NCBI GenBank assembly: GCA_010093995.1
Contig: ML992501.1
Coordinates: 1,793,583-1,857,582 of the forward strand
Source of the DNA: Elsinoe ampelina
Taxonomy: Eukaryota
Reading direction: 5' to 3'
DNA: 64,000 nt
Part shown: positions 1 through 64,000 of the stretch, piece by piece
Numbering within the stretch: position 1 is the first letter of the stretch
How the letters are laid out: the number at the start of each line of letters is the position of its first letter
Program-made: the position numbers and the translations under genes
The notes under the pieces: generated by a model
What the model saw: only the letters and a program-made list of their open reading frames with translations
What the model was told of the DNA's origin: nothing
Database searches by the model: none

Positions 1-2734
1 CCACGGCCTCTTCGTCGCCACCTTCTGCGAGTAAAGCCTTCTCAAATGATGAGACACCTGTAGACTTGACGGGCCAATTCTTCTCGAAGGTTGGAGCAAA
101 AACCGATGGTGTCGTGAAAGGCTTTCCTGTACTCGGCAGCGAGATTTGATCTTCAGACAATCCCGTGGCGTCGAGAATCGCGTGACATTCGTCGTCCAAA
201 CCGTGTGTCTTTGCTGTCAGGTAAGCCAATGGATCTGTGTTGCATTAGTATCAGCGTCGTGAGCTCATAACCACTATACTCACATTGATCGAGTTCCTTG
301 AGCATGTCAATTCTGCTTTGAACATCATTCAAGTATATCGAGTTCTGGAATCGTGAAGTCATGTCGCCTCTGTGCTCTGCGATCTTCGCCATTCGTTGAA
401 GCTTGTTTTCGTCACCAGTCGCCAGATACAGGAAGGAGAGTTTGTCGAAGTTCTTCAGCTTCTGGTAAGTCATTTCCACAACTTGGTGATTGCCGTGTGC
501 CAAAGCTTCCGAGCTGAGTTGCTGCCAGATCTTTGGTCGATCAAGCTGCTTGGCCATCTCGACAGCGACATCCAGATTGCCGCACTCGATCGCCAGCTCA
601 AATCTAGTTTGCGGGTCCTGCACGAATTGTAGAGCAATCTCAGGGTAGCCCTTTTTTTGCAGATATGAAATGATGCTCTGGCCAACAAGACTGGAGTTCT
701 TGATAATGTTCAGCATTTCGTCGTAGTGTCGCTTGACCAAGGCAAGCTTGAATCGATATTCCGTTGGCTCGATCGTCATGATCTTCGGCTTCGCTGCCCG
801 GTCGAGTGCGTAGATGCTGCGACCCTTGACACGGACAAGGTAGACCGTCTGGTCGAGAGTTCGCACAATGCCGTTGTCGCCATTCATGAGCGTGTACTTG
901 ATGTGATTAAGGGTAGAATAGAGCAGAACGCCAGCGTCATCCCAGACTGCGCTCTTGATCCGAATAGTCTCGTGCAGTGTAGAGACCTGTTCGAGCTGTT
1001 TTGTGACGATCGTAACGTTGTGCTTGCTCAGTAAGGCACAGTGGAGACCATCGCTAGACCAGGTCACGTATTTGACACCAGCTACAGCAAGTTCTGCAAG
1101 CTGCTTCTTTTGTTGAATATCGTACAAGTAGACCGTGGTTGGCGTGACGAGCAAAAGACAACCGGTGCCTCCGAAAAAGACGTCTGTGGTACCGTGCGGT
1201 GGCTTGATGGTCTTGGTCGTCGAATTCGAGAGATCCTTGATGTCCACTTGCTGGTTTGCTGAGTTGAAAACGGCGAAGCGGTTCCTGGCAACGAAGACGG
1301 CGGACTGTCCAGATCCCCGCATAGTGTTCGTGGGCTCAACTGCACCAGAAGCGTCCTTTGGCAAGCTGACGAGCTCGTACACGCCACCATCAACAGGCGA
1401 TGTGACAAGAACAGCGCGTTCAGCTGGGTTGTATGACATGGACCGTGGTGGTACCCATGCGCTTCCTAGCTTCTTCAAGGAGAGCATCGACGGACTCTCA
1501 ACATTCTTCGTAAAGTCGAACGATCGAACATGCTTCTCCTTGGTGATATAGAAAAGCTGGTTCTGGTAGACCGCAGATGCTGGGCGTTCTCTCTCCAGTT
1601 TAAACACCATTACACCATTGTCGTGACCAGCTGCAAACAGATTGATCTCTGGATGCGCCGCAATCACCCAGAACCTATCGTTCTCGCGCTTGAAGGACTG
1701 TACCGATGTCCGCTTGTTCAGATCCCAGACACGCACGGTCTTGTCCTCACCGACCGACAGAATGAGATCCTGGTGTGGATGGAACAAGCACGCCGATGCA
1801 TTCTGGAAATGGCCTCGACAGGTATCGACCTCCCAAGCTTTTGTTTCGCTCATCCTCCAGAGCTTGATGAGCCTGTCATCTCCTGCCGAAACAATGAGGG
1901 GCAGAGTCGGGTGGAATGCGACCCAATTCACACCGCGATCATGACCTTCGAGCACGAACTTGACGACCGCGTCAGTGTTACCGAACATGTCCGCCTGATT
2001 CGCATTGGCTCGAGCCATTTGATCTTCGAATGTCATCGTCGTTGGCGCAGAGTGCTTCTTTCGCAGACCAGAGATGTCCCAGACGCGGACTGACTGGTCC
2101 AGGGATGCAGACACTACCAGGTCTTCCTTCGGGTGAAACTGTGCGCACATGGCATAGTGGTTGTGTCCAGTCATCGTGCAGACTGCAGTGTGTTAGCTTA
2201 CCCCCATCACTTGTCAGGGTGTGCCATACTCAAAGACCGGTTTTGCCAATTCCAGATCTTGATGGTCTGATCATCGGAGCTCGAGATAATCCACGGTAGC
2301 TCATGGTGGAAGAAGACAGTCCGCACGTAGTCGAGATGACCACTCAGAGTGAAAAGACATCGCCGTGTCTGGTATGACCACACCTTGATCTTGTAGTCGT
2401 CTCCTCCTGAAACGAAGAGAGGCTGTGTTTTGTGGAAGTCAATGCCTCGAACAGGTCCATCATGTTCTTCAAAGCGATCGATCAATGTTCCCATGCGGTA
2501 GTCCCAAAGCTGAATGGTCGAGGAATGGAGGGAAACGAGGATCCATGGTCTGTGGCATACGTCAGCTGGCATGTTTGGCATTACGGATCTGAGGTGCTGA
2601 CCGCTTCGGATGGAAGGCTATGCCCTTCGCTCGCGAAGATTTGGACTCGAACTGTCACGACTTGTCAATGATCCGATGACCAACAGTGTCAGTGCCCAGC
2701 ATACCTTTGTTAGCATATTAGGGGAGGACTGCAT
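1..2734 (-). CDS. COP1: Coatomer subunit alpha (alpha-COP), multi-exon, 3' end outside the window
   Basis: Spliced N-terminus [47 protein letters not shown], followed by WD40 repeats ([20 protein letters not shown]) and the coatomer WDAD region in ORFs 2207-2581 and 153-2174. Short GT-AG introns lie near 2653-2704, 2.55-2.6 kb, 2.18-2.23 kb and 0.24-0.29 kb. Confidence 0.97.
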
Positions 2735-3295
2735 GGCCGCGGCTGATGGGAAGCTGCCGCTCCTCCAATTGCTGTAGTGTTGCGCACAATCTGCTCAATA
2801 GGTTCTATCAATTGCGCTGTGAAAGTACGCTGCCGCTAGAATCCTTTGGCGCAAGCGATGCCGTGATGGAAGGGGTTTCGGGGGTCGTGATGTCGTAGCC
2901 TGAGCTTCCAAGCACCAAGGACACATAATTCTAGAGGAGCTCACGCCCGCCCAAAGCCAGGGATGCGGCTGTTTCCGTTCTCGTCCCCACAAATCACGTG
3001 CAAGGCCCAACTTCACTTCCCGGAACTTCACTTTCTTCTACAGACCTTCTTCCACCAGGGCTGGCTCCCACCATATCCTTCATCCAGACATGCTCAATAC
3101 AATCTCTTAAGCTGGCATCTCTACCAGTGCTCTTGGATACACACCTCCACTCCGACTTCGGCGGCACCTTCCTCCTGTGGCACGAGTCCTCCGCAATGAC
3201 GCTTCAAAAGTGTCACAAGCCCCGCGAACACACAGTCAGGGGTATACATTTGTAATCCCCTCACTCAGAGCCCTCCCCATCCGTCACGAGAGACA

Positions 3296-4027
3296 ATGAA
3301 TCCCTCAAGACAAGACACCCCCTTCCCCCGCCCTCTCGCCTCGCCACCCCTCTCCCCAACACTCACCACCCTCTCCAAACCCGCCACCCAACCCCTCTAC
3401 CCCCGCAAGACCCCTCTCTCAACTCCCTCATCCTCCCGCAAATCATCCACCTCCCCTCCCGGCTCCTCGATACAAATCACCGACCTCACGGAAGAAGACG
3501 CAGGCTACCAATCCGAGCTCGACGTCGACGTCCTCTTGCCGTACGAAACCATCGAGGCCTCCTCCCGGTCACCCACACGCTCACCCCACCCAGCCGCTCC
3601 CAGCGCGAATCAAAGCGATGTCGACTTCTCATCCACCGATTCGGATACGCGTGTCGCTCGCCGCATGAGTCGTCTGCAATTCTCCACTGAAGGCGACAGG
3701 GGTCCGAATGACCGCTTACTGGCGCCGGAGCTGCGGCATAAGCGCAAGGCCACAGGGTGGAGTACGAGGGGTCCGAAGAGGAGCCACTCCCTTGCCGTGG
3801 ATGAGGGGGAGGAGGTAGATTCGGATGCGTGGTGGGATCACGGGGTGGGAGGCATGGAGAGACGGATCAGGCGGCGGGTGGGGTGGTTTGAGGATGTCAA
3901 TGCAGAGGGAGCGTGGAAGACTTGTCAGGAAGGCGACGCAGGGGACGAGGGCGAGGGCATGGACAGAGGTAGGGTGAGGGAGCGGAAGGGTCTCGATGAG
4001 CGGGATGGAATGGATGTTGACGATTGA
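3296..4027 (+). CDS. Hypothetical protein (243 aa, S/P-rich N-terminus, acidic/basic C-terminus)
   Basis: Single ATG-initiated ORF divergent from COP1. Low-complexity composition, no recognised domain. Confidence 0.6.
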   Translation: MNPSRQDTPFPRPLASPPLSPTLTTLSKPATQPLYPRKTPLSTPSSSRKSSTSPPGSSIQITDLTEEDAGYQSELDVDVLLPYETIEASSRSPTRSPHPAAPSANQSDVDFSSTDSDTRVARRMSRLQFSTEGDRGPNDRLLAPELRHKRKATGWSTRGPKRSHSLAVDEGEEVDSDAWWDHGVGGMERRIRRRVGWFEDVNAEGAWKTCQEGDAGDEGEGMDRGRVRERKGLDERDGMDVDD

Positions 4028-4217
4028 TGATTGATGAGGACGACGCTCAAGACTCACGACTGACGACTGATGAATCGATCGTAGCGACCTTAGGATTGAT
4101 TGTCTGTCTTATGAATGCCACGTCTGTCATGCTGTTTTACAACTCATCGTCGCTTTCAGCCCGCGCAATTGTCATTTCTTGTCTGCACGGCCCAGCCACT
4201 TTCCAGATGGAGGTGGT

Positions 4218-5624
4218 TCACGCTATATAAATCAACCTCATCGAGCTGGCGACAGAAGTAGGCACAATGGGATACAAAGCGCTATGTGGATGAATCTCGA
4301 TGCTTCGGTACCACATCACCGCCCTCGCCATGAGAAGCCACCAAACTTGCTGAAAGATCAAACGAGGCTCGTCCGTCACTGTGTTTGGTTGTCTGAATCG
4401 TTCATCAAGCCACGTGTCCGCGTGTGGGCTGGACATGAAGCTGTCCAGGCTGTCGCAGTAGGCGTGCGTCATTTCAATCATCCTGATATCAACACCATCA
4501 ACGTCGCCCATATCCATACTATACGGGCGAAAGGCCCGGGGATCAAGATTTGTGAGCTCCTGCATAGCTGTCACGGAGACGTGCATGCCGATCGAGTCGC
4601 GCGTTACTCCTGTCAAATGTTCCCGTGGATCGACTTGTCCGCAGAGTAACCCTATCTCGTGACGAGCACCTCGGATGAGGGTCCGCCAATCCGGGCGAGA
4701 AGCAAGTCGATCACTGCTCGTCCAAGTTCTTGTGATCGCGAAGAAATCATACAGCCATTGAATAGCCGTCGTGCGCAATCGAAATTGTTGCATGAATCTG
4801 TCGAATCGATATCGCAGGACAAAGAGACCCTCTGGAGTGGCCAGTGGAGAGTGAAAAAACGACTGCCTCAAGGGATGCAGTACCCTAGTGGATCCATGCG
4901 GAATCGATGATAACAAAGGTTCAGAATCCATGGCAATGAGATCGTCCAGGGCAGCCGCAGAGCTGCTGAGCTCTTCAGTCTCTAGCAACGAAGTGTGGTT
5001 CAAATTGGCGGCAAAATCGATGATGCGTCTCAAGGCTCCGCGATGGGGACCAAATTGACGTAGATAAAGACACAGCGGTCGTACATCCATGCCTTCCGTG
5101 CCAGCACTCATTGTCACTTCGCCACACAATTGGCCTCCAGGCACTTCAAGCTTTCCCATAGCGAAGAGGTCGGCAGCTCTGGTAGGCATGAGGTGACTAA
5201 GCTCTACCCTGTCAGTGGATTGAAAATGTAGGACCGGTCCCAAACCCCTGATCAGTGTACTCGACAGCGACCCAACAATACCCTCAGCGGAGAAGATTCC
5301 ATTGTTGAGGTCAATTGTTTGCCACCGCATGCCTAATCGATGACCGACCGCGACCAAATCACGGAGATAGACACTTGCAAGCGGCGCAAGTGTATCAGCC
5401 GGAAGAGAATCCCAACGACTCTCTGTCAGATACACTACAACTGCAGTAGCCCGGCGTTCGGCACTCGACTCCACGTGTTTGTATCCAGATCGATTGGTCG
5501 GCTGTTGTATTGCTTTCCTGAGTGGTTTGGCGCCACAAGCTGACGGAGTGTGTAGCGAACATTCGCACTGCTCGCAGATGCATAATCCGACAGACGATAG
5601 ATTCACTGTTTGTTGTTTGAGCAA
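4218..5624 (-). CDS. Modin (MOD-A)-like fungal protein; true start uncertain
   Basis: 468-codon open frame containing WDSLPADTLAPLA..LRDLVAVGHRLGMRW...G.FSAEG..GSLSSTLIRGLG, which I recall from fungal proteins annotated as modin. There is no in-frame ATG at the 5' end of the ORF. Confidence 0.55.
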   Translation of the reverse strand: MLKQQTVNLSSVGLCICEQCECSLHTPSACGAKPLRKAIQQPTNRSGYKHVESSAERRATAVVVYLTESRWDSLPADTLAPLASVYLRDLVAVGHRLGMRWQTIDLNNGIFSAEGIVGSLSSTLIRGLGPVLHFQSTDRVELSHLMPTRAADLFAMGKLEVPGGQLCGEVTMSAGTEGMDVRPLCLYLRQFGPHRGALRRIIDFAANLNHTSLLETEELSSSAAALDDLIAMDSEPLLSSIPHGSTRVLHPLRQSFFHSPLATPEGLFVLRYRFDRFMQQFRLRTTAIQWLYDFFAITRTWTSSDRLASRPDWRTLIRGARHEIGLLCGQVDPREHLTGVTRDSIGMHVSVTAMQELTNLDPRAFRPYSMDMGDVDGVDIRMIEMTHAYCDSLDSFMSSPHADTWLDERFRQPNTVTDEPRLIFQQVWWLLMARAVMWYRSIEIHPHSALYPIVPTSVASSMRLIYIA

Positions 5625-6282
5625 GGGAAAGTGGTTGCTCGTAAGGTGAAGTCAAACGCCGCGCCAAGGCAGATCACATGACCCAGCCGACCACAGGGTA
5701 GCAGCAGCAGCTCGTCACGTCTGCATTCCTTCCTGCACTCTTTGAAGGCAAGCTTTTAATATCGGATAGGGGTTCATTAATGTCATCCAGTATATACTCG
5801 GAGCAGAGTGTCTCCAGCGCGACCAACCAAAAACAACGACCATCGTCCTGCGACCCAGCACTCTACTCCATCAAATAATTCATAGATCCCCCGAACCCAT
5901 TGCGTAACAATCATAAAGCATCAGAGCCGAATCAGCCTTGTCGAAGCCAAACGCTCGAATAGCAAAAACAGAAGTTCCAGGACAGACAATAGCGCTAAAA
6001 CAAAAACATGCTCTTAACATCATCAGGGTATCCTTTGTTGGGGTATCACAAAATCATTTCTGACTCAAGGGAAAACCCCCTGTTCCGGGCACTCTCGTTG
6101 GGTGCCGGACTGGGTCATCGTCCAAGTCCTGTTCTAAGATTTGGCTTCGTTCGGTTCATTCATCGTTACTTCGTGTTGCTTGCTGTCAGCAACATGTTGA
6201 TGTTGTATGAATAGTGGTCTTCGAATTGAAGGTTCGTCATATCTTCATCGTGAAGACTCATGCGGTCGGTAGGGTAGGGGTC

Positions 6283-8497
6283 CTAGCGGTGGGCGTTTTC
6301 GGAGGTTGCCACAGCCACAAGAGCCTCGAGACGGCCCATATCATTGCGAGGAGGCGGGTGTTGAGCGTAGTGGTGCTGCAGACGAGCGTCGTGACCAGAG
6401 TGTAGGGTGTAGGAAGCACCGTGACTCCCATGGGGATAGTGTGCGTACATGTGAGATCCGGAGTCGGTCCTGACGGGTTCAGGCTTGGCTCTCTCAGCCT
6501 CCATGGCACGGTGCTGCTCTTCAGTCAGGGCTGCACCTGGAGGTCTGACGACCATACCATTGGCTTGAACGATGGCTGGGTGAGCTTCAGTGCCTTGCGA
6601 GGTCGATGGGGTAGGGACGCCATCACTGCTGCCGGATTCCTCAGGAGAGGGGCGATGAGCAATGTTGATCGGCTGGCTGCGAGACGCAGGCCCACCATAC
6701 CACCCCTGACGCCTGTTGCTAACACCCAGGTTCTCATTGCCAGACTCGATGCTTGCTGTAGGCTGGTTTTGTCCGCCCTCGGAAGTGGGCGGGGCTTGCG
6801 GGAAATGGAAAGTGGGCAGCGGCGCTCGAGCACGAGCGACAGCAGGCCTTGGTGGAGTAGTGTTGGTGATGTCAAGACGGTTCAGGTTCTGGTGCAGACT
6901 GGCCTCCCAAACTGAGTTGGAGCGCCTGTCGTCAGGTCCGGGTGCTTTGCCTTCCATAGGGCCAAGGTAAACTGGAGGTCGGCCAGAGTTGTCGATCTGC
7001 ATGGGGCTGGAAGAACGTGCAGCTGCAGGTGCGGCGGAGATGGCGTGGTCGAAGCTCTCGATACCTGGAAGCCTGGTCACCTGACTTGCAGCTGATTGAC
7101 CAGCAGTAGTAGGTCTGGCGTCGTCAGGAGTCTGTGCATATGTCAAACCACTAGTGGCAGGGCGTTGAACATGGGCAGCATATGTGCCAGGATGCCAAGT
7201 GCGCCGTCTCCACTCGAGGTCGGCGTCAGAGTCACGACGAGAGTGCGAGTAGACAGAACTGGTAGGGCTGTGAATGCTGCTCGTGCTTGCGGTGGAGTGG
7301 TGAAAGCCACCAGCAGGAGGGTAGGGGCTGTAGTGCGCGGGTGGGTAAGCGTTGGCATGTCCAGACTGGTATGGACTGGCGACAGATGGAACAGAGAGTC
7401 TCCTCGCAGAAGTCGCGCTCGAAGGTGGGTAGTATGCCGCTCGAGGTGCAATTGAGGGCGACTGCACTGGGAACCGGGGGCTGTTACCTCCAGTCGAGAA
7501 AGTGGCAGAGGTCGGCGTGCTGTAACCGCTAGGAGACTGTGCCGTGTAGTAGGCGTACTGCGTCGGCGCGGCACCTGGCTGTGCGTAAGGGTCGACAGTC
7601 ATTCGACCTGGTGTAATCTGGCTGGCCATGGCCAATGGTGGTGGACGACGCCGGCCATCGTCGGGCATGTTGCTGACGTTCGAGGTCGTCGAAGCAATAC
7701 TTGACGATGACAAATTTCTGCTATGACCTCTGACATGGCCGATACTGCCTCCTGTGCCTGCTCTTGCTCGGCCGCCAGGTGCTCGAACGCGGTCGGTGCG
7801 GATCTGTCTTTGGAACCTGCTGCTGGTGGCAGCGAGAGAATCACCAGGTATTTCTTCGTTGACGTGGACAGTCTGAGCATGTTGACGCAGGTTGTCGAGT
7901 CGAGAGAAGCGGCGAGAGCAGTGACATTGGAATGGCCTTTCGCCAGTATGCTTCCTTTCGAGTTGGTCAGCAATTATCCCATGATCCTGGTTGCAGAGTG
8001 ACATACCTGATATGACGGGCGAGATGCTCACTGCGAGTGAAGCTGAGGTTGCAAGGTGGAAAGTCGGTGCAGAAGAACCTCTGTCCCTTCTTCTTCTTCC
8101 TTGGCTTCGAATCGCTAGCATTACTGTCATTTTCCGAGTCCATCTCGCCGTCATCTGCCATTTCTACATCCTCGGAATCCTCCTTTTGCTGTCCAGACCG
8201 GGTGGTGACGGCATCATTGTCAGACTTGTCCGCATCGGGTGTGTTGGCAATATCGGAGGGTGAAAAAGGCGTGGTGGGTAGCGGTCGTTGACCTGGGACA
8301 CCACCAAAGTCGTCCTTGGTGGGGGTGGAGACTTCGGCGGTGTCGACGGTCTTGTCGTCTACGGTCGGAGTTGCTGCCGGTCGACTTTGCTCAATACGCT
8401 TGGGAGAGCTCATGTTCATGAGCCTGGGTGTCGAAGGGTGCGTCGGCGGTGAGAAATGTGAGTTGTGCGGATGGTACGACGTGGTGGTCGCAGCCAT
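6283..8497 (-). CDS. nsdC: C2H2 transcription factor, NsdC/Usv1 type
   Basis: [61 protein letters not shown], joined across intron 7955-8006 (gtatgt...gctgac...aag). C-terminal [11 protein letters not shown] motif. Confidence 0.9.
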
Positions 8498-10417
8498 GGC
8501 TAGAGCCGTCTTCGAGACGGTGATGACGTCCTAAATCCGAGAAGCAGGAGTGGTCGAGTCGCTGCACACGAAGGAAAGCAGTCAAATTTACAGCTGCTGT
8601 TACTGTCGACTTGATCTCCTCGCGTCGAGCTGCGACGACGGAGAAAGCGGACAGAGATGTCGAGGCAAGGTCCGGGAGAGTGGTACAAGCGTTGTCGGGA
8701 GAGAGTTTGAGGGTGTCGCACAGATGCTGACGGGAAGGCGCATTAGATTCTACCACCACCTTTCAAAAAAGCAAATCTGGCCTGGTCGGGAAGAATAATT
8801 CGGAGCCTCGTAAAAAAAAACAGCCCGAGTCGAACGTTAAAATATCATTCAATCGTGACAGAAGGTCGGTCGTCAAGGTACGAAATTCATAGATGGTCGT
8901 GCATTCGAGGATGAACAACGAAGACGCAAGTGCGGGATGCAGGAGGATGGAGAAGGGAGGGGACTAGTCAAAATGTTGGATGATAACGACAAGAGCTGGA
9001 CAAGCTGGAGGCTGGCCTCTGCCCCGCCACGATGTGAAAAGAGGAAAAGACTCTGTGGAATTCCCCCCTCCTGTCCCTCAGGGTTTCTGGGAGCAGTTAC
9101 GTATGCTCTGGTGAGAGTGTTTCAACGGCATTTCTCAGCACAGCCGCGACTTGTCACCCGTCGATCGCTGTTCCATACGGACTTGAGAGGTACTGCGACT
9201 TGGTACGGGGGGCTTGCAAGCAGAGTGGGATGCTGGGGGGGCGTAAGGGCAACCCAGACTTGCGAGAAAAGGCGTATGACGGCGTGTCTAACTTACCATT
9301 CCGTGCCTTGCGACTGGGCGGCGCTTCGTGCGGGAATACACCTCAGTACCTGGAGGCAGCCCTCGAGCGAGCAAGGCCGGTCTGGTCTCCCAGACTCAAG
9401 AACAGAACTTAAGAAGAAGCTTTTGACCAAATCATGCACGAGGATGCCGCATTCGACGCATTCGACCACGCCCTTGGTCTGTGTTCGCCTTTTGCGGGTC
9501 CTTGGTCCTGGCGCACGGCTAGCGAGGTCGATGGTGCCTCTCGTTCCTCTCGTTCCTCTCGTTCGTGGCCTCATGGGCCGTCTCGGCGCCAGATGGATCT
9601 ACGAGACTACGCCTCGGCGGTCGATCCGGACGTTTTGGGGATCCCATCCGAGTCGTCGCACGACCTCACCCCGCTGAAGGATGCGTCGATAGTCCAGGAA
9701 CAAGCCGCACAAGCATACGATCTTGTATCAGACACTGCATCTGTCTTCGACGACTGCCAGGTTGCTTTTCCACGGATTCCCTGGTTGACTTCACCGCTCT
9801 CCCGACCGTTTGGCAACGTGATCGTGGAATCGCGGTCCCCCAGTAACTTATCGGGGACTTGTGGCGCCCTTGTCCCCCAGCCATCTCCCAAACAAATGGT
9901 GCTACCCACTGCAAGCCCTGCGGCCTGGCACGCCCAAAGCTGCCATCCAACAAAAGCCAGAAGTGTCTGCGTGACCTGACCGCTGACGAATTTGGTCAAA
10001 TGGCCGCCAGGAACACGTGAAAATCCGCAAAACTACTCCACTCTGCACGATTCATGATCCATGCCGTTTTTGCCTAACGCTGCTGCAGGTGCAGCTGAGA
10101 ATGCAGCCTCGATTGCGCCCTGACATGGCGGTTGAATTTCGGACTCTGCTCAATGTCCAATAGAATACCTTTGGTTGATGCAATGTGAATGCATCGGGAA
10201 TAATGGTAATTTATAGATGCGTTATCATATATTTTTGCGAATGGTGTGCATGATCGAACTCTTGAGATTCGTGATTCCGACTATGCCGCTTTCAACTCTA
10301 ACGATTCTATGACGAGGGGCGGCATCCGAACAGCCATGAGCACCACGTGCGTGCTATATTCAAATAACCTTAAGCCTTGAACTACAAGCTCATACTTATG
10401 ATAGATGGTCTATTGTC

Positions 10418-12305
10418 CTAAGACTTCGCCTCAGTCGTATAGCTAACAACCGCATCTCGCACCTTCACACGGTGAACCAAATGAGCATTACCCGTGTCCT
10501 CCACCCCGGTAGCCTCCGACAGCACATTCCCCGCTTCATCATGAGTACGATCCCACTCCGCCACCTCAGCATTCGGGACCCTCTTGAGCTGATGCACCAC
10601 ACTTCCATCCTTGTTGACTACAGTAAGTGTGCGAATAGTGTACTTGCGGATACGAGGCAGCAAATGCACCCATACGTAGTAGTAGATGCCCATACTAACC
10701 ATAAGACCAATGCCGACGACGATGTAAGTGCCATACCAGAACGAGTAGTCCCCGCCGTCCTCGGGCGGGACCCAAGGCATGATCAGGATGAAGAGACAGA
10801 CTAGCGCCGAGAAGATGAGAGCGGTATGCCATGCCTGGAATTGTGCTGGCGGTAGACCTTCCTTCTTGCGGTGACGGCGGAGAGCATAGATACCGACGAC
10901 CATGAGAAAGATGAAGATGGAGTCTGGATAGGATCGGAGGTCAACGAGGAAGTCGAATGCGTCTCCGAATGGCAGGGCGAGAATTACGATCATAGTCATG
11001 AGCCACTTGAGCAGGATCGGGGCGAAGGGGGTGCCGAAGGGTTTGGTGGAAGCCCATAGATGTGGCCATGGGAGGACACCCTGTCTAGCACACTCGCGGA
11101 TTGAACGAGTGGCTCCGATGATGACGGCCATGATGTTGCCGGCTGCACTCACCGCGACGAGAGCGGGCAGACCTCTAGCAGCTCTCGTTCCAAAGACAGC
11201 TTCGAAGAAGAGTGCCGCAGCCAGCTCACCAGACTCCCGAATCTGAGCGGCTGGTACGGCAGCGAAGTAAGCAACGTTGGCTAGGACGTAGAGGATGAAA
11301 ACAATAATGAGCGAAATGGGTGCAACCTTCTTGAGTAGCGGAAACGAGTTCTTGATCTCGTTGGTGACGTTGAAGGCATTTGTGTATCCCTGGTAGGCGA
11401 AATTGATGCTGACCAGTGCATTGACGAGATCGTTCCCATTGTTGGTGATGCCATCGAAAGAATTTTGAAAGTTCGCACGAGGTTCTGCAACACTTGTGCC
11501 GCCTCCCAAGACGACGAAGCCGGTGATGACGATGAAGAGGAGAATGATCAACTTGACCGCCGAGATGAGGTTCATGAGGCGCATCGACCACTTTGTCGAG
11601 ATCAGGCACAGAAAAGCCAGGAAAGTGTATGATGCCATAGCGAGGCCCTTGTTCTCCCATTCTGTTGCGGTGTGTCCAGCGGCGCGGAAGATGTATTCTG
11701 CAAGCACGACAGCGTTACTGCTCGAAAAGGAGAAGACGACGGTGAAGAAGGCGTATGTGACTGGGAAGAGGAAGGCAGGTCTTGGAAATGCCTGCTCCAA
11801 GTATGCGACTTGACCGCCAGACCGATTCGGGAAGAGCGATGCATACTCTAGGTAAATCGCAAGTGTTGCTAAGGTATGATCAATGTCGAGGAACAAGACA
11901 ATATTCGTGGAAGCCTACCAGCGGCGATGACAAACCCGAAGATCCAGTATAGTATTGACAGACCGACCGAGTCGAGGGCTCGTAGGATTGATCCGGCTGT
12001 GTTGATGATCAGTACTATGTGGTGCACACATGTCAAGCCGTGTTGTACTCACGAGTACTGAAGACACCAGTTCCCACCATCTGAGATACATTCAGAAACA
12101 GGATGCCAGCCCATCCCACGTGATAGCCCAGAGGACTGACTGTCTCGACGGGCGCTCCGTTCGCATCTTGATAGACCGCGACGCCATTGACAATAGTCTC
12201 ATCTCCGATTTGGGCGTTCTTCTCCCTGACTTCTGTCGCGCTCACGTTGTCGCTCGAATCTCCCCAGAAGAGGTGCTTGAGATGCGATGCCGAAACCGAA
12301 GCCAT
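10418..12305 (-). CDS. MUP1: High-affinity methionine permease (APC family, MUP1-like)
   Basis: APVETVSPLGYHVGW, MVGTGVFSTPGSIL and YLEYASLFPNRSGGQVAYLEQAFPRP motifs, many hydrophobic helices, and two introns (~12.00-12.05 kb and ~11.86-11.91 kb). Confidence 0.88.
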
Positions 12306-12528
12306 GATTGATCGTAGGAGCAGTATTGACTGCCTTTGCCAATGTACCTACCTCCATATTTGCAGACGATGTGTATATATTATATCGCTGTGCATCTTGT
12401 TGGGAGCATCTGCAGCCAGGGCAAGCATTTGTGCACTGAAGTTGCAAACACGCAATTTCGCCGAGCCTCGCGTTATCAGACAGCGTCGCATCATACGTAG
12501 CTTGTATCATAGATGATCCCCATGCTTA

Positions 12529-12570
12529 GATTGAGAAAGGAAAAGCTTGGATTGAGAAAGGAAAAGCTTG
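12529..12570. repeat. Perfect 21-bp tandem duplication (GATTGAGAAAGGAAAAGCTTG x2)
   Basis: Read directly; lies upstream of the methionine permease. Confidence 0.9.
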
Positions 12571-13882
12571 ATACAGCCGGAAGGTGTCAGGGTTAACTTC
12601 GCCAGAGACTTGGTGGATACCACGAAGGCGTGATACTGATCAAGGTCGTATCAGGACGTAGTGCGGACATGCTCATGCAGGGCTGTCGATGGCGACTACG
12701 GCCGTGCTGAGCGATAACGTTGGCGGGTTGAGGGCCTTGAATCTGAAAGAGGACTGAAATGTCACTTGCTGATGCTTTTGTACCTATCGATGCTACGGTA
12801 AATCTCAGGGAAACCGTGACCACTCGAGGCCTGACTCGTGTTCCTCGGGACAAGCTCGGTCAATGACTCTGGAAAGACTGCCCACCACTAAGGTACCATC
12901 CGACCGCGCGGGAAATAGCACCTATTGATTCTTGTACTTTCCAAGCATCAATCGACTATCGAAGTCATCCTGTGATGTCTTGGCTATTTGCACTAGCGCC
13001 GCTGCGTCGAGTCACCGAACGCAGACGTCAGAGCTTTTGCGCATTCAAACCCAAAAGCAGAAGGTCCATGCCTGTTCCTAAACTATGATAAAACCTTACA
13101 CAAGGTTATTCAGATATCCCTGTAAACAAAGCTTGATACCCACGTCACCTTGTATCAATCCCTGTTCGAGCGGCAGAGCTTGCGGCACACGTCCACTTTC
13201 TTCGTGTCTTCTAGAGAGCAAAAGTGTCAACATGTTAATTTACCCCCCGGCATACCAGCGACGAAGACGTTTGATGGCCGACCAGCCTTCCTTCAACGCC
13301 TGATCGGACCAGCCTTCAATGCTTGTCAAGCCCAGCCGACCAGCGAGCCGCAAGACGTTGCGAAGAAGCCGCAAGCTCTTCCTCGACTTGTCTCGGACGA
13401 TCAGCAATTTTCCGCAGTCCGGCAGGAGTCCCCCTGGCTAAGCTCCCGATGACAGATGTCGCGGCTATGAATGATGCGCATGAAGCTTCAGTTGTCGCTA
13501 CTGTACAGTTCCTGCGAAAGTTTCACATGTCTTAGCTGCCAGGCACCGGGGAAGGATCGTCGGTGGACACGGCGGACCATGGTCAAGCATACGTCTGAAC
13601 ATATTGTGCGGCAGAATTTTGACACAGACACAATCGGAATCGGCCCGGTCAGGATGAGTGAACCGTTGAACGGTTCGGGACTATGTGCTGACGGCTAACA
13701 CGGGATGTCAGCTTCATCTTTCGACTACGACCAGATCAGGTCAAGACTATTGTCCAAACAAGACGATAGCCCATCATCCTTGCATGATTTGTACTGTATT
13801 CGCCATGAGGCATATATCTACATCTAAAGTAAAAAGTATTGTACATTGGCAAATCCACCAGCCTTTCCCCCACGGGTATCAA

Positions 13883-15073
13883 CTAGACATAGCCCTTCTG
13901 CACCATCCCCTGCCCCGTCTCCTCCACCGGCGAGATCTTCTCATCATCCTGCCTCACCTCCACCGTTGTGAGAATCTTATCACTCCCCATCGCCTCGATA
14001 TCAATCTTGCTCAACAGGATCTGATCATCGTCTCCTCTCGCTTGACTCTTGATTGTCGTCACCGCTCCGGTCCTCCTCCCAGCACCGTACTGGTTACTCG
14101 TGGTGTAGTTTGCCCTCGTCGTTCCGCGGAGGCAAGGGAACACGTGCCTGATCAGCGGCCAGATGTGGGGCAGATTGGCCACGTATGTCGCCGTGCTTGC
14201 TTCCCGGATATACCAAAGCATGTAGCCCGAGCTGTAGTAGTTGGAATTGTTGTACGCTTTGGCCAGCACAGCCATGAGGAGGACCACGATACCGAGACTG
14301 AAGAGGCCTCCGATGAGGATTTTCTGCTTGAGAGGGACTTGCAGGCGGTAGATGACTGGTACTGTGGCGCAGAGCATGAAGAGATCCATGGGGATGTTGA
14401 AGACGCCTTGTACGATGCCGTAGATGCGGAGCGTGGTGCACTCTTCGCTCGGGGGTGGAATGGCCCAGTACCCTTGGAAGGGCTGACAGGCGGTGAAGAA
14501 GCAGATCTGGGTGCCGATAAAGGCGAGGAGGATGGAGATGGCGACGTAGCGGATGATTTTCTGTTTGGGGAGTCCCTGGGTCAGGCGCAGGTAGAAGAAG
14601 ATGACGGAGCCTTTGAGGGCGTAGATGGTGCAGAGCATGAACTGAACAAGGGGTCAGTGAGATGAGGCGGGGTGTACCAGGAGTTGGACGTACCTGTTCC
14701 GACACGACTACAATCTTGGAGTTGTATATCCGATCTTGGATGACTTGAGGTGTGAAGTAGACCTCATCACCAGGGTCGTAAAGATTGCTGCCTCCTGACT
14801 GGGCGATGAAGTTGAGGGTGACAACGAGGCCGGTGTAGAGGCCGAATGCCAGTAAAGAGATGTAGTCGTCGGCATTGAAGCGCTTGAGGAACCAGAGCTT
14901 GGTGAAGCTAGTAGTGATGTAAGCATGGGAACGGACATGGATGGAACCAAGGGGCGAAGCACTCACACCCTCAGCACAAACGTAACAGCACCCACGGCGA
15001 ACAGCGCCCAGGATTCCTTGGCCAGGACAGTTGCAAACTCCTGGTCAAAGGTATACCCATCCTTTGCAGACAT
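13883..15073 (-). CDS. PTH11-like integral membrane protein (fungal rhodopsin-like domain, no CFEM)
   Basis: MSAKDGYTFDQEFATVLAKESWALFAVGAVTFVLR, then ADDYISLLAF, LKGSVIFFYLRL, FTACQPFQGYW, FNIPMDLFML and WYIREASTATYVANLP. Two introns (~14.92-14.97 kb and ~14.65-14.69 kb). Confidence 0.85.
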
Positions 15074-16202
15074 GATCAAAGAGCCTACCCAAACCAGGAG
15101 CGAAGAAAGAAGACGAAGGAAGAGCAGGAACCAGTTCGCAAGGCCCCAGTGATCGCCCGTGCCGTGAAAGTAAAAAGACCAGACGAAAAAAAATGAGAGA
15201 TGGAGGGTGTGCAGAAAAGAGCTGACATCCAGGTACCCACCTGAGGCGACGACCCGGTAGCTATAGATGTGTACCGTGCCGCCTTACAATAATCTCCCTG
15301 GCCCCTCGTGGTTCACTGGTTCGGCGCCATGCCCCCGGGAAGACAAGACCGAATTGAGTTTCCCATGGCTTCCGCTATCACAAGCATCCGCCTGGCATCT
15401 TCCATGTGACGAAAGATATCAGTTAGCTGTTCCACTCCAACCGCCAGGACGACGAAACGGGGCGGCAGCCCAGGTCTGCCGTCCCCGAGGTGCTGAGCCA
15501 GACGTTTTGCCAGGACGCATATCGCTACCGTCATTCGCTCGCGTGGTCTGGCGGCCACACCAATGGACGCGGTCGAGTGAAGTGCTTCCGGCGTGCGAGG
15601 TGAGAATCCTGCAGGTACGGCGCGGACCAATCAGGCGGGAAAGAAGGGTTGGGAGGATATGAGAGGTTTAGAGGCACGACCGGAGCACGCGAGCAGCGGA
15701 GACGGGAAAGACGCGGGTGAATTTTCTGGAAGAATGTGGGTCCCTTCAGGTTGGTCAGAGCGTTTGGAAGAGCCGCATTGCGCGCCAAAAGAATTTTGGC
15801 TGTGTGCGACCTGCCTGCAAACGGGCTGAATCCGCCGCGTAAGTTTCGAGCTATTCACCATTGCGAGAAGCTACCTGTTGGATAATGGAGAACATGGTGA
15901 GGATGAAACTCTACCGGTAAAAGAGCGACGGGTAATTTCCACCGAGGATCGTGAGACTGGCTATGCCACGAGGGATGCCATTCAGGCCATACCGCCGAGG
16001 GACAAAGATGGCACAGCACAAGCCGGAGAAATCGACCATGCCTGGCGCATGCCATGGCCGCCTGTGCCTCTGATCCTCCAAAGCGACCCATCAGAGCACG
16101 CAAGCGTCAACGGACATGAGTCGTGGGTTTTTCTGGACCTGCGTCCTGCACGCCGCTAATGCACATGTGATGTGGAGCTGAGCGAAGGATTCAAGGGCGT
16201 CG

Positions 16203-16296
16203 ACAGGCGCAGGCACAGGCTCAGGCACAGGCTCAAGCACATGCCACGATGCGCAGGATGAAGCACAGGCTCAGGCACAGGATCTGACATGCAGGC
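16203..16296. repeat. Degenerate CAGGCN hexamer repeat, intergenic
   Basis: caggcgcaggcacaggctcaggcacaggctcaagcaca, then aagcacaggctcaggcacagg. Confidence 0.6.
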
Positions 16297-16505
16297 ACGA
16301 GCAACCTCGGCGCATACAATCCTACTGCCGTCAACGGTCATCTACTCGACTGTCAAAATCGACCTCGAATACTGATCCGAGACAGCCATCAACACTGTCC
16401 CCTCGACCACACGGAAAATAGCTTCTTGCCTGTCTCAAACACCTGCCCCATGCTCCGCTCCGTTCGATTCCCTGGTACCGACCTCCACTACTTTCAAAGA
16501 CAATC

Positions 16506-18310
16506 TCACGGCACTCGGAGCACTTCCCCCGTCATGGCTAGAACCTTTTCCTCCTCCAACCTCTGCGCCACGAGTTGCAAGCTGACCGGCATACCGTGCA
16601 CCACCGAAGCATTGTCTGCGATACAGTCAGCATAATCTCCCAAAACTCTTGGCTCTGTGCCAAACTACTTACAATCGTTCCTCGTCTGCGTGTCGAGTTC
16701 CGACAAGATCGGTTCGTCCTGGTACTGGTCCAGCTTCTCATCTGCATAGATGCCGCTGGGAAAGGACGTTGCCGAGTAGTCCAGCACATTGAACACACCA
16801 GTATAGCCTACACTCTTGAAGTTACCATGCTCGACGGTGGCGTATGGTGTGGTCGGACACAAAATGGCGTCGATGCCGGACTTTTGCCATCGCTTGAGAT
16901 AGTCGGCCGTGAGTTGCACGCGCTTGGCCTGCATCTTCCACATTTCCGAGACACCAAGCTCAGTCGCCTGTTCGTACATGGCCAATTCAGGTCGGAAAGG
17001 CTCCCCCACAGGCTCAAGGATAGACCGTAGAGTCTTGCCTCCGTCTGCCACGAAGAGCTTGCCCTACACATTGTCAGTTCGCTATCGACCACAAAAACGC
17101 ATCAAGTAAGTACCAGCATCTGGTAAATTTCCGTATGTCCCTCTGGCGCCCAATCCACAATCTCATGCCCCGCCTTCTTCAACTTCTCCACCGTCTCCCT
17201 CAGCGCCCTCTTCACAGGCGGCGTCGGCCTATGACCATCAGCAATCCGCCCCCACCACTCACACATTTAGAACCTACACAATCAACCCATCATCCCACAT
17301 GACCCCAATCCTCAACCTCTCCACCCCCTTGACCTCCCTCCACGGGATCGGCACACAACTCGGATCCACCCTCCACGGCTCCGCCCCGACCACCGCCCTC
17401 GCCCAAACCTCCAAATCCTCCAGACTCCTCGCCATCGGCCCCAACACCGACCTCACCGCCTCCTGCCCCGCCAACCCGCTCTTCGCCCCGACAATCGGGA
17501 ACCGTCCCGCGCTCGGCCTGATGGTGAAAATCCCCGTACAAGCCGCCGGGATCCTCAAACTACCCCCGATATCCGTGCCGACGCCGAGACAGCTCCCCTT
17601 CATGACTATCAACGCACTTTCACCCCCCGAACTCCCCCCGGAGGTGAGTTTCCTGTTCCTAGGGTTGACGGTGCGGCCAAACACATTATTCACTGTTTCA
17701 GCGATCATCATCGCCGTCGGGACATTGGTCTTGACATACGCCACTGCGCCGAGGGAGGCGAGGAGGTCCACGATGGCGGAGTTGGTGGTGGCGGGTTGCG
17801 AGACCCAGGAGGCGAAACCATCGGTGCTGTCCAGGCCGGTGATCTGGAAGTTGTCTTTGAGGCTGATGGGGAGGCCGTGCAGGGGTCCGATGGGGTGGCC
17901 GGTGGTGCGGAGGTGGGTGTCGAGGGAGCGGGCGGTGGTGAGGGCTAGGGGGAGGAAGATTTCCGAGAGGCAGTTTGTCTGGGGAGGTATCAGTAGGCTG
18001 CAGGGAGGGAGAGGAGGAGGAGCAGGGGGAACGGTACTAGTTGTTGGGCTACGCAGGCGCGTTTGCTGAAGGCGAGGGTGACTTCTTCGCTGCTGTAGTG
18101 CGAGGAGGTGAGTTTGGGGAGGAGTTCGGAGGCGGTGAGGTCGGTGATTTCGAGCTCTCGAGGGGTGAAGAAGTTGGATGTTTCGGGCCAGGTGGTCACG
18201 TCGAGTTGGGAGTCAGGAGGGAGTTGGTCCGAGGGGATGCGCCACTCGGCGGGGATCGAGTCGGCGAGTTGTTGCCGCTTGGTGGCGGCGAGCTCTTCCC
18301 ATTTGGCCAT
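16506..18310 (-). CDS. Amidase-signature enzyme (acetamidase/AmdS-like), multi-exon
   Basis: GPLHGLPISLKDNF (catalytic Lys), GGSSGGE, GTDIGGSLRIPA, and C-terminal GMPVSLQLVAQRLEEEKVLAM...VP-stop at 16506. About four introns. Confidence 0.92.
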
Positions 18311-18607
18311 GTTGTAGGCGTGTGATGCTCAGATCGATCTGATGTCGGAAGTGGTGTTTGGACCACAATACAGCGAAATGCATGGTCTGATAGTAGTGAT
18401 AACATTCGATAGCGGGGTCAGCCCACCTTCTACAGTAGCACGTGATCGGATCGGATTACCGATCAGGGACGGCACGACAAGCTCGGCGAACATGGTGCAA
18501 CTTTTCACACACCTGCCCATACCAGGGCGAATCACCCTGCCATCCAACATGTAAGGTCAATTAGCATTCTGGGATCTAGCCCTCTACACTAATGCCTCTC
18601 TCACAAT

Positions 18608-19081
18608 CTACCTCCCGACCTGTGAATCCTTCCAACAATCAGTCTTCGCCTCATGGAACATCCCATCACTAGTCTGGCAACCACAATTGCCATTGATGGG
18701 GCTCCTCACACAGTCCGTCCCCGGTCCCTTTCGCTTGCCAGCAGTCGGGCTAGTCCAGAAGAATGTCCAGCATCCCGGATCGACCTTTTTCTCAATGTCT
18801 GCTGCGACGGGGCATGTATACGCGACGCACTTGCCATACGGAGCGCCGTGGCTCTTGTCGAATTTGGGATTGTGTTTCCATACGGCAAAAGTTTGATCAT
18901 GTTTATGGGTGCGTTTGTTGAAGGCGCATTCGGAGTCTTGGATGTAGTCGGGAGGAGTGTAGACTTTGCACTCCGGGCCGGGGATATAGCAGACTCCTTT
19001 GGTGTTGGAGATGGACTTGGCTTGAGTGCCGTGGATGAGGAGGGAGGAGAACAGGGTGGTGAGGGTGATGGTGAACTGCAT
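18608..19081 (-). CDS. Small secreted cysteine-rich protein (157 aa, 10 Cys); candidate effector
   Basis: Signal peptide MQFTITLTTLFSSLLIHGTQA, ten cysteines, single exon. Confidence 0.82.
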   Translation of the reverse strand: MQFTITLTTLFSSLLIHGTQAKSISNTKGVCYIPGPECKVYTPPDYIQDSECAFNKRTHKHDQTFAVWKHNPKFDKSHGAPYGKCVAYTCPVAADIEKKVDPGCWTFFWTSPTAGKRKGPGTDCVRSPINGNCGCQTSDGMFHEAKTDCWKDSQVGR

Positions 19082-19110
19082 GGCTACCGAGTCGACCGGT
19101 GTTGATGGGT

Positions 19111-19190
19111 ACGAAGGAGTGTCAGAACGAATGGACGAAGTAGTGTCAGAACGAATGGACGAAGGAGTGTCAGAACGAATGAACGAAGGA
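19111..19190. repeat. 24-bp tandem repeat x3.3 (ACGAAGGAGTGTCAGAACGAATGG)
   Basis: Copies start at 19111, 19135 and 19159, with a partial copy at 19183. The array begins 30 bp upstream of the secreted-protein ATG. Confidence 0.92.
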
Positions 19191-19951
19191 ATTGCTGAAG
19201 TGATGCTCTATCCCACAGCGAGGTCTCACCGGAGCTTTATACCATCTTTCTGTATTATTGCCAAAACAAGGGCTGTACAGAGCATCGCGTAAGCCCCACC
19301 CTTCGTCTCCACCATGCTCGGGCCCTGACCTGTCTGCGACCGTCGTGAACAGGATCATGGAAGTGTACTTCCGCTTCTATCCTCAACTCTGTCCGTGATC
19401 TGGCCAGCCACGAGGCGATTGTGTGGCATCGATGTTTTGCATCCGAAAGCCTCGAAACAAGCATTGAAACCGTTCCGTTTGGCAGAAGCTTGTACACCAC
19501 GGATCATCATAATGGAATTGCGTGCCCTACCAAGCTGAAGCGCTGGCAGCCAGTTACAGTCCGACTACAATAGGGCTTATATAGACGTTCCGATATGAAA
19601 CACTATACCCTATAACCAAGTGGGGTAAACCACCTCATATTATCCCGCCGGAAATTAACAGATGAAATTGGAGCATTAAATATGATCTCTCCAAGTAAAA
19701 TGCAGCTATTATCAGTTACAGCGAGACCGGTGGGACGGATAAGAGAATATCCTGGAGGGAATGCAATGATGTTGGGCAGCGGCAACGGCACGTGTCCTTT
19801 CCACCTGGCTGAGAGATGTTCGCTGGGTCACAATGTTGATACATTTTCATTTGGCTATTGCTGCAGCCCTATCATCAATCGTAATGTCATTCAAACATGC
19901 TACTCAAAGCCCAGTGCTGTGGCATGGTACCGAGGACACTACCAAGTCTCC

Positions 19952-22900
19952 TCACCCGTCTTCCTCCTCCTCATCCTCGGTCTCCCCCTTACTCTCCTCA
20001 TCATCATCATCGTACCCATCCCATGCTTCATCACCTTCATTTACCGCCCCTCCTCCGTCCTGCTCCCTCTCTTCCCGCTGGTTCTCCTCTCCTGGCCCTC
20101 TCACCCCTTCATCCTCAACCACCCTGTTCTCCCTGTTCTCCCTGTTCTCCCTGTCCTCTCTCTTCACTCTTTCTCCCTGCATCAGTGGCTCACCACCAAC
20201 ACAAACACACCTCAACTCCTCCCTCCTATCCTCATCGCAGATCCCACAGAACTTGGCAATGATCCGTGTGCCCCAGCACCGCTTGCAGGAGAGTTTGTAG
20301 TGTCCCGACTCCAGACAGTGAAGGCAGTAGATCGCCACGATGCGGTCGTCGGAACAGGAGGTGCAGGAGACTTTGAAGGAGCCGGTTGAGTGACAGTGTG
20401 GGCAGAGGGCCGAGGGAAGTGTTGTGGGGGAGAGTGGTGTGGAGGGAAGTGGTGTGAAGGTTGTGTGGTTCGGGCTGGTAGGGCTTCGAGGCAGGGATGT
20501 CTCACCGTCGAGAGGTGGTTTCGAACCAAATAGTCGCTGTCGGCTTGTTGGAGTATGTCGTGTCTCGGAACGGTCTGCGGTGGCGGAGGATGGTCGGGCG
20601 TAGCCCTGTCCCCTGCCGTCGCAGTCGCTCTGACCTCGTCCGAGGTTGTCGCCAAGGGCGTCGGAGTCGTCGTTCGGGTCATGGGTTGTTGTGTTGGTAT
20701 TCAGACTCACCGCTACGTATTGGTCAGAGGGGTGGTCGAGTGGGAGGAAGACGGGAGGATAGCTCACCTGACCACCTCTGTTCCAGGACGTCGGACCATG
20801 TAAGTCACCTTGGCGTGGCTCGATGGATGAACTGGATGCGGTCGAGTCTGCTCTTCCACGGACAATGCGGGAAGCCGATTGCGCTGTCACTGACCGGAAA
20901 TCGCGGGAGTATAGCTCGGCGTCGCTCTCTGGAGTTGTTGTTGACTCAAAGCCTTGCTGGGATGCAAAGCTCGAAGTCGACTGTCCAGTAGCCGGGCTAG
21001 TTTCGCTACTTCCTTCGCTGACTGCTGATCGGAAATTGTGCTGTTGTCGTCGGCTACTGCCTTGGCGAACATTGACAGTGCCGAGGGGAGCCAGAGCTGT
21101 ATCGTTAGCAGCTACTGTAGAGCTGCTGTCGTCTTTGCTATTTGAGTATGTATCTCGCACGGTGGTGTCACTGGCGGTCGAGATATCTGACAGTCCACGC
21201 CGATGACCATGAGATGGTCGAGCTCGATCTTCAGTATCACTTCCTGATACGCTGCTGTGGCGAGACGGGATGGCCTCCGTGGCTGATGCCGCAAGCGCTG
21301 TTATGCGCTCGTGCTCCCTGAGGCCTTCCGTCAACGATGATGGCCGTGTCGGTCTCAGAGGTAGAATGCCAGTCCGGTTCGGACGCCTGGTGTCGGTAAG
21401 AGTGGCGCCTTGGAACGCGCGGATCTGCGAGATGTGCGGTCGCTCTAAACCGGCCGCCTCCAGAACTCTAGTCTCGGGGCTGTAGTACCGGTCAAAGGCC
21501 GGATCGTGCAGAGTATTGCTGTTAGCCTCGTGCAAATGCCTGGGAACAAAGCGAGCTTCGCCGGCAGGCGGCTCTGGCAAAGCCTTGTGAGCACGGGCTG
21601 ATTGAGAGCCATTTGTGGCCGGAAGAGGCGTGACGGTGGCTGTCGCTGGCGCTGTGTGACCTCTGCTAGTACTAGGCCTGGATAGTGTCGAATGCGCATG
21701 ATTGACTTCGCTGCCGTCATGGTGCTGATCCGCTGTCGAATGTTCGTTCGCTCTTGCGATCCTGGGATCGGATTTCTTATCTTGATCTATCCGAGGTCGG
21801 CTCGTGCTCGCTGCGGCTGGCATGATATTCTCGAAAGGCCTGCGTGAAGCCGAACTCCTGGACGGCTGCCCAGGCTGATTGGGTTCGGTGGCCGTGTCCA
21901 GGCCTTGTTCGTTGTGAACAGGTCCAACTTGTGGAGACCATTTTGCTGGGAGTTCGAGAGTCTCTGTCATCATATCATTCGGAGGTGATGCGGATATCGT
22001 TTCAATGCCAGCATTTAACAGTCTCGGCTCAGGAGAAGGTGTCGTTGTGACTGGCTCAACTGGCGCACCCAGTGCGGTCCTAATACCATGATGGTGACGG
22101 ACGGTGGAACGGTCCTGCTGACTCGATCCCTCTTCGCCTTGAGCATACCTCCGATTGCGACTTGAAGGTGGTGGGCTGCTTCGTGAATCACTCGCATCGC
22201 CAGTACCTGATATGTCTTGCGGATGCTCAACACTGAGTCGACTGCGCCGTTGGTTCCTTGGCTGCCTATAACCAACGCTTGCGAGAGGAGGAGTGACTGG
22301 CCTGGAACGACGAGCTGAGTGAGGAGAGTCGTTGTCAAACCCGGAGATCCGGGCCGGATCGAGTCCTTCGTTCACGCGGGAAATTTGCTGGGATGGGGAC
22401 GGAAGCGGCGACATGGTGAAAACGCCGGGTGGTGTCAGGGGCGGATCCTGTGCCTGCATCTCGCGAATCCGCCCTGTGAACATGTCACGGATCATAGTTG
22501 GACCTTCATCCAACAGATCAGGTCGAGGAGAATCCGACCTGGGGGCCCTGGAGACCCTCGAGCAACGACCGTGGATGGGGATATCCAGTGGAGGTGTGGT
22601 CTGCATACCAGCAGCGAACTCGTCAGGGGCAATTACAGGCGCCAGTCCATTGCTACCGAGCGGTCGACTGTCTAGGTCCCGGTCGATTGTGAGGGTGGCC
22701 TCGCCTGACCAAAGCGCAAGTAAGTCATCAGAGTTTGCTCCCCCGAATAAGGCAGGTGATGATACCGAGCGTTGGTTCCCGTATTGACGAGAAAATGGTG
22801 GAAACCTCTGTGACGCTCGTCTCGGCTCGCGTGTCGTGATAGAACGGCGTAGGGTCGTGAGTGGGCCAAGAGCTGGCGTACGCTGTGGAGGCGTGGGAGG

Positions 22901-23335
22901 TCGCGGCCAGCGCCCTTGTGTTCGTTCGTTGGCGCCACGTTCTAGTCGCGGTGGTGCCGCTGAGTCTTGAATCGGATGCCGAGACAAGGCAAGACGTCGA
23001 GGCGAGCGCGATGGACTGACTTGCGTCGAGGAAGGCTCCGGATGCGAATCATAGCGGTCGCTTGGTTGTCTCCGCTGATTGCGTTCCGCAAACGTCATGT
23101 GGTTCTGCGATCTTGTGTCCGTAAAGGGCAAGGTGTAGGGGGAACGAGGTTGGCGAGAGTTTGGGGGTGGAAGGGGCAGCATCGACGGCAAGGTATGTCC
23201 AGACCCGTGATTGGACTCTGGAACATCATCGAGATTGAACATTGGCTGCTCGGATGTGACGTTGTTAGACTCTGCCACAGGGACAGGGGCAGGACTGCTC
23301 GTCCGGGCTGCTGATCTACGATTTCGATTGCGCAT
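19952..23335 (-). CDS. Large disordered S/P/R-rich protein with C-terminal CxxC repeat cluster
   Basis: Uninterrupted 1127-aa ORF. Near the C-terminus are CPHC, CTSC, CLHC, CKRC and CGIC at 13-residue spacing, then an acidic tail. Confidence 0.7.
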   Translation of the reverse strand: MRNRNRRSAARTSSPAPVPVAESNNVTSEQPMFNLDDVPESNHGSGHTLPSMLPLPPPNSRQPRSPYTLPFTDTRSQNHMTFAERNQRRQPSDRYDSHPEPSSTQVSPSRSPRRLALSRHPIQDSAAPPRLERGANERTQGRWPRPPTPPQRTPALGPLTTLRRSITTREPRRASQRFPPFSRQYGNQRSVSSPALFGGANSDDLLALWSGEATLTIDRDLDSRPLGSNGLAPVIAPDEFAAGMQTTPPLDIPIHGRCSRVSRAPRSDSPRPDLLDEGPTMIRDMFTGRIREMQAQDPPLTPPGVFTMSPLPSPSQQISRVNEGLDPARISGFDNDSPHSARRSRPVTPPLASVGYRQPRNQRRSRLSVEHPQDISGTGDASDSRSSPPPSSRNRRYAQGEEGSSQQDRSTVRHHHGIRTALGAPVEPVTTTPSPEPRLLNAGIETISASPPNDMMTETLELPAKWSPQVGPVHNEQGLDTATEPNQPGQPSRSSASRRPFENIMPAAASTSRPRIDQDKKSDPRIARANEHSTADQHHDGSEVNHAHSTLSRPSTSRGHTAPATATVTPLPATNGSQSARAHKALPEPPAGEARFVPRHLHEANSNTLHDPAFDRYYSPETRVLEAAGLERPHISQIRAFQGATLTDTRRPNRTGILPLRPTRPSSLTEGLREHERITALAASATEAIPSRHSSVSGSDTEDRARPSHGHRRGLSDISTASDTTVRDTYSNSKDDSSSTVAANDTALAPLGTVNVRQGSSRRQQHNFRSAVSEGSSETSPATGQSTSSFASQQGFESTTTPESDAELYSRDFRSVTAQSASRIVRGRADSTASSSSIEPRQGDLHGPTSWNRGGQVSYPPVFLPLDHPSDQYVAVSLNTNTTTHDPNDDSDALGDNLGRGQSDCDGRGQGYARPSSATADRSETRHTPTSRQRLFGSKPPLDGETSLPRSPTSPNHTTFTPLPSTPLSPTTLPSALCPHCHSTGSFKVSCTSCSDDRIVAIYCLHCLESGHYKLSCKRCWGTRIIAKFCGICDEDRREELRCVCVGGEPLMQGERVKREDRENRENRENRVVEDEGVRGPGEENQREEREQDGGGAVNEGDEAWDGYDDDDEESKGETEDEEEEDG

Positions 23336-23820
23336 GGAAAATTAGATCGGGATCTTGTTGAATAGACGTCGTTTCGTGCGTTGTGAGATGTGGACGAAGG
23401 GATTTGACTCTTCGTTTTTCGCCACAGTCTGGGAAATTGATATGTCAGGACCCGTAGATTGGAAATTGGTGTTAGAACAAACTTGCAGATGGCGAATGCT
23501 TATCTTGAGCTGCTTCGGTCTGCTCAGGGTATTAGACAGATCGAGTAAATCGCCTGGGGTGCTTGTCTGGGCCGGGGGATCAGGACCGACTGTACCATCA
23601 AGCACCCTAGGTCCTTTGGCAGCCAATCTGGAGATTGACGCTGTTGAGCAGCAGTCGTTGGTAGAGCAGAAATTTGCAAAACAGAAGCACGCAGTTCAGA
23701 TCTCACTTTATACCACCCCTTCCCCTCACAACTCAAGCACCAAGCAACCTCTCCCCTGACCATCGGTCAGGCAAGAAGCGCCGTGTACCCTCACCCCTCA
23801 CCATCAACAAAACACGCCCA

Positions 23821-24270
23821 ATGATCTCCGCCCCCGAGAGGCATCGATCAATGCACAGCACATCTCACCATCAATCTCAACAACGCTTGGTCGACCCCCC
23901 TCCCTCCAAACCCACCAGGCATCCCGACATCACCTCCAAGCCGAGACGATCCGTCCTTCCTCGCGACGAGTGGCCTAGGATCCACGTGCGGGTGGACGCA
24001 GGAACCACTTTCGTCGTGCAGGAGCGACCGGATCAAGGCAGGGAGATTGCAGTGCATGCAGGCAGGTCGAGTGCCGATGTCTGGAAGGCCTTACGGTGGT
24101 GTTGGCGGACGGATTGCTCGGTGCGCGGTGGAGACATCTCCCTAGCGCAACGACGAGCGGAGATAGAGAGCGCTGCGTGGCGCAGCCTGCCTCGCTCCGG
24201 CTGCGTGCAGGAGGGGCACGAGCGCTTGGAGTTGTGCTGTGCGACCAGGGTTGGGGGTTTGAAATACTGA
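23821..24270 (+). CDS. Possible small hypothetical protein
   Basis: ATG at 23821 within ORF 23674-24270. Shows the same C-rich-then-G-rich profile as real genes in this window, but no domain is recognised. Confidence 0.25.
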   Translation: MISAPERHRSMHSTSHHQSQQRLVDPPPSKPTRHPDITSKPRRSVLPRDEWPRIHVRVDAGTTFVVQERPDQGREIAVHAGRSSADVWKALRWCWRTDCSVRGGDISLAQRRAEIESAAWRSLPRSGCVQEGHERLELCCATRVGGLKY

Positions 24271-25026
24271 GAAATGAGGAGAGTGTCAGGATTGAAAATG
24301 AAATTGGTTGGACGGTGCAGCTTTTAAGTCTGGATTTGGGAGCGAATCGATCTTCTGCGTTGTCAAGCTTTGTGCTCGAGAAAGGGTGGCGACGATAATG
24401 CGAAAGCGGGGGAGATAAGACCGTGTCCTTCAGAGTGTGGTTGCACAGCTCGATGGTTGGACGATGGTCGATGGATGATGCAAGAACTGTCCGAGAAGGC
24501 AAAAAGGGAATGTATTACACAGTCCGAAGAAGTTTTGGTCAATCATCGTTTCTGCTGAATATGGGAACACAATGCGTTGTCTGTGGGGCTGTGTGTGACC
24601 CTTGATGCGGACATGCGAACCTCTGATAGGAGCCAGCAGAGACTATCATCTTGAATAGGGGCTTGTGTAATATTGGGAGAGTCTCGAGAGGTTGCTGAAT
24701 GCTTGATACCGTGGCAATAATTCAGCCGCGAGCGATAGACTACTCCTCAGCAGCGCTCGATGCTTGCCGTTCTTTCGGGTGACGGCACGACCTGCATTAT
24801 GCTGACCGCATACAAGCCGGCGGCCGATCGATGCGAGGTGGCAGGAGAGGATGAAAATGTTCAGGACGCTTTGTGATACAGTGTAAAGAGATTCTTCATT
24901 CATTTCCGAACGCCATGGCCCATGGTATCATATCCTTATTCCGTGTCGAAGGTACCGTGATCAGTGTCATGACATTCGTCTCATCCAAAGAAAATGGGGA
25001 CTCAAGTTGCAGGTGTCCAGACTTGC

Positions 25027-27735
25027 TCAGAAGCGCCATTTCGGCTTATCAGCTTCTTTGTCCTCCATGCTGCTGCTACCCATGGCACTTGCAGCCCGCG
25101 TGCCCATCCTGCTTTCTCTTCTATTAGCGCTCCATTGGGGTGCAAGCAAACTGCTAGTCCTTCTGCCAGGTGTTGTGGTAGCGAGGGAACTTCGTCTACC
25201 ACTGACGCCAGTGGCTGCAGTGCTTGTCCTTGTGGCACTCGTGCCATTCGTAGCTGTGGAGAGAGAGCTTGGTGGACGCGATAGTGGAAGCCTTGAAACC
25301 ATCCTTGGCAGACCAGACGGCGTTGCCGTTGGGGTAGAGTCCTCGTCATCCTGCACTGTAGCTAGTGTCGATGCTGTGCTGAACTTTCTCGTCGTGAGTG
25401 GTGTGCTCGGTGGCTGCAGTCTACCACCGCTTTCTCGCCTCTTGGCGGAGCTTGGTCCACCAAGCACTGCGTTACTGGAGACAGATCTGTGCTCAAGAGC
25501 AGAATGCGCTCGAGGCGGAAGCTTTGACGAGCTTAGACCTCGCGAGGACGATGGCGTGGCAGGTGCAGGCGACATTGTCCGACCTAGTTCTGGTATCTGC
25601 GAAACACGTGATGGAGTGTACTTCCTAGGGGTTGCGACGGTCTTCCGGTAAGGCGAAGGCTCGGTTGCCGAAAGTGGTAGAAAGTCGCGAGCGGGCGTAC
25701 CACTCGAGCCAGCATTCCAACGAGGCTTGTTGATCGGCTCCTTGAACTCACGGAAAAGGTCGGCCTTCTTGCCAATGTAGGGCTCGGCGACACGAGGAAA
25801 GGGTGAGGTCACGGAGCGATGTGCGTCGCTGAGTCGAGAATGAGGTCGTGCTGTGGGTGTAGAAGGAGTCAAGTTTACAGGGCGACGGGTCTTTGGCAAA
25901 GCACTTGATGAGCGTCCAGTGGGTGTAGAGAGGCCGGTCGCGCTACTATTCCGGCTCCTAATCATGACAGAGGATGCTGGAGAGCTGCGAGGGGAGTCAA
26001 GGATGCTACTCGCTCTTGATCGCTCCGACGACAGAATGGTCGAGATAGAATCGCGAAGTTGCTGACCTTGTGCGTCCGGCATGACCATGAGCTCATCGAG
26101 GTCCTTGATATCCGCTTGGAGATCCTTGTATCGCCGCTTCATATCGGACTGCAAACGAAGTATCTCGCCATTCACAGACAATCGATCCATGACTCCTCTA
26201 TCGATCAGGCTGAGGACACGATCAATGGCTGGGACGTAGTGCGTCTTCTTGGCCTCGAAGCTTTCAGCCATTCGAGCGAAAGCATGCGCATCATTTTGGT
26301 ATGAGCCGTTCGCAACATTCTGGTTCAGCTTGAATACACTTCGCTCAACAGACTCAAACATCTTCAGTGCTTGTCGCCCAGCGTTGCGAAACACCACCAA
26401 CCATCTGTCTTCACCAAGCTCTTTCCTCAGCGCCTCGGCGTCGGTCTCCAGCTTCCTCCACTGGTTCTCGAGTTGATCCCTTCTGGACTCGAGTTCTATG
26501 CATCCACTGGGAAAGAGCGCGTTCCCTCGGGTGTGAAATGCGGAGAGTCGCATCGGCAAGAAGTCCAGCGAGGCACGAAGTGGCTGCATGCGAGCGAAAA
26601 GAGCAAGCAGTTTCGAGTCGTCTTTGTTTGCCGTCGATGTGGGTAATTCGATTGGTGAGTTCGGCGAGAAAGGCGCTGGCAAGCTGACTTGAGACTTGAT
26701 GGGCGTGTTTTCTGCAGAAGGTCTTCGGTCCATTACATTCGCAAGATCATCCAGGTCAACACGACTTCTGCAATCGCCTCCAGGTACAGCTTGCGCTGAC
26801 TGATGCCGCTTCTCTTCCATCTCAAAAATCAAGTCGCTCAAAGATCCCAGCTCTTGTGCGATCTCACCGAGGACACTGTTCCACATCTCTTCCCATTCCA
26901 GAGCGATTTCGACTTGATCCTTGACAGCTTTCAGCGACTGCTTGATCTTCTGCCACTCTTTGATGACGCCCTCCATCTGCTCGACATGTCCTTGTAAAGT
27001 TTCGTCAGAGAGTGTCTTGACGTCGGAACGCATCTGCAACTCCTCGATAGAGATGACGTAGACTTTGACGAGACCTTCGAACCTCGATATTGCCTGATCG
27101 ACTTCTTCCAGCCCTTCTGCGCCGCCTGCGGCTGACCACTCGACATCATCTTGTGCGTCCAGATCTTGCAGAACATCCGAGGCCTTCTTGGTCCATAATC
27201 TGATTTGATCGCCGGCTTCAGACAGGGTCCTCGCCGCCAGATGAGCAGTAGTCTGTGATGATATCCTCGCCTGCAAGCTCGATGCGGTCGGAAGTGGTAT
27301 GGATGTCAGCTGTGCCAGACGGCTGGTGAATGAAACACGGGACAATGAATATATGGAGCCTGCTCTTGAATTAACGGAAGTGCTCAAGTCCGTGTCGCTT
27401 AAGCGGTAGGTCGGGTTACGTTGTGGCGAAGAGGGAGTTGGAGATGTGACAGTGTGCGATGTCCGGAGATCTGTTCGAGGCGCTTGAGGAGAGTATGGAC
27501 CCGACGATGCACCTCCTTTGCTGTGTAGCTTGGATTTGACGGATTCTAAGAAGTTCCGCCGACGACGATCCAGAGCTGGCGCAGATGGTGACTCGCTGTC
27601 GTCCGTGTCGGAGTACACAGTGGTCGATATGTCGGCTACAGACGACACATCCGCATCAGACTCGGGTCGTTGAGGGTAATACGGTACATGGATGCGTGTG
27701 TCCAAAGCCGATTGCGCATAGGAAGGGGCTGCCAT
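25027..27735 (-). CDS. KAR9: Kar9/MigA microtubule guidance protein
   Basis: Coiled-coil core LLALFARMQPLRASLDFLPMRL...LRKELGEDRWLVVFRNAGRQA, and an S/T/P/R-rich tail with SxIP-like motifs (SQIP, SRLP, SGLP). Confidence 0.88.
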   Translation of the reverse strand: MAAPSYAQSALDTRIHVPYYPQRPESDADVSSVADISTTVYSDTDDSESPSAPALDRRRRNFLESVKSKLHSKGGASSGPYSPQAPRTDLRTSHTVTSPTPSSPQRNPTYRLSDTDLSTSVNSRAGSIYSLSRVSFTSRLAQLTSIPLPTASSLQARISSQTTAHLAARTLSEAGDQIRLWTKKASDVLQDLDAQDDVEWSAAGGAEGLEEVDQAISRFEGLVKVYVISIEELQMRSDVKTLSDETLQGHVEQMEGVIKEWQKIKQSLKAVKDQVEIALEWEEMWNSVLGEIAQELGSLSDLIFEMEEKRHQSAQAVPGGDCRSRVDLDDLANVMDRRPSAENTPIKSQVSLPAPFSPNSPIELPTSTANKDDSKLLALFARMQPLRASLDFLPMRLSAFHTRGNALFPSGCIELESRRDQLENQWRKLETDAEALRKELGEDRWLVVFRNAGRQALKMFESVERSVFKLNQNVANGSYQNDAHAFARMAESFEAKKTHYVPAIDRVLSLIDRGVMDRLSVNGEILRLQSDMKRRYKDLQADIKDLDELMVMPDAQGQQLRDSISTILSSERSRASSILDSPRSSPASSVMIRSRNSSATGLSTPTGRSSSALPKTRRPVNLTPSTPTARPHSRLSDAHRSVTSPFPRVAEPYIGKKADLFREFKEPINKPRWNAGSSGTPARDFLPLSATEPSPYRKTVATPRKYTPSRVSQIPELGRTMSPAPATPSSSRGLSSSKLPPRAHSALEHRSVSSNAVLGGPSSAKRRESGGRLQPPSTPLTTRKFSTASTLATVQDDEDSTPTATPSGLPRMVSRLPLSRPPSSLSTATNGTSATRTSTAATGVSGRRSSLATTTPGRRTSSLLAPQWSANRRESRMGTRAASAMGSSSMEDKEADKPKWRF

Positions 27736-28381
27736 TGGTGCTCACGGAGACTGCTGGCTCAATAAATAATGTCGGCTGTGCGCGACACGACAGCAGAGTG
27801 AGTGTTGAAGTCTATCTTGCCTGGCAGATGTGTTGATTAGGTATTTCTAGCAGGATATCGAGCGATCTGGCAGTCCGTTGCGCGAGCTCATGCTGAACGG
27901 CCCGGACGAGTGGGGTCTTGAGGTTGAGCTTTGGTATTTTATGCGGTATGTTTGCGATGGTCGGGCATTGGGAGCGACAATCCTGCTGCCACTGTCATGT
28001 GTTCGAGCGGTATGATGGGCAATCGGGGAGGCTGGACGATGTGAGGTGAATGAAACTTGATTGCCTGTCAGCTGCCTGATCGTGGGGGTTCATTTTCTGG
28101 GTCGACCCAAAACGCGAGATTGACCACGACTTGGCGCGTTCTGCATTTCTTTCTGCTCGATGATCTCACTCTGCAACAAGCGACAAATCCAGGGCAAAAA
28201 ATCCTTCGGGGTCTTTGTCATCCTTTTTGAGACAAGACTACTCCTACAGGATCAGTTGACTAGCGCGGCTCTATAATACACAGCATTCGATGGAATGCTT
28301 CAATCATGACAGCGTCCTCGTGCATCTCCATACGCCAAATCCGGAACTCCAAAGTATCCAGCTCATGCATCATCGCAAAGT

Positions 28382-29537
28382 TCAGATGACCTCCTCGCGC
28401 TCCCAGCCCGTCGGCTTGATGTGCTCGATCGACTTTGTCGGGTGTGGTTTGCTGTCATCCTTGTACTGACTGACAAACGGGTTCATGTCTTCCTTCTGGT
28501 TCAGGTTTCCCAGAGTGTGATTGACCTCGCGATGCTTGGCCTCATCTGCTCTGATGTAAAGCAGAAGATCCTTCATGCTACGCTTGCCTTCTGGCATCTT
28601 CCAGTAGGTGACGGCAATGTCTGGAGCTTCGAGATTCTCCCATTCTGGTAGTCGTCCAGCTTCGAGGTCGCGGATCTGTCGACTGTAGGTGTAGACGGCC
28701 TCTTCTTCGAGGTAGCCCACGAAGCGATGGCAGGTCTTTGGTGAGATCAGGTATGCCAAGAACATGGCGTTGAAGAAGACACCCTGAGCACCTAGGACCA
28801 TCAACCGCATGAGCGGACCTGGCTCAGCCATCTTGAGGAAGGTCAAGAGGTGCTGATAAGTGTTAGCATCCTTGCTAATGAGTGCGGAGATTGGAATTTA
28901 CCATTCGCTCGTTGTAGGATTCCTCAAGCAGGGTCTCGATCCAGCCATTGTCGCGCTTCATTCGCCTCATGCTGTGAAGATGGCGAAGCATTCCTGCGAC
29001 CATACCTGGAACACCAGCGACGCTTTCCAGGAAGATGTTTCTGATCATGTATTTGCGAGCAGTCATGCCGTATTTCTTCATGGCCAGTTCAGGATTCTTC
29101 TCCATGAGCTCTTGTGCGGGCTCGTGTCGATAGCCGCTGGCCAGATCCATGCCCCATCGAAGAGCGCGAACAGCTCCTAGGGCAGTCCAGTCAGACCAAG
29201 TCTTGGCTTCACGATGTGCGACCTTGATGCCCTCCATCTGCTCGTACGAGTACCTGATCGATTTTTAGATGAGTTTCTTTGGGGTTTGAATGAAGACAAA
29301 CATTGGATGTGGCCATGCTGGTTTCGTGGTCTTGATCTTCTCGGTCTCTTTTTGAGGGAAGAAGTCTTTCAGCCTGTTGGCCGGAGTGGTACTAAAGCTT
29401 CTTGATGCAGGAGTCCATGACTGGTGAACCAGGAGCAGTCCCGGTTGGACATTGAGAACTCCTTGTGAGCCACCAAGGGTGGCGGCTCGTCTGCAAACAA
29501 GGTTGGCGGTGTTTGTCAGGGGTCTTGACGATAACAT
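28382..29537 (-). CDS. AOX: Mitochondrial alternative oxidase
   Basis: [34 protein letters not shown] and [12 protein letters not shown] diiron motifs, an N-terminal presequence-like segment, and two introns. Confidence 0.97.
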
Positions 29538-29991
29538 CGATGGTAATTCGATAGACAGGTTGAGTGTTGAGTGTTGACTGTGTTGTGATGTATATCAAAG
29601 TGATGTGATAGTGCGAGGACTATAGTGATGCCGGATCTTCGTTCCTTCTTATATGGACCGTGAGCTATTAATGTCAGCCCTGCTTGCGGACGTACAGGCT
29701 TCGTTGTTCGTAGAGGTTGCAATTGGAGGTGTTTCCAACGGACAATTACCCGGACCTTATTCGTCCGGCTGGCCCAAGCCACCACGAACCATTTATGCTG
29801 ACACGAACCCATTTGAACGCGCGAAAAACGCACGAAGTGAGATGAAGATTCATCACGCTCAATGTAACATTGAAAGCTCATTACCATGATTGAGTAATTT
29901 TCAGCTCATGCGTACACCCTTCTAGCATTTGATTGTGGTGGTAGTATCGTGAACTACTGGTCCGTGTGCAGTATGCAGACTCGCGAAACGA

Positions 29992-30004
29992 CGGGACAGA
30001 TCGG
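29992..30004. promoter_or_regulatory. CGG-N7-CGG motif (AOD2/AOD5 / AcuK-AcuM type) upstream of alternative oxidase
   Basis: CGGGACAGATCGG about 455 bp upstream of the AOX start codon. Confidence 0.45.
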
Positions 30005-30260
30005 CATCAGCTGATCCCCGAAAATCAAAGGTTTCGGCCGAATTTGGCTGTGACCGATAATTCATCGGACAGTTCTATGATAACTACCACCATATCAGAT
30101 GACTGCGCAGAGTTTTGTACCAACACCTATTGCAGTCGAGGTTTTACAGGGAAATTTCAAATCTTCGACCTCCTTCTGACCATTACGGATACGGTGCATT
30201 CTGGCAGATGCAGCCTCTTATCCTCAGCCTCCAAGCACTGCTCGCCAGGCATTGACCTCT

Positions 30261-30690
30261 CTATCGTCTTTGGTCGAAACCCGACTCTCCATCTTTTGTA
30301 GCTATGTCTTTGACATCGACTTTGTCTACTTTCGCGGCGGATGGCCCCATGTTGAGGTGCTGCACGAATTTATTCAATGCCGAGTCACTGCCTTGGGCTT
30401 CTCCGATGACCTGAGAGCACTCTGGGTCAGCTTGTCTACCCTCGTAGGCTATCGAGATGCTTACCGTGCCATCGCTGGCATTCTTGACAAAGCCAGTCAC
30501 GCCAGCTTGTGAGGCATGTTTGACGGTGTATGATCTGCTGCGTTGAGCAAGCCATTCGAGAAGATATTATAACCAGAGTGCCCACCGAAAGTTCACGCCC
30601 TGGACGACTCCCTCGACTTGGTAGGCAATCTGTCGGACTGTAAGTTCGCGGCAGCTACTGGCGGATGCTTTGCCCTACTCTCTTGGACAT
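30261..30690 (-). CDS. Acylphosphatase
   Basis: Spliced MSKR|IAYQVEGVVQGVNFR|SYTVKHASQAGVTGFVKNASDGT|VIGEAQG...LNMGPSAAKV. Has the VQGVxFR and GxVxN signatures; three introns. Confidence 0.9.
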
Positions 30691-31281
30691 GATGCGGGTC
30701 GCGGGGCTCATGAATCTAGTGCTTTAATCGTATGCTTCAAATGTTCGACTCTATATCGTTCTGTCGTGGGGGCGACTTGGACAGTTTGGCCCTCGCAGCT
30801 GGACCTAGCTCTGACATCATGGGCAAGCAACGCGAAATTGGCGCGTTCACATCTGACAGATCACGCAAAGACTGATAGATACATTTTTTTAGAAGTTGCA
30901 ATGCTGTGTGAATATCCTGTTTAGTCCATGGATGGCATCGAATATCCTAAAAGACATAGCACCGAGAGACCGTAGAATTTCTGCTCACATGAAAGTGTGA
31001 TTCGTCCAAACGAAGCCGGCGCAGTGCACGGGGTCAGGGGGGGTGTTTATCTTGACAGTGTTGTCGCGTTTCCCCGGTCAAGGGAAATTGGCCAGCGAAG
31101 CATCTTTTTCAAGACAGCCTGCCGTCGACATTTCACAATCACCACGAGGCGACCTAGCCACGTCGGACCACCCACGCAGCTCAGCATGACACGATAGCGC
31201 TACAAAATCGTTTGTTGAGCGGAAAGACATCTGTCGTGCTCATCGAGCAGCCCTCATTACACCCGAGTCTGCCTCTGAATC

Positions 31282-32796
31282 ATGGCCGACACCACACCGC
31301 CCACCAGCACGCCTGGGTCACCGCCGCTCCGATCAGTGTCTCCTTCACCTAGCATCACGCCTTCGATGGCTCTTGGTGCTTGTCCGGACCTCGATCGCTG
31401 CGTTTCCGACCCATCCTCCATCTCTACTGCTTCTAGTAGGTCTGTCTCAGCAGCATCCGATGGCGGACTCGTCTCCAACCGCAGGAGGGGTTACATGCGG
31501 CCACAGGGTACAGCTTTCTCCAGCTCCGCAAAGAACAGAGATAGCGTCATGAGCTTGGGAAGCATAGCACACATGCAATACTATTTCGCGAGGACTGGTC
31601 TCTTGGACGGAAAAGGTGCTCAGCTTGCAAGGAAAGCCAAAGACAAAGCTGCAGCTCAGGATGGCGTCAGAATTGTCAGTGACGGAGGTCTGGCTGGAGA
31701 TGAGGACAAAGAGAATGACTATAATGGCGAGGACATGCTGAAGGAGGAGGCTTCAATGCTCCCACCCACCGTCAGCACCTATCGCGCCAAAATCATCGAG
31801 AGTCATCCACCACCGGACATCAACGTCCTCCGCCGTGAATTGCAGGACAGTCTGAGAAGAGCACGTGAAGCTCTTGAAGAGATACAGATCGCACCGGCGG
31901 CCCCCGAGATTCTCATCAACGGAGAAAATTCCCCTACCAGCAAACAGAGGCCCGACAGTCAGGGATGGCATGAGATACAGGGTCTTCACATCCTGGACAT
32001 CCTCACCCTTGCTATCCGATCTGCAAAGGACTACTACACGTTCCACAGTCAACCACAGGCATTATACGCTATCAGATCAGAGCGGGAAATACGATCGGAT
32101 CTCTACCAAGCTCTTGACATCTTGAAGCGTATGGCGAATCGCAACTTTCGTGGTGGGGTTCGACAAGTGGAGCGGGACGGCATACAGCGCTGGATAGAAG
32201 GTATCCATGTACTCTTACACAAAGAGCAGGAAGATGAGCGGCAGAGAGAGCGGCTCCGCAGTCAATGGGAGTGGTTACAAGGTGACTGGACTGGGCGAGA
32301 ACGTGAGAGAGAGTGGCATTTCTTGAGCTCCTTCTCTACCGATGCAGATCCCTTGCCATCATGGGAGGAAGCTTCAGGCCCTGGACCGACAGACTTTCTG
32401 AAAGCTCTCTCGAGTGGGATTCGTCTGGTCAACCTGCACAACGAACTCGTTCGTCAGTCTCACAGACGTTTCGGCGAGATCAAGTCTTTCTACCACGACT
32501 TGGGTAAGCCTTACAGATGCGCGGACAACCTCAGATACTGGATGAAAGCTGCGGAGCTAAGGTGGGAGGTAAAGCTCAAGCTCGAAGTGCTGGATGTGGT
32601 GTACGGCAGGGGTCAAGACACGTGGGAGCGGTTTGATTCAGCTGTGCTGAAGTGGTCGCAAGCTGTCAGAGAGGAGATCTCGGATGAATGGCTGGGAGGC
32701 AGCAAGTCACCTGAACCGGCCCAGGGAGATTTCTCGGATCGACAGACTATCGTATCCGAGTCGAGGGGCTTTGTTCCACCTGTAACACAAGGTTGA
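31282..32796 (+). CDS. Conserved fungal protein with probable C-terminal calponin-homology-like domain
   Basis: 504-aa single-exon ORF. Conserved-looking blocks SVMSLGSIAHMQYYFARTGLLDGKGAQL and FLKALSSGIRLVNLHN...YRCADNLRYW (CH-like). Confidence 0.75.
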   Translation: MADTTPPTSTPGSPPLRSVSPSPSITPSMALGACPDLDRCVSDPSSISTASSRSVSAASDGGLVSNRRRGYMRPQGTAFSSSAKNRDSVMSLGSIAHMQYYFARTGLLDGKGAQLARKAKDKAAAQDGVRIVSDGGLAGDEDKENDYNGEDMLKEEASMLPPTVSTYRAKIIESHPPPDINVLRRELQDSLRRAREALEEIQIAPAAPEILINGENSPTSKQRPDSQGWHEIQGLHILDILTLAIRSAKDYYTFHSQPQALYAIRSEREIRSDLYQALDILKRMANRNFRGGVRQVERDGIQRWIEGIHVLLHKEQEDERQRERLRSQWEWLQGDWTGREREREWHFLSSFSTDADPLPSWEEASGPGPTDFLKALSSGIRLVNLHNELVRQSHRRFGEIKSFYHDLGKPYRCADNLRYWMKAAELRWEVKLKLEVLDVVYGRGQDTWERFDSAVLKWSQAVREEISDEWLGGSKSPEPAQGDFSDRQTIVSESRGFVPPVTQG

Positions 32797-34341
32797 GGAG
32801 TTTCTGGCCGTCTCCGAGTCCCACATTGGTGGCGTTTCCAACATGCACTATCCGCGCTATGCCCGGCCCACATCACCTTTTTCTATGATACCCCAAATGT
32901 TTATTCACGGAGTGTTTCACAACATGCTGGATTAGCAGATAATAGATTGTCAATGTACAGCTTGACTTGGCACCTTGAGTGACTCTCATGGCGGCTACGG
33001 ACGGAATGGTCGAAGAGGCACAGCACTTGGCCCAAGCTCCCAATAGGGTCAAGCGTGAGTTGGCTGAGGGAACCCTTGACAGGATCACCCCCTCAACATC
33101 GGATGTGACGAGCGGAGGATTGATGGAGAACGCTACGTTCGTGGTTTGTGAGGACTGGTTCCCCGGATTGACGCCTCCTGCGCCCTTCCCCGCATCCCCA
33201 CCCCATATCACACAAAGCTTGAGGTCCACTTTTGCCGCACGGCGAACAGACCTCACTGGTTCATCGACGTCCAAGTCTTGTCAATTACGTAGCGCTGCAG
33301 ACACCTGACGACCGGCAAATATCGCTTCAGTCGATTGAGAAGCTTTGCTTTGGAGCCATTTGATGCGAACGTGTCAAGCAGCTTGCAACAGCTAGTTCCT
33401 GTAATTCCGAGCTAGAAGCCGCGTATTCAGCCACCAGAAACACGGATAAGCTGCAGCGAGGGGTACGGGACGTGGAAGCTCCCCAAGCCCTAAATGAGCC
33501 AGAGCTGATGCATGCCACATTGCGATCAAGGCACGGCTCATGCAAGGCTAACCACCATGCGGCCTACGACTCCTCCCCGATCACAACGTCTCCCACTCGG
33601 TCTGTCTGACCACCACGTTGGCGCCAGGAAGCGATAAACAATTGGTGTCCGATGCACAATGGTCCAAACTAAGCGGCATGGTCACTTCCCGTTGATATAC
33701 AGGCGATACAAATCTAAGCGATGATAGTCTGCTCGGTGGCACAGGCCTCGCAATTCAGGACCCACAGGCAGGGTTTCTCCGCACTAAGCCGTCTGACAAT
33801 CAATGTTCCTCCACATCTTGTCTCGATACAGTGAATTGGCATCCTTGCCAATGGTGCCCAGCTCTGATCCAACTCACTTTGGTCGGCCACTCTTGCTCGA
33901 TCAGACGATATGCAATCTGCTCACGAACGACATGACCAAGATGTCTAGGATGAACCAACGACTTGACTCGGGAAGAGTTTGGAGCAAGAGTACAGATGTG
34001 AGGGTAGCATGGGCATTGACAGCGAGATCTTGCCCTTATTCTCCCTGGGCCGTCCCAGCCGTCGATTTGATCCAAGCCCGATGGTCACGGAGTCTCTTTT
34101 GCATGATACGATTCGGTTTGAATGAACCCCAAGCTTGCCGTGGTATCCACCATTCCCTTCTGGTCATCTCCACCCCCCACTGCCTGAACACCATACCAGA
34201 CATGCGGGGCTTGGAATAGTCTCAGGTAGCTATAAGACCCCATCGCTCCTCTCAACCTCCTGTTTCCAACCAGGTTTGCTTGTCTCACCTGCCCACAATC
34301 TATAATCCAACTCGACATTGAATTTCATAGCATTCGACAAG

Positions 34342-36630
34342 ATGACTATCCCCGACGAGGTTGATATCATCGTGTGCGGAGGTGGCTCCTGCGGGTAAGT
34401 ACCCATCTCTAGGCTCCTGAGCGTTGCTTACCCCGTCCAGCTGCGTGGTGGCTGGTCGCCTGGCCAATCTGGACCACAACCTCCAGGTCTTGCTCATCGA
34501 GGCCGGTGAGAGCAATCTTAATGTAAGGAGATCAAGATATGACTGCAACTGATTGGCACTGCTGACACATACCAGGACCCATGGGTCTACCGTCCGGGTA
34601 TTTATCCCAGGAACATGCAATTGGACAGCAAGACTGCATCGTTCTACTACTCCCGCCCTTCCGAATTCTTGAGTGGTCGTCGTGCGGTCGTTCCATGCGC
34701 TCATATCTTGGGCGGCGGTTCGTCCATCAACTTTATGGTGAGCATGGTCCCCAGAATCGGTGACTCGACGTTCTCATAGATCATCTAGATGTACACCCGT
34801 GCTTCTGCTTCTGACTACGATGACTTCCTGGCCAAGGGCTGGACTACCAAGGAGCTCATCCCACTCATGAAGAAGCATGAGACCTACCAGCGTGCCTCGA
34901 ACAATCGTGACATCCATGGTTTCGAGGGCCCAATCAAGGTCTCGTTCGGCAACTACACATATCCGATCATGCAGGACTTCCTCCGTGCTGCAGAGTCACA
35001 GGATATTCCCGTCACCGACGATCTTCAGGATCTTGTCACTGGCCATGGTGCTGAGCACTGGCTGAAGTGGATCAACCGGTATGTCACAACCTCTTACTTA
35101 CATGGAACGTCTAACATGTGTCAGTGATACCGGTCGACGATCTGACTCAGCTCATGCCTACATCCACAGCACTCGCTCTCAATACACCAACCTGCACCTC
35201 GCCGTGAACACCAAGGTTGAGAAGGTGGTTCTCGAAGGCGACCGCGCTGTCGGTGTCAAGACCGTTCCCACCAAGCCTCTCCACCCCAACCAGCTCAAGA
35301 GTAAGACATACCGAGCTCGCAAGCAAATCATTGTTTCCGGCGGTACTCTCAGCTCACCGCTCATCCTCCAGCGCTCTGGTATTGGTGACCCAGCCAAGCT
35401 CCGCAAGGCCGGCGTCAAGCCTCTTGTCGACCTCCCCGGTGTCGGTCTCAACTTCCAGGACCACTACCTCACCTTCGCTCCATACCGGGCCAAACCACAC
35501 GTCGAGTCATTCGACGACTTCGTCAGAGGTGACCCAGAGGTGCAGAAGCGTGTCATTGATCAATGGAACATCAATGGTACTGGTCCTCTTGCCACCAATG
35601 GTATCGATGCAGGTGTCAAGGTTCGCCCAACCGAGGAGGAACTGAAGATGATGGACAGCTGGCCATGCAAGGAGTTCCGCTCTGGCTGGGACAGCTACTT
35701 CAAGAACAAGCCCGACAAGCCAGTCATGCACTACTCTGTCATCTCTGGATTCTATGGCGACCACACTCTTGTGCCGCCTGGCAAGTACTTCTCGATGTTC
35801 CACTTCTTGGAGTACCCCTTCTCTCGTGGCTCCACCCACATTACTTCACCAAACCCATACGATGCTCCAGACTTTGATGCCGGCTTCATGTGAGTAAGAA
35901 CATCATGTGCCTTGTTCAACTTACTGACTGTTCCCAGGAATGACAAGCGTGATATGGCGCCCATGGTGTGGGGTTACATCAAGTCTCGTGAGACTGCCCG
36001 CCGCATGGATGCCTACGCTGGCGAGCTCCAGAACTTCCACCCATTCTACGCCTATGACTCTCCAGCTCGTGCATGCGATATGGACCTCGCTACCGCCAAG
36101 GCATATGCTGGTCCCGACCACCTGTCCCGTGGTATTCAAGTTGGATCCTGGTCCAAGACGGTCGACGAGGCCAAGCCATCCGCCTCGACCTACCTCAACT
36201 CCAACAGGCAGGACATCCGCGATGACCTCAACTACTCCAACGACGACATCGAGGCCATCATGGAATGGGTCAGGCGACAGTAAGTTCACATCAGCCCATG
36301 TGATCGCATTCACTAATCCATTCCAGTGTTGAGACTACATGGCACTCACTCGGTACCTGCTCCATGGCACCAAAGCACGGCAACGCCGCCACTAAGCACG
36401 GTGTGCTCGACGAGCGTCTCAACGTCCACGGCGTCAAGGGCCTCAAGGTCGCCGATCTGTCCATCTGCCCCGATAATGTGGGCTGCAACACCTACTCCAC
36501 GGCCCTGCTCATCGGCGAGAAGGCCGCCGTCCTTACCGCTGAGGATCTTGGCTACTCTGGCTCCGCATTGGACATGAAGGTGCCCAACTACCATGCTCCG
36601 AGGGAGATTGGCGGCCTGTCCAGGCTGTAG
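34342..36630 (+). CDS. Alcohol (methanol) oxidase, GMC oxidoreductase AA3_3, peroxisomal
   Basis: MTIPDEVDIIVCGGGSCG, GGGSSINFM, VGLNFQDHY, ETTWHSLGTC and DNVGCNTYSTALLIGEK motifs. C-terminal SRL is a PTS1. About six short introns. Confidence 0.96.
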
Positions 36631-37179
36631 AGATGTGAAATGTACAATGTAGTTTAGGTAGTGGTCTGCTGTTTGAAATGCAACGCCCATTGACTTATCT
36701 CTTTTCCCCGACCATGACCGTACCACTTGTAAATGCAATTCAAGATTGTGCATAGATAATCCCAGACTTGTCAAGTCCAGCAAAAACGAACTCTCCCCAG
36801 GAAAATGAACTCACCTTCCCCCTTCTCCCCAGCGCGCATTGGCGCCCGCCCGCCCGCCTCCCTCCCCCAGAATTTCCACGAATGAAATCCCCCACACCCA
36901 TCCAATCTCGCCTCACAATCCCCCGACCCGAGTCTCCATTCTCCCGTATTACCGTGACTGCTCGCACCAGCGATCACCGCAGATCATGGCGAACGACCTG
37001 CGCCTTGCGGGGCGGACGAGCACGACCAGGCCGGAAAAGATGCAGGGTCGAACGCAATCTCCACACGCCTCACGCCGGTGGGTGAGATGGTTCGATAGGT
37101 GGCAGGTATAAGATCTCTCGAGCCGACATGTCGGTCACCTTTCGAGGTTGTGCCAGAGTTAGTACCTTTGACAACGGCC

Positions 37180-39046
37180 ATGTTTTCTCTCCTAGCGGCT
37201 GGCGCGCTCCTGGCGCAGACTGCGCTTGCAGGTCCGTTTCTGACGCAGCTCAACACCACGACGTGGGTGATTGGGAATGATCTGTGGAATATGACGCAGA
37301 ATGAGAAGTATGGGACCAAGCTGTGGTACAAGGGGAAAGATCTGGTGGGGAATGCGGTCGGGCATTATACGAGTTACAGTCTGTCTTCTGTGCTGTGACT
37401 GTGTCAAGACGCGTGCTGACCTTCTAAAGACGGTGCGAGGAATGACCTCGCCTGGACCTCAGCCAAGATCGCCCTGGAAACAGAGGACTACATCGACGTC
37501 CAATTCGACGCGGTGGAAGGAGAGATGCACTGGGTCATCTGGAACGACTTGCCAGGAGCGTACCAATACTTCGTCAACCGCGCCCTGCCGAATCTAGGCG
37601 AGTTCAGAACACTCTGGCGACTAGACAACGAGACATTCCCCCGTGGCCGAACAGACATCAAAGACGGCATACTCCCAGCATTGGCAGAGTAACGCGCCGC
37701 GACCAACGTGCAAGACGAAACATGGCAAAAAGCCGACGGGACATATCTAACAAAATACGACTGGAGCGCCTTCATCCGCACGCAAGACTACTACGGCGTC
37801 TACGGCCCCGAATTTGGAAGCTGGTACATCGTACGCCCCCCCCTCGTCGCATCCCCATCGCCTCCTCTCCCCTTTCTCCCTTCCCCATCTCCCCTCCCCC
37901 CCCCTCCCCTGTTCCCCCCACTGACCCCACCCCCCTTAGAACCCAGGCAAAGACTACTACAACGGCGACCACCTCAAACAAGAACTGATGATCCACCGCG
38001 AATCCCAAACCGGCGACGCCGTCCAACTCAACATGATCCACGGCACCCACTTCCAGGCCTCGTCCAACGACGCCTTCGCCGACGGCAAACTCTGGGGTCC
38101 CTGGCTGTGGTACCTAAACGACGGCTCCCTCGCGGACGCCGCGGCGCGGTCGGACCAGGAATCCGCCGACTGGCCGTACGCTTGGTTCCAGGACGAGGGG
38201 TACCGGTCCCGCGTGCGGATCGTGTCCGGGAGCCTGACGCTGTCCGACGGCAGGCCGGCGGCGGGCGCGGCCGTGTTTCTCGGGGATAGCGATTCGAATT
38301 TGTCGTCGTTGGATCAGGGGAAGGGGAATTACTACACCACGTACGCTGATGGAGAGGGGCGGTTTGTTTTTCCGCAAGTCCTGACGGGGATCTATGGGTT
38401 GCAGGCCTGGGCCAATGGCGGGGCGATCGGTGATGTTTTGGGCAGGTTTGTCGAGGATGACATCGATCTCTCCACGCCTGGCGAGGGGCAGGATCTGGGG
38501 GAGTTGGTCTGGCAGCTGCCCGAGGGACGGAAGCGGATCTTCCAGGTTGGTGCGTCGGATCGGAGGAGTTTGGGGTTCAAGTATGGCGGGGCGCCGTATG
38601 AGCATGGTCTTGTGGCGAAGTGTCCTGCTAATCTCACCTTTACGGTCGGGCAGAGTGCGACGGAGGAGTGGTGTTTCGGCCAGTCGGCGCTGGGGACGTG
38701 GAGTATTGCGTTTGATTTGGGGGCGGAGGAGTTGACGGGGGCCGGGAACCGGTCGGCGTTGTTGAGTGTGAGTTTGGCGGGGTATAGTCAGGGGACTTCA
38801 AGCAGCATTTTCGTGAACGGGGGCCAAGGGGGAAGTGCTAAGGTCGGGAACTTGACGACAGGAAGTATCCCGAGCGATCAGTGTTTGTATAGGAGTGCGA
38901 CGCAGGCGGGCGAGTGGCACTTCTTTGAGTTCCCGGTGGCGAGGGCGTTGTTGAAGGAAGGGAGGAATACTGTGAGTTTTATAGTGGAGAGGACGACCTT
39001 GTGGAGGGGTTTCCTGTGGGACAGCATTGTGTTGGAGTGGGTGTAA
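37180..39046 (+). pseudogene. Rhamnogalacturonan lyase (polysaccharide lyase family 4) with in-frame premature stop
   Basis: Signal peptide; YQYFVNRALPNLGEFRTLWRLD, VQDETW...TKYDWS, NPGKDYYNGDHLKQELM and WGPWLWYLNDGS motifs; introns 37379-37429 and 37831-37939. TAA at 37690-37692 lies inside exon 2. Confidence 0.8.
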
Positions 39047-39252
39047 GTGCAGACAGAGACGTATAAATCTCGATTGTTGCCAGGGATGACCCATCTGTGA
39101 CTGCAATGCGGTAGAATCGTCTGTTTCGACGTTGAAAGCATCAGCACCTCCATCTCGCGCTGGACGAGCCTATGGCATGTGATCGAATATAGTCGAGGCC
39201 GAGGCTAGAGTCGTAGGGGGTCCATGGCAGGAAGTCCGTCGCAGGAGAACTC

Positions 39253-41273
39253 TCACAGCTTCGCCTCCCTCCCGACGCCCTCTCTTGCTTCAATCACAGC
39301 ACCCAACCACCCCTCTCCAACATCCTCCCCCTCTTCCACGTCCATAACCCATTTTACCACACCCGACCGATGCGCTCTCACCTCCAGCTCCATCTTCATC
39401 TGTCTCACAACAAACAACGTCTCACCTTCGCTGACCTCATCACCTCCATCAACAAGGACTTCGACCAGCTTTCCAGCGAAGGGAATTGGCACGTGAGTTC
39501 TGTTTCTCACATCTGCTCGAGGTCTCGACGAAGCAGATGCTGCAGCCGAGGCGGACATGGAAGTCTGCTGTATGGCGAGTCGATAAGGTTTCGACTCGGA
39601 AGTGCTGCCTGACGTGGGCGTGACGGCAACTTCGGCCGAGAGAGAAGAGGGAAAGTCGTTCTTGAGGAGCTTGGTGAGGTGTAGGTGGTAGGACTGGGGA
39701 TCCGTGGCTGATTTCCCGAGTGGGTCCAATGTGACGCTCCAGGCGTCGTCTTTGCGGAAGAGAAGTTGGGATGAAGATGGTACGGACGTAGATATCGAGG
39801 CGCTAGAGGTCTGGAAAAGGTCGGATCCGAACTTCTGGGCGTTGGAGGGGCGAGTGTTAGCGAGGAGGGCGGCTTGTTGAGATTCTAACCAGGTAGTTGT
39901 ACATTTGCCAGCGACGAAGTCAGGGTGAGCGATGATAGCTTTAAGGATCGGTATGTTCGTCTCTATGCCGGTGATACGAGTGTCTTCCAGTGCCCGTCTT
40001 GCCTTCTGGACCGCTGCAGACCAGCTAGAAGCATTGATTATTAGCTTCGCGATGAGGCTGTCAAAGTCCGCAGTCACTGATGCTGATATCCCATTGACGA
40101 TGTTCGTGTCACATCGCACGCCATTGCCAGACGGGAAGTGAGCAGATTGTATCTTGCCAACACTGAGCGACCAATTCTTCGTAGGATCCTCGGCCGTGAT
40201 GCGAAGCTGAATCGAATGTTGAGGTGGCGGCATCTCCGGGCTGCCGGCTATGTGAGACAGCCCGCTCTGTTCCAGGGACGCACCTTGTGCGATTTGCAAT
40301 TGTGCTCTCAAAATGTCTGTCGAGCAAATCGATTCGGTCACTGTGTGCTCAACCTGCAGCCGAGGATTGATTTCCAGAAAGTAGAAGTCTGAAGTGTCTG
40401 GGTTGACCAGGAACTCAAAGGTTCCCAACGACCTGTATTGAATGTGCTTTGCCATTCGTAGAGCTGATTCGATAACCCTACCGACCAGCTTCCGATCCTG
40501 TAGCGAGCTTGGTGCCAGTTCAACCACCTTCTGGTATCGCCTCTGAATGCTACACTCTCGCTCCCACATGTGAGTGATATTGCCCTGATGATCACCAACA
40601 ATTTGGACTTCGATGTGTCGGTAGCCCGATATGGCGGCCTTTTCGACAAAGACTTGTCTAGATGGACTTTCCTCTATAGCTCGAGCAAGTAACCCGTCCA
40701 AAGAAGCTGGGTCTTGTACCAAGCGGATGCCACGCCCACCACCACCGTCGACAGCTTTGATCATGATAGGGAAGCCAGACTGTTGAGCAAAGGATTTGAC
40801 CACCGCAGGGTCATTCGTCGGTGTTGTAAGCGCTGGCAGTACTGGTACACCACATTCTTCCGCCAATCGTCGAGCTTGCAGCTTGTCTCCAGTACGATCC
40901 AGGATCTCAGTACCAGGCCCGATTACCATGACATTCACATCTGCCAGTCTTTTGGCAAACTCAGCCGATTCGGACAGGAAGCCATATCCAGGATGAACTG
41001 CATCGATGGAATGCTTCTGAACCAGCTTGAGCAACTCGTCAATGTCGAGATATGACCCAGGCCCGGTTAGCTCGACTGCATGGTCTGCATTGTAGGCGTG
41101 AGAGACATCTTCTCCGGTGTACAAAGCTACAGTCTCGATCTCGAGCTCGCGTGCAGCCGAGATTATTCTTGTCGCAATCTCTCCTCTGGACACGGTCAGT
41201 TGTCGTGAAGCATATCTGGCTTGAATGATCACCTGTTAGCCACCAGAAGTCTTTCGATAGGACGTGGTGACAT
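39253..41273 (-). CDS. Biotin carboxylase + biotin-carrier subunit of an acyl-CoA carboxylase, with PTS1 (AKL)
   Basis: MSPRPIERLLVANR|GEIA (intron 41186-41232), HPGYGFLSE, KAVDGGGGRGIR, RECSIQRRYQK, FLEINPRLQVEH, biotinylation motif QMKME, and C-terminal EAKL. Confidence 0.93.
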
Positions 41274-41411
41274 TGCAGCTTCCGATGGTGACAGCGAATC
41301 AGTTCTCGTCAGACATTCCTCATGGTTGTTGTAACATCCCCAACACGCTGACTGTAAGAGCAGTGCAGTGCACACGAGGAGCGAGGTCGAACAAACCCCA
41401 CTTCAAAGATG

Positions 41412-41431
41412 CCTCGGCTGAACGACCGAGG
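41412..41431. promoter_or_regulatory. Inverted FarA/FarB-type sites CCTCGG-N8-CCGAGG in a bidirectional promoter
   Basis: CCTCGG at 41412-41417 and CCGAGG at 41426-41431, near the middle of the 265-bp gap between the two carboxylase genes. Confidence 0.6.
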
Positions 41432-41538
41432 GGGAGATCCACGTTTAGTGAACCGACGACATCTCTACTTATCCATCTAACATGTTGCAATCCTGTACTT
41501 CATAGTCACTGGCGATATAGAAAATACGAGTTACAGTC

Positions 41539-43314
41539 ATGGCCAAAGACGACGACCCTTCCGACCCCCAAGTCGCCACCAACCCCACCACCACAGCCCA
41601 ATCCCGCGCCACCCAAATCTCCGCCCACATCGCCCCCTTTCCACCAGCAACAGTCAACACCCGCCGCCGCCGCCGCAGCAAAGCCTCCAAAGACGACCCA
41701 CCGGCCGACCACTCCGACATCCTCAACCAACTACACCAGCTGCGCACAATCGCCAAAACCCCCAACCCGCACCACCCAGGCTACTCCCGCCAGAAAGCCT
41801 CGGGCAAGCTGTGGGTGCGCGAACGAGTGACGCGCCTCTTCGACGCCGGCTCCTTCCGCGAAGTCGGCTCCGCGAGCGGGGACGTGACATGGCGCTCTCT
41901 TTCCGCGACGAAAGAAGAACCCGTCGACTTTGTCCCCAGCAACAACGTGCAAGGCTACGGCCGGCTCCGTGGGCGAAAGGTGCTGTTCACCGCCGATGAC
42001 TTCACCCTGCGCGCGGGGCACGCCGACGGCGCCATCGGTGCCAAGACCGTGTACATGGAGAAATTGGCGCTGGCGCTCAAGTTGCCCATGGTGAAGCTTG
42101 TGGACGGGAGTAGTGGTGGGGGATCGGTGAGTTCGATACGCGCGATGGGGTATAGCTATATTCCGCCGTTGGAGAGTTTCGAGTATGTGATGAAGCAGCT
42201 GAATCAGGGCATTCCGAACCTGGGGGCGGTATTGGGACCGGCGATCGGGTTGGGGGCTGCGAGGGTGGTGAGCTGTCATTTCTCGGTCATGGCGGCGGAC
42301 GTCGGGGCTTTGTTTAATGCGGGTCCGAAGGTGGTGGCCGGGGCGACGTTTGAGGAGGGACTGACGTTCAGGGATTTGGGCGGGCCGATGATGCATTGCA
42401 CGAACGGGACTATCGATAATCTGGCGAGGGATGAGGAGGAGTGCTTTGAGCAAATCAGGACGGTATTGGGATACCTGCCTGATTCGGGAGAGAAACTACC
42501 ACCAACAGTGGACGGGGAGGATGATGAGGATAGATTGAGCCCAGAATTGCGGGCGGCGATACCTCGCAAGCGTGAGAGGATGTTTGAGCCCAGGAAAATT
42601 ATCACCACTGTTGTCGACAAAGGCTCATTCTTCGAAATTGGTCGCCTTTGGGGGACGACAGTGATTGTGGGTCTTGCAAGACTAGCTGGTAGGCCAGTCG
42701 GAATCGTTGCCAACAACCCTGAGACGAATGCTGGAGCACTTGATGCAGCTGGATCCCAGAAGCTGACTCGACATCTGAAGTTCTTGGACATCTTCAACAT
42801 ACCTCTACTCCAATTCGTGGATGTTCCTGGCTACGCAGTGGGCACAGTAGCAGAGCGGACCGCCACGATGAGGTGGGGCGTCGAGTTGGCAAAGACCTAC
42901 TACGCCACTACCATGCCAATCTTCAGTGTCATCTTGAGGAGAGTCTACGGTGTAGCAGGTGGCGTCATGCTGGACTGTCGGGACCCCAGATTACGAGTGG
43001 CGTGGCCATCAGGCGAGTGGGGCTCATTGCCGTTGGATGGAGGTATTGAAGCAGGCCATGCAGCCGAGCTGAAGAAGATCGAGAAAGAGAAAGGAGAACA
43101 GGCCCGTAAGGACAGGTATAAGGAGCTGGACGACGAGTACAGGCGGCTCATGAGTCCGATCCGAACAGCGAATGCATTTGGAGTGGAGGAGATCATCGAC
43201 CCAGCGAGGACGAGACCGCTAGTATGCGAGTGGCTGAAGCACACCTACGATAATCTGCTGCCGATCAGAGTCCAGCAGCGGATAGCTGGGAAGCTGCAGC
43301 CTGTGTTCTCGTAA
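41539..43314 (+). CDS. Carboxyltransferase (beta) subunit of an acyl-CoA carboxylase
   Basis: GKLWVRERVTRLFD, DDFTLRAGHADG, EDLGG-like RDLGGPMMH, GLARLAGRPVGIVAN, FVDVPGYAVG and EEIIDPARTR motifs. N-terminal RATQISAHI resembles a PTS2. Confidence 0.92.
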   Translation: MAKDDDPSDPQVATNPTTTAQSRATQISAHIAPFPPATVNTRRRRRSKASKDDPPADHSDILNQLHQLRTIAKTPNPHHPGYSRQKASGKLWVRERVTRLFDAGSFREVGSASGDVTWRSLSATKEEPVDFVPSNNVQGYGRLRGRKVLFTADDFTLRAGHADGAIGAKTVYMEKLALALKLPMVKLVDGSSGGGSVSSIRAMGYSYIPPLESFEYVMKQLNQGIPNLGAVLGPAIGLGAARVVSCHFSVMAADVGALFNAGPKVVAGATFEEGLTFRDLGGPMMHCTNGTIDNLARDEEECFEQIRTVLGYLPDSGEKLPPTVDGEDDEDRLSPELRAAIPRKRERMFEPRKIITTVVDKGSFFEIGRLWGTTVIVGLARLAGRPVGIVANNPETNAGALDAAGSQKLTRHLKFLDIFNIPLLQFVDVPGYAVGTVAERTATMRWGVELAKTYYATTMPIFSVILRRVYGVAGGVMLDCRDPRLRVAWPSGEWGSLPLDGGIEAGHAAELKKIEKEKGEQARKDRYKELDDEYRRLMSPIRTANAFGVEEIIDPARTRPLVCEWLKHTYDNLLPIRVQQRIAGKLQPVFS

Positions 43315-43369
43315 GGGCAGGGTTATACATTTAGCCAACAGAGCATGCTCTACCCTACTTGAAAAGGTC

Positions 43370-44191
43370 CTACCAGCACAGTTCGAAGAATGGAACTTGC
43401 GGGCTGACGAGCCACCAATCACGGTGTCTTCGAGAAGACCTTTTGGCACAAGTCCTACATGATTGATCACTACCAGAATGGACACTTCAAGCTCCAATGA
43501 CTGATCTCGCCGCTGGCTGTGGCAACTCTTCTGGTAGGAGATCACACTGGAGGAGGCACATGAAGGACAAGCACTCGGCAACCTACGAGTACTTGCTCAA
43601 GTCGAATGAGACGCTGACAGCACTTCTCACTGCTGCGGCGACGACGACGGCTATTTGATGTAGGCGAGCTGGTAGTAACAGTATGGGATAACTATCAGTG
43701 TTGACACCGCTTATCACTGTGGCGGTAATATGAGAGATCGAGGTGCTAGGCAGCTGTCAGTCATGGCATTGAATTACTACCAGCATTGATATCGCTCGTC
43801 ACGGGAGCCAGTGATTGGAAAGATCGAAATGCTGGTGACCTGGTAGTACTAGCATGAGTCAGTTACCAGCTTTGAGGTCGATCAACACTGTAGTGGTGAG
43901 TTAGGAGAAGGAGGTGCTAGGCAGCTGGTAGTACTCGCACGAGACAACTACCAGCATTGATGACGATTTCCACTGGAGCAGCGATTTGAGAGGCGGATAT
44001 GCTGGTAATCTGGTAGTAACATCACGGGGTTGAAATTGGTGCTGGTAGTAAATGACGTCTGCTGGGCAATTGGACCTCGTCAGGCTGGACTGCAGAAGAG
44101 TCATGGTCGATCTTGGGCCATAGCATATACTACCAGGAATGTGGTCTCTGGACACTCTCCGGATGCAATGTAAGTTTCAAGGTCCTGGTAG
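43370..44191. repeat. Cluster of CTACCAG/CTGGTAG heptamers, including a degenerate ~170-bp duplication
   Basis: Twelve exact copies at 43370, 43470, 43531, 43669, 43777, 43840, 43925, 43948, 44010, 44042, 44130 and 44185. The blocks GAGGTGCTAGGCAGCTG, ACTACCAGCATTGAT and ATGCTGGT..CTGGTAGTA repeat at ~43740 and ~43911. Confidence 0.8.
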
Positions 44192-44282
44192 GACTGATGT
44201 CAAGAACACCAGGGGCTTGAGCAAGCGTCGCGTCTTACTAAGAGCATGTCGGTATAGAAGGGGTAAGAATCGGCTTGTAGAT

Positions 44283-44748
44283 GTTGAGCGTCCTCAGGCC
44301 TGAGATAGATCCTCAATTCTCACGGTTTTGCGAAGGTATCCAGAGACAATCCTATCGTACGTGAACGACCAGGTCCGAAGTAACGTCTCCAACTTCATGG
44401 CTTCATACAAGTTCCTGTGACTGCTTGGTACACCACGCCACATTCTATAGCTTGGACCTGGTCCAACAGAGGGCTTGAGTTTGCCCTGCCATCAGTTCCG
44501 GCCGGAAAACTCCTCTCAATTCTGAACGCACAACTCCTCAGCCTATTAGATGTCAATGTTTCTGAGACACTCGTCTGCTTCGTCTGCTTGACAGATCTCA
44601 CATGAGTCAAGCGGCCTCATATTCAATCTTGATTTCGATCGAAGGACTTCCCTTACTTTTCCATCCCACATGTCCTGCTATCTGTGGGAGAAATTCCGAT
44701 CGGAAATCTGTTGACTTTCCAGGCCTGAGAAAAGGCCTCGATTCCTCA
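44283..44748 (-). repeat. Reverse-oriented copies of the ~47-bp motif found at 46.7-47.1 kb
   Basis: The reverse complement of ~44690-44745 (gaatcgaggccttttctcaggcctggaaagtcaacagatttccgatcggaa) aligns with 46898-46947 and 47058-47095. Partial copies lie at ~44283-44317 and ~44496-44521. Confidence 0.75.
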
Positions 44749-45258
44749 TCTGTGCTACAATCTCAGACAGACCAACTCGTAATGAAGGCCTGGTAATACG
44801 ATCTTGAACATGCCGCTGTGTGGCACACCCATGGGAGTCCCAATACCTCTCGTTGATTACCGAGAGGAATCTCGCTCAGGACACAGCCGTGATTGGCAGA
44901 GAGGCTCGTAAAGCCCCGACAGCATTGTCAGTGATGCTGATAGTCTCAAAGCGAAATCTGTCAGCTTTGCTCTGTGTTCATTGACCATCGAAGGTGCATG
45001 AGCGTCACAAATTTGACCAGGTCGGAAAGCAGATCTCAAGAAATCATTGGCAATGCATCGATTAGATATGAAGAGGATCTCAATGCTGCTCGAGTAGGAT
45101 GCTGATCTAGTACGACAATGCTCCAGAGTGCTCTCATGCCATCACTACCAGCTTCCCTCACGCCGCCGCTGCACCCAGAGCTGTCAGTCCTGGTAGGAAA
45201 CCTCATTTTGTTACTACCAGCGTGCTGACCAGCGATAGTCACCGTCGAATCCGCCCCC

Positions 45259-46522
45259 TCAGATCCTACCCTTCGACCACTTGCGAAGATCCTCTGGCAC
45301 CCAATCGAGCGCCTCGCCGTCTTCGACCATGCCCTTGTAGACCTCCAAATGCTTGGTCTTGAAATGCTTCCTCATGTTCTGTGGATCGTTGAAGTCCTGC
45401 TCGCACTCATCGATCGCGACGAACCAGCATGGAACGCGGATATTGAGGTGAACTGCGTTGTAGTGCCTCATCATGTCCTTCTTGCTCATCCATTTGGTAT
45501 CACAGCCGGCGTGCTTGCAAGGTAGGTACTTGCCTCTCGCTTTCTCCTTCGCATGCCCGTCGTCCATATGCTTCTGCTTCATAGCTTGGAAGGCGGGGTC
45601 GTCAGCATGCTTGGCCTTATAGCGTGTTTGGCGGTCTTTGTCGGACTTGCGCTTCCTTGCAATTTTCTCCGCAAGATACGATGCATTCTTCTTGTCAAGA
45701 CCTTCGTAGCCGTTGGGGTCAAATAGAGCGCTGTGGGTGCAAAGACCATCGTATTCACGCTGAGTGAGATCGAAAGACACCAGGTGACCCATGTTGTAGT
45801 CCTTGTCCTTGGAATGCATGCCGCCAAACCTAAAGGTCAACTGAGCTTCCATGGACTTGTTGAGCAGGCGGAGAAGTGGTTCGTCGTCGCCATGAGGAAT
45901 ATCGTGCTTGTAGAGGACGCCGATATGTGTGATCTCGTAACCATCCTTGAGGGCCTCGAGAACCTTGACCGCAGTGCCGCGCTGCTGGACTGTCTGGTAG
46001 ACGTAGCCTCGTCTACCCAAGCCGGCCAGACCATGGACCTTGGAAGTACCCGTGACACCACCAATGTAAGCCTTATACCTCTAGCCTTTCTTCTCAAGGA
46101 TGACTGCGTAGCCACCCCAACCATCCCCGAGATTGTCAGGGTCCCAATCAAATTCCTCCGAGTTGGGGCTGAGGCCATCGCAGATCCATTTCGAGTTATC
46201 ATCCTGTTCTCGATGTCAGCACGCATCATGGAAGGTGACATTGAGTACTGACCTCTGAACGCTTCAAGCCCACGGGTCCGTTGAAGCCAGGCATTGAAGG
46301 CAATTGCTTGAAGAAAGTGAGTTCCGGGGGAGAGGTGGATTTGAGGTGGTCGATGACACCCGGGCTGACTTGTAGGTTGTCGATCATCTCGAAGGCCATT
46401 TCGACCTGGTCCTGTTCACCTAGATATTGCTCGAAGAAAATGTAAGGGCGGGTAGTCGTGGTGATGACTGAATGGCATCTTGCCTCGAAGAATTTTTGAT
46501 CTGCGTCACTGATGGGCTCCAT
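45259..46522 (-). pseudogene. GIY-YIG-like nuclease / C2H2 zinc-finger protein (~404 aa) with one in-frame TAG
   Basis: Exon 1 46253-46522, intron 46204-46252, exon 2 45259-46203. Reads WGGYAVILEKKG*RYKAYIGG...GLGRRGYVY...MEAQLTFRFGGMHSKDKDYN, followed by two C2H2 fingers. The stop is at 46081-46083. Confidence 0.7.
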
Positions 46523-46723
46523 GGTGGTCAAGTGAATGAGATGAGAGGCGAAAGGTATGATGATGGATCGTCCATATGAAGCGTGTGAAGTAGAAGAGGT
46601 GAACTTGGGGGAGAGTTGAGGTAAGGTCAACGCGTATGCCTCGAGCGCGCCTTCCTTGAGTGGCAAGGCTCACTTCGGAACCTCACATCCACATCAAGAC
46701 ATCGCATTCACCATAGATGAGAA

Positions 46724-47122
46724 ATTGAGCCTATATCCCAGGCCTGATTAGGAGAGTCTTCTGATCGGAGATTGAGGCTGTATTTCAGGCCTGAGAAGAG
46801 GAGAGTTTTCTGATCGGAAAAGAATGTAGTGAATATCAGGTTCCGTTTGCACGTGATTCGACTAATATCTCCCGAAAGACGATAGGAGATTTGCGAAATT
46901 CGAGGCGTTTCTTCAGGCCTGAGAAAAAGAGGATGTTCCGATCGGGAATTGAGATCTGGTTCAGACTGAGAGCATTTTTCTGGTCGTAAAAGAATATGGT
47001 AGATTTCAGGCCGTGATTCGAGCAATATCCCCTCAAAGACCATGGCGGAATTGCGAAATTTGAGGCCTTTCTTCAGGCCTGAGAAAAGTCAAGGGATTGA
47101 GACCTCCTTTCCGGCCGGAAAA
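46724..47122 (+). repeat. Higher-order tandem array of a ~47-bp motif (ATTGAG..TTCAGGCCTGAGA..TTCTGATCGGA)
   Basis: Units start near 46724, 46771, 46898, 46948, 47058 and 47096. Two related spacers (AAGAAT...CGTGATTCGA..AATATC.CC..AAAGAC...TTGCGAA) separate the pairs. Confidence 0.85.
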
Positions 47123-47330
47123 CCTCTGAACCTCCCCTAAGAACTGACGGCGAGGTAGATCAATAAGAGGAGAGCAGATGGTAAAGGTATACGTATAAGA
47201 CTCACACGATGCACCGTAGCCATGGCGAATGGACTGAGAATTGCATACCGATTCCATCTATACCATTCTTGACCTACACCTTGTGTCCTACCAGCCCCAA
47301 CCCACTCGACAGCCATCTCTACCAGCTCCC

Positions 47331-50098
47331 CTACACAACGCCGAGGAGCTTCTTCGCGATCAGGTAGCAACTGATACCAAATGCCAAGAGTCCTGATGTG
47401 ATGCACCAGAACCAAGTGAGGTCGTTCTCATACGCTTGTCCTGGTACCCAACTATTTGGCTGTCAGCGATCTCTCTGAGATAGCGAGAAGGTACTCACCA
47501 ATTCATTCCCCATATGCCAGTTATTAAGTTCACTTCGTCTGCGTCAGTATAGAGTCGCAAAGGCCTTTCAACGATATCGAATGAAGGAGTGCAATGGGAG
47601 AAGGGGAGTGAGAAAGTGGCTTGTTAAGGGGACAAACTTACTGGGCAGTACTATAGTACCGAGAACAGTGAGCTTGTTGAGGACGTCGTTGGTCTGCTCC
47701 GCACGCTCGGAGGTTCGAATGTTGATCTGGGCCAAGTAATTCGTGTGTGCTCTGCTGAGAAGGCTGCGGACTGTTAGTACTCCAGTCCGAAAGGGGCTGG
47801 ACGGTCGACTTACTTCTCGTAGTGGGACAAGTTCCCCGTCATGGTAACGATGTGGTCCTGGATGTCGCCAAGATACAATCCGATCTCGCTACGTGGTGCC
47901 ACCTCCCAGGCCGAAGTACAGCGTTTTGCAAAGCCTTTTATGACATCTGCTTTGTTGCCCAGTAGCCGATAAAGCGACATGACCTTTTGGCGACAAGTAC
48001 CGATACGTCGTAGCATTCTACCACCTTCATCTTTGTCCGAGGCTCTCTGGCTCTTGCTGTCGTCTTCGAGTATCTTCTTGTTGCTCTCCCTCTTCTCCTT
48101 GTCTTCATCCTTGATGCTGATGTTGTGAAGCGCCAAGATATCCTCGTCGATATTGTCCACTTGTTCCTCGACTTGCTGAACCAGCGGGGCGTATGCATCT
48201 GTAATGTCATCAATAATGGCGTACGAGATCCAGTCCGCAGACGGTGACATGTAATCATTGAGCTGTCGAATACGACGACGGACGTTTGCGGGGTGAGGAG
48301 TCTCACTGAAGTGGAAGCTCAAGATACCGTCCCTATAGACGATGACGTATATGTTCACTGGTTCCATGTAGTCAACGCTGTCCTTGTCTTGCTCAAAAGA
48401 ACGATAGTTGACGAAGTAGTAGTTCTGGAATAGCTCCACCTTCTCACGCGGCTCCTGTACCAGGATATCTTCCACTGTCAGTTGGTGAATGCCAAATGTC
48501 TTGGCTAGAATCTTCATCTCTGCTTCGGTGGGCGAGAGAACATCCAACCAGAAGGTGGGACGAGGTCCGAAGCGCTTTGGCTTGCGTGGTGTTGCTGGAG
48601 CGCATTGATGCTTCCCGTTCGGCGTCATGGAGCCGGAATGGTCTTGTGATCGAGACTTCTCCATCTGTGCGCTGGCAAGGGACGGTCGACCTCGTCCGAG
48701 TTCAGGTGCAGTGATTGTGGCTTCTTTACCCGGAGATGGTATGGCAGATTCATGGTCCTCTTCACTTTCGCTGGAATCGCTAAGCTCGGGTGGACTCGGT
48801 CGGAAGAGATCGTCGAAGGTAGCGCCGAATTGACAAAGCTCACTGATAGTCCGGCTGTGGATGGTCGCGTCGAAGTTCTCGTTGAAGTAGGTATATCTAT
48901 ACGGATCTTCTTCCTCTTCGCGATGCCAGGCCTGCTTGATGTTCCTTAGTCGGCCACCAACCATGACAGGCTCAGTCATCTTCTTCGCTCGGATCTGCTC
49001 AGCGTTACGCTCTTCTTTTTCTTCATGTGACCACTCTTCAAGAACAGATAGATCTGGCCATTGCCTCCTACGGCGACGACGCGGGCTTCGCCGACTCTCT
49101 TGACGTCCATGGAAATCTTCGTCTCCTATCTCTGACATGCCTGGGCCACCTGGGTAGCAGACATCCATCTCGGCAAGATCGTGGATTGTGCGAGATCTCT
49201 TTGGCGATTGAGGGACAGATCGCGGGCGATGCTCGTCTACGCCGTCCCCATCAATGTCAATGATAGCGTCCTGGCTAGCATGAGGATGGTCTCGTGAGAA
49301 TTCTTCGGCGATCATGACATCGTCAAGAGATCCTAGTTTGGGAGAGCCTGGCATCGAGGGTGGATTGTTGACATCGAACTCTTCATCACTGTTATCGGTA
49401 TACCCCTTCAAGTTCCGCTTCCTGCTTTCTGGAGATGGATAGGAATTGCGCTTCGGATCGAAAAACGAAGTACCGTAGCCTCCTGTACCACTGCGTGACG
49501 TTGTTGGCCTGGACTTTGATTTGGACGCCAACAGCGGTGTTCGATCTCCATTATCGTCAGAATCTTCCTCAGGAACACCACCAGTCACTTGGTTAAGCCT
49601 GGATTTGTTCGGACTCGAAGCGATCGTAGGCTGGCTTGTACGATTCTTCTGAGATCGTTGGGGTATACTGGCCCTCGATGCGCTGAAGAGGCTGTTCGAG
49701 TTGCTCCTGCGGCGAGATCTGAACGGGAGCTGTTCTCTGTGGTCTAACAAAGCCTCACTTTCCAGACTAGTATTGCTTCGGTTGTCGTCCTTGAGTCGAT
49801 AGAAGCTGGTGGATGCAGCAGTCGGTCTTGGACCGTCAAGCAGACTCGGCCTGCGATCGTGCTCGTCGTTGTCGTTGACAGTAGATTCCGAGGGTGCGGC
49901 AAAGCTTTGTCTCCTGTTCTTCCTCTTGCGACCACCTCGATGCTTCTTCTTCTTCGCCGGCATGCTCTCCGTATGACCACCAGCCTGCCCAGGGTTTGTC
50001 GGATTCGGTCCTGGTCGGGTCGGAGTTGAAGATTGGTCTATAGCATTCTGCGAGCTCGTCACCGGAGGGCCGGCAGTTTTGGGTGTGCGGGGCTCCAT
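47331..50098 (-). CDS. CorA-family magnesium transporter (Alr1/Mnr2-like)
   Basis: FWLDVLSPTEAEM, FGIHQLTVEDI and LYLGDIQDHIVTM motifs. Three 3' introns give NKLTVLGTIVLPMNLITGIWGMNCWVPG...LLGVV-stop, which includes the GMN motif. Confidence 0.93.
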
Positions 50099-51511
50099 AG
50101 CGACTTGGCCGTGCTGTGTACCGGTATATGGTCGAAGTGGAGGTCGAGCGTGAGATTATGATGCCGGATACAAGGTTGAAAAACTCTGGCTGGGGGGAAC
50201 CAACAGCGGAAGTGGATCTGTCAGAGCAATGCGGACCTGGGTGACGTCGGAATCGGTCCAAGCTTTGCCAATTGAGGAGATCGTTACAGTACAACTGGCG
50301 GACCAGACGACAGTCACTCAACAGCTAAAGAGGACCTATGCAGTACAGACAAGAAATGACAGAGACCGATCAGCCAAAAGCCCAGAAAAGCGGCACATCC
50401 TGTTATCGGGAGACGGTCGTGTAAGGTACCTGCGTGCTGCCTCAGCGTGACGACACGCGATAGATTTCCCAAACCAGGACAAGCTCAAGATCTGCAGGCC
50501 CGCCGCCAATCATGGCGAGGCACAAAAATTGAGAGCTTGTGTGCGTTTCTTACCAATACCTTTGACTGCGTCTGAAGACATCCGTCACTGACGGTCGCTT
50601 CTTGGAACAAGGACAAGAAGAGGACAATTCTGGTCGCATGCAATGTGGCATAGAATCTGTAGAGATGATTGAGGGATAAGCCGTTGCTTGGAATGCATGT
50701 CCTGTGCGCAGCATCTGATGACGCTCCCACGTGAAGGAAGAGGAGGTATTTAGGGGAATCGCAGCTGTCGTGAACGACCTTACGACTTGTCACGCAGTCT
50801 CCTTCCAAAAAGATGTTGCATGAAGACGATCAAGATCGGAGAGTACACTTCTCTTTGTCCAAACTTGCGGCTCCGGGCTTGGTCACACGTTCTGAAGCTC
50901 TGCTTTGTGATCGCCGGAAGTGGGGATCCTGATGGTACTTGGGTTGTACAACCATGTATGTCGATAGAATCTCGAGCCAGGTTCAGAAATTCTTATAGAT
51001 AAAAATTAGACACCGTCATGCTCTTGGTTGTCCTAGCAGGTCAAATTTGCACAAAGCACGTGGTAAAATTTGATAGATGAGCCCAAGCCTCTGTCTTTTG
51101 GATGTCCCTGCGCGGCTCCGAAGCATGGGCGGAAGGAGCTTTGACCTTTTGAAATGGCGGCGTATAAGAAGGCTTGCTCTCCCCCACCTCGGCCGGGCGC
51201 GTCACTTTGCTTGTGCGTGTGGAGAAGCTCCAAATCTTTCTGTTGCCCGACACAGCATGCAACCAAACAATTGATGCAATTACATGACCGCTCAAATTCG
51301 AAGAGTGATTGTACTGCCTAATGCGAACAATTGATTGAACAAAGAAAGCGCTTCTGCCTCTATTGGTTCCATCTCCAACATACATTAACAACACAAACAA
51401 CCACACCGACACCGACACCGAAACCATCCACTACTGATTCACGGTCACATATCCAACCTCGATCCAACATACCACCTGAAAGCATTTCCAAATGCGACCC
51501 TAGCATTCTCG

Positions 51512-54166
51512 ATGCGTCTTATCACACCACCGAGCCTCCACTATCCTCTAACGGTCACGCGTTTGCGCTGCCAACAGGATGAAGAGGTAGCCCAAGGGAC
51601 ACCGCTGTTCGACTATCGTTATGAGACGACAGTGATAGAGGGGTCCATCGACAATCCGGAAGGAGAACCCGTGAAGAGGACTCTGTATGCCACGTACGAG
51701 AGTGACCTAGAAGGCACTCTCCGACGATGGCTCGTATCGCAAGGGACTGCCATAACCCGTGGAGGGCAAGTCTATCAGAGCGCATCAGATGACTGAGGGC
51801 TAACATGTTTGCAGTACACCAGTAGGCGACGTGGAAGAAGCATGCCGGCACGAAGTCCAGTTCCAGGGCATGTGTGCCGACTGCGGTAAAGATATGGACG
51901 AGTATGATCAGCCGATCGATATGCCCGCACAATTCGCTGACCATGACATAGAGTCACCTACAACACAGTACAAAAGAAGTCGGCTCGCGCCACTATTTCC
52001 ACAGCACTCAGTCATTCCGGACTCCTCATATCACCCGCTGAAGCTTCAAGATCAGATGACGAAGCAAAGAGAAGGCTCATAACTTCACGAAAGCTGTCTC
52101 TGGTTGTCGATCTCGATCAGACCATCATTCAAGCCACCGTTGACGGTACTGTGGCAGAATGGCAGAACGATCCTACGAACCCCAACCATGACGCAGTCAA
52201 GGATGTTCGAGCTTTCCAGCTCTCCGAAGAAGCGTCCGGCGTACGAGGGTGCTGGTATTATGTCAAGTTGCGCCCTGGTCTGAAACAATTTCTCGAAGAC
52301 ATGAACAAGCTCTACGAAATGCACATCTACACCATGGGAACACGCAATTATGCACACAACATCGCAAAGCTTGTTGACCCTGATAAGAAGATCTTTGGCG
52401 ACCGCATCCTCAGTCGGGACGAGAGCGGAAGCATGCAGGTGAAGAATTTGCGTCTCCTTTTCCCTGTCGATACCAAGATGGTCGTCATCATCGATGATCG
52501 TGGTGATGTGTGGCACTGGAGTCAGAACCTCATCAAGGTCAACGCCTTTGACTTCTTCGTGGGAATCGGAGACATTAATTCCAGCTTTCTTCCAAAACGC
52601 CCGGGCATTGATGATGTCCCACCGCCGACGGTCGAGCCGATCACTGCGAATGGAAACCACGAGTCGGCACAGGACATCAAGACCAACGGCGAAGGAAAGC
52701 AGAAACCGACCAGACCAATTGAGGAGAATCCTGTAGAGCCACAGACCAACGGAGACGTCTCGACTATCGATCAGATCATGGCCATGGGTGGAGCAGGAGA
52801 CGCTAGTACGGTAAAGGAACAGACCAACGAGCATAACGAGACGATCAAGGCGCAATTGACAGCCAGACCTTTGCTCCAGAAGCAAAAGAAGCTCGAAGCT
52901 GCGGAAGATGCTTCTGATGATGCCCCCGTGGACTCACCGCAGCAGAACAGTGACTCGGATAACCCTCCTCAAAATCGCCACAACCTGCTCCGCGATGATG
53001 ATAATGAGCTGCATTATCTGCGACAATCATTACAGTCTGTTCACCAGAAGTTTTACTCAGAATACGATGCACGAAACTCGCTACAACCATCGCGGGTGTC
53101 TGAGCTCCGGCAAAACAGCTTGCGACCGCAAGCACCCAAGGCTGCTTCAGACCTGGAGACACTCCCTGATGTGACCACGATTATGGCAAGCATGAAGATC
53201 TCTGTCCTTCGCGGCGTCTACATTGTCTTCTCCGGCGTCGTACCGCTTGGCACACCAATCCAATCGCACGATCTCGCTGTTTGGGCCAAGTCCTTCGGAG
53301 CCGTCATTCAGGAGAACATCAACCGCCGCACCACTCATGTCATCGCCGTCCCTAGCCGCAAGACATCAAAGGTCAAGAAGGCCTATCGCCGTGGCATCCC
53401 GATGGTTCAACAGAAATGGCTACTCGATTGCTTCTCTCAGTGGCGCCGCGTCCCCGAAGCGCCCTATCGAATACACACAGTGCTCGACGACGAAGATGGG
53501 CCCCGCCATCCCCACCGCACCTCTCCTCTCGACGACCAGCCTGGTCTCCTCTCCTCGAGCGAAGAAGATGCCGCCCTTACTGAATCCGACGCCGACACCC
53601 CAGTCGCCACCAACGGCCTCCGCCTCGACACTTCCGGTCCAAACTCAGCCACCGACGCCGACGACGAAGCCGACGACACCGAAACCGAAAAAGAACTCCG
53701 CCGCCACATGCCCTCGCTCTCCCGCGAAGACTCGTCCCCGCACGAAGAAACAAAAGAAGACTGGGACGAAGTCAACGACGAACTGGCCGAATTCCTCGGC
53801 AGCGACGCCGAAGACGACGGCAGCGCGAGCGAGGCCGAGTCCACGCGGTCGTCCACCGACGGAGGCAGCGCAGGAGGCACCAAGAAGCGCAAGCGCGCGG
53901 ACACGGGTGGCCAGGAGGGCGAAAGCGGGGAAGAGCAAGAAGGGAGCAGCAAGTTACAGGTCAGGAAGAAGAAGGCTTTGGGGAGGACTAGTAGTCTCAA
54001 CACCGTGGAGGGGGTGACGCAGGGGGCGGTCGCGGTGCCGGGCCAGGAGAGCGTAGTGGAGCAGAACGAGGACGGGGAGGAAGGCGAGGGCCGGGCGACG
54101 GACGATGATGATCTGGAGGCGGCGTTGGCGGCGGAGATGGCGAGGGGTGAGGATGAGGACGAGTAG
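51512..54166 (+). CDS. FCP1: RNA polymerase II CTD phosphatase Fcp1
   Basis: CRHEVQFQGMCADCGKDM, KLSLVVDLDQTII (DxDxT), YYVKLRPGL, VVIIDDRGDVW, a BRCT domain and an acidic tail. Introns at 51766-51814 (GC-AG) and ~51902-51951. Confidence 0.96.
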
Positions 54167-54514
54167 AGCTGGTGGGACAGTTGAAGGGAGGGACAGGGAT
54201 GGAGGGGCTGGGTGGGTGATGTGATTGTTACGCATAGCGCGGCGTAGGGTTGGATATCGAGGCACCTTTATGGGAATTTGTCTGCTGATGCGGACTGGGG
54301 TGAGATAGATCTACGACATGTGTCATGACACGAATGAGATCGATTCATTTTCGTCACTACGATTGCAATCATAAAGAAGAGCCGGGTTATCAAAGACTCG
54401 TATCATGCTGTTTATCTCCTGTCATGTATGTATGATACCTAACATGATTGTCAAAGCACTGTATTCATGCTTAAAAGCCTAGAGTCTGGTGAGGCAATAG
54501 AGACAGGCAGTACA

Positions 54515-56007
54515 TCAAGTCTCGATAGACCTGTTCCTGCCCCTTGCTCTGGTCTGACCTGCTTCGCAAGAATTATCCCACCAACCCAAGGCCAATTCAT
54601 CCATGAACCAGATCCTTTGCTCCTCGCCAGCGAAAGCTCGGATCTGCAACCCACTCAAACCACGCATATCGAGCGGAAAGTCAACGAAGGTGAGGTCGCA
54701 GTCTTCCAGAGCCGGACAAGCAGGAACAGTGACGTTGCTTTGATATGCAAGCACCTCATCACGGAATGATCGGTCGTAGACGTAGCCACTGATCTCGTAC
54801 ATGCAGCCAGGCGAGTCGGTGTTGTCGCAGCCTAGATAAGCAGAGTAGGCATTGAACCAGTAGACTTGGTTGGAAGCGCGAGCTCCAGCACCAAGTTCGC
54901 CTGGTCTCACAAACCCAGGAGATGGGATATTGGCTGCCCCTGTCTGCTTGGTGATGAAGACTGCCAGGTGAGGTGGGGTCACAGCTCTGAAAGGCGTCTC
55001 TGGAAGAGGAGCGTAAACATAGCCCTCAGAGAATTGGAAGTGACGGTATGGGCTGAAGATGGGTACTGCGCGGGTGATGTCGGTAAGGTTGGTGATGAAT
55101 CGAGGCAAGTCATCCCACTAGACAGGGGTCAGTGATGGATTACAGATTGCGAGAAGTACTTACGCCGAAACGAAAATCACCGGTCTCTCCGCAGTCTGTC
55201 TCTACAGTCGCAAGGCCAGTACCTGACGGAAAGGGAATGGTTCGGGTACTGAGAGTGGACGGCTCGGAGATCGTCTGGTTACAAGTCGTTCTCCCTACGG
55301 TGTCAGTCGCATAGACCGGTGCGGTGAGAGATGTCAAGACAGCGGTGGTCGGGTAGGGGGGAGACTGAGAAAGCCCAGGTCTGCCAATTGTGCCTGGCGA
55401 GTACCTTACGGGCCCTGGATATGTGTTCCCAGGCAACTCGGTCTCGGTGAACTCTCCAACCTCTACATCCTCAAGCTGTGCATCGCGACCAAAGATGCCA
55501 GACACAGAATCAGCTAATTCTGCGTTCGATCCGTCCGTAGGAAGACCTAGGCTTGAGATGATGCTGGAGGAGCCATTCCAGCCACTCGCACCAGGCCCAA
55601 GAAGACTGCTGACAGAGTTTGTACGGGGAATAGTCAAAGTAAGGGTTGGAAAGACAGAGGTGGTGGATGCTGTGAATATGGTGGCAGTAGTGTTGCTATT
55701 GTCGGATGATGTTGGCAAGTATGTGAAAGACGCGGGAGTCGAGGTAGTCGTGAGATTGTTGGAGGAGGATCCGCCGGCGGTGATTGTAACGATTTCGGTG
55801 GAAACGACTGTGGTGGTGACTTTGGCGACGGTCTGAGTGACTGTGATGGTATCGAAGACGGTGAGGATGTCCACAGAAACAACGCAGGTGCTATGCAATG
55901 TCAGACAGAGTCACGCGCAGCACTGAAGTACACCCAACGTACCTAAGATCCTGAGCAGATGCGATGGTGGCGGCCATGGCGACCAGCAAAGCCGTAATGG
56001 TCTTCAT
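54515..56007 (-). CDS. Secreted Ser/Thr-rich protein with a Cys-containing C-terminal globular domain
   Basis: Signal peptide MKTITALLVAMAATIASA, a T/S-rich region, then CGETGDFRFG|WDDLPRF...WFNAYSAYLGCDN...WFMDELALGWWDNSC. Two introns. Confidence 0.78.
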
Positions 56008-56562
56008 GCTGTTGGGAATAGATGAACGATAAAGGTAAACCGCGTAATGAGTGACTTTGGTGAGTTGAGAGCTCTACGATGGAGGTGAGGTGGAAGCAGA
56101 ACGACTAATATGGGACGTGATTGTGGATATGCACTGAGGTGCTTCCCCCAGTGGCACTCGCAATCCTACGACAAGTGGAAGTTGCGATTGCGTCACCCGA
56201 AGAGCCTGCACCGCGAGTCGCGAGGAACTCTCGTACGTGAAACGTGAATCAGCTGCATGCACATGTCATCCATGGATGGGTAGGGAGCACAGAGAGCGAC
56301 ATGTCTACAGACCTTCTCGATTCATTACAGTCAGCTACACAAGCTACAGTTGCGTTCATGCAGAGGCATCGCCTGCAAAACTTTCTCGTCACTTTCTCGA
56401 TGTTACAGACAAGACTATTCGCAGTCCATGTAAGCTGTCATGAAAGTCGATGATGAATGAAGTTCAAGTCGCACGAGTCCTTGACATATCATGTGGTCCT
56501 AGCTCCCTTAGCGGCATGCAATGTCGATCAATTTCCGAGAGACAGAGCCGCATTCTGAGAAT

Positions 56563-59500
56563 AGGGCTCTTTAGCCCGCGTGACAGTCGTTGAACAGCTG
56601 GGCGTGACAACTGCCCTTTTGGTACGCCAAGCCGGGCACTTGTCTAGTTAATCCGCAGGGATAATCCCGGCTGAAAGTATCTGAATATTAAACTTAGCAA
56701 ATTCGCTGTTGTCTATTACGTCGTTAGTATAGAAGAATTAAAGCTTAAAAAAGGTATTATTACTTTTTATAGCACATAAGTGCTCTCGTAAAGGTGCTAC
56801 TCTAGCCTCTCTTAGCTTCTTCTACCTCTTCCTCTAACGCTGCCGCCGTCGCCGCCGCGGAGCGCTGACTTATATATAAGGTAATTACCTCTATTACTTC
56901 TTTAAGTAGACTATCGACTCGTAGCTAGAGAAGAAGTTTAGGCCTCTTTTGCAGTAGGTGATCGAGGTTGCTAAGGCCATGGAGGAGAGGCATGCTAACG
57001 GAGGATAAGGTTTATAAAGGCTAAGTTTATTAAGCTAGTATAGCTACTAGAGATCTACTGGATCTAGTAGAGTAATAGGTGTAAGCTATTACTAGAGAAG
57101 GCCTTAGTAATTACTCTCGCGAGGCTAAGTTAGCCGTACTAGTAGTATACTTACTATAACTATTTTAGTCGATCTACCGGCTATCTCTTCTCCGTCTTTA
57201 CTAATGTAATTATATACGTTAAGGTAACCTTCGGCTAGCTATTAGACTAGTATCCTTGGCTAGATAATTAATAGTAGTTAGTGGCCTTTAGTAAGGTAGT
57301 AGAGCGAGCTAGAGAGCGGTCGAATATTTAGGGGTTTATCGATAGTACCTTTAGAGGCTTTAAACAGCCTAGTATTAATTAGCAAGTTGCCTATTCTAGT
57401 TACTATAAAGGCTATAGCGCTAAGTACTAAGGGGTAGTCACGCTAGATAGTATCGTCTCTTCCCTCTATAGCCTCTTTAATAGCAAGAATAACAACTAGG
57501 GCATGTATAATTACTTAGTAGTAGCCGAGAAGGTATAGGCGCTTAATCGAGAGTATAGCCGAGGCTAGAGGTTGTACCTTTATAGTAATATAGCCTACTA
57601 CCTATCGACTAGTATTATAGCTTCTTACTACTATAAGGACGGCTAGCAGTATCTATTAACTCGAGAAAGGGCTTTTAATAAGACGCTATTAAGAGTTAGA
57701 ATATCTATCGAGCATGTCTTTAGCCTTACCTAATCCTTATAGACTTACACTGTATTTACTAAAGGCCTTTACCTCGGCTAACAACTAGTTAGTGCCTTCT
57801 ACTGCACGTCGGTGCTTCTTATAAACCTCTATACTTACTATCGTAGTTATAGTACAATGTCTAGTTGCTTCGTTATAACTCTACTAACTATATAATAATA
57901 TTTAATACTAGATAAATAGGTAGTAAAGAGGTAAAAGAGATTTTACAAGTGTAAAAGGTAGCGGAGAGTTAAGGCTTAGTAGGTAGCTATAATTACGCTA
58001 ATTACTCTATCTAATTGTAACTTCTTTATAATTATTAATTTCACTTAGTTTAAGTTGTTTCTTTTCCTATTCGAGTCTCTACTATCGGTTATCTATCTCT
58101 ATACTTCCTTAAAGTACTCTAGCGGAAATTAATAAAGTAATTACGGATTAACAACTATGCTAAGTTTATGTTAATTGCTTCTTCCTACCTGCGTTTCTCC
58201 TCTTATCCCTTACCTTAGACTAGGGGGTCGACTTAGCCTTAACTAGTATAATATTACTAGTGGTTATTAGACTACTCTATACTCTTTACATATCTCTCGG
58301 AGCATGCTAAGGATAGCCTCCTACGAGTTTAACACGTTTCGGAGTTCTCTTTAAAGAGTTCTATTGTTATCCTTTAATCGCCTTACCTTGTCTAATATAC
58401 TCTAAAGAGAGGAGGTATTAGCTGCTATACAATTAGTATCAGTAGTAAACTACGCTATACTAGCATTAAGAAACATAGTAGTATAGCCCCTTAGCCTTAC
58501 TAGAGTAGCACGGGACGTAGATGTACTCGATTATACGTCGGTAGTAGTAGTAGAGTGTGTAATAAGGTCGGTAGAGGTAGGTTATAAGCGCTATGTTAAG
58601 GCTTAGCTATTACTCTCGAGAGGGAAGGTACCCTCTTTAGCCTCCTCTTCTTACTCCTTAGCATTAATCTCCTCTATAATCTTGGCATCTAGATTACTGT
58701 CTTAAAGCTATAGCTCGTCGGAACTGTTAAAGGAGCTATAGTAGTTACGTATATAACCTATTATAGCGTCCTCTATGTTAAGCTACTCTATCTACAAGTC
58801 CTAGGCCTTAGTAGTTACCCTTTAAGTAGCCTTAGCCTTATTAGCTAAGATAGAGTTCCACTAGTTGTTAATAAAGCTATCTAGCTACCGCTTAACCTTA
58901 GAGTTATCCTTATAGCTACTAGTATTATCCCTCCGAGTAGCACGCTACTTAAGCTAGTTATAAATCGATATAACTAGCTTACGGCTAATAGTCTTATACT
59001 ACTCCCTTGTCGCTTTATACTAGGCTATTATAAGGGCCCTCTACTACTCGTTCTGTAACTTAGTAGCGTAGATAACGCTTCTAAGGGAATAGGCAATAGT
59101 AAGTAACCTTATAAAGCGCTTATTAGTCTAATCTTATAGCGGCCGGAGTACTCTAGGGAGTATATTACTAGCAGTTAATAAAACTAACTTATTACGTAAA
59201 GAACAAGAACTAGTGTAAATACAACTCTCTAATGTAGTACTACTACGTATATCTCTCTCTTACATATCTCTTCTTACTCTTCTACTATCTCTTCTATAGT
59301 TTTATAACAATAGTAAGGCTACTAGAGTGGCTAACAGCCGTGCTAGAGGGTTTATAGTCAACGACGAGGTTGATAACGCATTGCTCGGCGTGCTTGGAGG
59401 ATTAGAAGGAGTCGGTATTATATATAGTTAAAAGGGCTTAAAGTAACTTTAATCTTTATAAAGAGTAACACTAAGGCTTAAAGTCATTAATATTTCGAGC

Positions 59501-59665
59501 TAAACCGCTTCAAGTAACGATAGATTAACTGTTCAGCCATGACAGTTGACTGTCACGGTTGAACAGCTGCGGATGATCGTCACGAACGAGCCTTTCCAAC
59601 CTGGGAAGGTGTACAGTCAAAAAAGAGGTGTTCAACACCAGCTGTCACGCGGGCTAAAGAGCCCT
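56563..59665. mobile_element. RIP-mutated PIF/Harbinger-related (PHIS) DNA transposon, full length
   Basis: 24-bp perfect TIR AGGGCTCTTTAGCCCGCGTGACAG (56563-56586 and 59642-59665), flanked by AAT on both sides. The interior is AT-rich and TpA-rich. A relic transposase reads I*GFIDST at 57326-57349. Confidence 0.92.
56780..57900 (+). pseudogene. Relic DDE_Tnp_4-type transposase (boundaries approximate)
   Basis: Reversing RIP changes gives IWGFIDGTFRGF.RPG..QQVAYSG..KGHGAKYQGVVTPDGIVSSL.GPF.GKNND, then YGD.AY and ISIEHVFG. Many TAG/TAA stops. Confidence 0.8.
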
Positions 59666-59993
59666 AATGATGTGATTGGCCGTGATTGGCGCGGGCAGAC
59701 GTGAAGTGGTTCCCGCTCTCCGCCATCTTCGTTCCCACCCACCCCTCCTTCATGTTCAGATGATCTCTTTCATGGACGTCCACGTGCCTGTTCGACCTGC
59801 TTGACGCGCCAAGTATAGCATTCCGCTCCGCCTGCACCGGATTGCCTGACGGCCATTTCCGACCGAGGATCTTCGAGGCGCACGCCTTTTTGTCGGCACA
59901 GTGTTGCCTGACGTTCTTCTATGCGAGTGTCTCAGCTCAACCTCGTTCTCGGCATCGCTTATACGATCTGTCTTTCCTGTTGAAACGCTCGTC

Positions 59994-61902
59994 ATGAACT
60001 TCGGACAACAGCTTTCCCACCTCCACACGGAGGGATTTGGCCGACGTACTTCTGGGGATTTCTCGAGTCCGCAAATGGGCCCTGGTGAGATGCCGCCAAG
60101 CGGGGCGCCAAACGGACACATGCCCATGGTCATACCCGGACAAGCTAGAGGAATGCAGACTTATGGTTCCGGGTTCTCCGGAGCAAGAAGTCCACCAAAG
60201 CAAAAGAGTAGGTCGCTGTGTCGCAAACGGGTAGAAGCAAGGCTGACAACCGCAGGCACATCGCATGTTCCCTGCAAGTTCTTTCCCATAGGGCAGTGTC
60301 AGGCCGGCGCTGCATGTCAGTTCTCTCACGACCTCGACCCCACCAGGCAGAATGCGCCATGCAAATACTTCGCAAGGGTACGTTGTGCGCTTGACCGCCT
60401 ATATCTTTTGCTGACAGATCACGTAGGGAAGTTGCAAATTTGGTCAAGGGTGTGCTCTTATGCACGTTCTACCAGACGGTAGAGTGACGAATAGACCGAT
60501 AAGAGGTGGGCATGGCTTCAATCGCAGAGGTCAACACAACGGGCACATGTACCAGAACAGCCAAACATCGCCATTGACCATCAATCCCCACGACCCAAGC
60601 ACGTCTGCAGATCCGATGGCATATCAAGGTCAAGATCCTTCTTTCGCGTACACACATCAGCCGACTTCACCAGTCTTCAAGTCGGAAATATACCCTGGAG
60701 ACGGCTCACCAACTTTTGGATCACCACAGAACGACTACCTAAACCCTGTTCGATCTCCGCCGCGACCAGGTCTGAGTGCTCGCGATGCGCCAATGCCGAG
60801 TTCATGGGATAGTCAAGGTATCTCACAGGCTGCTCGACATGGTCCCTATGCTGCTTCGGTCCCAGGTCGATTTGGCCTCGAGTCGCCGCCTTCATCATAT
60901 CCCAACAAGGCTCAAATGGGTAACACTGCTCTTCGTGACATTCGAGATTCTGCATTTGGCGATACGGCGAATCTGGATGGCGTTCTGCATGGCCTCGGCT
61001 CATCGCCACGAGAGAATGAGCCACTCACCTTCTCAAAACGTCCTCTGCATTCCGAGCGATTCGCGCGATCAAGACCTTTTCTCTCATCTTCCTTGGACGT
61101 CCGGAATACGCAATTCCTCACCAATCTCGACAATTCGGATCTGGACGGAGGAGACTCGGACGACGGTGCCGGGGAGGATCTGTTACCTTCATCGCTCCAT
61201 GACTTGCTTCCTACTGACAGACCACGTCGTTCGTCGAAAAGCGGCTACCCTGAAGACGAGAACAACAGCCCCTGGACTTCGGCACCACGACGTATTTCTA
61301 GCAATGGTGGTAATGGAGAGTTCAAGACGGGATCGTTATCCCCGCATTCTGCTTCGCCATCGAGGTATAGCGCGATGTGGGCAGCTCGCTCCTCATCGAA
61401 ACAGGAGTCCGAAAGCGCGCTGACAACTACATTGGGACATGTCGGATCGCCTCTGCGTCCATCAAATCTACGCACAAGCAGCACACATACCTCGTCGCCG
61501 CCCGATGCCAACCCTGCTGCTCTTAGCATGCTGACATCTCAGCTCAAGCGTGCGAAGCTTAATGACAGCGCTTCAGGGTCACCCACGGCCAGTACTTCGT
61601 ACCTGTCTCCTTCTGCCTCTGGAACATCTCTATCTTCTCGGATTGGACCTACATTAAACGGAAGACATGGTCAAGGACTCGGCGCAGGGGAGCGGAGTCT
61701 GAGCGGCAATCTCAGCAACACACTCGGCCGTGAAAAGATCGAAGAGGAGAGTATATTCTCCATGGAGGAGGAGACCGGAGGTCTGGAAGGCAGCGAAGCA
61801 GAGCCGGGTGTCCAGCAGAGAAGTGGCAGCTCCGGGACCGCTTGGGGCATGGGCTCACCGACTGGCGCCGTTGGTGTCATCGGAAGTCAAAGGACGAAGT
61901 AG
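59994..61902 (+). CDS. Tandem CCCH zinc-finger protein (Lee1/Scp3-like)
   Basis: HVPCKFFPIGQCQAGAACQFSH and APCKYFAR|GSCKFGQGCALMH, with two introns (~60208-60255 and ~60378-60427) and an S/P-rich remainder. Confidence 0.85.
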
Positions 61903-62482
61903 GATGTTGCACAGAGAAGGCCCATTAGTGTTTGACTCGGGTCGCGAAGGCACACGTAACATATAACGACGGCACGAAAGCCACAAGGCAGACTAGCATA
62001 GAGCGAGGCACAGATGTGACCATGTTGCATATATTTAGGAGCATGTTGGTGTAGCCTAATCATGAAATGTTCTCCATCAGATCCCAATATAATACAGTCA
62101 TTCATTTCATGGTGTCGTCCTTGCAATCATGTCCACGCGCTTTCAATCTCACCTTGAGTTTATAGCACGTGAACGCCAAGGCATCCGCTGCGGAGCCGGA
62201 GGTGAGTGTACAGTAACTTCAAGTACTCGACCAACTTGACCTTTTCTTCACTGCGAACCCAACGTCATTTCTTTTGCGAACTCGACTCGACCGCTTCGTC
62301 GCTGCTCTCGCTGAATCGCTGCTCATCGATCATTTGAGAAACAGCAAGCTAATGGCCGTGTAGACTGAAATCCAACGAGCTTCCTCATCGAGTCCACCCA
62401 CCTACCTCCCACCGAATCACCTTTTCGTACACGTCACCCAGCGACCGGTCTTTCCGAGCTCCCAGCCGTACCTTCCGCGACT

Positions 62483-64000
62483 ATGAGTCAACCAAATGGA
62501 GGCCAAGGGGCCGGTGGTAATGGACCTACCATAGACATGATTCAACCACATCACATTGCCGGCATTCCCATTCTTAATGACGCGGACAAGCAGAAATACA
62601 CAAAGGGGCTGGAAAACCTTTGGAACATAGTCAAAACAACTCCGGCGGATTCTGAACAGCATCAAAAGGCAGTCAATAAGATTAGAGAGGTATCTCGAGA
62701 TCTGTTGCGCCGTATCGCGAATTCCAAGAATCGCGGAAACGCCCAAGCTCAAGGTCAGGCACAGCAAACGCAAGGTCAACAGTCAGCACAACAGTCTCAG
62801 AATCAGAACCAGAATCAAGGTCAACCACAGGGTGGTATACCGAACAACCCGCAAATTCAGCAACAGCAGCCGCCGCAAGCTCAACCACAAGCCTCACAAC
62901 CACAGCGCCAGTCATCGCAGCAAGGCAATAATCCGCAACAGATGATACTTTCGGAGACTGCCAAAAAGTTTTTGGCCCAGTTTGAGATATATCCCGGTCC
63001 CAACGTCCTGCCAAATACTCCTCAATTCGAGCAGTACAAGGCAAAGTTCACCGACCATCTCTCTAGGTGTTTGTATGCACAGGAGCGCTATTCTGCTAGC
63101 ATGAAAGAGTGGATGCTTCGCGACGAGAAACTGAAAGCTGCTGGCCAGTCCATGAGTCAAGAGCAGATCAAGAATCGAGAGAACCTGAAGGCGATGATGA
63201 CAAAAGCCAAGGCGGAGTTCGATAGGATCAAGAGCGACAATGAACGTAACAAGGCACTGTGGCAGCAAAGACAGCAGAACGCACAGCAGGGAGGGGATCA
63301 AGGCAACGGGAACAATCAGAACATGCAGGCTCAGGCTCAGGCGCAAGCACAGGCACAGGCTGCACAAGCACAAGCTGCGCAGATGAGACAGCAACAGGCC
63401 CAGCAGGCCCAGCAGGCTCAACAGGCTCAGCAAGCTCAGCAGCAAGCTCAACAGGCTCAGCGTCAGACTCCAGACAACCATCAACAGCAGCAAGCTCAGA
63501 CACCGCAAGCCATGAATGTTCCCACCCCGACGTCCAGCCAACCACTGCAACAACAATATCAGCAACAGCAGCAGGCCCGTCCCCAGCCAGTGCCGCAGCA
63601 GCAGCAAATGGGGCAACAAGGTCAGCAGGGTCAGCAGGCTGGCGCACCGCAGCCACTTTCACATCAAGCCGCTATTTCGGCTATCAACCGTACTTACAGC
63701 ACTGATCAACCTCCTCCTCAATCAAATGCGCCAACCTCACGCAGCACCCCAACTGCACAGACTCAGCCCACACCATTCCCTCAACCACCTGGAAGCAACA
63801 ACTTCAATTCATCCAAGATCCCCATTCCACAGAAACTCAACACTCCTCCCATCCAGCCAGTGCAAATGGCTCCAACCAGGCCAACTTTTGGCTCAGGACC
63901 ACAAGGCATGATGGGTCAGCCGGCTTTGCAGAAGCCTCCTGGATTCACTCTCGAAGGCGAAGAGGGCAGGGTGCTCAGCAAGAAGAAGCTTGACGAATTG
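62483..64000 (+). CDS. TAF12: TFIID/SAGA subunit TAF12, Q-rich N-terminus; histone fold begins at the window end
   Basis: Open frame from MSQPNGGQG through Q/A-rich repeats to [21 protein letters not shown], the start of the TAF12 histone fold. Confidence 0.88.

Follow-up and report, generated by a model that had tools for sequence, protein, structure and literature searches.

The window, by which we mean the whole 64-kb stretch of Elsinoe ampelina DNA analysed here, contains an island of about 4 kb between a carboxyltransferase gene and a CorA gene. This island carries a gene for a putative nuclease, two families of repeated motifs and a second copy of the CorA 3′ end (Table 1).

Table 1. 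Features of the island and of its flanking genes, in window coordinates.
Feature	Position	Strand	Remarks
Carboxyltransferase gene (PF01039)	41539..43314	+	flanks island
Motif B array	43654..44200	.	about 85-bp units, each with facing CTGGTAG/CTACCAG
Motif A, left	44283..44752	.	diverged inverted copy of right array; one full and two half units
Spliced intron within left motif A	44543-44601	-	joint, run X7
Displaced or duplicated copy: final four CorA codons with 19 nt of 3′-UTR	45138..45168	-	matches functional CorA end at 27 of 32 columns
Branch point (CTGAC) and CAG acceptor	45169..45187	-	abuts the repeated segment; possible 3′ boundary of an earlier intron
Inferred cassette, 2,143 bp	45169..47311	-	between direct repeats
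Exon 2: putative GIY-YIG domain, long helix, two C2H2 fingers	45259..46203	-	profile and motifs
In-frame TAG, codon 131	46081..46083	-	sole lesion seen
Nuclease-gene GT-AG intron, 49 nt	46204..46252	-	spliced joint, run X3
Exon 1, 90 codons	46253..46522	-	homologous to family N-terminal extension; profile match E 1.6e-9
Motif A array, right	46716..47125	.	four full and one degenerate unit of about 47 bp, upstream of ATG
GT-AG intron, 62 nt	47144..47205	-	spliced joint, run X3
Functional CorA 3′ end	47312..47343	-	stop codon 47335-47333; upstream copy of direct repeat
CorA gene (PF01544)	47333..50098	-	flanks island

A transcribed gene with one nonsense codon

The nuclease gene runs on the minus strand from an ATG at 46522 to a stop at 45259, and its 1,215 nt comprise 404 codons plus the stop. 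This confirms the spliced gene of about 404 codons that an earlier note on this DNA had described, with its intron seen as a spliced joint in one of four RNA runs and with one in-frame TAG. Public record P0002 starts with the same sequence as the first exon. Another intron, of 62 nt, follows the CorA stop ahead of the right motif A array and belongs either to the CorA 3′-UTR or to the nuclease 5′-UTR. The TAG falls between the two tyrosine motifs, and the gene has no frameshift. In both RNA contigs that cover it (X3 and X8) the TAG is unchanged and unspliced, with the limit that such contigs can drop rare variants. Because both contigs are unspliced, the 66-nt intron of the public model, which skips the stop and the YIG motif, is rejected; so is RIP as the origin of the stop codon, since the island has no RIP signature. 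The 64-kb window holds no further copy of the gene, and neither profile nor DNA alignment found a decayed nuclease in the left half of the island. The only Rfam match on the island is at chance level (E 0.63).

A predicted GIY-YIG fold related to I-TevI

All the motifs noted before, GGY-x13-YIG, GLGRR, E-x16-YN and two C2H2-like fingers, are present in the sequence, and the predicted structure supports the proposed GIY-YIG fold. The top VIA-align match of the window protein is I-TevI (1ln0; Z 8.9, rmsd 2.5, 90 of 92 residues aligned), with further matches to UvrC (Z 6.5) and EndoII (Z 5.6); that of another family member, P0040, is again 1ln0 (Z 7.4, rmsd 2.2, 88 aligned). Foldseek gave no GIY-YIG match at E≤0.001 and returned zinc fingers only, as did PDB sequence searches. 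There was no GIY-YIG among the 25 Pfam families listed, the nuclease domain of the family having no match among these, and the fingers matched zf-C2H2_4 below the Pfam cut-off (E 6.5e-4). In the ESM Atlas, with the whole public model P0002 as query, an Ascomycota zinc-finger cluster reached 0.91 and GIY-YIG clusters stayed below 0.9, as leads only. From its modelled structure, the protein is a putative nuclease of the GIY-YIG fold.

The conserved residues of exon 2 are Y122, Y136, G138, R155, E209 and C245/H247 in full-length numbering. Among 112 homologues the two tyrosines and the glycine are each kept in 111, the arginine in 109 and the glutamate in all, and the window gene has every one of them. 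Four of the five catalytic residues claimed earlier, both tyrosines, the arginine and the glutamate, are thus borne out; the fifth is not, as the column of the supposed asparagine ('YN') holds N in 4/112 and G in 70/112. The I-TevI chain end (residue 93) aligns to model position 156, which places Cys153 (104/112 homologues) and His155 (110/112) where I-TevI has the asparagine near the end of the domain. Judging by where the alignment ends, Cys-x-His would replace the conserved Asn of the superfamily as a variant of this family.

Two motif families in the island

With at most one mismatch, CAGGCCTGA occurs at six sites in 64 kb, all within the island, four on the right and two on the left, and exact TCCGATCGGA occurs once, at 44695. 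A matrix built from the four right copies of motif A matches 44288 and 44713 in opposite orientation (23.7 and 24.8 bits) and, at ≥14 bits, nothing outside the island in the 64-kb window. Aligned with the inverted right array, the left one scores 110.5, a value that none of 200 shuffles reached. The inverted arrays of an about 47-bp motif that the earlier note described are real, and they are confined to the island, with fewer units on the right than its count of about six. A second motif family had been missed: of the CTGGTAG/CTACCAG (motif B) sites, 18 fall in the 4-kb island and 13 in the remaining 60 kb. The period is about 85 bp, and motif B occurs to either side of the motif A bracket as well as within it. 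The first motif B unit resembles the CorA 3′ end, inverted (43654-43675).

Beside the motif A arrays there is no repeat longer than 6 bp, and an index of DNA stretches contains no look-alike of the motif A or motif B array. None of the 65 homologous loci has a dispersed array of the exact motif A core or of CTGGTAGT, and only one of 17 mapped family introns has any significant repeated 7-mer. Because they are absent around homologous loci, the arrays are not termini of the family, and the view that they are subterminal repeats travelling with the gene is not supported. They may rather be local products of duplication and inversion at a break-prone site than transposon ends, perhaps kept as putative binding sites for the fingers.

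A direct repeat of the CorA 3′ end

The earlier note had found no target-site duplication; the direct repeat of the CorA 3′ end, found post hoc, is a candidate for one. With a score of 41, it exceeds every other match in the window (background at most 29). The repeat contains a motif B core; once the shared 7-mer is set aside, its flanks agree at 20 of 26 positions, compared with at most 15 at the other 29 motif B sites. The adjoining acceptor was also found post hoc, among five acceptor-like signals in the 1.95 kb downstream, and was not seen spliced in the four RNA runs. The inferred cassette is within the range of family introns (1,385-2,224 bp). Its 5′ end shows no good donor (TGTCGAG), and no donor-acceptor pair rebuilds a frame of more than 87 codons. 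In the four RNA runs, all at least 99% identical to the window, there was neither a joint enclosing or removing the cassette nor an empty-site joint; no run splices the cassette out. The copy in the window thus lies outside a coding intron, downstream of the CorA stop. A longer relic of CorA or carboxyltransferase, as in WHO elements, was rejected: about 250 queries gave only two weak matches (E 0.007 and 0.017).

The site in related fungi

In E. fawcettii the site is occupied, and the CorA model runs into a nuclease 63% identical to that of E. ampelina, compared with about 85-89% for the neighbour genes. Carboxyltransferase and CorA have consecutive accessions in Myriangium and in each of two records from E. 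australis, so that by gene numbering, which follows accession order rather than DNA, the site is empty there. For E. batatas the relative, P0004, is modelled at just 163 aa, some 600 gene numbers distant. At the amino-acid level, the last 330 residues of CorA and carboxyltransferase show no excess change in the nuclease-bearing species. The species pattern is explained just as well by a single gain and subsequent vertical inheritance. Of the three observations that the earlier note had set in advance against its own model, two were made in part: homologues without flanking motifs, at 65 loci, and a single-copy gene syntenic in relatives, as the nuclease stands behind CorA in E. fawcettii too.

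A fungal family that rides in spliceosomal introns

A profile-free HMMER search recovered 465 family representatives (clusters) at E≤0.001, and a word-indexed protein search just two relatives. The family conserves Y, YxG, R, E and CxH. For 24 of 66 metagenomic elements at 65 loci (20, of which 16 are distinct, plus four mapped later), donor, branch, acceptor and in-frame rejoining of the host gene were mapped, the other 42 being without full two-sided mapping; the automatic junction search, prone to self-matches, was used only where another locus served as reference. The mapped hosts are conserved fungal genes, and the nuclease lies inside a canonical spliceosomal intron, with splicing predicted from sequence. 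All 20 tallied introns have GT, CTRAY and [ACT]AG; the acceptor of L008 is not canonical. No viral contig gave a relative (0/30 and 0/7 pattern matches confirmed), and no holder of the family is recorded as RNA.

Insertion sites recur, and empty alleles are found at three clathrin and two pyruvate carboxylase sites, in support of the selfish origin proposed before. In the nuclease tree, copies from the same site group together: 28 changes are counted, the mean after shuffling is 52.5 and none of 200 shuffles is as low. This is a quick tree that includes near-identical copies and has two mislabelled rows (the first element of L035; L039 and L045, which are sites 4 nt apart). At one locus, a 55-nt nuclease-free intron occupies the exact site of another fungus's 2,255-nt nuclease-bearing intron (L012, L045), and at the first clathrin site (L035) the donor of a short nuclease-free intron is seen, its acceptor being unconfirmed. 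Exons beside occupied sites were compared for a homing footprint: at one clathrin site they are unchanged in 15/15 positions upstream and 11-12/15 downstream, the other four sites showing hardly any asymmetry or none. The family introns most likely spread by homing. The copy in the window is a divergent, free-standing outlier of the family: with its E. fawcettii partner it sits on a very long branch (1.7) tied to no intron site.

Discussion

How could an intron-borne nuclease come to stand behind a stop codon? We consider it probable, at roughly 60%, that a homing-intron nuclease landed at the 3′ end of CorA and was recently inactivated in this genome. It would be a GIY-YIG endonuclease with C-terminal zinc fingers, of a family normally found inside spliceosomal introns of conserved nuclear genes; after mating, the nuclease would cut the intron-free allele, and repair from the intron-bearing allele would copy the intron. 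Homing requires only a nuclease and host break repair, and the absence of a transposase is therefore expected. Before E. ampelina and E. fawcettii diverged, one cassette may have been placed at the very 3′ end of CorA, whose last codons, present twice today, would have been duplicated in the process, so that an intact CorA end was kept and a decayed copy came to lie beyond the nuclease. Behind the stop codon, splicing would have been unnecessary. The cassette would have persisted as a free-standing, fast-evolving gene, gaining its own intron and, in the E. ampelina genome, one nonsense mutation.

The same location behind CorA and the catalytic residues kept in both E. ampelina and E. fawcettii, the gene's own spliced intron together with an insertion of about 38 residues, its transcription and the long stem branch would also suit an unlikely course, in which a former homing nuclease was domesticated by an Elsinoe clade for DNA binding or repair, took motif A for its operator and was lately lost here. 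Such a change has a parallel in HO, which arose from WHO elements. However, the lower identity of the nuclease than of its neighbours, the nonsense codon and the short, distant E. batatas model look more like decay and turnover than like kept function. The copy might also be alive, its single UAG being edited or bypassed by readthrough during sexual development, which would limit the nuclease to the stage where homing pays. The one lesion, free of frameshift and RIP signature, in a transcribed gene, the 13 different residues tolerated at the column of codon 131 and the TAG at conserved Trp positions of some homologues (L002, L030, L031, L035, L052) agree with this, as does sexual-stage A-to-I editing that favours UAG in filamentous ascomycetes (PMC11156358). 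We nevertheless regard it as a long shot: none of 112 homologues has Trp at the codon 131 column, the TAG is unchanged in the RNA contigs, rare variants apart, no unusual structure is predicted at the site (z 0.0), and homologue stops are about equally TAG (9), TGA (9) and TAA (7). Moreover, the parts of PMC11156358 that survey species report editing in Sordariomycetes and Pyronema and did not find it in Aspergillus or Botrytis.

The repeats of the island allow two further readings, both very improbable. On the earlier note's view, this is a DNA element, self-mobile or non-autonomous, that ends in the inverted motif A arrays, to which the zinc fingers bind. The arrays are indeed real, inverted and on both sides of the gene, but homologous loci lack them, no repeat over 6 bp accompanies them, the window has no second copy, the index yielded no look-alike, and GIY-YIG is not known to act as a transposase. 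Alternatively, the arrays and the 32-bp repeat might be unrelated local duplications, or relics of an unrelated small element, with the nuclease as a passenger in a repeat-prone intergenic region. The spread of motif B across the motif A bracket, the left half devoid of nuclease remnants and the motif B core in the CorA-end repeat point that way; against it, no other motif B site has flanks that match nearly as well as those of the repeat, and the repeat edge coincides with the acceptor.

Among known systems, the spliceosomal homing introns of mirusviruses ('shintrons') share with the fungal family, in the passages of PMC12768974 that describe them, a GIY-YIG gene lying within a GT-AG intron of a conserved gene, specificity for the target gene, and homing as the inferred mode of spread; equivalents in eukaryote genomes are, as these passages remark, apparently lacking. 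By analogy, the family may represent their fungal counterparts, differing in its hosts, which are cellular nuclear genes, and in its proteins, which have an N-terminal extension and C2H2 fingers; the copy in the window further differs by lying outside any coding intron, with no relative in viral contigs. The arrangement, with a free-standing endonuclease placed after a host gene and a second copy of that gene's 3′ end, recalls the mobile ORFs of fungal mitochondria, described with duplicated C-termini for Allomyces atp6, Glomus atp9 and Phlebia atp6/cox2, some of them GIY-YIG (PMC3630166 and PMC4019555, in part). Here, in contrast, the gene is nuclear, the duplicate has only 32 bp and the cassette ends in a spliceosomal acceptor. 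The mark of 3′-end-duplicating elements, a duplicated host 3′ end beyond the nuclease, is present in short form (27 of 32 columns) and was recognized post hoc. The WHO elements of Torulaspora are likewise nuclear, and in them an endonuclease with a zinc finger follows a 3′-duplicated host gene in the same orientation, but they are LAGLIDADG, replace half of FBA1 and show signs of an arms race (bioRxiv 10.64898/2026.08.13.744650), whereas our copy is GIY-YIG, duplicates four codons and shows no target-site divergence at the amino-acid level and no longer relic. The best structural match, I-TevI of the phage T4 td group I intron (PDB 1ln0), has the same layout of N-terminal GIY-YIG and C-terminal DNA-binding part; the family departs from it in sequence (11-16% identity), in the probable Cys-x-His for Asn, in its C2H2 fingers and in a spliceosomal rather than group I context.

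Self-spreading spliceosomal introns have so far been described only in viruses, and the family points to fungal ones. We advance, tentatively and as a possibility that may well prove wrong, that such homing introns are widespread in fungal nuclear genomes and that this locus is an intron turned into a free-standing, 3′-end-duplicating cassette, parallel among GIY-YIG nucleases to the WHO elements, its arrays being its own finger-binding sites for self-control. The copy in the window, broken and atypical, may connect intron-borne with 3′-end-duplicating homing. The origin and spread of new spliceosomal introns is a long-standing question, for which a nuclease-driven route in cellular nuclear genes becomes testable, and the 55-nt and 2,255-nt introns at one site are the trace expected of a cycle of invasion, fixation and decay. 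The family is also a new source of long-site nucleases, and it accounts for mis-fused public gene models of Ssb1, cpa2 and CorA.

The nuclease and its fold

That the island between the carboxyltransferase and CorA genes of Elsinoe ampelina encodes a GIY-YIG-like nuclease, as proposed in an earlier note, is right, and it points to a notable family. The protein was modelled from exon 2 with the stop read through as X (mean pLDDT 83), and the best match of this model among 48,161 chains was the catalytic domain of I-TevI (Z 8.9, rmsd 2.5, 90/92 residues), followed by UvrC. The model of another family member, P0040, likewise matched I-TevI best (Z 7.4, close to values near 7-8 that may reflect a common arrangement). 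We take the predicted likeness as genuine, since the whole domain is covered, several GIY-YIG proteins were matched side by side and the catalytic residues are consistent with it. HMMER retrieved 465 family representatives at E<=0.001; Pfam, among the 25 families shown, gave zinc fingers and none for the nuclease domain. In an alignment of 114 sequences, both Tyr, the Gly, the Arg and the Glu are conserved in 109-112 of the 112 homologues counted. The catalytic Tyr, Tyr, Arg and Glu named from the sequence therefore stand, whereas the Asn named with them, present in 4/112, does not. In the family, a Cys-x-His motif appears to occupy the aligned position of the I-TevI Asn.

The spliced minus-strand gene of ~404 codons was correctly described, with the addition of an in-frame stop codon. 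GT-AG joints are present in four public runs compared with the island region, which therefore appear to derive from RNA, the run type being guessed or unknown in the source; one of the four confirms the intron of the nuclease gene. Two contigs cover the TAG without difference or gap, and the 66-nt intron with which the annotators excised it is rejected because both cross it unspliced. A public E. ampelina protein is identical to the gene product apart from a 22-residue gap. In run X3 a single contig spans CorA, the right array of the ~47-bp motif A and the nuclease gene, which is not evidence of one transcript.

A family inside spliceosomal introns

The family context comes from one metagenome scan (65 loci, 66 elements). 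According to Pfam, the nuclease gene interrupts conserved genes on the strand of the host: aconitase, carbamoyl-phosphate synthase, pyruvate carboxylase, clathrin heavy chain, Hsp70, DEAD-box helicase, copper amine oxidase, a MutS protein and a HEAT-repeat protein, the last of which we take to be the splicing factor SF3B1. Donor, branch point, acceptor and in-frame rejoining were mapped for 24/66 elements (20, four pairs among them near-identical, and 4 further), and another two agree on visual inspection if a 1-nt micro-exon is assumed. By hand count, ~23 have host-gene evidence short of full mapping and ~17, mainly fragments or short contigs, have none. The 20 tallied introns measure 1,385-2,224 bp. 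Three clathrin sites and two in pyruvate carboxylase are empty in other loci; the nuclease tree, a quick search with near-copies included and two rows mislabelled, groups by insertion site (28 changes vs 52.5 shuffled); and 26 of 49 full-length, non-duplicate copies are free of stops and frameshifts. Intron context, site clustering and empty alleles are the profile of homing introns, from which we infer cutting and homing themselves.

The closest known kind are the shintrons, spliceosomal homing introns of mirusviruses, and we file the fungal family as a variant of them. The paper defining shintrons remarks that eukaryote genomes apparently lack counterparts (PMC12768974). In the largely open-access literature searched, this was the only relevant paper found under 'spliceosomal homing intron' or 'shintron', and a fungal nuclear family of such introns is not reported among the matches listed by broader searches. 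The E. ampelina copy is not classed as a shintron because it lies outside any spliced host intron.

Individual metagenomic loci (L numbers) show further features. In the DEAD-box helicase gene of L034 and L036, one G and then another short intron come after the nuclease intron, which looks like a 1-nt micro-exon or a twin intron. A nuclease-free intron in L012 occupies the exact pyruvate carboxylase position of a nuclease-bearing one in L045, and a third intron lies at a distance of 4 nt in L039. Two different nuclease introns lie within one clathrin heavy chain gene of L035, and L059 holds a shortened version of the L017 intron. One carbamoyl-phosphate synthase position is occupied both in a stand-alone gene and in a multi-domain gene with a glutaminase part (L055 vs L020, L032), which suggests homing between paralogues. 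TAG stands at two conserved nuclease Trp positions (L002, L030, L052; L031, L035), as the sole lesion seen in L031 and in the second L035 element; RIP, chance or an editing switch could account for it. In L008, with a 63-bp tandem duplication at the intron 3' end, the expected acceptor lacks AG. Two pyruvate carboxylase introns at different sites, in L023 and L039, repeat the same short word within their 5' portion, 9 times in L023.

Features in the window and in metagenomic loci
Feature	Sequence	Position	Detail
Nuclease gene	window	46522-45259, minus	404 codons, 49-nt intron, one in-frame TAG at codon 131
Motif A, right	window	46716-47125	4 full + 1 degenerate units
Motif A, left	window	44283-44752	inverted, diverged
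CorA end	window	47312-47343	last four codons + 19 nt UTR
Repeat of CorA end	window	45138-45168	27/32 columns
Spliced transcript	window	44415-44664, minus	no evident reading frame
Contig ends	window	around 44340-44380	three runs
CorA full end	window	47333-47500	...LLGVV
Biotin carboxylase + carboxyltransferase	window	39253-43314	divergent pair
AT-rich segment	window	57000-60000	37% GC
Helicase introns	L034; L036	9570-11203; 9597-11207	
Nuclease-free intron	L012	1065-1119	55 nt
Nuclease-bearing intron	L045	839-3093	2,255 nt
Clathrin introns	L035	2601-4365; 5545-6973	
HEAT-repeat introns	L017; L059	9711-10995; 9711-10608	
Carbamoyl-phosphate synthase intron	L055	9130-10834	
Tandem duplication	L008	11038-11170	63 bp
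Repeated word	L023; L039	9570-9710; 9440-9490	

The copy behind CorA

How did such a nuclease come to lie behind CorA? Together with its E. fawcettii partner, it is an outlier on a branch of length 1.7 in the nuclease tree; it has its own intron, sits downstream of the CorA stop codon, and a host frame is not restored by any pair of splice sites around it. The end of CorA is repeated just beyond the nuclease, as the best match within the window and, without the shared 7-mer, at 20/26 vs 15 or fewer at the other 29 sites, in a test made after the fact. A branch point and CAG terminate flush with this duplicated end, and the enclosed 2,143 bp fall within the family intron length range; the 5' end of this cassette has no good donor and splicing there is absent from the runs. 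We give a probability of about 0.62 to the following history: a homing-intron nuclease cassette would have come to rest at the 3' end of CorA, a short stretch of this end being duplicated, survived as a free-standing gene and been inactivated recently in the E. ampelina genome, the arrays arising as local duplications and possibly serving as binding sites. The layout is reminiscent of mitochondrial endonuclease ORFs whose C-terminus is duplicated (PMC3630166, PMC4019555) and of the WHO elements, LAGLIDADG nuclease elements of Torulaspora (bioRxiv 10.64898/2026.08.13.744650).

In the annotation of E. fawcettii, the CorA model continues into a 63%-identical nuclease with intact catalytic residues. 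Judged by annotation order only, the accessions of the flanking genes follow one another directly in two E. australis records and in Myriangium duriaei; in E. batatas, by annotation only, 45 gene numbers separate the two, and a 68%-identical model of 163 aa is found ~600 gene numbers off, on a contig of equal length. Neither the CorA nor the carboxyltransferase protein has extra divergence at its end. Domestication of the nuclease gene, to be set beside the intact E. fawcettii residues and the in-frame TAG of the E. ampelina copy, seems unlikely to us, and a stage-specific bypass of that stop, which both contigs carry unchanged, would surprise us most.

The inverted motif A arrays said to bracket the gene are real and confined to the island, and the left one is diverged. 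Motif B (CTGGTAG/CTACCAG, ~85-bp units), absent from the earlier note, has 18 sites in the island vs 13 in the remaining 60 kb, and 0/200 shuffles attained the highest 7-mer count seen in the left half. No array of either motif occurs at any of the 65 homologous loci, and repeated 7-mers are significant in just 1/17 mapped introns. The arrays thus do not accompany the gene, and the model in which they are subterminal repeats is not supported. We consider a repeat-ended element, as the earlier note had it, very improbable, and think equally little of unrelated repeats with a passenger nuclease gene. Should a reported second GIY-YIG/zinc-finger copy amid CTGGTAGT repeats elsewhere in the E. ampelina genome prove real, motif B would be linked with the gene's Elsinoe lineage.

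Other observations in the window

Inside the left motif A region lies a spliced minus-strand transcript, and contigs from three runs also terminate there. The public CorA model P0276 ends early at GMNW, and RNA joints give the full end. The biotin carboxylase and carboxyltransferase pair adjoins the island, and the AT-rich segment is possibly a RIP-decayed repeat.
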